Below are positions 1 to 42,234 of a DNA stretch of 42,234 nt, in pieces (the first letter of the stretch is position 1; each line of letters starts with the position of its first letter). The stretch is from Microcoleaceae cyanobacterium (lineage in GTDB: Bacteria; Cyanobacteriota; Cyanobacteriia; Cyanobacteriales; Microcoleaceae): assembly GCA_051652765.1 (NCBI GenBank), contig JBOFUV010000048.1:1-42234 (forward strand). The letters run 5' to 3'. A program made the translations under genes and the position numbers. The notes under the pieces were generated by a model. It was given only the letters and a program-made list of their open reading frames with translations, did no database searches and was not told the origin of the DNA.

Positions 1-296
1 AGAGAGAGAGATTGAGAGTTTTTATATTTTCTATACCTCTTTTTTTCTAAAGACCTCATTTTTTACCCCTAAAACCTAAAAATCCCTAAGTATTAATACT
101 CAAAAACCCTTGTTTTTAGCTCTGGGGCAGTTGGGGCAAGCTTTGGGGCACTTTTGGGGCAGATTGGGGCACTTTTGGGGCAGGTTTGGGGCAGTATTGG
201 GGCAGGTTTGGGGCAGGTGAAATGTATACAGAGAGAGAGTTTGAGAGTTTTTATATTTTCTATACCCCTTTTTTTCTAAAGACCTCCATTTTTACC
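1..296. repeat. 67-bp direct repeat (1-67 and 230-296) bracketing a G-rich tandem array
   Basis: The two copies match at 63 of 67 positions, period 229 bp; the first copy may be cut by the window edge. Confidence 0.9.
123..215. repeat. Nine tandem TGGGGCA units (iteron/arm-site-like, G4-capable)
   Basis: TGGGGCA counted nine times at 9-11 bp spacing. Confidence 0.9.
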
Positions 297-325
297 TGTT
301 TTACTTTGACTCATTGGTCAAGCTT

Positions 326-357
326 ATTTTGGTGGGAAAAATTTTTCCCACCAAAAT
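326..357. repeat. Perfect 32-bp palindrome
   Basis: ATTTTGGTGGGAAAAA|TTTTTCCCACCAAAAT, followed by further CCCACCAAA-like units. Confidence 0.95.
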
Positions 358-528
358 CCCACCAAATTCTCACCAAGTCCCGTTGATTAATTCGTTCAAG
401 CTGTTGCAAATTCAGGGCTTTACCCGTTGCATTCTCTGGTTAAATCAGATAGGGTATCTAACAGTTCTAAGGCAGGACTAACTCTCTAGTTAACGTCAAG
501 GCACATTCAGAAAAATTTTGTTCGCCCT

Positions 529-879
529 ATGTCAGAATTTTTGGACTTTCTCAAACGTAAATATGCTTACGTTGCAGTTGGAGAATTTAAACCGGGCAGA
601 TTTAATGAAGCGGAACGTCTATTTGAGCAAGCGATCTCAACTTATACGACAGGATTTAAAGGTTCCTATTTATTGCAAGAGCCAGGAACCGACCGAGGCA
701 TCGCCATTATTTTCTGGGAAAATATTGATGATATGGATGAAAACAATACGGCAACTTACGATGCCATCCTGCAAGAAATGATGCCTCTCTTTGTAAAAGC
801 CCCAACCACTGCATTCTATGAAGTCCAGAGTGAAGTTCACCCTAGTGAACTTCAAGATCAGACGGAAGGAACAGTTTAA
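529..879 (+). CDS. Antibiotic biosynthesis monooxygenase (ABM)-like dimeric alpha/beta barrel protein
   Basis: 116 aa; FKPG...GFKGSYLL...IAIIFWE...FYEV pattern typical of the ABM family. Confidence 0.7.
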   Translation: MSEFLDFLKRKYAYVAVGEFKPGRFNEAERLFEQAISTYTTGFKGSYLLQEPGTDRGIAIIFWENIDDMDENNTATYDAILQEMMPLFVKAPTTAFYEVQSEVHPSELQDQTEGTV

Positions 880-1077
880 TCAGATCTTATGTTAACCCAG
901 TTGTTCCTAGGCACGAGGCTCCGCATTCAGAGCAACCTATCGATTAATCTTATTGATTAGTTTCCTAAATTAATTTTCTAATAATTTCCTGAATTGATTT
1001 TTGCGGAATTCTAGCTTGATGCCTTGAGATTGATCACTGGTTACAAAAGACTGATTGCAGATAGAGGCTCGTCATCC

Positions 1078-2454
1078 ATGTCAACTGTTTCGTTCCGGTA
1101 TACCCTCCGCAAACTTGCGAAGTTCAGACATGTTCTGGGTTGGCCAAGTCGTCGTTCTCCCCATCGAATTAGCCAGTGGTTCAAATGGCTCGCTCCGGGT
1201 TTGTTGGTCAAGCGATGGTTACTTTTGAGCGCTGCTGGGGTCGTTTTGACCAGTCTGGGTATTGCCATTTGGACGGGGATGACACCTATTTTTTATGCCT
1301 TGCAACTGTCCCGTGAACTGCTAGGGTTGATTACCCGAGTCATTCCAAATTCAGTTTCGGGCCCTATCGTCTTGCTTGCTGGGCTATTGTTGATTTTTTG
1401 GGGGCAAACCCGTAGTTTGAACTCGATTACCCAAGTGTTAATGCCGGAGGGAGATGACGAATTGGTGGATCGGCTCCTAACCCATCGTCGGCTGCATCGG
1501 GGGCCAAAAGTAGTAACGGTTGGAGGGGGAACGGGCCTGTCAACTTTGCTGCGAGGCTTGAAGCAATACAGTGCTAATATCACCGCCATTGTTACGGTTG
1601 CTGATGATGGGGGGTCTTCGGGGCGTTTGCGGCGAGAGATTGGGGTGCTGCCACCGGGGGACATTCGCAATTGTTTGGCTGCTTTGGCCGATGAGGAAAA
1701 GTTGCTGACGGAATTATTCCAGTATCGGTTTCGGGCGGGAGATGGACTAACGGGCCACAGTTTTGGGAATTTGTTTCTCACAGCGATGAGCGAGGTGTCA
1801 GGAGACCTGGAACGGGCGATCGCCGCAAGTTCAAAGGTCTTGGCGATTCGGGGTCAGGTGATTCCGGCTACCCTGAGTGACGTTCATCTCTGGGCAAAAA
1901 TGGCTGATGGTCGTCGGATTCAAGGGGAGTCCAGTATCACGGAGGCAAACGGAAAAATTGTCAAGATTGGCTGTATTCCTGCCAATCCTCCGGCTTTACC
2001 GAAGGCATTGCAGGCGATTGAAGAAGCCGATTTAATTATTATTGGCCCAGGAAGTTTGTATACCAGCGTTATCCCCAACTTATTGGTTCCAGAAATTGCC
2101 AAGGCGATCGCAGCCGCCGATGTCCCACGAATCTACGTTTGTAATGTGATGACCCAACCGGGAGAAACAGATAACTACACCGTGGCAGATCATATTCGCG
2201 CCATTGATGAAGCTTGTGGCTATCAGTTGTTTGATGCGGTCTTAGTGCAAGGTAAAGTCCCCATTGCTCAAGCCTTGATTCGGTATGCCCAAGAGGACTC
2301 TCATCCTGTCCTCCTGGATCGAGGTGCGGTGAAACAATTGGGACGGCGCATTGTATTGACTAATGTAATTGAAGTTGATCAGACAACGGGTTATGTTCGT
2401 CACGATTCCCGCCGCCTTGCCCAAGTTTTATTGCGGTGGTATAGCAAAGCTTGA
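1078..2454 (+). CDS. yvcK: YvcK/GlmR (CofD-like) gluconeogenesis factor with cyanobacterial N-terminal TM segment
   Basis: [44 protein letters not shown] motifs; ATG at 1078 preferred over TTG at 1024. Confidence 0.9.
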
Positions 2455-2657
2455 TCGAGAATAGGAATACGGCGGCAATTTTTGCATTGATACTAGGCCA
2501 AAAAATCCTGAATAACCTGGGAGAATCTCAGGAAACAGGGCAGTATAGAATATCTGAAATAAAAGATATTGAAACTGAGAATAACCCAGATACAAGTAGC
2601 GATTAGGGTTAAGTTAGTGCTGGTCAGCGCAGATAACGTTGTTTGTAACAGATACCT

Positions 2658-3098
2658 ATGACGAATCTTGCCATGGAGATGACAGTCAAAATTATCATCA
2701 GCTATGCCTTTAGTATTTGTCAGTTATTAGCATTATTTGTGATCTTCACCGGAGCTGTTAAAGCGCTGTGGATCTATGTCCGACATTCACTATTTAGCTT
2801 GCACTCAGGCACAGCGTTTCAACGGAGCCGTTTGGAATTGGGGTATTCCTTGTCCCTGGGGTTGAGCTTTCTGGTCGGTGGGAGTATTTTGAGAACTACG
2901 ATTGCGCCTAGTTGGAATGACCTGGCTCAATTAGCCGCAACCATTACAATTCGCACGCTGTTGAACTATTTTTTGCTGCAAGCGATTGATAACTCCTCAC
3001 GGATTGTTTCAACGACTTTGATTCAGCAGGATCGAACGGAGACTCTGCCTCCAACCGTTGCAACCCAGGTTCAAGATGGTCAGACAATAGCAACCTAA
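2658..3098 (+). CDS. DUF1622 family membrane protein
   Basis: RLELGYSLSLGLSFLVGGSILRT..APSW..LAQLA...IRTLLNYFL signature. Confidence 0.8.
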   Translation: MTNLAMEMTVKIIISYAFSICQLLALFVIFTGAVKALWIYVRHSLFSLHSGTAFQRSRLELGYSLSLGLSFLVGGSILRTTIAPSWNDLAQLAATITIRTLLNYFLLQAIDNSSRIVSTTLIQQDRTETLPPTVATQVQDGQTIAT

Positions 3099-3115
3099 AC
3101 TCCAGTCCGTTTAAG

Positions 3116-3136
3116 TTTAGGTCAAAAATACTATAA
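3116..3136. promoter_or_regulatory. NrtR operator, distal
   Basis: TTTAG-GT-CAAAAAT-AC-TATAA fits the 21-bp GT-N7-AC NrtR palindrome; lies upstream of pncB-nadD-nrtR. Confidence 0.7.
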
Positions 3137-3254
3137 GTTAGTCTAGTCTCAAAAATCCAAATGTGTTAACGGCATTCCTGAATTATAAAGTTGGCGCTGT
3201 GAAGGTGCTGAGATTGAATTGAATCATATCCCTTGTTGAAATCTGGTTAAATCC

Positions 3255-3283
3255 GTGACATATTTAGTGAATATCACTATAAT
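3255..3283 (+). promoter_or_regulatory. Sigma70-type promoter of pncB overlapped by the proximal NrtR operator (3262-3282)
   Basis: GTGACA-17 bp-TATAAT; ATTTA-GT-GAATATC-AC-TATAA palindrome. Confidence 0.8.
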
Positions 3284-3312
3284 TGACATAGTCTCGTTAA
3301 GGATCAATCCGG

Positions 3313-4746
3313 ATGAACCCTCTTCCTGAACCCCTCTTAAAACCAGACCTGAAGACCGCAGTTGAAGACCAAGAATTGTGTCTGGCACCAGAGGATTACA
3401 GTTTGTTAACCGACCTCTATCAGCTAACAATGGCCGTTTGTTATACAGGGGAGAATCTGGATCAAGCTTGGGCAAGTTTTGAACTGTTCACTCGCAGACT
3501 GCCCAATGGCTTTGGCTACTTGATCGCCATGGGTCTTGCCCAAGCTTTGGACTACCTGGAGAAATTCTGTTTCAGTTCAGCTCAAATCCAAGCCCTGCAA
3601 TCAACAGGCATTTTTTGTAACGCGCCCGAACGATTTTGGCAATTGTTGACAGAAACTCGGTTTATGGGAGATGTCTGGGCAGTTCCAGAAGGGACAGCCG
3701 TGTTTGCCAATGAACCGTTGTTACGAATCGAAGCCCCTCTCTGGCAGGCCCAACTCGTTGAAACCTACCTGCTCAACACTCTAAATTATCAAACCTTGAT
3801 TGCAACTCGTGCCGCTCGATTGCGAGATGTGGCTGGAGCCCAAGCAACGTTGCTAGAGTTCGGCACACGACGAGCCTTCAGTCCCCAAGCCTCGATTTGG
3901 GCCGCCCGCGCTGCTTTGGCGGGAGGATTAGATGGCACCTCAAATGTTCTAGCAGCCTTGAAATTGGGGCGGAATCCTGTGGGCACGATGGCCCATTCAT
4001 TGGTGATGGCGGTCTCAGCTCTGGAAGGCAGTGAAGATGAAGCCTTTGCCGCGTTTCATCGCTACTTTCCGGGTGCACCGCTGTTGATTGACACCTATGA
4101 TACAGTTGCAGCAACCCGTCGTCTGGCAGAACAGATGGGCCTCAAGGATATTGAACTGACTGGAGTCCGTTTGGATTCTGGAGATTTGGTGCAGTTGTCC
4201 AAAACCGTGCGATCGCTCCTCCCCGATATTCCTATCTTTGCCAGTGGAGATATTGATGAATGGGAAATTGCCCGACTCAAGGCTGCCGGTGCTGAAATTG
4301 ACGGCTACGGCTTGGGTACAAAACTGGTGAGCGGTTCTCCAGTCAATGGTGTATACAAACTGGTGGAAATTGCCGGTCGCCCGGTGATGAAGGAGGCGAG
4401 TGGCAAAGTGACTTACCCTGGACGCAAGCAAATTGTTCGGACGTTTAAACAAGGTCAAGTTCAATCGGATGACTTGGTGCTAATGAATCAGACATCATCT
4501 GTCAACCTCAGTCAAAGTAACGGTCAATCCGTTGAATCCATTGAACTGCTGCAACAAGTTATGCAACAGGGTCGGCGCTTACAACCGATTGAAACTCTCC
4601 ACACCATTGCCCAACGAGCGGCGGGTTCCGTGGGCAGTTTGCCATCAGACTTGCGACGGCTGGATCATCCAACCGGATTGGAGATAAACATTTCACCGGA
4701 ATTACAGAGATTAACATCCCAGACTCGTCACCGATTAGGATTGTAG
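3313..4746 (+). CDS. pncB: Nicotinate phosphoribosyltransferase
   Basis: LLTDLYQLTM, EFGTRRA, GTMAHS, LIDTYD, GVRLDSGD, GVYKLVE motifs. Confidence 0.95.
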   Translation: MNPLPEPLLKPDLKTAVEDQELCLAPEDYSLLTDLYQLTMAVCYTGENLDQAWASFELFTRRLPNGFGYLIAMGLAQALDYLEKFCFSSAQIQALQSTGIFCNAPERFWQLLTETRFMGDVWAVPEGTAVFANEPLLRIEAPLWQAQLVETYLLNTLNYQTLIATRAARLRDVAGAQATLLEFGTRRAFSPQASIWAARAALAGGLDGTSNVLAALKLGRNPVGTMAHSLVMAVSALEGSEDEAFAAFHRYFPGAPLLIDTYDTVAATRRLAEQMGLKDIELTGVRLDSGDLVQLSKTVRSLLPDIPIFASGDIDEWEIARLKAAGAEIDGYGLGTKLVSGSPVNGVYKLVEIAGRPVMKEASGKVTYPGRKQIVRTFKQGQVQSDDLVLMNQTSSVNLSQSNGQSVESIELLQQVMQQGRRLQPIETLHTIAQRAAGSVGSLPSDLRRLDHPTGLEINISPELQRLTSQTRHRLGL

Positions 4747-4837
4747 CTCAAAGACTGTCGATCAAAGATCTGTCCCGGCTGTCTGAGTGAGCCAGGATGC
4801 CTAAACCACACTGCAAACTGCCAGAACTGAATTTTTT

Positions 4838-5512
4838 ATGATGCAAATTGCTCTGTTTGGAACTAGTGCTGATCCACCAACATCAGGTCACCAAGCTATT
4901 TTGAGATGGCTTTCTCAAAAGTTTGATCGGGTGATTGTTTGGGCATCTGATAATCCCTTTAAATCGCATCAAACTGATTTGCAGCACCGCACAGAAATGT
5001 TAAGGGTTTTAATTGAAGAAATTCAAATCCCAAATGACAATTTAAATAGCCATGTCAACGGTAATTTAAACAGTAATTTAAACGGCAATTTAAATGGTAA
5101 TTTAAATCTGAATTCAAACTATAATTTAAGCCCCAATATTTCTCTCCATCCCGAACTTGGGCATCGCTACACGATAGAAACGGTGAGAAGAGCTAGAAAC
5201 TATTGGCCTGATGCAGAGTTTACCTTTGTGATTGGTTCAGACTTAATCCGACAGATCACTCAATGGTATAAAATAGAGGAGCTTTTAAGAGATGTTAATT
5301 TATTGATCGTTCCTCGACCCAATTACGAAGTGAATCTTGAGGATTTGAGTCAGCTACAGGAGCTAGGAGGAGGTGTTGCAATTGCCTCCATGATGGGTCT
5401 ACCAGTTTCTTCAACAGACTATCGCAAGGCCGGTAAAGTAGATGCTTTAACTGCTCCAGTACAGGCTTATATTTGGCGAGAAGGTTTGTACAAATCTACA
5501 GTTAAGGAGTAG
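4838..5512 (+). CDS. nadD: Nicotinate-nucleotide adenylyltransferase with Asn-rich insertion
   Basis: ALFGTSADPPTSGH, NPFK, VIGSD, VSSTDYR motifs; operon context. Confidence 0.9.
   Translation: MMQIALFGTSADPPTSGHQAILRWLSQKFDRVIVWASDNPFKSHQTDLQHRTEMLRVLIEEIQIPNDNLNSHVNGNLNSNLNGNLNGNLNLNSNYNLSPNISLHPELGHRYTIETVRRARNYWPDAEFTFVIGSDLIRQITQWYKIEELLRDVNLLIVPRPNYEVNLEDLSQLQELGGGVAIASMMGLPVSSTDYRKAGKVDALTAPVQAYIWREGLYKSTVKE
5039..5134 (+). repeat. In-frame 12-bp tandem repeat (AATTTAAAYNNN x8) within nadD
   Basis: Units encode NLNS HVNG NLNS NLNG NLNG NLNL NSNY NLSP. Confidence 0.9.
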
Positions 5513-5553
5513 GGTGCATTTAGTTTAAGAGGATGACCATCGTGGAGGAATAG

Positions 5554-6288
5554 ATGGCAGGACGTAATCAGAAAAAGGTAGCAAATCACTTTTTACAAGA
5601 TTTTAAAGTTGGGGTTGATAATGTCATTTTCTCAGTAGATTCTAGCCAGAATCGGTTGCTAGTTCTATTAATCATGCGGCAGGAAGAGCCATTTCTAAAC
5701 TTCTGGAGTTTGCCTGGAACTCTTGTTCGACAGGGAGAATCCTTAGAAGAAGCTGCCTATCGAATTCTTGCAGAAAAAATTCGGGCAAACAACTTATATC
5801 TAGAACAACTTTACACGTTTGGGGGGCCGGGACGTGACCCAAGAGAGGCTCCCAATAGTTATAATATTCGCTATCTTTCCGTGAGCTATTTTGCCCTAGT
5901 TCGATTTGAAGAAGCTGAACTCATTGCTGATGGAGTTACTGGAATCGCCTGGTATCCAATTGAACAAGTTCCCCAGCTTGCCTTTGATCACAATCAAATT
6001 TTGGACTATGGGTATCAACGGTTGCGCGGGAAGTTGGAGTACAGTCCAGTGGCGTTTGATGTCTTGCCAAAATTATTTACCCTAGGAGAGTTGTATCAGC
6101 TCTATACAACGATTCTGGGGGAAGGGTTTTCCGACTATTCTAACTTTCGGGCCCGTCTCCTGAAACTTGGATTCCTCTACGACACGGGCGTTAAAGCGTC
6201 TCGAGGCGCTGGAAGACCTGCCAGCTTATATCGGTTTGATCCAGAAGCCTTTGCACCTTTGAAAGATAAGCCTTTAGTATTTGTTTAA
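5554..6288 (+). CDS. nrtR: Nudix-related transcriptional regulator NrtR
   Basis: [13 protein letters not shown] Nudix box, [18 protein letters not shown]-terminal wHTH (FTL.ELY, NFR, GRPA.LY). Confidence 0.92.
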
Positions 6289-6316
6289 TTGTTCAATGAT
6301 TGTTCTTAGTGATTGT

Positions 6317-8113
6317 TCAATCATTGACCTCTGGCTGTTCAGGGTCTTGATACAGAGGCACGGTAAAAGTCACCGTTGAGCCTAATCCCTCTCCCAGACT
6401 GTAAAATTTGACCGTTCCGCCCATGGCTTGCACAAGTTTTTGGGAAATCACCAGCCCTAGCCCTGTTCCTCCATACTGGCGAGTGTAGCCGCTATCAACC
6501 TGAGAGAACGCTTTGAACAATCGATCTTGTTTTTCAATCGGCACTCCAATCCCGGTATCTGTTACCCGAAACTCAACTAGGCCCGGGAATTCTTGATTGT
6601 GAACCGTCATTTTTCCTCGAATAATCTCTAGACTAATGCTCACGCCGCCTTCATGGGTAAACTTAATCGCATTGCCTACCAGATTGAGCATGACTTGCAG
6701 CAACCGTTGGTAGTTGGCATAGACAATCAATTTTTCGGGGTCAAACCCCTGTTGTTGAATTGAAAAGTTCAGATCTTTCTGTTGGATTTCGGGTTTGATA
6801 AACTGTTCGACTTTCTTTAGCAATTCACTCACTTTAACCAGAACAAACTCAATATCCATTTTTCCGGCTTCAATCTTGGCGATATCCAGAACATCGTTGA
6901 TCAGGTTGAGTAAGTGGAGAGCAGACTGGTGAGCCTCTTGAATAAATTCCTGTTCTTCCTCTTGATCGTCCACCATGCCATCCAGCACCAACTGGAGAGA
7001 CCCAATAATCCCATTCAGGGGGGTGCGAAGTTCGTGGGAGGTATTGGCCAGAAATTCACTTTTGAGTCGAGAGAGGGCGACGGCTTCGGCTCGAGCTTCT
7101 TCCAATTTTTGATAGAGGGTGGCATGGGCGATCGCCGTGCCCACATGGGTTGCAAGTTCTCGGATGAAGTCAATTTCTGCCAGCGTCCATTGACGATAGC
7201 GATCGCATTGATGGAGCGCAATAATGGCGTTGGGTTGATCCAAGTAGGACGTGGCAACGACTAAAATAGACTGGCACTGGTAGAGCAGGGGTTTGCGGAG
7301 GAGAGACGTTTGTTCTAAGGCAACGGGCTCCAGGCTGGTCAAAGCTTGAGTCCACCCCCATTCCTGGCCAACTGACAGCTCTAATCCCAACATCATCTCA
7401 ACCGATTCCTGGCGATATTCTGCAACCACTTGGGTATATTGAGAGAGTGACGGACAGTTCTCATCTAGGCGATAGGGGCAAATAATGCAGCGACTCACCC
7501 CTAAGACCTGGCCCAAACTATTCACCGTCTGTTGCCAGATTTGTTTGAGATCGAGGGTACGACGAATCTTTTGGGTAATCTGACTCAAAAGGGTCTGATA
7601 GATCTGTGAACTTGGAGGAACACTGCGACAAATCGTTCCAGCAATTTGGACGAGCATCTTTTGTTGCACGTCAAAATTAGAGGGCAAGGAGCGATAGGCA
7701 ATAATCTCCTCTAACTCCAGCTCTGAGCTAGGCTCTGCCTGTTCGAGCAGCCGTCCAAACACTAAGACTTGAGTGGAATGGTCTCCTGACCGGAGAACAG
7801 GGTTAACAATGAGTTCTAGAGGAACATAATGATCTTCAAATCGAAAGGGGTAGTTAAACCGTTCAGGAGTACCACTTTCAACAACCCGTTGAATCCTTTC
7901 TAGATAGGGCTCTAGCAAAACCGGCCCAAATGTCTCACTCGCGTGCCGACCAATAATCTGCTCAGCACACAAAGAGTAGCGATCACTCCGCTGCCAATAA
8001 AACGCTAGATATCGACCAAATCCATCCTGGATAAAAACCAGATCAATGCCTAACTCTTGCCAGATATCAGCAGCCATTAAACCTGCAAACTGAAGATTTG
8101 CATTCGAGTTCAT
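6317..8113 (-). CDS. Sensor histidine kinase (PAS-GAF-HisKA-HATPase)
   Basis: SHELRTPLNGIIG H-box, NLVGNAIKFT, DTGIG, GGTGLGL; GAF (ALHQC..RQW). Confidence 0.92.
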   Translation of the reverse strand: MNSNANLQFAGLMAADIWQELGIDLVFIQDGFGRYLAFYWQRSDRYSLCAEQIIGRHASETFGPVLLEPYLERIQRVVESGTPERFNYPFRFEDHYVPLELIVNPVLRSGDHSTQVLVFGRLLEQAEPSSELELEEIIAYRSLPSNFDVQQKMLVQIAGTICRSVPPSSQIYQTLLSQITQKIRRTLDLKQIWQQTVNSLGQVLGVSRCIICPYRLDENCPSLSQYTQVVAEYRQESVEMMLGLELSVGQEWGWTQALTSLEPVALEQTSLLRKPLLYQCQSILVVATSYLDQPNAIIALHQCDRYRQWTLAEIDFIRELATHVGTAIAHATLYQKLEEARAEAVALSRLKSEFLANTSHELRTPLNGIIGSLQLVLDGMVDDQEEEQEFIQEAHQSALHLLNLINDVLDIAKIEAGKMDIEFVLVKVSELLKKVEQFIKPEIQQKDLNFSIQQQGFDPEKLIVYANYQRLLQVMLNLVGNAIKFTHEGGVSISLEIIRGKMTVHNQEFPGLVEFRVTDTGIGVPIEKQDRLFKAFSQVDSGYTRQYGGTGLGLVISQKLVQAMGGTVKFYSLGEGLGSTVTFTVPLYQDPEQPEVND

Positions 8114-8174
8114 CTGCGTTTGCGACGGAGAACTGACCCCAATTGTAACAGTTGCTTAGGAATAGTTTGAGAAA

Positions 8175-8402
8175 CTAATCGTTCCACTCCCCCCGAGGAG
8201 GAACAGGCGGATTTCGCCGCAGGGTCATTGCCAACTCATGCTCTTGACGATCTCGTCTAAGCCATTGGCGCAAGGCCGCCTCAAACACCTTGCTGGGATC
8301 ATTCGTTAAGTGCTGAACTTGGTCAAGCAGGTCTGAATCAATATGAACAGAAACCTCAACCTTATTGACAGCTTGAGAAGCTAAAGCATCATCATTACCC
8401 AT
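8175..8402 (-). CDS. Small ribbon-helix-helix (CcdA-like) protein
   Basis: 75 aa; VSVHIDSDLLDQV..SKVFEAALRQWL beta-alpha-alpha pattern, PRGEWND C-terminus. Confidence 0.7.
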   Translation of the reverse strand: MGNDDALASQAVNKVEVSVHIDSDLLDQVQHLTNDPSKVFEAALRQWLRRDRQEHELAMTLRRNPPVPPRGEWND

Positions 8403-8603
8403 GGATCTGAATCCTAATCAATAAACCTACATCCTATTGGCTAGGATCTGCTTTACCTAGCCTATACCATCACCCTAGTGAAATGCTATGCCTAACTCTC
8501 TAAATAGGCCAGAAAAGCTTCAAAGGTCTTGCAGCAGCATTTTAACGCTTTCCTTATTGTACGCTCCCAAACCAATGATGTAGATCTACCGACGGAAATT
8601 TTC

Positions 8604-10532
8604 TTAGGGACGCTCAAAACTAGAGGGCGAACGGAAATTCAGCACAGGTTGACCGTCTAAGGCTTGACTCATAAAGTCTCGCCAAACCGGGGCAACGGTC
8701 GTTCCTCCGGTTGCATCTCCCACCAAAGGACTGTAATCATCATTTCCGATCCAGACTGCCGTTGAAAGTTGAGGGGTGTAACCCACAAACCAAACATCTC
8801 GTTCTGAAGAGGTTGTTCCGGTTTTCCCGGCTGCTGGGCGGCCAATTTGAGCCCGTGTTCCTGTGCCGTCTGAGATCACACCCCGAAGAACACTATTCAA
8901 AGATGCCACAGCCCACTGATTCAATACCAATCGAGGCTTGGGTGTATTGTCTAGCAGGATATTTCCCTGACTATCAGTCACCTGAACAATAAAAGTTGTG
9001 TCAGAATGCCACCCTTCATTGGCAAAAGTGGCATAGGCTCCTGCCATTTCCATCGGCGTAACATCGACAGAACCCAAAGGCAAGGAGATAACTGGGTCCA
9101 TCGGGCTCTTAAATCCTAGAATCCGACAGATTTCGACCACTTGATTCAGCCCAACATCTTGACCAATTTTAACGGCTGGAACGTTGAGGGAATTTTCTAG
9201 CGCCGCCCGAACGCTAACTGCCCCAGAATATCCGCCCCCATAGTTTCGCGGCGAATAATACCCATACCCGTCCCGGTAGCTGACGGGACTATCATACACA
9301 GTGGAGTCGGGAGAATAGTTCCCTGAAGCAAATGCCGCATAATATACAAACGGCTTAAAAGCAGAACCGGGCTGCCGTCGAGCCTGAATCGCCCGGTTGT
9401 ATTGACTGGTTTTATAATCTGCACCCCCGACCATGGCCTTGACAAAATGGGTTCGGGGATCAACCGCAGCTAGAGCAATCTGACCCTGATCCCACTCCCG
9501 GTAAAGCCCGCGATAGTAAAGGCGATCACGCCACTTGCTGACGACTTCTTCAGCACTGCGCTGAAAGTTGATATCAATGGTGGTTTGCACTCGCATCCCA
9601 CCTTTGAGCACGGCATCACGGCCAAACCGTTGGGTCAACTCCTGGACTACGGCTTCAGTCACATAGGGCAATTGGCTCTGCTTGAAGGAGGTAACGCTTC
9701 CCACCTTGAGCTGTTGCTTGCGAGCCGTTGCCGCCTCCTGAGGGGTAATCCACTTCAAATATTGCAGCCGGTCTAACACAACAGACTGACGTTGTTTTGC
9801 CTTTTTGTAGTCTACAAATGGGCTATAGTTTTCAGGAGCCGGAATCATCCCGGCCATCATTGAGGCTTCTGATAGGGTTAAATCAGATGCAGATTTATTG
9901 AAGTAGCTCCGAGCAGCAGTCTCCGCTCCATAAAGGTTATGACCCCAGTAAACCTGGTTGAGGTACAACTCCAAAATCTCATCCTTGGACAAAACTTGCT
10001 CGATCCGAATTGCCATAACAGCTTCAGCCGCTTTTCGACTAATGGTGCGGCGCGGTGACAAGAACAAGTTCTTGACGAGCTGCATGGTTAGGGTTGAGCC
10101 CCCTTCTACGGTCTCACCGGTTTCCCAATTTGCCACCAAGGCGCGAATCACCCCCGTTGGATAAATGCCCTTGTGATAGTAAAAGTTGCTGTCTTCGATC
10201 GCCAGAACTGCTCTTTTAAGGTGAGGTGAAATATCGTTGAGGGAAATAACTTCTCGATTGGCCTCGTCATGCAGACTCGCTAAAGGTCTCCCCTGAATGT
10301 CATAAATGTGCGTTGTCTCAGTTGGGGCGTAACTTTGCAGAACCCGAACATCAGGGAGATTGCGAAAGCTGACTGCCAATCCCACTAGCCCGCCAGCAAC
10401 TACGGAACTGGCTAACATTGTAATGCTCAGTAAGGTTCCAGCAGTGACCTTGCTGACAGATTGAACAAAGTCAAACAAACCTGACGATTGCTGTATCCGA
10501 GGCTCTTGTGGAATGGCGTTTGTTGATGACAC
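8604..10532 (-). CDS. Class A penicillin-binding protein 1A
   Basis: Transglycosylase motifs (EDSNFYYH, GGSTLTMQL, YLNQVYWG) and transpeptidase SAFK, SLN, KTG; GTG start. Confidence 0.95.
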   Translation of the reverse strand: MSSTNAIPQEPRIQQSSGLFDFVQSVSKVTAGTLLSITMLASSVVAGGLVGLAVSFRNLPDVRVLQSYAPTETTHIYDIQGRPLASLHDEANREVISLNDISPHLKRAVLAIEDSNFYYHKGIYPTGVIRALVANWETGETVEGGSTLTMQLVKNLFLSPRRTISRKAAEAVMAIRIEQVLSKDEILELYLNQVYWGHNLYGAETAARSYFNKSASDLTLSEASMMAGMIPAPENYSPFVDYKKAKQRQSVVLDRLQYLKWITPQEAATARKQQLKVGSVTSFKQSQLPYVTEAVVQELTQRFGRDAVLKGGMRVQTTIDINFQRSAEEVVSKWRDRLYYRGLYREWDQGQIALAAVDPRTHFVKAMVGGADYKTSQYNRAIQARRQPGSAFKPFVYYAAFASGNYSPDSTVYDSPVSYRDGYGYYSPRNYGGGYSGAVSVRAALENSLNVPAVKIGQDVGLNQVVEICRILGFKSPMDPVISLPLGSVDVTPMEMAGAYATFANEGWHSDTTFIVQVTDSQGNILLDNTPKPRLVLNQWAVASLNSVLRGVISDGTGTRAQIGRPAAGKTGTTSSERDVWFVGYTPQLSTAVWIGNDDYSPLVGDATGGTTVAPVWRDFMSQALDGQPVLNFRSPSSFERP

Positions 10533-10858
10533 GTTGACCTCACTCCCTCCAGAAAAATTTCTTCAAGTTACAGACTGAACGATAGAGGACTGATGTTCAA
10601 GAATCAAAAAGCTCAAGAACTCAATGTCACATCACTGAGTCATAGCATAAAACTAGGTGGTTCTGTAAGGGCAGAGGCAGGATGACTGTAGCCTGCTATC
10701 TAGCCAAAAACAGCTTATAAAACTTTTCTGTTGATGACGATACAAAAGATTCTTGGGTTGATCATGCACCAATTTGTCATAATAGGGAGCGCGGCAGACT
10801 GAAACAGTTAGCTTTAAGAATAGCGGATTTTTTGTTCACTTTACTCTGTTCAGTTGAC

Positions 10859-10915
10859 AAAGGTGTTCCCTGAAAAGCTGCCCTCTGAAAGGTGTTCTCT
10901 GAAAGGTGTTCTTCA
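10859..10915. repeat. 14-bp tandem repeat (AAAGGTGTTCTCTG x~4) upstream of tyrS
   Basis: Read directly from the sequence. Confidence 0.75.
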
Positions 10916-11029
10916 GGAAGAAACGATACTCAAGACTGCTTGAGTTGCTAAAATTCTGCTAAAGACGTTCTAGAGACATTCTAAAAATTACTCCAAGAAG
11001 TCCCCATTCTAGCAAGTATTGCTTCCCCC

Positions 11030-12283
11030 ATGGCTACAGATTTGTCCCCCAAGACGGAACTAACATCCGGAATCTCACTACAAAACCATCCTAAACTGTA
11101 CCGAGGCGTTAGTGAAGTCTTCCCAGAACACCCTGATTCTAAAAACCCTGATGAACACTTGGGACAGCGGATTGCCCAGAGCGATCGCCCCCTCCGAGTT
11201 AAGTTTGGGATTGATCCAACCGGGAGTGAGATTCACCTGGGTCACAGCATTGTGTTTCGGAAGCTGCGGGGATTTCAGGATGCTGGACACACAGCAGTGC
11301 TAATTATTGGTGACTTCACAGCCCAAATTGGTGATCCTACCGGAAAGTCTGAAACCCGAAAGCAGTTGACCCCGGAACAGGTAGAAGCCAATGCCCAAAC
11401 CTATCTAGAACAAGTTCGGCCAATTTTAGACTTTGACACCCTTGGACGATTAGAAATTCGACGGAACTCCGAGTGGTTGTCCAAGCTGGATCTGACCCAA
11501 ATTTTAGAATTGTTGGCAACCATGACCGTTGGTCAGATGTTAGCCAAGGAGGGATTTGCTGAGCGGTATGAAAAAGGCAATCCCATTTACTTACACGAAT
11601 TTCTCTACCCGCTGATGCAGGGCTATGATTCTGTTGCCGTGAACGCAGACGTGGAATTGGGGGGAACGGATCAGAAATTCAATCTCGCTGTCGGTCGGGA
11701 TTTACAACGACATTTTGGTCAGCCTCCCCAGTTCTGTTTGCTCATGCCAATTTTAATTGGGACAGACGGCACGCAAAAAATGTCTAAATCCCTGGGTAAC
11801 TATGTGGGACTCTCTGAAGATCCCCTCAGCATGTATTCCAAACTGGAGAAGATTCCTGATGCCTTGATTAAACAATATTTTGAATTGCTGACTGATTTGC
11901 CCCTGGATCAATTACCTGAAAATCCTCGAGACAAGCAGAAGCAATTGGCCCTAGATATTGTGACTCAATATCATGGAGCGGTAGCAGCCCAAGAAGCTCA
12001 GCAAGCAGCTCTAACCCTTGTTCAAGGGGACGCTAAACAAGCCGATGCCGTGCCTGAGTTTTCCCTTGAAACCATTGAATTTCCAGCAAAGTTGTTTTAT
12101 ATCCTGAGTGCAACGGGCCTTTGCAAGGGCAGTAGTGATGCTCGTCGTCAGATTCAGGGTGGGGCAGTGAAGCTGGATGGCGATCGCCTCTCTGATCCAG
12201 ACTTGGCCTTTGAGTCTATGGCAGTCCTTCAGGATCGAGTGTTGCAAGTTGGGAAGAAAAAGTTTGTTCGATTAGTGGCTTAA
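11030..12283 (+). CDS. tyrS: Tyrosine--tRNA ligase
   Basis: [29 protein letters not shown]-terminal S4 domain. Confidence 0.97.
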
Positions 12284-12391
12284 TTGACCAGGAATAAATT
12301 TCCACAATAACAGGTTTCAAGCCTAGCAGGATTAAATCTGCACGATTGAAGAATGCCAGATCAGCCTGAATGAGCCTCGGGCTGAAATCAC

Positions 12392-12453
12392 AAAACCCAA
12401 CACCAATCCGACTCTTAATTTAGAGATTTAGAGATTAATTCGGAGATGTTGGG
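12392..12453 (-). terminator. Long hairpin between convergent tyrS and eno, likely eno terminator
   Basis: CCCAACA..TCCGA..TCGGA..TGTTGGG with TTTT tail on the minus strand. Confidence 0.5.
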
Positions 12454-12497
12454 CTTCAACCTGTTAATTCAACTTGCACAGGGGCTTAACCCTGGTT

Positions 12498-13826
<1,329 letters not shown>

Positions 13827-13970
13827 TTACGGTTAATCAACATCAAGTAATACCCTTGATCAGGAGAGGTTACCAAACCAAGATTTAGGGGCTTGAGAGC
13901 CTATTTGATCAGTCTTGAACTGCAGCAAATAGGTCTCAAACTAGAAAACAGCGGCTTAACGGGTCAGAGA

Positions 13971-14477
13971 TTATGCACTAGGAGAGGAAACATTATGCTT
14001 AGATAGGGTTTCCTGAAGTTGAGTTTCTTCATCCTTGGAAAGGGAAGTCTGGATCACTTTTCCGCCATAGGGAGCAACTTCTTCAAGTACCTTGTCAGGA
14101 GTGACCTTGCGAATCAGAACAAACAAAGCTGAAGTTCCGGGCTGCAATGTTTCTCCTAGCTCCTTCATGAACTTATCATCAACTCCAATATCTGTTAGAG
14201 CACCCCCTAACGCACCGCTAGCGGCACCAACAGCAGCCCCTAGTAAAGGGGACAGGAATAGGGTTCCGATCAATAATCCCCAAAACCCACCGCTGACTGC
14301 TCCGGTAGCCGGAAGATTCATTGCTTGCTTGAGTTTGATCTTGCCCTCTTTATCTTTAACGACGACAGCAGCATCTTCAAGCTCAATCAGGTGCTCTCGC
14401 TGGAGCTTGATCAAGGTCAGCCGAACTTCTTCAGCTTTGAATTCATCATCGTAAGCAATTGCAACTAAGTTACTCAT
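13971..14477 (-). CDS. DUF1269 family membrane protein
   Basis: LEDAAVV, GGFWGLLIG glycine zipper, DIGVDD.F, LQPGTSALF, TSLS. Confidence 0.85.
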   Translation of the reverse strand: MSNLVAIAYDDEFKAEEVRLTLIKLQREHLIELEDAAVVVKDKEGKIKLKQAMNLPATGAVSGGFWGLLIGTLFLSPLLGAAVGAASGALGGALTDIGVDDKFMKELGETLQPGTSALFVLIRKVTPDKVLEEVAPYGGKVIQTSLSKDEETQLQETLSKHNVSSPSA

Positions 14478-14494
14478 GGATTTCTGTTCCTTTG

Positions 14495-14560
14495 AAACTT
14501 TGGACTAAAACTTTGGGCTAAAACTTTAGGCTAAAACCCTGAGCTGAAACTTTGAGACTA
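14495..14560. repeat. 13-bp tandem repeat (AAACTTTGGGCTA x5) just upstream of the DUF1269 gene
   Basis: Five degenerate units. Confidence 0.85.
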
Positions 14561-14783
14561 GGAGTTAACCCACTGGCTTACCGTAATCCCAAAAACCCTT
14601 CGAAGGATAACCCCCAAATTCTGGGGGACCTTAAATATAGTTCCCTCTGAATTTGGCTACGATGTACACATCCGTCGAGCCTAGGGGTTAAGCAGGAAAT
14701 CTGTATACACAGTAGCTCAAATCTGGGGCCTAGGAAAGCGAAACTCATTCAACTGTATCAGTCATGAATATCAGTGAAAGATT

Positions 14784-14814
14784 ACCGTTAAGTCCACATT
14801 GCAGACTTAACGGT
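14784..14814 (-). terminator. Stem-loop after the xfp stop
   Basis: ACCGTTAAGTC-N9-GACTTAACGGT, perfect 11-bp stem. Confidence 0.6.
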
Positions 14815-14831
14815 TGCTTCGCAATCACTTA

Positions 14832-17249
14832 TTAGTAGGGCCATGTCCAGTCCGCAACAGCTTCGTCATCCTTACCATGGGTGTGAGCATAGTTCAGGTT
14901 CTCGATGATGCTGTTCTTCATCCGTTCCTTCACATGAGCAGCGGCTGAACCCAGCTTGGGAACCCAGTTGATCACATCAATCACCAAGTTGAAACGGTCA
15001 ATTTGGTTGTTGATCGCTAGTTCTAGAGGAGTATTGATGTTGCCTTCCTCTTTGTAGCCCCGAACGTGAATTCGTTCTTGGTTAGTCCGGCGGTAGGTGA
15101 GCTTGTGAATCAACCAAGGGTAGCCATGGAAGTTGAAAATGACAGGCTTGTCAGGGGTAAACAAGCTATCAAAGTCCTTATCACTCAAACCATGGGGGTG
15201 CTCACTATTAGGCATCAGCTTGAACAGATCAACCACGTTAATAAATCGGACTTTGATGTGGGGGAACTCTTCCCGCATAATCGCTGTGGCTGCCAATGCT
15301 TCCTTGGTCGGGACATCACCACAACTAGCGATGACTACATCGGGGATATCAGGTTCTACGCCTTGATCATCGTTGCTCGCCCAATCCCAAATGCCAATGC
15401 CCTTGGTGCAGTGCTTAATGGCTTCATCCATGCTGAGGTATTGCAGGTGCTTCTGCTTGTCAGCGACAATGACGTTGACGTAGTTCTTGCTCTTCAAACA
15501 GTGATTACCCACGGAGAGCAGACAGTTCACGTCTGGTGGGAAGTAAACTCGAGTTACACTCGGACTCTTGTTTGTGACTAAGTCAACAAAACCCGGATCT
15601 TGATGGCTGAATCCGTTGTGATCTTGCCGCCAAACGGTAGAGGACAGCAGAATATTCCAAGAGGAGATCGAAGCTCGCCAGGGCACATGTTTCTGACAGA
15701 TATCCAACCACTTGGCGTGCTGGTTGAACATGGAGCCGATGACGTGGGCAAAGGCTTCATAGGTATGGAAGAATCCATGCCGCCCAGTCAACAAATAGCC
15801 TTCCATCCAGCCCACCAGGGTATGCTCGCTCAACATCTCCATGACGCGACCATCAGGAGACAGTTCGCCCCCATCCTCGTCCTCGGGCAAGTAACCCGCC
15901 AACCAAGTTTTCTTACTGACTTCGTAGATTGGGTGCAAACGGTTAGAGGCGGTTTCATCCGGGCCAAAGACTCGGAAGTTAGTCATGTTGTGCTTCATGA
16001 TATCCCGCAGGAAAAAGCCCAAATACTTGGTATTCTCGGCCTCGATGCGACCGTGTCCTTGAGTATCAACCGCATAATCTCGGAAGTCTGGCATCTTCAG
16101 ATCCTTCCGCAACAAACCGCCATTGGCATGGAGATTGGCGCTAATCCGGCGGTTACCGGTAGGAGATAACTCCTGGAGGTCAGGGCGGAGCTTGCCATCC
16201 TCAGTGAACAAATCCTGTGGCTTGTAGCTACGGAGCCAGTCTTCCAATAACTTCAAGTGAGATGGGTTTGTGTGCATGTCTGACATCGGCACTTGGTGCG
16301 ATCGCCAGTAACCCTCTACCTTTTTCCCATCGATCTCCTTAGGTGCTGTCCAGCCCTTGGGAGTTCGGAGGATAATCATGGGCCAACGGGCGCGCTTGGC
16401 TTCTCCAGTGCGACGGGCTTCTTCCTGAATAGCGCGGATCTGGTTAACGCTGTGTTCTAGAGTTGCAGCCATCTTCTGGTGAGTGATGGAAGCGTCGTCT
16501 CCGTCTACGTGCTCCACTACATAGGGGGTGTAGCCGTAGCCCACGAACAGGCTTTCTAGTTCTTCTGGGGTAATGCGCGCCAGAATCGTTGGGTTGGCAA
16601 TCTTGTAGCCATTCAGGTTGAGAATGGGCAAAACCGCACCATCCCGAATCGGATTTAAGAACTTATTGGAGTGCCAAGAAGTTGACAGCGGGCCAGTTTC
16701 GGCTTCCCCATCTCCGGCAACGCCTACCACAATCAAGTCAGGATTGTCAAAGGCTGCACCATAGGCATGGGAAATACTGTAACCCAGTTCACCCCCTTCA
16801 TGGATTGAGCCAGGAGTTTCAGGAGTACAGTGACTTCCGATGTGACCAGGGAAAGAAAACTGCTTGAAGAACTTCTGCAATCCTTCTAAATCTTCACTCT
16901 TGTCTGGATAGACCTCAGAATAAGTTCCTTCCAAATAACAAGGCGCTAGCATTCCAGGAGCACCATGACCGGGCCCTGCCATCATCACAACATCTAGGTC
17001 GAGCTTCTTGATCAAACGGTTCATATGAACATAGACGAAGCTCAGCGCCGTACTTGCTCCCCAGTGACCCAACAGGCGGTACTTCACATGCTCTGCCTTG
17101 AGGGGCTCTCTCAAAAGAGGATTATCCCGCAAATAGATCATGCCTAGGGCCAAAAAGTGGCAAGCGTTCCAATAGTCATGAATCTTGCGAAGCTCATCCT
17201 CATTTAAGGGATTGGTAATCTCTGTTGGAATATTTGATGCTGCTACCAT
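14832..17249 (-). CDS. xfp: Xylulose-5-P/fructose-6-P phosphoketolase
   Basis: [55 protein letters not shown]. Confidence 0.97.
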
Positions 17250-17485
17250 AACTCTGAATCCTGTAAGATGGGACAGTTTTTACTGAGATTCCGGTGTTAT
17301 AGGATGCCCTATAAGCAATAACTTACGTAACACTTGCAACTGATCCTACAACACCTAATTACAAGCAAATCGACGGTTTCAGCCTAGCGATAAATCAGTT
17401 GTTACACAAGCCTTAATTAAAAGTCAAACCGCCCAAATTCGCAAGGTTTTCTTGTTTTCTTTAGGTTTGTTCAAAAGATAACCAA

Positions 17486-17506
17486 ATCTTAACCAAGGTT
17501 TAAGAT
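17486..17506. promoter_or_regulatory. Candidate operator in the divergent xfp / phosphatase-ackA promoter region
   Basis: ATCTTAA-N7-TTAAGAT inverted repeat. Confidence 0.3.
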
Positions 17507-17608
17507 CTTTTTTAGAGCACAATCTCAAATAACTTGATATTTTGGTAGCGGTATTAGTTAACTATCCTTCCTTGGCATTGGTTTGTCCCCAACTGGTTTT
17601 TGCCAAGA

Positions 17609-17664
17609 TCTATGAGTCTAACTATGAGCTTAAAGTCTATGAGTTTAAAGTCTATGAGTTTAAA
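17609..17664. repeat. ~15-bp tandem repeat (TCTATGAGTTTAAAG) ending 3 nt before the ATG at 17668
   Basis: CTATGAG core occurs four times. Confidence 0.85.
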
Positions 17665-17667
17665 ACA

Positions 17668-18306
17668 ATGAGCTTAACCCTATATTTCCTCAGGCATGGA
17701 GAAACAACTTACAGTAAAACAGGAGGATATTGCGGCGCACTTGATCCAGAGTTGACTGCTGAGGGTCTCAAGATGGCAGCACAATTTGCAAACGCTTATC
17801 GTTCTTTGGCTTGGTCTGCTGCCTTTGTCAGCCCTATGAAACGAACCATTTCCACCGCTAAACCTTTGTGTGAGGCTGTGGGGTTAGAGATGGAATTACG
17901 AGAGGGTTTGAAAGAGATTTTTTACGGAAAATGGGAAGGTGAAACCCCTGAAAGTGTCAATCAAAATCATCATGATGACTATGTGCGCTGGCTTACAGAT
18001 CCAGGCTGGAACTCCCCAACGGGAGGCGAGAAAGGAGTGGATGTCTCCCGGCGTTCGTTTTTAGTGATTCAAGAAATTCAGGATCGAATTGCGAGTGGGA
18101 ATGTGCTGGTTGTTTCTCACAAAGCAACCATTCGAGTCATGCTCTGTCGCCTTCTCGGGATTGATATTGGACGGTTTCGGGATCGCATTTCGATGCCCGT
18201 CAGCGGTGTAAGTGTCGTTGAAATGGGACATCATGGGCCCCTGATCCGTAGCTTGGCTGACCGTTCTCACCTTGATGAAAAGTTGCGTTCTCTAGCAGGA
18301 AATTAG
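17668..18306 (+). CDS. Histidine phosphatase superfamily protein (phosphoglycerate mutase-like)
   Basis: LYFLRHGET, SPMKR, LKEI.YG.WEG, VVSHK; start set at MSLTL. Confidence 0.88.
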   Translation: MSLTLYFLRHGETTYSKTGGYCGALDPELTAEGLKMAAQFANAYRSLAWSAAFVSPMKRTISTAKPLCEAVGLEMELREGLKEIFYGKWEGETPESVNQNHHDDYVRWLTDPGWNSPTGGEKGVDVSRRSFLVIQEIQDRIASGNVLVVSHKATIRVMLCRLLGIDIGRFRDRISMPVSGVSVVEMGHHGPLIRSLADRSHLDEKLRSLAGN

Positions 18307-18412
18307 ATTGACAGGAACTTAAGATTTAACTTCAGGAATCGGAAAGAGTGATCAATGACTAATTGTCAAGACTAATTACTAACAGTAAATCACAGCTAAC
18401 CCATAACTCTTT

Positions 18413-19627
18413 ATGAAAATTCTGATTCTAAACGCAGGTTCCAGTTCTCAAAAAAGTTGTCTTTACACCCTAGAAGGAAACAGCTTGCCTCAGCAACATC
18501 CTGAACCCATTTGGGAGGCAACAATTGATTGGACAGCATCCCCAGAGTTTGGCCTGATGAAGGTTAAAGCGAATGAAATTAAACAAGAAATCAAACTTGA
18601 CCCCGGAAAAAAATCCGACGGCATTGCCAAAATGTTAGACACTTTAGTTGAAGGGGAAACAAAAGTTTTAGCGCAGCTTTCTGAAGTTGATGTTGTTGGT
18701 CATCGAGTCGTACATGGAGGGTCAGACTATTCTGAAGCTGTTCAGATTACCCCGGACGTTAAAGCGGCAATTACTCAATTAATTTCCTTGGCTCCTAGTC
18801 ATAATCCAGCTCATTTAGAGGGAATTGAAGCCATTGAAAAAACCTTGGGAAATGTACCTCAAGTGGCAGTATTTGACACGGCATTCCATAGCCAAATGCC
18901 AAAATTCACAGCGGTTTATCCAATTCCCTATGAATGGTTTGAAAAAGGAATTCGTCGCTATGGATTTCATGGAACCAGTCATAGATATTGTGCGAATCGT
19001 GGGGCTCAACTGTTGGGTAAACCCCTAGAAACGGTGCAGTTAGTCACCTGTCATTTGGGGAATGGAGCCTCTTTAGCGGCGATTCGGGGAGGGATTAGTG
19101 TGAATACAACGATGGGATTTACTCCCTTAGAGGGTTTGATGATGGGAACCCGCAGTGGATCAATTGATCCGGCAATTCCAATTTACTGGATGCGAAACTA
19201 CGGGCTGACGGCGGATCAGGTTGATCATTTACTAAACAAAGAGTCTGGATTGAAAGGCATCACCGGAGTGTCAGGGGATATGCGCTACGTCACCGAAGCG
19301 ATGGAAGCAGGGGATGAACAGGCAAAACTTGCTTTTGAAATGTTCATCCATCATCTGAAGACCGCCATTGGATCGATGCTAGGGAGTTTAACGGATCTAA
19401 ATGCCCTCATCTTTTCAGCAGGCATTGGCGAACATTCTACTCTGGTTCGTCAGGCAGCTTGTGCAGGATTAGAATTCCTTGGTGTTAAGCTTGACCCGGA
19501 GAAAAACGAACATTCGAGCATGGACTCAGACATCGCAACGGCAGATTCCAAAGTGCGGATTCTGGTGATTCATACCGAGGAGGATTGGGCGATCGCGACA
19601 GAATGTTGGAATTTACTCCAGCGCTGA
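18413..19627 (+). CDS. ackA: Acetate kinase
   Basis: LNAGSSS.K, GHRVVHGG, VFDTAFH, YGFHGTSH, HLGNGAS, TPLEGLMMGTRSG, TEE. Confidence 0.97.
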   Translation: MKILILNAGSSSQKSCLYTLEGNSLPQQHPEPIWEATIDWTASPEFGLMKVKANEIKQEIKLDPGKKSDGIAKMLDTLVEGETKVLAQLSEVDVVGHRVVHGGSDYSEAVQITPDVKAAITQLISLAPSHNPAHLEGIEAIEKTLGNVPQVAVFDTAFHSQMPKFTAVYPIPYEWFEKGIRRYGFHGTSHRYCANRGAQLLGKPLETVQLVTCHLGNGASLAAIRGGISVNTTMGFTPLEGLMMGTRSGSIDPAIPIYWMRNYGLTADQVDHLLNKESGLKGITGVSGDMRYVTEAMEAGDEQAKLAFEMFIHHLKTAIGSMLGSLTDLNALIFSAGIGEHSTLVRQAACAGLEFLGVKLDPEKNEHSSMDSDIATADSKVRILVIHTEEDWAIATECWNLLQR

Positions 19628-19643
19628 AGTTATCCAGAAAGTG

Positions 19644-20657
19644 TCACCCGGTTGATTCCAATAAATCCCTAGGGCAAAGTTCTAGAAACATACATTCCCA
19701 GACTAATCGCGGTTGAACGTGGCTACGGAGTTGAATTTTGGCCTGTTCTAACCGTTGTAACTGTTGAGCTGTTAGTGCATGGTGGGCTTGGTATCGCCAA
19801 GCCCGTTGCTGCAGGTAGTCCACTAGCCACTGTTGCGCTTCTATATCTAGGGATTGGCTGACCTCTCGCCCTAGTTCCAAGGCAGCTTGTAGAGTTGTGG
19901 GTAGTTGGTGGAGGCGTTGGAACAGTTCAGGGGTATCGGTAGCAATGGCCTGAAGTTGCTGCCAATGGGCGATCGCCTGTCCAGGACTGCCTTGAGCCAT
20001 AGCCAAGATTTCGGGATGACGCAACACATCTTGACATTCTGAGCGTTGCAATACCTCAGCAACATCAGCTTGAGTCAGCCGATAAAACGGAATCTTGGCA
20101 CAGCGAGAAACCAAGGTGGGCAGTAGGACATCAATACCGGGGGCAATCAAGATTAAAGTTGCCTGTCCAGGCTCCTCCAAAGTTTTGAGTAAGGCGTTTG
20201 CTGGAGCCTCTGTCAGGGTTTCAGCCGCTTCAATCACCACCACCAACCGTTTGGCTTCTAGGGGAGAACGGCTGAGAAATTGGCTGATTTCCCGAATTTG
20301 ATCCAGGCGAATCTGGGGGGAAGACTTGCGCTTCAAGCCCGCTTCTTCCATTTCCTTGAGAGAAAACCGTTTCCCTTGATAAGCATAAGTGGGTTCTACC
20401 CAGAGTAAGTCGGGATGATTGCGGTCGAGAAGGCGCTGACGCAATTGTTGCGGTGCACCCCCCGATCTCTGAGTTGTACGAAACATCAACTCAACAAAGC
20501 AACGAGCCGTAAGACCGCGTCCGATCCCTGGGCTGCCCGCAAACAGATAGGCCGGAGCAATTCGATCCCGCTGAACCGCCTGGGTCAAGAGTTCAACCGC
20601 TTGGGGTTGACCGATCAAGTGGGCAAAGGGAGTGCTAGAGCAGTTAACGTCACTCAA
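19644..20657 (-). CDS. holB: DNA polymerase III subunit delta'
   Basis: APAYLFAG..GIGR, NHPDL, ANALLKTLEEP, LLPTLVSRC; TTG start overlaps the pepP TGA. Confidence 0.92.
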   Translation of the reverse strand: MSDVNCSSTPFAHLIGQPQAVELLTQAVQRDRIAPAYLFAGSPGIGRGLTARCFVELMFRTTQRSGGAPQQLRQRLLDRNHPDLLWVEPTYAYQGKRFSLKEMEEAGLKRKSSPQIRLDQIREISQFLSRSPLEAKRLVVVIEAAETLTEAPANALLKTLEEPGQATLILIAPGIDVLLPTLVSRCAKIPFYRLTQADVAEVLQRSECQDVLRHPEILAMAQGSPGQAIAHWQQLQAIATDTPELFQRLHQLPTTLQAALELGREVSQSLDIEAQQWLVDYLQQRAWRYQAHHALTAQQLQRLEQAKIQLRSHVQPRLVWECMFLELCPRDLLESTG

Positions 20658-21964
20658 CGTTCCATCGCCTCAACACTTTTGGGGACTCCCGCCGTTAAAA
20701 CGTCATACCCTTCCGAAGTTACGAGGACATCATCTTCGATGCGGACTCCGATGCCACGCCAGCGTTGATCCACTTCTGGCTGTCCTTCAACGGGCTTGAT
20801 TTCAGGGGAAATATAAATCCCTGGTTCTACGGTTAAGACTTGACCCGGTTGTAACGGTTGGGGGTTTTCGCCCCATTGATACACACCCACATCATGGACA
20901 TCTAGCCCGAGCCAATGTCCGGTTCGATGCATGTAAAAGGGCTTGTATTTTTCTTCTTTGATGATTTCTTCAATATCCCCAGTCAGTAACCCTAACGCCA
21001 TCAGCCCTTCGACTAAAACCCGCACCGCAGTTTTATGAACCTGTTGATAGGGATTGCCCGGTTTGACCTGTTCAATCGCAGCAAGTTGAGCCTTTAATAC
21101 TAGTTCATAGATAATTTTTTGTTCGAGGGTAAACTGACCATCCACGGGAAAAGTTCGGGTAATATCTGCGTTGTAATACTGATAGGAACATCCGGCATCA
21201 ATTAACAGCAAATTTCCCGACTGTATTTGGCAATTGTTCTCGATGTAGTGCAAAATACAAGCGTTGGCTCCTGAAGCAATAATCGACGGATAGGCTGGAG
21301 TTCCGCCTTGGGAGTGGAAGATGTATTCTATTTCCGCTTGAATTTCATATTCATACCGTCCCGGCTGAGTAAATTGCCAAGCGTGATTATGGGCCTGAAC
21401 TGAAATCGCTGCAGCTCGTTTCATCAGGGCCAATTCAGCTTCACTCTTGACCAATCGCAAGGGATGAAGAATTGTCCCCACATCCTGAATGGCAATAGGG
21501 CCAGTACCGTGTTTGGGATAGACTCGGATCAGTTGCTGCCAGTGTTGAATAATCTTGTTATTGAAAGATTGATCTCGACCAAAACGGTAATAAATCCGCT
21601 CAGCTTTTTGTAAGTATTGGGGTAATTTTTCGTCGAGTTCTGCAATCGGATAGACTTCATCTGCCCCATAGATTTCTTTGGCTTTTTCTACCCCAACTCG
21701 ATAGCCTGACCAGGTTTCGTGTTCTAAATCTTTTGGCTGCACAAACAGGACAAATTTGTGTTCTTCATGATGGGGTGAGAACACGGCAACAGCATTAGTT
21801 TCATTAAACCCAGTTAAGTAAAAGAAATCACTATCCTGGCGAAAGGCATATTCTACGTCGTTGTGCATCACTGCCATAGGTGCACTTCTAAAAACCGCCG
21901 TGCCTGAACCGACCTTGTCCATTAACTGCTGACGGCGCTGTTGATATTCTGCAAACGTTGTCAT
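20654..21964 (-). CDS. pepP: Xaa-Pro aminopeptidase P
   Basis: FRQDSDFFYLTG, LHY, IDAG, DITRT, GHWLGLDVHD, TVEPG, RIEDD. Confidence 0.95.
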   Translation of the reverse strand: MTTFAEYQQRRQQLMDKVGSGTAVFRSAPMAVMHNDVEYAFRQDSDFFYLTGFNETNAVAVFSPHHEEHKFVLFVQPKDLEHETWSGYRVGVEKAKEIYGADEVYPIAELDEKLPQYLQKAERIYYRFGRDQSFNNKIIQHWQQLIRVYPKHGTGPIAIQDVGTILHPLRLVKSEAELALMKRAAAISVQAHNHAWQFTQPGRYEYEIQAEIEYIFHSQGGTPAYPSIIASGANACILHYIENNCQIQSGNLLLIDAGCSYQYYNADITRTFPVDGQFTLEQKIIYELVLKAQLAAIEQVKPGNPYQQVHKTAVRVLVEGLMALGLLTGDIEEIIKEEKYKPFYMHRTGHWLGLDVHDVGVYQWGENPQPLQPGQVLTVEPGIYISPEIKPVEGQPEVDQRWRGIGVRIEDDVLVTSEGYDVLTAGVPKSVEAMER

Positions 21965-22037
21965 TGAATCTGGCTAATTTTTAGTGTAGTACGTAGAAAT
22001 TCTATAAAGTTTCTATAGAGTTTCTATAAAAACATTA

Positions 22038-22060
22038 AGGGTACGACACCGCCGTACCCT
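22038..22060 (-). terminator. Terminator hairpin after ftsH
   Basis: AGGGTACG-N7-CGTACCCT followed by TAATGTTTTT on the minus strand. Confidence 0.6.
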
Positions 22061-22087
22061 CAACAAACTTAAGGTTCAAACGTCAAC

Positions 22088-23974
22088 CTATAGAACTGGA
22101 GCAAATCGCTCTTTTTCAGGAACTTCTGTGTATTCTGAAACAATTTGACGGAACTCTTCTCCATCTATGGTTTCTTTCTCAATTAACAAGTCAACCAAAC
22201 GGTCAACAACAACTCGGTTCTCCCGCACAATCTGGCAAGCTTTTTGGTGGCAGTGTTCAGCGATCGCCCGGATTTGGCTATCAATCCGAGAGGCAATTTC
22301 ATTGGAATACTCTGTGCGGGTCGCAAAGTCCCGGCCTAGAAAAACTTCACCCTGGGGAGACTCCAAAGACACAGGCCCCAAGTCGGACATCCCATAGCGA
22401 GTCACCATCTGCCGAGTCATCGTCGCTACCTGTTGCAAGTCTCCCCCGGCCCCAGTGGTTACTTCTGAATCCCCAAACACAACCTCCTCAGCCGCTCGTC
22501 CTCCCATGGCCCCAGTAATTCTGGCCAGGATTTGGGATCTGGAGATCAGGCCCTGATCTTCGTCGGGGATGAACCAAGTTAATCCTTTTGCCTGTCCCCG
22601 AGGGATCAAAGTCACTTTCTGGACAGGATCGTGATCCTTGAGCAAGGTTCCCACAATTGCATGGCCAATTTCATGATAGGCAATCAACCGCTTGCTTTTT
22701 CCATCTAACAAGGGGGTTCCTTCCATGCCTGCAACAACCCGATCCACCGCATCATCAATTTCCAACATCGTCACTGCATCCTTGCGACGGCGAGCGGTCA
22801 AAATCGCGGCTTCATTCAGCAAGTTAGCCAAGTCTGCCCCAGTGAAACCCGGAGTTCGACGGGCGATCGCCTCCAGAGACACCTCTTCAGCCAGCTTTTT
22901 GTTGCGGGCGTGGACTTCTAGGACGGCCAAACGCCCCTTAACATCTGGCGCATCAACGGTGATCTGCCGATCAAATCGCCCTGGTCGCAATAGGGCCGAG
23001 TCGAGGACATCAGGGCGGTTTGTGGCCGCAATGATAATAATTCCAGCATTCCCCTCAAACCCATCCATTTCTGTTAGCAACTGGTTGAGGGTTTGTTCCC
23101 GTTCGTCATTGCCACCGCCAATTCCGGCTCCTCGCTGACGACCGACTGCGTCGATTTCATCAATGAAAATAATGCAAGGGGCTGTTTCTTTGGCTTTTTT
23201 AAACAAATCCCGGACGCGAGATGCCCCAACACCCACAAACATTTCGACAAACTCAGAACCGGAAATACTGAAAAAAGGTACGCCAGCTTCTCCGGCGATC
23301 GCCTTGGCCAATAAGGTCTTTCCAGTTCCAGGAGGGCCAACAAGCAGGACTCCCTTCGGAATGCGAGCACCAACTGCCGTGAAGCGTTCTGGCTTTTTCA
23401 GAAACGTTACAACTTCCTCTAGCTCTTCCTTGGCTTCTTCCACCCCAGCAACATCATCGAACAAAACACCCGTCTTCGCTTCCATGGAAAACCGAGCCTT
23501 GGACTTGCCAAAGCTCATTGCCTGACCTGGCCCACCAGGAACGTTATTGGAGCGACGGAAGAGGAAGAATAATCCCGCAATTAGCAAGATCGGAAAGACT
23601 AGATTTCCCAAAAGTCCCCAAATTGCTCCGTCGTTTCGGGAAGGATGGGTATCAAAGCCAATATCAGAATTTCTCAGAAGGGCAATCAATTCTGGGGCAT
23701 TGTTCGGTAAATCAACTCGCAGTCGCTGAACTTGGTCGGCCAACTGGGGATCAGTTGCCTCGACAATTGCAGTTCGACCGCCATCATAAAGGTCAACATT
23801 CGTCACCCGACCTGCATTGAGGTAGTCTAAAAAGCGACCATAGCTCATACGGGTACTTGCCGTATTCCCTCCTAACTCAGCCGTTGCTGGGGCAAAAGCC
23901 CCCTGCCAAACAAAAAAGCTAATGACCAGTGCGGGTAACGTCCAAAGTAAAACAGTTTTCCAAGAAATTTTCAT
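22088..23974 (-). CDS. ftsH2: ATP-dependent zinc metalloprotease FtsH2
   Basis: MKISWK..LLW N-terminus, [27 protein letters not shown]; start placed at ATG 23974. Confidence 0.93.
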
Positions 23975-24067
23975 AAAGTGCTTGTTGCCTCTGTGCCAGT
24001 GAACCGATGTATGGAAGAAATTGAAAAACAACGTGATTGATCTGTGATCGTCAAGGTTTCTTTCATA

Positions 24068-24085
24068 ATTTTAACTAAATTTAAC
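24068..24085 (-). promoter_or_regulatory. HLR1-like (RpaB) direct repeat upstream of ftsH2
   Basis: Minus strand GTTAAATT-TA-GTTAAAAT versus consensus (G/T)TTACA(T/A)(T/A)-N2 repeat. Confidence 0.5.
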
Positions 24086-24248
24086 GTAGTTACTCCCTCT
24101 GAAGCAACTCCCTCTCCCAAAGACGTGATAAAGTGTCGTTTCTAGCAACGATGTATCATAGAATAATTCTGAATTAAGCAACAGGATTAGCTAGCAGGTA
24201 CTGTTGAGATTGAGGAAGTTCGGCTGAAGTGACTAGAGGAAGCTTGAT

Positions 24249-24264
24249 ACTAAGTTAACTTAGT
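24249..24264. promoter_or_regulatory. Perfect 16-bp palindrome between ftsH2 and the parM-like gene
   Basis: ACTAAGTT|AACTTAGT; function unknown. Confidence 0.35.
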
Positions 24265-24499
24265 TAGTTTGGTATTGAAGAACGCTTAAGTAGGGTGAGG
24301 CTTAAAGCGGTATGCTGGAATAGTATCGAACTTGAGTAAGGCTGAACTACCTGATCAATCAAGTCTTGAGCGGCTTTGTTGATCAGTGTGGACTTTAATC
24401 ACTCATCTGACAGTTTGAAGTCTCTATCAATGTTGTGGGTATAAGATGCTAGAGATCAGGCATCATAAGTTATGAGTTTACGTGAGGTAACAAGTTCTA

Positions 24500-25618
24500 A
24501 TGCAACAGATTAATCAGCAGCCGGGACAGCCAATGCAACAGCCCGCCATCAGTCCTAATGCAGTTACAAACCGACAGACCGTTACCCCTGGAAGACGTAC
24601 GATTTTAAGTGTTGATTTGGGACGAACTTCAACAAAATCCTGTGTCAGTCGTAATCCCAGTGAAGTTGTTTTTATTCCTGCGAACGTCGCTCAACTGACC
24701 GTAGAAAAAGCGCGGGGGGGCGGGTTTGAGTCTAAAAATACAGACCCTCTGTTAGACCTCTGGTTGGAGTACCGAGGCAATGGCTATGCAGTAGGTCAAC
24801 TTGCTGCTGACTTTGGTGCCAACTTATTTGGAGGAGAATCTTCAGATAATCCGTCTAAAGTTGATAATGCCCTGATTAAAATTTTCGCCTGTGCTGGTTA
24901 CTTCAAGCTCAGAGGCGATGTAGATGTAGTTCTGGGCTTGCCATTCTATTCCCAAGAAGAGTTTGAACGGGAGAAGGAACAGATTATCAGCTTGCTCGCT
25001 GGCCCTCATGTGCTGATGTTCAGAGGAGAGCAAATTACGATTGATATCAAAAATGTACGGGTGATGCCAGAGGGATACGGCAGTCTGATCTGGTGCGAAG
25101 CCCAGGGCAACAAAGAAATGTCTAACTTTGCTGACCTGTCAGTTGCAATTGTTGATGTAGGCCATCAAACGACAGATTTCTTGACCGTTGATCGGTTCCG
25201 GTTTGCTCGTGGGGCTTCCCAAAGTGAAGTGTTCGCGATGAATAAATTTTATGAAGAAGTGGCGAGCAAAATTGAGGGCGCAGACAGTCAATCGCTTTAT
25301 CTGTTAGAAGCGGTTCACCGACCTGTGGGTCAGCGGTTTTATCGCCCCAAAGGTTCGACGAAGCCTGTTAATCTTGACGAAATTGTACCCGAGTTGCGCC
25401 GGAAATTTGCTCAAGAACTCTCAGCCCGCTTGGTGCAATGGCTGCCAGAACGAGCCACGGATGTCGTGGTCACTGGCGGTGGGGGTGAATTTTTCTGGGA
25501 AGATCTGCAACCCCTGCTGAAGCAAGCTCAACTCCGGGCTCACTTGGCTCAACCCGCCCGCACTGCCAATGCTCTAGGGCAGTATGTTTACGGAGAAGCT
25601 CAATTAGCAAAGCGTTAG
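24500..25618 (+). CDS. ParM/StbA-family actin-like ATPase (chromosomal, CorM-like)
   Basis: Actin-fold motifs SVDLGRTSTK, VMPEGYG, IVDVGHQTTD, VVTGGGG, ANALG. Confidence 0.9.
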   Translation: MQQINQQPGQPMQQPAISPNAVTNRQTVTPGRRTILSVDLGRTSTKSCVSRNPSEVVFIPANVAQLTVEKARGGGFESKNTDPLLDLWLEYRGNGYAVGQLAADFGANLFGGESSDNPSKVDNALIKIFACAGYFKLRGDVDVVLGLPFYSQEEFEREKEQIISLLAGPHVLMFRGEQITIDIKNVRVMPEGYGSLIWCEAQGNKEMSNFADLSVAIVDVGHQTTDFLTVDRFRFARGASQSEVFAMNKFYEEVASKIEGADSQSLYLLEAVHRPVGQRFYRPKGSTKPVNLDEIVPELRRKFAQELSARLVQWLPERATDVVVTGGGGEFFWEDLQPLLKQAQLRAHLAQPARTANALGQYVYGEAQLAKR

Positions 25619-25629
25619 ACCGTTAATTC

Positions 25630-25672
25630 TAACCCGTGACAGTTGCGGATGACTTTGCCTGATCACGGGTTA
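25630..25672. other. Intergenic stem-loop between the parM-like and parR-like genes
   Basis: TAACCCGTGA...TCACGGGTTA 10-bp stem without a U-tract. Confidence 0.5.
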
Positions 25673-25769
25673 TTGGGTTAATCGCTGATATTGGGCAATT
25701 CTGGGGTAAGCAAAATAGGGTAAGCTAAAGTTTAAATAAAAGTCTAGCTTGACGCACCTAAATACCGCC

Positions 25770-26279
25770 ATGCTTTGGTCGAATAAAAAACTAACTCAGT
25801 CAGTTACCTTCACCGAAGATGCTGCCGACCAAACGTTGATTGAGGCAATTGAAAAAGAGCTTGCCGTTACCAAGTATCAAACGTTTAGTAACCTTTGTAA
25901 GCAGGCACTCTGGCAGTTCCTAAATATTTCAGAGGGAGTCTCCTCCCCGCCTGTTCCTCGTCATAGCGATGGCTTAGAGGGGCAAATTTATCAGTTGCAA
26001 CAGCAGCTTGTGCAGTTAGAGCAGAAAGTCTTGGCCGAAGAGTTGAACCGTTTCAATCAACTTCAACAACAGTTGATGCAGCTCACGCAACAAATCAATC
26101 AACTGCAAAGTACCGCCAGTCACCGACCAATTGTGCCAATTGTTCAGGCTGCTCAATCTCAACCCCCAGCCAAACAGTCAACTTTAGAAACTGCTCAGAG
26201 AAAAAGCGATCTTACTGCTAATATTGAGCATTCCGACCCAGTTCTTGCGCGTTTAAGTGCCTTGGTAGACGATTTTTAG
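25770..26279 (+). CDS. ParR-like adaptor (RHH-like N-terminus, coiled coil, C-terminal helix; CorR-like)
   Basis: MLWSNKK-SVTF..LIEAIEKEL..FSNLCKQALWQFL; Q-rich heptads; DPVLARLSALVDDF tail; follows the parM-like gene. Confidence 0.75.
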   Translation: MLWSNKKLTQSVTFTEDAADQTLIEAIEKELAVTKYQTFSNLCKQALWQFLNISEGVSSPPVPRHSDGLEGQIYQLQQQLVQLEQKVLAEELNRFNQLQQQLMQLTQQINQLQSTASHRPIVPIVQAAQSQPPAKQSTLETAQRKSDLTANIEHSDPVLARLSALVDDF

Positions 26280-26384
26280 ACTTTGATGGCCAAATTAAAT
26301 GATTTCTTTCGGATTGCCTGAATGGATGAAGTTCAGCGATCAGTCAATGCCCTCCGTTAACTAACCATTACAGGAGGTTGAATA

Positions 26385-26651
26385 ATGACTAGCTCTGAAG
26401 GGATTGAGCAACGGTTTAGGCAGATAGATCAGGAGTTGAGCCAGTTGAGGCAAGGGCAATCAAATTTGACGGTTCAACTAGAGAGACTGACTCTGATCTC
26501 AGTGAACCTGGTTGAAATGTCACGGGTTCAACAAGAGGAATTGAGGATATTGAGACTACAGGCAGACCAAGACCGGGTGACATGGCAAACTGAAATTAGG
26601 CAAATATGGGAATATCTACAGAGAGACCGTCCCTACGGCAGTTCAGGCTGA
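26385..26651 (+). CDS. Hypothetical coiled-coil protein
   Basis: 88 aa; AGGAGG RBS; heptad pattern ending EIRQIWEYL. Confidence 0.7.
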   Translation: MTSSEGIEQRFRQIDQELSQLRQGQSNLTVQLERLTLISVNLVEMSRVQQEELRILRLQADQDRVTWQTEIRQIWEYLQRDRPYGSSG

Positions 26652-26818
26652 GTTTAGAATCATTCCAATTGTAACCCCCCAAACGTTAAAGCTTGGGGTT
26701 TTGTTTTGAGAATTTACCCCAAATCCCAGAGCAATTCCGAAGCTAGAACTCCCTTTTTCTGCATCCAAAATGCATCCAAAACACACCCATCTTCTATTCA
26801 AGAACCCCTTATTCTCTA

Positions 26819-26890
26819 AGCCGATGGTGAGGATTGAACTCACGACCCTCCGATTACGAATCGAATGCTCTCCCACTGAGCTACATCGGC
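26819..26890 (-). tRNA. trnT: tRNA-Thr(CGT)
   Basis: GCCGATG/CATCGGC acceptor stem, TTCGA-TT-CGT-AA-TCGGA anticodon arm, GTGAG-TTCAATC-CTCAC T arm; CCA not encoded. Confidence 0.95.
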
Positions 26891-26932
26891 ATAAATTATA
26901 ATCTTAGCAGATGGGACTTTAAGTTGCCGATC

Positions 26933-27850
26933 TCAAAGACGATGTTGACGGTAAACTTGTGCAGATGCTCGGTGCAGCAACGAGTGACGATGAGCAAGGG
27001 CATCCAAGTCATCGCAGTAGCCGCCGCCAATAATTCCGGCAACAGGGTATCCTTGGCCAATACAGGTATTTAATACTTGCATCTCCCGTCGCCACAATCC
27101 AGTGTCAGTTAAGGCCAACTTACCTAGGCGATCGCCCACATGGGGATCAACCCCGGCATCGTAAAGGATCAGATCAGGCTTTACTCCTGAGAGCACATCG
27201 GGCAAGTAGTGATCCAGGGTTTGTAAGTACTCGTCATCTTCTATCCCAACGGGTAAAGGGACATCCAGGTCACTCTGTTGTTTACGAGCTGGGAAATTCG
27301 CCTCGCAGTGCATGGAAAAAGTGAAGACGCTGGGATCAGTTTGAAAAATTAACGCAGTAGCATCTCCTTGATGAACATCTAAGTCTAGAATCAGAATTTT
27401 TTCTGCCAGTCCTAACTGTTGCATCACCCGAGCAGCGATCGCTAAGTCATTAAAAATGCAAAACCCCGACCCAAAATCAGGAAAAGCATGGTGAGTTCCC
27501 CCGGCAGTATTACAAGCTAGCCCATGGGCTAAGGCTAATCTGGCAGTCAATATAGCTCCCCCCACGGCAATGCAGGTTCGATTTGCTAAGGCGAGACTCC
27601 AAGGCAAGCCAATCCGCCGCTGAGCTTTCGCATCCAAGATTCCTGCACAGTAATCCTGCACATAGTTGGGGTTGTGTACTAACTCAATCCATTCTCTAGG
27701 AGGAAGTTCTGGAGTGTGAACCTGCGATCGCTCTACAACACCATCCCGAATCAAAAGATTACACAGTAACTCGAATTTCTGCATGGGAAAACGGTGTCCC
27801 GCAGGTAAGGGAGTAACGTAATCTGGATGGTAAACAATCGGTAGATTCAT
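26933..27850 (-). CDS. Histone deacetylase family (Zn-dependent deacylase)
   Basis: HRFPM.KF, GGTHHA, GFCIFND, DLDVHQGD, YDAGVD, GGGY. Confidence 0.93.
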   Translation of the reverse strand: MNLPIVYHPDYVTPLPAGHRFPMQKFELLCNLLIRDGVVERSQVHTPELPPREWIELVHNPNYVQDYCAGILDAKAQRRIGLPWSLALANRTCIAVGGAILTARLALAHGLACNTAGGTHHAFPDFGSGFCIFNDLAIAARVMQQLGLAEKILILDLDVHQGDATALIFQTDPSVFTFSMHCEANFPARKQQSDLDVPLPVGIEDDEYLQTLDHYLPDVLSGVKPDLILYDAGVDPHVGDRLGKLALTDTGLWRREMQVLNTCIGQGYPVAGIIGGGYCDDLDALAHRHSLLHRASAQVYRQHRL

Positions 27851-27971
27851 ATAGCAATCCTAAATTCAGTTACAGAATTAGTAAAAAAACTAAAGAGAGC
27901 TTTGGGACAAGATTTCCAAGAAGGGGCAACACCCTCTCAGCCCATTTCACAAATTGTTTAGGATTACTATA
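27850..27971. mobile_element. MITE with TATAGCAATCCTAAA terminal inverted repeats (TA ends)
   Basis: TATAGCAATCCTAAA (27850-27864) / TTTAGGATTACTATA (27957-27971), 14/15 match; no coding capacity. Confidence 0.8.
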
Positions 27972-28055
27972 GATTGAAGAAATAACAGAAAAGAAGGGTG
28001 AAAATCACGGTAAATTGGGAATTAGCAGTTATACCCTTAAGCCTTGGGAGCAGTC

Positions 28056-28559
28056 ATGGACGTCACAACAATTTGGCAATCTGGCAGCAACAATCCAAAT
28101 AACGGAAACAATCTAGAAACGATTCGCCAATGGTGGAAAGCCCTAGGGGGGCAAGAAATTAATTGGCAGCAGCGCGCGATCTCCCAAAGCGGAGATTGCA
28201 GCAATTTGGACTGGGGGCCTATGAAGTTTGATGAAACCTTTCTACTCACCAACTCAGAATTACGCGGAATTACATTGTACTGGTACAAACCGGGAAATGC
28301 ACAAGAACGCAGTATTACCCCCAGTAAGTTAGAACTGAACCAAATGCATCAACAACTCTATATTTTCCCTCAATCTCAGCCGGGAGTTGTGATTCGTATT
28401 GCAGTTCCAAAAGTAAATTATCAGAGCCTAGAACTCAACTGTTCAGAACTTTCCCTGAGCAAGGATGGGATTTTAGTATTAAGAGATGATCAACAATTAC
28501 TAGAGATTAAAGTAATCCTCAGTTCAGAAAAACGAGAGCTACTTCGGAACATAATTTAA
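28056..28559 (+). CDS. Hypothetical protein
   Basis: 167-aa clean ORF with globular composition. Confidence 0.7.
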   Translation: MDVTTIWQSGSNNPNNGNNLETIRQWWKALGGQEINWQQRAISQSGDCSNLDWGPMKFDETFLLTNSELRGITLYWYKPGNAQERSITPSKLELNQMHQQLYIFPQSQPGVVIRIAVPKVNYQSLELNCSELSLSKDGILVLRDDQQLLEIKVILSSEKRELLRNII

Positions 28560-28745
28560 AGCAGCAATTCAAGGCATCAGTTCAAGGCAGTGTTAGTTCA
28601 AATTAGTTCAAAAAGGCATCGCTAAGATACCTTGAGAAAAATTAAAAATTGGGTAAAACATTGGGTAGTCCAACCTCGGACTATCCTAGTTATCATCGCT
28701 CATTGTAAAGTTTGATGCCTGCATCATAGAAACCTGTGTTCGCCC

Positions 28746-28779
28746 AAAAACCTCGCAGCAATATTAGGTGCGAGGTTTT
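28746..28779 (-). terminator. Rho-independent terminator of petM
   Basis: AAAACCTCGCA...TGCGAGGTTTT with T5 tail on the minus strand, 9 bp after the petM stop. Confidence 0.75.
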
Positions 28780-28787
28780 CACCCAGG

Positions 28788-28889
28788 TCACTCTCCACCC
28801 TGAATCTTCAATAGCAGAAACCCACCCCCCAAGCCAACTAAAATCAGAGCAAAGCACAAAAACGCTACCGTAAAAATTTCACCAGCCAT
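28788..28889 (-). CDS. petM: Cytochrome b6f subunit VII
   Basis: Manual translation [33 protein letters not shown] (33 aa). Confidence 0.92.
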
Positions 28890-29494
28890 AGCCTTTAATA
28901 TCCCTTCACAACAGATGAACTTGATTCTAATCTCTCACTATTGTATCTCTTAACCTGTTCATTCTCACTCCTGGTTGATCTAGACAAATTTTGTAGGTCG
29001 GAGTAAGGTGCAGCACCACTCAACAAACCTTTAACTCACATTCCGTAGGCTGATGAGTCAATCAAATCATGCCTTTGACAAGTTGCACCAAGAAATCTTA
29101 ATCCCTTCAGGTGTTCAGAGGTCAGCTTGAAAGTCAACGGCTAGAGGCACTTCACTACAGCAGATCAGGATGATGGTCTTTGGAGTATCCCCATGGAATG
29201 TAGAAAATACCTAAGTATTTTTATGAGATACCCCTCACTGATGTAAAAACCGCTTTATTCCAATTGTTTAAAAAAGCACACTGTAAAAGTAGTATTACTG
29301 ATAAAACTTAACACTTGTTTAATTGAGCCCAATAGGACAGTTCAATAGGTGGAACAAGACTCAAAAGTTATCCCAAATCCCTCCCCAAAATATGAGGCTG
29401 TAAGACAAATGCAGTGCTTCCAGTCTGGGGTCAATTCTGCTCCAAATTAGAATTTTTTCAAACGGACTTTCCGTAAAATCACTGAGGAGGAAAA

Positions 29495-29734
29495 ATGGTG
29501 AAATTTGTAATTCGCAATCCAATTAGCAAAGAATTTTTTGCTAAAAGAGTAGACACTGGTAATGGCAAGCAGTCAGTTGTTTTTGCAAGTTGGCCAGGTA
29601 ATGCCATGAAGTTCAAAACTGAAGGAGAAGCTAAACAGTTACTCGGTGGACTCCGGCACAGAAACCTCGAAGTCATTGAGATGCGATGCGTAGATAGTGA
29701 TTTTTCTGGATTGTTTACAACTGACTTTTCCTAA
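29495..29734 (+). CDS. Hypothetical small protein
   Basis: 79 aa with strong GAGGAGG RBS. Confidence 0.6.
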   Translation: MVKFVIRNPISKEFFAKRVDTGNGKQSVVFASWPGNAMKFKTEGEAKQLLGGLRHRNLEVIEMRCVDSDFSGLFTTDFS

Positions 29735-29835
29735 CGCCGCAGAAAAAGCTGAAGCAGGATTGACAAATTACTGCACAATAATTGATCAGGGTAACAACCA
29801 TTCAGTAAACCCTCCAGTGAGTTGAAGATAAAATC

Positions 29836-30873
29836 ATGACTACAGGCTACCTACTTGATCGCATTTTGTTGCAGTTCACAGAATTAACCTTACATCAAGA
29901 CCTATCAGCTGCCTGTTTGGTTGGAGATCAGCTTTGGGTTGCCTCAGACGAAACCACGTCCCTAGAATGTTTGACCTATTTGGAACATCATCGGTTCTGT
30001 AACCATCAGTCCTATTCCTTGGCTGACTTCTTTGAGGGATTTAACCCAGAGGAAGGGGAAGCAGACATCGAGGGACTGGACTTTGATGGACAATACTTGT
30101 GGATCGTCGGTTCCCACAGCGCCAAACGCAAAAAGGCAAAAGGGGATGAAGGCGATCGCCTGAAGAAAGTTGAACGGGAGGGCAATCGCTATCTGCTAGC
30201 CCGAATTCCTTTGGTAGATGGGAACTTGCATCAAGTCAGCAATCAACTGAGTGCGGCTTGTCTCAAACGGAGTGGACATAGCAACCTGCTCACCGAAGCC
30301 TTGATGCAAGATGAATGGCTAGCTCCATTCCTGACTGCGGGGATTCCCGGCAAAGACAATGGACTGGATGTTGAAGGGCTAGCTGTTTATCAGGACAAAA
30401 TCTTGATTGGCTTGCGGGGGCCTGTGCTCCGAGGAATTGCAATCTTCCTCGAGATTGAGGTAGAGCTGCTGGAATCCCATTCCTTGGGATTGAAGCCTTT
30501 GGGTAAAAACGGCAAGCTCTACAAAAAACATTTTGTAGATTTAGGTGGGCTGGGAATTCGAGAACTCTGCCGAGATGGAGAAGATTTACTGATCTTAGCA
30601 GGCCCATCTATGGATCTAGACGGAGCGTTGCGAGTGTTTCGCCTCCATGACGGGTTTGATCTTCCGGACAACAGTCTAACGAACCAGGAAAAAGGCAAAC
30701 TAGAACGGCTGTTTGATATTCCTTTTGGAGTAGGCACGGATCGGGCTGAGGGACTAACCTTGTGTTCTGCCTTTGGTCAAGTTCCAGCCATTTTGGTGGT
30801 CTATGACATTCCTGATCCAACCCGTGAAGTTCAGCCTCAGAGTGTGTTGGCAGATATCTTTTCATTGTTATAA
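29836..30873 (+). CDS. DUF3616 family protein (likely beta-propeller)
   Basis: LWVASDE, EADIEGL, YLWIVGSHS.KR, KDNGLDVEGL, LRGPVLRG, LGGLGIR, AEG. Confidence 0.8.
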   Translation: MTTGYLLDRILLQFTELTLHQDLSAACLVGDQLWVASDETTSLECLTYLEHHRFCNHQSYSLADFFEGFNPEEGEADIEGLDFDGQYLWIVGSHSAKRKKAKGDEGDRLKKVEREGNRYLLARIPLVDGNLHQVSNQLSAACLKRSGHSNLLTEALMQDEWLAPFLTAGIPGKDNGLDVEGLAVYQDKILIGLRGPVLRGIAIFLEIEVELLESHSLGLKPLGKNGKLYKKHFVDLGGLGIRELCRDGEDLLILAGPSMDLDGALRVFRLHDGFDLPDNSLTNQEKGKLERLFDIPFGVGTDRAEGLTLCSAFGQVPAILVVYDIPDPTREVQPQSVLADIFSLL

Positions 30874-31055
30874 GGCGGAAGTAACCAGCCTTTTTTCAGT
30901 CCTAATCATAATCCAGCAATATCAAATCCAGTTTTGGAAAGCACTCCTTCGCGCAGACCTCTCCTTGCCAAGAAGAAAGGCTACAGGCGGAGGGATGTGG
31001 ATGTAATGACTTTTGGTGCAGGATTTGGTCTGAGGTCTTGATGGCAACTCTTGAC

Positions 31056-31082
31056 GCAAGGGCAAGATGACCCTGCCCTTGC
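31056..31082. terminator. Hairpin between the convergent DUF3616 and ferritin-like genes
   Basis: GCAAGGGCA-N9-TGCCCTTGC. Confidence 0.5.
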
Positions 31083-31116
31083 CCCTCAAAGTTACTATGG
31101 CATTCTTAAGCCATTC

Positions 31117-31875
31117 CTAAGCTGCTTCCAAATCCATCAACTCAATTTCATCAGGGAGGTCAGTGGGTACACCATCCTGAACAAGACGCTGCATTTGTCC
31201 CTGGCGTTGAATAAAGTTCTGAGTCATGGCAAGTAAGGCATTGACTTTACGTCCGCGCCATTCATTAATCACCTTTGCCGCTTCACGGGCGGGTAGTTGT
31301 CGGTGTAATGCCTCATATAAATAGGCAGCATGACGAGTTTCATCCTGGGCAATACTCAGCATTCCTCTGCGGGTGCTAGCAGTTTGAGAATTGTGCTCCG
31401 GCAATACCTGGGCCATCCGTGCAAAATCCTTACTGGCATCTAGCTCTAAAATATAAGTGCTGCCCATGAACACAGTCCAGTTGATGGTGTCTCCTTTTAA
31501 CTGCCCTTGGCTATAGCCGTTAAAGTAAGCATCAAAAAAAGGACTCCGCTGTTCGGTCGGGTTTTTCTGGGCTTGCTCGGCCAAGGTTTTTGGATCAACA
31601 GCTTGCTTGTTGTGGCGCTTGAGAGCTTGGGCAAAAATTTGTCCATGGCGGCGCTCGTCTGCTGCATGACGGGTCAATTGCTCTGCAAGCCAGGTGTCTC
31701 CTTCAGACAGGGCGCGATCGCGCATGGTTTCTAGAAAAGGAACCGACCCGGATTCTGCGAGTTGAAAGCCTGCTAGCAGGTTTGGGCGGGTTTGGGCATC
31801 CCGCATTCCACGAGCCATAATGTAAGCGCTAGCTCCACTGCCAGCAATGTGAAGAAGTTGAGTGAGAACATTCAT
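31117..31875 (-). CDS. Ferritin-like di-iron domain protein
   Basis: E...DERRH and E...DETRH paired motifs. Confidence 0.8.
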   Translation of the reverse strand: MNVLTQLLHIAGSGASAYIMARGMRDAQTRPNLLAGFQLAESGSVPFLETMRDRALSEGDTWLAEQLTRHAADERRHGQIFAQALKRHNKQAVDPKTLAEQAQKNPTEQRSPFFDAYFNGYSQGQLKGDTINWTVFMGSTYILELDASKDFARMAQVLPEHNSQTASTRRGMLSIAQDETRHAAYLYEALHRQLPAREAAKVINEWRGRKVNALLAMTQNFIQRQGQMQRLVQDGVPTDLPDEIELMDLEAA

Positions 31876-32000
31876 AACAATGGTTCCAGGTCATCAAGCT
31901 TGCTACGCTTTTCAGTATGCCGACTTTTCCTGGATTTTGCATGGAGTGTGTAGGAGAGGGAATTGGTTTCCAATTCCCAGCGTTGCTTAACGGCAATATG

Positions 32001-32072
32001 GCCCCCCTTCGCCTCCCAATTCTTGGGGAACCAGACCATCAAAATCCCCCAAGGTTGGGGGATTCAGGGGGC
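32001..32072. repeat. GC-rich branched palindromic dispersed repeat
   Basis: GCCCCC..CCCAA/TTGGG..TCCCCCAAGGTTGGGGGA..GGGGGC; similar to 34645-34716. Confidence 0.8.
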
Positions 32073-32076
32073 AGTA

Positions 32077-33444
32077 CTAATGGCCAATGCCGACGTATTG
32101 GAATCCTGCCGCCTCAAGTTCTTTGCGATTGAGGAAGTTACGGCCATCAATTAGAACGGCAGAATTCATCGACTTTGCCATCGAGCTATAGTCCAGAGTC
32201 TTAAACTGCTTCCAGTCAGTCACCAATACTAGAGCATCACAGCCGTCAGCAAGGCGTTCTGGATCGGTTTCTACAATCACATTAGAGAGTCCATGGCGCA
32301 TTCCCGTCTGAGAAATGATCGGGTCATAGGCTTTGACCTTGGCTCCCAAACGGTTAAGCTGATCAATGATGTTGAGGGCGGGAGCATCCCGCAGGTCATC
32401 GGTGTCTGGCTTAAAGGTTAAGCCTAATAGCCCAACGGTTTTCCCTTTGAGGATCTTCAGAACTTGTTGGAGTTTCTCAATTGCCATCAGCCGTTGACGA
32501 TTGTTGACTTCTACCGCAGCTTTTAATAACTGAGCTTCGTAGTTGTAGTCGTCGGCAGTGTGAATTAAAGCAGAGACATCTTTCGGGAAGCAGGAACCCC
32601 CCCAGCCAATCCCGGCTTGCAGAAACTTACTGCCAATCCGAGAATCTAGCCCAATTCCTAATGCAACTTGGGTAACGTCTGCACCCACGCGATCGCAGAT
32701 ATTAGCAATTTCGTTAATGAAACTAATCTTGGTTGCCAAGAAAGAGTTAGCCGCATACTTCACCATCTCAGCAGAACTGAGGTCAGTCATGACAATCGGG
32801 ACGGGGGGAAGGGAAGCGTCATCACCACATTTGCGCTCAACAATAGGCGTATAGAGTTCTTGCATCATCTTCAGAGCTCTTTCACTATTGCTCCCGAGAA
32901 CAATTCGGTCTGGATTGAACGTATCAGAGATGGCTGAGCCCTCCCGGAGAAATTCAGGGTTACTGACCACATCAAATTCGGCTCCGATTTCCGTTCCTGA
33001 TTTACCTTCTTCTTTCAGACGTTCACAGGCTCCCTCTAAGACAATCATCCGTACCCAGTCTCCAGAACCAATGGGAACGGTAGACTTATTGACAATGACC
33101 TTGTATCCCGTCCTCAAGTTAGCCCCAATTCCCCGCGCAACTGCCTCAACGTAGCGAGTATCACTTTCCCCAGTCGCTAATGCAGGGGTACCGACTGCAA
33201 TGAATAAAATTTCTCCGTGATCAACGCCTGCGCCCAAATCGGAAGTAAAGGTAAGCCGTCCCGAATCCATATTTGATTTCATCAGTTCCGATAACCCCGG
33301 TTCATAAATCGGTGATTGGCCTGATTTCATCAGCTTTACTTTCTCTTCGTTGTTATCAATACAGATAACATCATGACCGATGTGGGCCAGACAAACACCA
33401 GTTACCAAACCAACATATCCAGTTCCGATTACACAAACGCGCAT
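32077..33444 (-). CDS. ugd: UDP-glucose 6-dehydrogenase
   Basis: VIGTGYVGL, IYEPGL, NKSTVP, SNPEFLREG, GWGGSCFPKD, FKPDTDD; start at MRVCVIG. Confidence 0.95.
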   Translation of the reverse strand: MRVCVIGTGYVGLVTGVCLAHIGHDVICIDNNEEKVKLMKSGQSPIYEPGLSELMKSNMDSGRLTFTSDLGAGVDHGEILFIAVGTPALATGESDTRYVEAVARGIGANLRTGYKVIVNKSTVPIGSGDWVRMIVLEGACERLKEEGKSGTEIGAEFDVVSNPEFLREGSAISDTFNPDRIVLGSNSERALKMMQELYTPIVERKCGDDASLPPVPIVMTDLSSAEMVKYAANSFLATKISFINEIANICDRVGADVTQVALGIGLDSRIGSKFLQAGIGWGGSCFPKDVSALIHTADDYNYEAQLLKAAVEVNNRQRLMAIEKLQQVLKILKGKTVGLLGLTFKPDTDDLRDAPALNIIDQLNRLGAKVKAYDPIISQTGMRHGLSNVIVETDPERLADGCDALVLVTDWKQFKTLDYSSMAKSMNSAVLIDGRNFLNRKELEAAGFQYVGIGH

Positions 33445-33638
33445 AGGGATATCCTCAGATTTTCTTGACACAATTGACACGATTCGGTCAGGATCTAATC
33501 CATTCAGAGAGCTGAGCAACAGCATCACTGCATCAAATCTAACTTACTTCTTGTCCTCTTCCTGCTCAGTCTCGGCCCCATTCTATTCTTTTAAAACTGA
33601 CTCTTAGAACTGACTCTCGCAACTTGGCCGCTTACCCT

Positions 33639-34565
33639 TCAAAGGAGACGGCTACTGAAATCATCTATCGCCAGTCTTAATCCCTTGTCCAAAGGAATTG
33701 TGGGTTCCCAATTTAGATAGTGTTTGGCACGGGTAATATCTGGCTGACGTTGTTTTGGGTCATCTTGAGGGAGGGGCTTGAACTGAATTTCAGCATCCGG
33801 GTTGATCATCAGCTGAATCTTTTGAGCCAATTCTAAAATCGTATATTCTCCAGGATTCCCTAGATTAACAGGCCCAATAAACTCTCCATTCATCAACCGC
33901 ATCAGCCCTTCTACCAAGTCCGAAACGTAACAGAAACTTCGAGTCTGAGAACCATCGCCATAGACCGTCAAGGGAATTCCTCGCAGGGCTTGAACGATAA
34001 AGTTACTCACGACGCGGCCATCATTTTCCAGCATCCGGGGGCCATAAGTATTAAAAATCCGAGCGACTCGAATATCAACTCCGTTTTGGCGATGATAATC
34101 AAAGGCGAGGGTTTCTGCAACCCGCTTGCCTTCGTCATAACAACTCCGAATCCCAATCGTATTGACATTTCCCCAATACTCTTCAGTTTGAGGATGGACG
34201 GTTGGATCGCCGTAGACCTCAGAGGTTGAAGCCAACAGAATGCGTGCCCCCACCCGTTTCGCTAGCCCTAGCATATTTAAAGTTCCCATCACATTGGTTT
34301 TGATGGTTTTCACTGGATTATGCTGATAGTGGATTGGAGATGCAGGACAGGCCAAGTGGTAAACCTGATCTGCTTCGAGCCGAATGGGCTCAGTAATGTC
34401 ATGACGAATCAATTCAAAGAACGGGTTGTCGATCCACTTGAGTAAGTTCCGCTTACTGCCCGTAAAAAAGTTATCCAGGCAAATCACCTCATGTCCTTGT
34501 TCCATAAGGCGATCAATCAGATGAGATCCAATAAAACCTGCGCCGCCTGTGACTAAAATTCTCAT
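33639..34565 (-). CDS. uxs: UDP-glucuronate decarboxylase (UDP-xylose synthase)
   Basis: [48 protein letters not shown]; start at MRILVTG. Confidence 0.92.
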
Positions 34566-34617
34566 TTCTTTACCGATGAAATAGCTTGGGGAAATCACAC
34601 CCTATGGATTGAAATCT

Positions 34618-34765
34618 AGGCGTTGCTGAATCTTAGGATGAATTCGCCCCCCGGCCCCCAATTCTGGGGGAGCTAGATTTCTCAAAGTCCCCCAAGCTTG
34701 GGGGATTTAGGGGGCGATGCAAAATTTTGTGGTTTGACAGATTCATTCCACAGTTCAGCAACACC
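34618..34765. mobile_element. MITE with target-site duplication
   Basis: TIRs GGCGTTGCTGAA / TTCAGCAACACC; flanking TGAAATCT direct repeats at 34610-34617 and 34766-34773; internal GC hairpins. Confidence 0.85.
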
Positions 34766-34947
34766 TGAAATCTGATCTTAGGTTGCTTTAGCGGACTAGA
34801 AAATTCTAGTTCTACAGTTCTACCTTCTAGCTCCTAATCGGAAGATCAGTAAAGGAAGACAGATTTAGCCATTGCCAAAAACTCCGTCAAGAGTCATTTT
34901 GTCTATTTTACCTCCAGTCTATCTCCAGTTTGGCGTAAGCGTCTGGC

Positions 34948-36783
34948 TCAAAACTCTGGAACTGCGGTAGTATCGCCTTTGTTTTTAAGGGTTTTGAAGT
35001 AAGTCTGGAAGATCTGCTTTGCGACGGGAAGCGCTGATTCGGCCCCATAGCCGCCATTCTCAACAACGACGGCCAGACCAATCTCTGGATCTTGGGCTGG
35101 GCCAAAGCCAACGTAGAGGGAGTGAGATTCTTGCGACAACACTTCAGAAGTTCCGGTCTTGCCCCCGGTCAAAGGAATGGAACCATCGTTCAAACCCTGG
35201 GCTGTACCATATTGAACGACATCGACTAGACCATCGCGAATAACACCAACCATTTCAGGCGTTAGCCCTGTTGCGGTCGGTTTGGTGGCTGGAGTATGGG
35301 TTAAGGAGGCCAAGAGGTGAGGTTTCACCCGATTTCCACCGTTGGCGATCGCCGACACCATGACCGCTAGTTCTAGAGGAGTAGCCAGCAAGGCTCCCTG
35401 ACCAATGGCCATGGTTACCGTGTCCCCTGAATACCACAGCTCATCGTAAAGTTTCTCTTTCTTGGCGGGGGTGAGCACGAATCCCGAACCCCCTTCTGTC
35501 AGGCGGAGCAATTTTAAATCGGTATTGCCAATCCCTAAACGACTTGCCCACCGAGCCAGCTCATCTGGGCCAATCTCTAATCCGAGTTGATAGAAAAAGG
35601 TATTGCTGCTAAAGGCAAGGGCTTCCCGAAAGCCAAGCACCCCATAGCCATGGCCACTATTCTCATGAAATTCTAGGTTCCCAACTAGTATCGATGCAGA
35701 GGTTGCGATCGCATCCCCAGGAGCAAACTTTTTTGAACCCATGCCAGCAGCAGCGGATACAATCTTGAAGGTGCTACCGGGTGGATATCCTTGGAGAGTG
35801 CGATTGAGAAAGGGCTTGTCTTCATTTTGCAAGCTTTGCCACTGCTCATCCGTTAAGGGCTTGGTAAATAGATTGAGGTCAAACCGAGGGCTGCTTGCCA
35901 TGGTCAGCACCTCTCCCGTTTTGACCTTGAGGACAACAACTGCTCCCCGACGAGTCCCCAGAGCTTTCTCTGCTGCCTGTTGCAACGGTAAATCCAAGGT
36001 TAACTGGACTGGAGAGCCAGATCTTGATTCTTTTTCCCCTAGCAATCGTAGCTCTTCATTCTGGGCATTAATTTCAACAATGCGGGAACCCCATACTCCG
36101 GCCAGTTCTTTGTTTGCTCCAGCTTCAACGCCAAGCTGTCCGACGATCATTCCCATCGGGTACTCTGAGTTGGCTTCAAGGTCGGCTTGGGTGGCTTCAC
36201 CAATATAACCAATCACCTGAGCGGCTAAATCGCGCTTGGGATAGTAACGATTGGATTCATTGCGGACTTCTATGCCTGGAATCTCCCCAGACTTTTCCCC
36301 AATCCAGATAAATGCTTCTGGCGTAATCTGACGGCTGACGCGGATGGGAGTAGCGGATTTGTAACTGACTTGCTCTAGCTTGGCCAAAATGCTTTGAACG
36401 GGTATATTTAGCACTTTGCTCAACTGGGGTGCAATCACTCGCCATTGTGATTCAGTCTGTTCCTTCGGCCAGAGATAAACTGATCGAGTCATTCTATTTG
36501 CGGCTAGGGGTTGATTGTTGCGATCGCGAATCTCCCCTCGGTTGGCGGGAATGGGGACGAGTCGCACACGATTTTCCTCTGCCCGTTGCCTGTTTTCTCC
36601 GCCCTGAATCAGTTGTAACTGGGCCAAACGATGAACGTGGAGACCCATGGCTGTCGTCGCCAACACCATCATTAGAAAAGCTCGATAGACTAGGTTGGGC
36701 CTTGCTGGAATAGATTGACCTAAGCTGATCTGAGCTTGTTTGATAGATCGTTCTTCAGAGTCAAATGACAGTTGGCGTACCAT
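34948..36783 (-). CDS. mrdA: Penicillin-binding protein 2 (class B)
   Basis: RGEI.DRN, RYYP, YPPGSTFK, SSN.FFY, AIGQG, KTGT. Confidence 0.93.
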   Translation of the reverse strand: MVRQLSFDSEERSIKQAQISLGQSIPARPNLVYRAFLMMVLATTAMGLHVHRLAQLQLIQGGENRQRAEENRVRLVPIPANRGEIRDRNNQPLAANRMTRSVYLWPKEQTESQWRVIAPQLSKVLNIPVQSILAKLEQVSYKSATPIRVSRQITPEAFIWIGEKSGEIPGIEVRNESNRYYPKRDLAAQVIGYIGEATQADLEANSEYPMGMIVGQLGVEAGANKELAGVWGSRIVEINAQNEELRLLGEKESRSGSPVQLTLDLPLQQAAEKALGTRRGAVVVLKVKTGEVLTMASSPRFDLNLFTKPLTDEQWQSLQNEDKPFLNRTLQGYPPGSTFKIVSAAAGMGSKKFAPGDAIATSASILVGNLEFHENSGHGYGVLGFREALAFSSNTFFYQLGLEIGPDELARWASRLGIGNTDLKLLRLTEGGSGFVLTPAKKEKLYDELWYSGDTVTMAIGQGALLATPLELAVMVSAIANGGNRVKPHLLASLTHTPATKPTATGLTPEMVGVIRDGLVDVVQYGTAQGLNDGSIPLTGGKTGTSEVLSQESHSLYVGFGPAQDPEIGLAVVVENGGYGAESALPVAKQIFQTYFKTLKNKGDTTAVPEF

Positions 36784-37091
36784 GGCGTTCTACAGGAGTG
36801 GACAATTTGTCCAGGAAAATTCCCTTCAGATTGTAAACTAATCGTTCCCCAAGCACCAAGATAGTAAAGCCCCAAACAGGGCTAACCATAGCCAATTGGG
36901 CCAATGTACTAGGATTAACCAGTTTAAAGGCTGAAGCATTAGATTAACTAGAAGAATGCTGACCAATAGACCAATCAGCGTTAGAATACCGTTTCCCATC
37001 CCTCACCCATAGCTTCTTGCATAATCTAGGTTGGTAATCGCATTCAGCGTCGCTCATCATCTACTATAAATATTTATATGGCAATCACTAG

Positions 37092-37139
37092 TGATTTGTG
37101 AGATTGATTTGTGAGATTGATTTGTGAGATTGATTTGTG
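37092..37139. repeat. 13-bp tandem repeat TGATTTGTGAGAT x3.7 upstream of cysE
   Basis: Three perfect copies plus a partial one. Confidence 0.9.
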
Positions 37140-37277
37140 GAATGTTTTCAAGTGCAAGCTTCTAGTCTGCGCGGGCGAGATGCCAACCCGATATTTGTGC
37201 TTCCAGTCAGATTGCCACATCACTAGCTCAACCCGTTTATCGGAAAGAGCTTGAGTTCAGGATTTTGGTACATAGTT

Positions 37278-38024
37278 GTGTTTAAAACCCTCCAGACTGA
37301 CTTTCAAATCATCTTCGAACGAGATCCAGCAGCGCGCAATTGGTTGGAAGTTATCTTTTGCTACCCTGGGCTCCAGGCCCTAGTGTTTCATCGGGTTGCC
37401 CATGGCCTCTATCATTTGAAGCTTCCTTTTATTCCCCGTTTCATTTCCCATATTGCTCGTTTTTGTACGGGAGTTGAGATTCATCCAGGAGCAACGCTGG
37501 GGTCAGGAATTTTTATTGATCATGGGATGGGGGTTGTGATCGGAGAAACTGCGATTGTGGGTGACTATTGCCTGATTTACCAGGGCGTTACCCTAGGAGG
37601 TACAGGCAAGGAGAGTGGAAAGCGCCACCCAACGTTAGGTGAAAATGTTGTGGTAGGGGCAGGGGCAAAGGTGTTGGGGAATATTGAGATTGGGAGTAAC
37701 GTTAGGATTGGAGCAGGGTCAGTGGTGTTGCGAAATGTGCCCCCTAACTGTACTGTTGTTGGCGTTCCGGGTCGTGTTGTCTATCGCTCTGGCGTGCGAG
37801 TAAATCCGCTAGAACATGCAAGTTTACCGGATTCTGAAGCAGTGGCGATTCGGGTGTTGGTAGACCGAATTGAAGGGTTAGAACAGCAAGTCAAACTCCT
37901 GAAGCAATTGATCACGGTTCAACCTAATGAACCGGTTGAGTGCCTGGTAAGTGCTGAGGTTGCTAGCTGTTGCAATCTTCAGGACAGGGCGATCGCAGAA
38001 TTTCTAGATGGATCTGGCATCTAG
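37278..38024 (+). CDS. cysE: Serine O-acetyltransferase
   Basis: RDPAA, YPGL.AL..HR, EIHPGA, FIDHGMG, TLGGTG, RHPT hexapeptide repeats; GTG start inferred. Confidence 0.95.
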   Translation: MFKTLQTDFQIIFERDPAARNWLEVIFCYPGLQALVFHRVAHGLYHLKLPFIPRFISHIARFCTGVEIHPGATLGSGIFIDHGMGVVIGETAIVGDYCLIYQGVTLGGTGKESGKRHPTLGENVVVGAGAKVLGNIEIGSNVRIGAGSVVLRNVPPNCTVVGVPGRVVYRSGVRVNPLEHASLPDSEAVAIRVLVDRIEGLEQQVKLLKQLITVQPNEPVECLVSAEVASCCNLQDRAIAEFLDGSGI

Positions 38025-38212
38025 CAGATTAATTTGCCCAAATCCTGGCCCAAGACTAAGGGCGGGGTTAGACACTCCGTTATGTTAAGAAACTTGGCCA
38101 AACATGAATCTTAGTTGCAATTTTTAGAGAATCTCTTAACCCCTTTAATCCGAATGCTAGGGTTAAATACACGACAAATGTCTGTTTAACAAGCTGATTC
38201 TGGATTTAACTA

Positions 38213-38389
38213 ATGTATAAAAGACGTTCACAGCGAGATCCCTTAGTAGTTGTAGTGATTGGTGCTTTGGGAGCAGGGATTGCAACCTCCTTTGCCGTAG
38301 GCCAAGGTCAAGATCCTTTGGTTGCCCTGGGGATTACTGTATTTGCGGCGTTGCTGGTTTTACTGTGTGATCGCCTAGGATTAGTCTGA
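38213..38389 (+). CDS. Small two-helix membrane protein (58 aa), below the ORF-track cutoff
   Basis: MYKRRSQRDPLVVVVIGALGAGIATSFAVGQGQDPLVALGITVFAALLVLLCDRLGLV*. Confidence 0.7.
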   Translation: MYKRRSQRDPLVVVVIGALGAGIATSFAVGQGQDPLVALGITVFAALLVLLCDRLGLV

Positions 38390-38640
38390 GTCTCAGCAAC
38401 TAGGAAAGCAACTCCTATAACTGTATGTAACAAACAAATCAATTCAGCAATCTCAGATTGACTATCTGAGATACTTTATAAAAGTCCGCACAGGCTGATG
38501 GCCTATGCGGACAAGATGCCCACTCCACGTTCATGATTCACCCCAAATCGCTATAGAATAAAGCTATAACAAGTTGAGAACCAAAGTTTTTGACTTGTTG
38601 CATTTTGCCACCTCTTCAATGAAAAGATAACGCTGAGATT

Positions 38641-40257
38641 ATGATGGATTCCTACGCTTATCTGCATCTATCACTGAACCACAACTCTGCTGTTCAAGGA
38701 GAAGAAAAAGTCCGAGTAGCAGTGGATTGGAAGATGCTATCCAGTCAGGCATTTCAGGGCTTTTTGTCTATTGCCGTTGTTCTAACGGTGTTCAACAGCA
38801 TAGCTCAATCTGCTGATGCCTTAGTTCAACAAGGGAGCGTTGGTTCAGAGGTGAGGGCAGTTCAGCAAGCCTTGCAGGCAAGAGGGTATTTTTCGGCGAA
38901 TATCACAGGTTACTTTGGCCCTCTCACTACAGATGCCATTTTACGCTTCCAAAGGGATGCTGGCTTACAGCAGGATGGCATTGCTGGCCCTCGAACCCTG
39001 GTTGCCTTAGGATTGGTCATATCAAATCCGTCAAATCCCACTGTCCCAGCACGAGATTTAGTGGGTCTGGGGGTTGGAGATCGAGGCCCTGGGGTAAGTG
39101 ACTTGCAGGGGCGATTGCGACAGTTTGGCTACTTCACGGCCAATCCAACGGGTTACTTTGGGCAGATTACTCGGGATGCGGTAGTTCGCTTCCAACGGGC
39201 AAATAGGTTACAAGCAACGGGCCTAGTGACCGAAGAAACCCTGGCAGCACTAAACTTTCGATCCGTGAGCCAGTTCCCATCACCGAGGCCGATCCCAACT
39301 GTGGGCCTAACGGTTCTAAAGTTTGGAGACTTTGGAGGGGAGGTTGGGGTTCTGCAGCAACAGTTGCAACGATTAGGCTACTACAGTGGACTGATTAATA
39401 ATTATTTTGATGCGGATACTGAGTTTGCTGTGATTCGATTCCAGCGAGATTATCGGATTCAACCTACGGGCCAAGTTGGGACAACCACCCAAGCCTTACT
39501 CAGCCGTTCAACTACGGTGATTACAACCCGACCCGTGACTCTGCCCGCTAGACCCCCAGTGACAACCTTGCCAGCCAGACCTCCGATTCAAGTCAATCCC
39601 CTGAACAATAATGTTTTGAGCTTGGGAGATCAAGGTGTGGCTGTGGGTGTATTGCAACAGCGTCTTCAAGCCCTAGGGTATTACACGGGTTCGGTGAGCA
39701 ATATTTATGACTTGACAACCCGGCGAGCGGTGATGAGTTTCCAGAGAGACTATGGCATTACTCAGACTGGTCAGGTAGGGGTCACCACCCAAACCCATTT
39801 GGTTCGGGCTGTTCCTCCCCTACAGTCCGTGTCCACCCCTCGTAACGCCTTGAGCTTGGGCTCTGCGGGAGAAGACGTTCGGCAGTTACAGCAACAACTT
39901 CGAGCCTCAAATTACTACAGCGGCCCAATTACTGGATTTTATGATCGGGCAACTCAGGTTGCTGTTGTGCGTTTCCAGCGAGCGCAAGGGATTACCGCAA
40001 CCGGAGTGACTGGCCCAACAACTCGAACCTATTTATCGAGTGCTCAGTTCACGCCAACTCCAATTTCGGCAGTTTCCTCAAATTCTCTGAGTCTGTCTTC
40101 TCAGAGTATTCAAGACATTCAAGAGCGCTTACGAACTCAAGGACTCTACTATGGGCCAATTGATGGAGAGTACAACGAGCGAACCCAGCAGGCGATCGCC
40201 CGCGCAAGAGATCTCTATGGCGTTAGTGCAGAGACGATTTTATTCGGCGGACTTTAG
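38641..40257 (+). CDS. Peptidoglycan-binding repeat protein (about six PG_binding_1 domains)
   Basis: Repeated G..G..V..LQ..L...GY....G.F...T..AV..FQ units; N-terminal hydrophobic/signal segment; no catalytic domain seen. Confidence 0.9.
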   Translation: MMDSYAYLHLSLNHNSAVQGEEKVRVAVDWKMLSSQAFQGFLSIAVVLTVFNSIAQSADALVQQGSVGSEVRAVQQALQARGYFSANITGYFGPLTTDAILRFQRDAGLQQDGIAGPRTLVALGLVISNPSNPTVPARDLVGLGVGDRGPGVSDLQGRLRQFGYFTANPTGYFGQITRDAVVRFQRANRLQATGLVTEETLAALNFRSVSQFPSPRPIPTVGLTVLKFGDFGGEVGVLQQQLQRLGYYSGLINNYFDADTEFAVIRFQRDYRIQPTGQVGTTTQALLSRSTTVITTRPVTLPARPPVTTLPARPPIQVNPLNNNVLSLGDQGVAVGVLQQRLQALGYYTGSVSNIYDLTTRRAVMSFQRDYGITQTGQVGVTTQTHLVRAVPPLQSVSTPRNALSLGSAGEDVRQLQQQLRASNYYSGPITGFYDRATQVAVVRFQRAQGITATGVTGPTTRTYLSSAQFTPTPISAVSSNSLSLSSQSIQDIQERLRTQGLYYGPIDGEYNERTQQAIARARDLYGVSAETILFGGL

Positions 40258-40289
40258 CAGAACGAAAGTCAAGCCTCTTAGTCCTATTC

Positions 40290-40318
40290 AACAAAGTGTG
40301 GGCCAAACAAGCCCACAC
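40290..40318 (-). terminator. Terminator of fur (U-tail on the minus strand only)
   Basis: GTGTGGGC-N7-GCCCACAC; minus-strand tail TTTGTT, plus-strand tail AAACCAA. Confidence 0.6.
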
Positions 40319-40343
40319 AAACCAATCAATTAATCTCAGAACT

Positions 40344-40922
40344 CTAAGTTGAAGATCCAGGAATGGTCTCAGGTTGAGGCATTTCAGCTTGGGGTTCTTC
40401 AATGCTTAGGTCTTCAATATTTAAATGGGTGGCGATCGCCTGAGAGCATGTCCAGTTCGTTGAGATCATCGAAGGCCATCCCATCCTTAGCGCTTCATAA
40501 CAAACGGTATGAATGGTCATCTGACAATCAAGCAAATGCGATCCAGACTTCTCCGCTTGCTTCATGCCAATTTTTGAGATGGAATCATTAGTAAACTCAA
40601 TGGTCTTATTGCACTGAACGCAGACCAAATGATGATGATGGTGCGGAAAAGGTTGATTAATCTCGTAGTGCTTATGACCCTCTGCCAACTCCAACTCTCG
40701 CAGGATTCCCATCCGAGCCATGAGCTTAAGGGTTCGATAAATTGTAGACAGGCTAATTGCCTCTTCCCGGCTTTTGAGCAAATTGTACAAGTCTTCCGCA
40801 CTCAGGTGATTGCCCCGAGGCAGATTTTGAAAGATATGGAGGATCGTCTCCCGTTGTGGGGTTAAGCGCCAACCTCGATTATTCAGTTCGGACTTAAAGG
40901 AGCCAGCCGTATAGAGTGCCAT
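40344..40922 (-). CDS. fur: Ferric uptake regulator, FurA-like
   Basis: ELN.RGWRLTPQRETILHIFQ, HLSAEDLY, SLSTIYRTLKLMARMG, HHHHHL.C..C. Confidence 0.92.
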   Translation of the reverse strand: MALYTAGSFKSELNNRGWRLTPQRETILHIFQNLPRGNHLSAEDLYNLLKSREEAISLSTIYRTLKLMARMGILRELELAEGHKHYEINQPFPHHHHHLVCVQCNKTIEFTNDSISKIGMKQAEKSGSHLLDCQMTIHTVCYEALRMGWPSMISTNWTCSQAIATHLNIEDLSIEEPQAEMPQPETIPGSST

Positions 40923-40948
40923 GATTCATTTCTCAAGAACTCCTGAAT

Positions 40949-41015
40949 ACTGACAATCATATCTGATTAGAGCCATGTTGTCAAAAAAGAAACTTATTGA
41001 GAATCAATTATTGAT
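40949..41015. promoter_or_regulatory. Fur-box-like half-sites upstream of fur (possible autoregulation)
   Basis: ATTGAGAATCAATTATTGAT and TGACAATCAT partly match TGANAATNATTNTCA. Confidence 0.4.
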
Positions 41016-41087
41016 ATCAAATTTGTTCAGTAGAAATTCGTGCAGTAGAGAAATCTAGGGCTCTCTTTCCCAGACTCTACACTTGAT

Positions 41088-42059
41088 TCATTGCTCTAAC
41101 TTTTCTCGCCCTTGATGAACGAGATTGTACAAATGTTCTGGCAGCCAGTGGTCATACTGGGGATAAACCGGAAGTCGGGGCATCAGTCCCCATCCGTGGG
41201 CCTTGAGATAGGCTTGAAGGGTCAGGTTGTCCGAATGAGTATAGTCCGGGTTGACTTCATCCCAAGGGCCAATTCCGCCGAGATCCCTAGCTCCAGCGTT
41301 GAGACAGGCCAACAAAATCTCAGGGTTTGAAATCAAATTAGGGGGAATTTGCAGGGTAATAGCTTCAGGCAAAAGAGAACGGGCGATCGCTACAACCTGG
41401 GGCAACTGATTCAAATCAAATCCTTGTCCTTGCCAAACTTGACGTTGACCCGGACTATGGGGCTGTAAAATCACCTCTTGAATGTGCCCCCAGCGTTGAT
41501 GAACTGCGGCAATGGTTGTCAAGGTTTCTTGCCAGTCGTTCTCAGTTTCCCCAATTCCTAAGAGCAGCCCAGTGGTGAACGGAATTCTCAGTTCTCCGGC
41601 CCATATCAGTTGTTGCAGCCGGATTTCAGGTGATTTGCTCGGGGCATGACGATGAACAGTCTCTAACAATTTAGGAGTCATCTGTTCCAGCATGAGACCC
41701 ATGGACACGTTGACCTGCTTGAGTCGGGCCATTTCCTCAAGCTTCAGGGGCCCAACATTCGTATGGGGCAAGAATCCTCGAGCTAGGGCCAGTTCACAGA
41801 GCTGATAAATCCGTTCAAACCAAGGAGCCCGCTGGGGGCTATGAAGCTGAACCTCACCACTTAAGATTAAAATTTCGATAATATTCTGGTTCTCTAAAGA
41901 GTCTAAAATCCCAGCAGCTTCTGCCAGGGACAATTGGGAACCTTGACCTAGATCAACTCGGAAGTTGCAGTAGCTACAGCGATTAAAGCATTCATAGGTA
42001 GGAACGAGAGTGTAGGCGGGACTATAGGTAATAGGATGGCAAGGAATTGGATAGGGCAT
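41088..42059 (-). CDS. cofG: FO synthase subunit CofG (radical SAM)
   Basis: ITYSPAYTLVPTYECFNRCSYCNF, LPHTN.G, SMGLMLEQ, PFTTGLLLGIGE, QIPPNL, DEVNP. Confidence 0.92.
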   Translation of the reverse strand: MPYPIPCHPITYSPAYTLVPTYECFNRCSYCNFRVDLGQGSQLSLAEAAGILDSLENQNIIEILILSGEVQLHSPQRAPWFERIYQLCELALARGFLPHTNVGPLKLEEMARLKQVNVSMGLMLEQMTPKLLETVHRHAPSKSPEIRLQQLIWAGELRIPFTTGLLLGIGETENDWQETLTTIAAVHQRWGHIQEVILQPHSPGQRQVWQGQGFDLNQLPQVVAIARSLLPEAITLQIPPNLISNPEILLACLNAGARDLGGIGPWDEVNPDYTHSDNLTLQAYLKAHGWGLMPRLPVYPQYDHWLPEHLYNLVHQGREKLEQ

Positions 42060-42111
42060 AATACATTAGATAAACTTATAGAGCATATGAGTAAAAGCTT
42101 TGTGATAGTTA

Positions 42112-42140
42112 TTTACAAAGCTCAACATTCCGCTTAATAT
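42112..42140 (+). promoter_or_regulatory. psbA promoter with overlapping HLR1-like repeat
   Basis: TTTACA-17 bp-TAATAT; TTTACAAA-GC-TCAACATT. Confidence 0.55.
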
Positions 42141-42207
42141 ATTGATATCGGGAGGAACAAAAGCCAACCGAAGCACCTTGAAAAATCCATAGCAATCATA
42201 CATACCA

Positions 42208-42234
42208 ATGACTACAACCATTCAACAGCGTGAA
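42208..42234 (+). CDS. psbA: Photosystem II D1 protein, 5' fragment cut by the window end
   Basis: MTTTIQQRE after a typical AATCATACATACC leader; only 9 codons are visible. Confidence 0.75.

Follow-up and report, generated by a model that had tools for sequence, protein, structure and literature searches.

The window analyzed here is the whole of contig C48 (JBOFUV010000048.1; 42,234 nt) of assembly GCA_051652765.1, which comprises 5.04 Mb in 158 contigs and is 99.97% complete. It carries a gene for an actin-fold ATPase followed, on the same strand, by a gene for a small adaptor protein (Table 1). The contig also contains tyrS, enolase, holB, and a tRNA, and based on this housekeeping gene content we infer that the pair is chromosomal, the replicon being assigned in this way for an assembly in 158 contigs. 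Positions 3313 to 6288 hold an ordinary NAD salvage cluster, consisting of nicotinate phosphoribosyltransferase, a nucleotidyltransferase, and an NrtR regulator by Pfam. A genome search found hetR, DUF5357 (which we take to be FraD), and mreB. The nearest named relatives are Microcoleaceae/Oscillatoriales, with 95% and 89% for two metagenome-assembled genomes of the same genus and 73 to 87% for Lyngbya, Limnoraphis, Arthrospira, Limnospira, and Planktothrix. Judging by these genes and relatives, from which its morphology is deduced, the host is a filamentous, non-heterocystous, Microcoleaceae-type cyanobacterium within the published range of CorMR.

Table 1. Features of the corM-corR locus (positions in the window)
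Feature	Positions	Strand	Basis
ftsH, divergent neighbor, likely start 23971	22088..24031	-	conserved context
Divergent promoter region, no iteron array	24032..24499	.	repeat and promoter searches
corM/fcmB, actin-fold ATPase, 372 aa	24500..25618	+	NCBIfam, PDB match, codon differences
Q/P-rich N-terminal extension of CorM, ~33 residues, putatively disordered	24500..24598	+	composition, alignment
corM-corR spacer, 151 bp	25619..25769	+	gap measured per locus
Predicted RNA hairpin directly after corM stop, no U-tract	25622..25682	+	folding, shuffles
corR/fcmC adaptor, 169 aa	25770..26279	+	NCBIfam match; start set by homologues
Aromatic/basic tip of CorR, 10 residues, at Anabaena membrane-anchor position	25770..25799	+	conservation; low helical moment
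C-terminal amphipathic helix of CorR ending DDF, likely CorM-binding	26238..26276	+	model, conservation, Anabaena deletion
88-aa coiled-coil-like ORF, no family, outside the system	26385..26651	+	no Pfam match
tRNA-Thr(CGT), chance neighbor	26819..26890	-	540 bp downstream of pair

Two published systems resemble this pair: CorMR of Anabaena sp. PCC 7120 (Springstein et al., bioRxiv 10.1101/2025.06.27.661541; PDB 9RMI) and FcmB/FcmC of Nostoc punctiforme (Nguyen et al., mSphere 2025, PMC12645912; NCBIfam NF052678 and NF052682). These are two names for one system. The window actin scores 647 bits against FcmB (NF052678), for which the cut-off is 300, and the solved CorM structure 9RMI is its sole PDB sequence match (E = 4.2e-148, residues 23 to 370). 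The original prediction, made from the sequence without database searches, had described an intact actin-fold ATPase with a Q/P-rich N terminus, and this description holds. The product has the Pfam domains ALP_N and MreB-like_C, and its actin motifs at residues 39 (DLGRT), 190 (PEG), 218, and 325 are intact. Residues 1 to 33, which precede the first actin strand, contain 13 Q/P, and the DLG motif is preceded by 37 residues, versus 3 to 6 in the four plasmid ParMs in which the motif was found.

A phylogeny including plasmid ParM and Anabaena CorM had been proposed as a check on this prediction. In our trees, the window protein is set with the chromosomal CorMs, a long branch leads to the plasmid ParMs, and it falls inside the Microcoleaceae CorM group with support of 98/98. 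It is 65% identical to Nostoc CorM and 21 to 26% identical to five plasmid ParMs. CorM was found in 24 of 24 members of the family and in 16 of 16 in a second sample, with one strong copy in each, which argues for vertical inheritance. Relative to its nearest relative, corM has 167 synonymous and 17 non-synonymous codon differences, indicating purifying selection, and the GC and GC3 of the pair are like those of the flanking housekeeping genes. By these comparisons, corM qualifies as an old, selected chromosomal gene. Based on the FcmB and FcmC (see below) equivalog cut-offs, the 9RMI match, the tree, and the occurrence throughout the family, the predicted domesticated, CorMR-type system is borne out, and we assign the pair as a direct orthologue of CorMR/FcmBC. 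The locus itself is thus not new, but one more orthologue of a system described twice in 2025. Oscillatoriales copies are already listed in the preprint (10.1101/2025.06.27.661541), and our literature search found no experiment on any Microcoleaceae copy.

The surroundings of the pair bear on whether it could be the relic of a plasmid that integrated beside a tRNA. The tRNA does lie close downstream, with an orphan, repeated ORF between: the 88-aa ORF has a 65% paralogue on contig C13 and is absent from the relatives' loci. The original prediction, which placed the pair between ftsH2 and a tRNA, was right about both neighbors but had missed this ORF. However, none of the 32 related loci has a tRNA downstream of the pair, so the tRNA was rejected as an integration site, whereas divergent ftsH lies upstream of corM in 23 of these 32, and the same arrangement occurs in 11 of the 22 loci examined in other orders. 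Pfam, run on the 30 main ORFs of 57 (≥80 aa; the remainder are mostly short overlapping frames), found no rep, tra, or integrase gene, as predicted. Together with the presence of the pair throughout the family, the excess of synonymous differences, and the housekeeping-like GC, this synteny refutes the plasmid relic, which we give practically no weight. The ftsH gene is conserved context, and nothing points to a role for it in the CorMR system; the genome has five strong ftsH matches, and the label ftsH2 is tentative. The original prediction had also pointed to cell wall genes in the window. These are present (PBP1A type, 8604 to 10532; PBP2 type, 34948 to 36783; CofD/YvcK family, 1024 to 2454; peptidoglycan-binding, 38641 to 40257) at 9 to 22 kb from the pair, but the context does not stand: in four closed genomes, corM is separated from the nearest PBP1A or PBP2 orthologue by 0.19 Mb or more, and in a fifth relative these orthologues are on contigs other than that of corM. 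Since the PBP1A and PBP2 orthologues are unlinked to corM in all five relatives, we rejected a cell wall gene cluster and attribute the proximity to chance.

The adaptor, CorR, scores 160.6 bits against FcmC (NF052682), where the cut-off is 90. Its longest ORF would begin with a TTG at 25749, but this start was rejected because the homologues begin at the ATG at 25770, which gives the N terminus MLWSNKK that had been predicted. An AlphaFold model from a 32-row alignment (mean pLDDT, 64.5) has an extended segment, helices at residues 18 to 33 and 39 to 54, a long helix at 69 to 117 in which 16 of 49 residues are Q, and a last helix at 157 to 166 before the terminal DDF. The two latter helices correspond to the Q-rich coiled coil and C-terminal helix of the original prediction. 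At the C terminus, D156, P157, R161, L162, and D168 are nearly invariant and F169 is invariant. Deletion of the C-terminal helix of Anabaena CorR is reported to abolish CorM binding (10.1101/2025.06.27.661541), and by analogy this helix of the window CorR likely binds CorM.

The N-terminal part of CorR was compared with the RHH fold. Foldseek gave no match at E ≤ 0.001, and VIA-align gave only coiled coils, with Z ≤ 5.6. The single-sequence model of residues 1 to 60 is one long helix. A profile search of the PDB with CorR returned coiled-coil matches only, and of the 91 Pfam matches for 32 CorR members, the 25 listed were all to coiled-coil families. None of these results argues against an RHH fold. 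The helix-loop-helix part is strongly conserved, with F39, C43, K44, L47, and L51 invariant. Residues 1 to 55 have a net charge of -2, and the predicted strand TQSVTF is without a basic residue; the equivalent N-domain of plasmid partners has a net charge of 0 to +7 in six of seven.

Descent from ParMR and the conserved helix-loop-helix would fit a pair that still acts on DNA, in which CorR binds a chromosomal site and CorM segregates or positions chromosomes, or in which CorR autoregulates. However, the acidic N-domain and its strand without basic residues stand against this, as does the finding that, when the upstream gap and the spacer were searched for repeats, only two-copy repeats of 9 to 15 nt and no iteron array emerged, in agreement with the predicted lack of a parC-like array. 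Anabaena CorR bound neither its own promoter nor E. coli parC in the EMSA reported in the preprint (10.1101/2025.06.27.661541). In both Anabaena and N. punctiforme, deletion is described as causing loss of rod shape with no visible DNA defect, the nucleoids being normal (10.1101/2025.06.27.661541; PMC12645912). Given the missing array, the acidic N-domain, and the negative EMSA and DAPI results in orthologues, DNA segregation by the window pair is unlikely, and we consider any of these actions on DNA very improbable.

The extreme N terminus of CorR, 10 residues that precede the predicted strand, is an aromatic/basic tip. W or F is present at positions 2 to 4 in 39 of 41 distinct CorR orthologues, and at least two K/R are present in all 41, which indicates that the tip is under constraint. 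An amphipathic-helix prediction had been proposed as a check on the adaptor, and here the outcome was negative: over residues 1 to 11, the hydrophobic moment is 0.14, which ranks at the 18th percentile among 3,108 N termini in the genome, versus 0.54 (95th percentile) for the Nostocaceae tip. The low value holds on two hydrophobicity scales and six window lengths. The moment is below 0.3 in 30 of the 41 orthologues, and only the two Nostocaceae reach 0.5; among 11 further members of family f7, which we take to be Nostocaceae, it is 0.54 in 10 and 0.46 in one. The tip tryptophan is one position earlier than in Nostocaceae and faces away from the remaining hydrophobic side. The family is not uniform, since values of 0.44 to 0.45 occur among Lyngbya/Limnoraphis tips.

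In Anabaena, the N-terminal amphipathic helix of CorR is a proven membrane anchor (10.1101/2025.06.27.661541). Because the window tip scores poorly as an amphipathic helix, membrane anchoring is less certain here than in Anabaena. The low moment would fit a cortical shape filament that is tethered through a protein partner, such as a division or wall protein, with a CorR tip that is not itself lipid binding. In other orders, moreover, the adaptor is kept although 18 of 21 lack the aromatic tip, as do 10 of 10 in the Gloeomargaritaceae order, and Anabaena CorR is reported to interact with Cdv3 and MinC in two-hybrid assays (10.1101/2025.06.27.661541). Against such a tether, the window tip matches the Anabaena anchor in length and place and keeps its aromatic and basic residues, and the preprint, using Amphipaseek, predicted helices in Oscillatoriales CorRs, where it described the helix as less conserved (10.1101/2025.06.27.661541). 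Since another predictor called these helices, the case for membrane binding is lowered but not removed. We regard a protein tether in place of lipid binding as unlikely, and the tip itself likely binds the membrane, as its conserved residues suggest.

MinC differs as well. The preprint describes the MinC extension that controls CorM as unique to Nostocales (10.1101/2025.06.27.661541). In the window genome, the minC open frame spans 329 codons; read from its first ATG, it encodes 273 aa and lacks the N-terminal extension and CorM-binding helix that two Nostocaceae MinCs have. Of the Microcoleaceae-type MinCs, three others are likewise short. Both an amphipathic CorR helix and a long MinC were looked for and neither was found, which places the window pair in the FcmB/FcmC clade but outside the Anabaena subtype.

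Membrane-bound filaments require the adaptor in both studied species (10.1101/2025.06.27.661541; PMC12645912), and Anabaena CorM is reported to form antiparallel double filaments that are ATP driven and dynamically unstable (10.1101/2025.06.27.661541). By analogy with these two orthologues, filament function, CorR-CorM binding, loss of DNA binding, and a shape phenotype are likely for the window pair, which probably works as the cortical shape filament of Anabaena and Nostoc does and not as a DNA mover. CorM would polymerize with ATP into antiparallel double filaments, the last helix of CorR would capture CorM, and the CorR tip would hold the filaments beneath the cell membrane. Cell width and shape would be set by these cortical filaments, directly or via wall synthesis. 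The anchor is likely lineage specific, with a short Leu-Trp tip and two lysines sitting at the membrane interface, twice over in a CorR dimer, in place of a true amphipathic helix. Clearing of filaments from the poles by MinC is likely absent here, since the MinC of this genome does not have the Nostocales helix.

The two genes are separated by a spacer that varies widely between lineages: it is 129 to 892 bp in most loci of the family, 11 to 24 bp in one subgroup, and 5 to 8 bp in Nostocaceae. The predicted hairpin in the window spacer has perfect 10-bp arms (25630 to 25639 and 25663 to 25672) and a z score of -2.0, with an equally good fold in 7 of 200 shuffles, and it is single copy in the genome. 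Its closing stem recurs in Planktothrix, Limnoraphis, Lyngbya, and Arthrospira loci. The z score is ≤-2 in 14 of 23 loci and the hairpin is weak or absent in the others; loop lengths defeat alignment. No intrinsic terminator was called in the region, a sigma-70 promoter was rejected (2 promoter-like sites versus 4.0 expected), and an Rfam scan gave nothing but the tRNA. In the spacers of seven loci (L030, L031, L036, L037, L042, L043, and L045), a 12-nt motif is conserved 3' of the hairpin. It is like an extended -10 box, which suggests an internal corR promoter in those genera; the motif is not clearly present in the window spacer. In one RNA library, a contig of a relative (about 91% identical) spans corM, the spacer, and most of corR, with ftsH on a separate contig, which is weakly consistent with co-transcription of corM and corR. 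These RNA data are three small-share contig sets from one study, and the uncovered stretch at 26175 to 27000 carries no meaning. Close linkage is not universal: corM and corR are on different contigs, each amid unrelated genes, in G001 of the same genus (L025/L077), 1.5 Mb apart in the closed genome G343, and about 6 kb apart in G554. The separation in G001 indicates that tight coupling is not obligatory, and searches that keep only adjacent adaptors would miss such split pairs.

Another chromosomal ParM, unrelated to this pair, is encoded in the window genome near clpC, together with a small adaptor (L002:621-2016; G000:C99:9272-10327). This ParM has strong matches only in two same-genus genomes and is about 30% identical to plasmid ParMs. 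It is intact (88%) in a different upstream context in G002 and broken by stops in G001. Profile comparison found no likeness between its adaptor and CorR. The second pair likely stems from a recent plasmid capture of its own.

Beyond the family, the FcmB cut-off was passed in 61 of 301 genomes of a phylum sample, three of them in other orders. One of the three, G156 (3.0 Mb, 99% complete), is without hetR and DUF5357. All 10 genomes searched in its order, that of Gloeomargaritaceae, passed the cut-off, one of them being the record that carries this family label. Gloeomargarita species described so far are rod-shaped unicells and are referred to as the plastids' sister group (10.1101/2022.11.03.515036). 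In all 10 loci of this order (L094:5229-6855, L099-L108), the gene immediately downstream encodes an adaptor whose strand is basic and which has no aromatic tip; the two that were scored reach 46 and 53 bits, below the FcmC cut-off, and the CorM extension is 14 to 21 residues. In the larger genus of this order, the pair lies between an anti-sigma-like gene and pstB (labeled by sequence inspection), and its adaptor apparently contains an additional helix-loop-helix repeat. A class sample gave FcmC matches in 84 of 301 genomes, 37 of them above the cut-off and the weakest being coiled-coil noise. From these matches, 20 loci were hand-picked across families and joined with two from the phylum sample to give 22 other-order loci. 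An aromatic tip is present in 3 of their 21 adaptors (one truncated adaptor was left out), and these three, L140, L141, and L142, are strongly amphipathic (moment, 0.53 to 0.61). For two of these three, CorM was included in the tree, where it joins Nostocaceae and Coleofasciculaceae (support, 100) and not its own order, which hints that the tipped system was transferred. Adaptors of 287 to 318 aa, nearly double the usual length, occur in four ftsH-linked other-order loci (L145, L148, L158, and L159).

All tipped forms make one group inside tip-less lineages, with SH-aLRT of 91 in a fast tree, for which SH-aLRT is the sole support measure, and 79/86 in another tree; the root, placed by distant plasmid outgroups, is weak. 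The tip-less pairs of other orders, often beside the same ftsH, suggest that capture preceded the membrane anchor. It is quite possible, though we propose it tentatively, that CorMR was domesticated stepwise and earlier than published, by chromosomal capture beside ftsH in a deep ancestor, with the membrane tip arising later toward Microcoleaceae and Nostocales. The ancestral state would be a ParMR pair with a tip-less basic adaptor, surviving in several orders and in all Gloeomargaritaceae. The window copy would keep the ancestral ftsH address and the aromatic/lysine anchor, while the amphipathic helix and MinC control would be Nostocales refinements. In the CorM tree, the two genera of Gloeomargaritaceae fall in separate places, and transfer of CorM into Gloeomargaritaceae may be the alternative to ancient inheritance. 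If the stepwise origin is true, CorM was not an invention of multicellularity, and the tip-less pairs represent surviving stages on the way from DNA segregation to shape control, including those of a unicellular lineage that is in culture and has been described as the sister of plastids.

These wider results question two published statements, that FcmB is absent from unicellular strains (PMC12645912) and that capture and membrane helix share a common origin in a clade restricted to Nostocales and Oscillatoriales (10.1101/2025.06.27.661541). "Gloeomargarita" does not occur in the main text of the preprint, and our literature search found no report of a Gloeomargaritaceae CorM; part of the result may already be contained in the supplements or in a journal version, or fall under "Oscillatoriales" if that name is used more broadly. 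The clade is also described as chromosome only (10.1101/2025.06.27.661541). We found CorM-derived copies on Nostocales plasmids (L078, L079, L080, and L051) that are 53 to 57% identical and nest next to Nostoc CorM, which indicates that CorM moved back onto plasmids. The one that was scored passes the FcmB cut-off, none has an annotated adaptor downstream, and a 336-aa gene of no family precedes two of them.

With plasmid ParMRC of cyanobacteria and of E. coli R1, the window pair shares the actin fold and a small downstream adaptor with a C-terminal helix. It differs in its low identity (21 to 26%), its N-terminal extension, its chromosomal location and vertical inheritance, and in having neither a centromere array nor a mobile context. 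Like N. punctiforme FcmB/FcmC, it passes both cut-offs, has the same gene order, and occurs in a filamentous host with mreB; the demonstrations of function and of hormogonium-linked expression, however, are for Nostoc. With Anabaena CorMR, it shares an orthologous chromosomal actin with an N-terminal extension, a downstream adaptor with two short helices, a coiled coil, and a C-terminal helix, and the lack of parC repeats. In contrast to Anabaena, its CorR tip is not amphipathic (0.14 versus 0.54), the MinC of its genome has no CorM-binding helix, its spacer is 151 bp with a hairpin versus 5 to 8 bp, its host lineage is non-heterocystous, and it has a divergent ftsH, which is absent from both chromosomal Nostocaceae loci that come with 4 kb of flanking sequence. 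Microcoleaceae such as Planktothrix, Arthrospira/Limnospira, and Lyngbya would therefore represent CorMR without MinC control and with another anchor, and comparing them with Anabaena tests which parts of the system are needed for shape.
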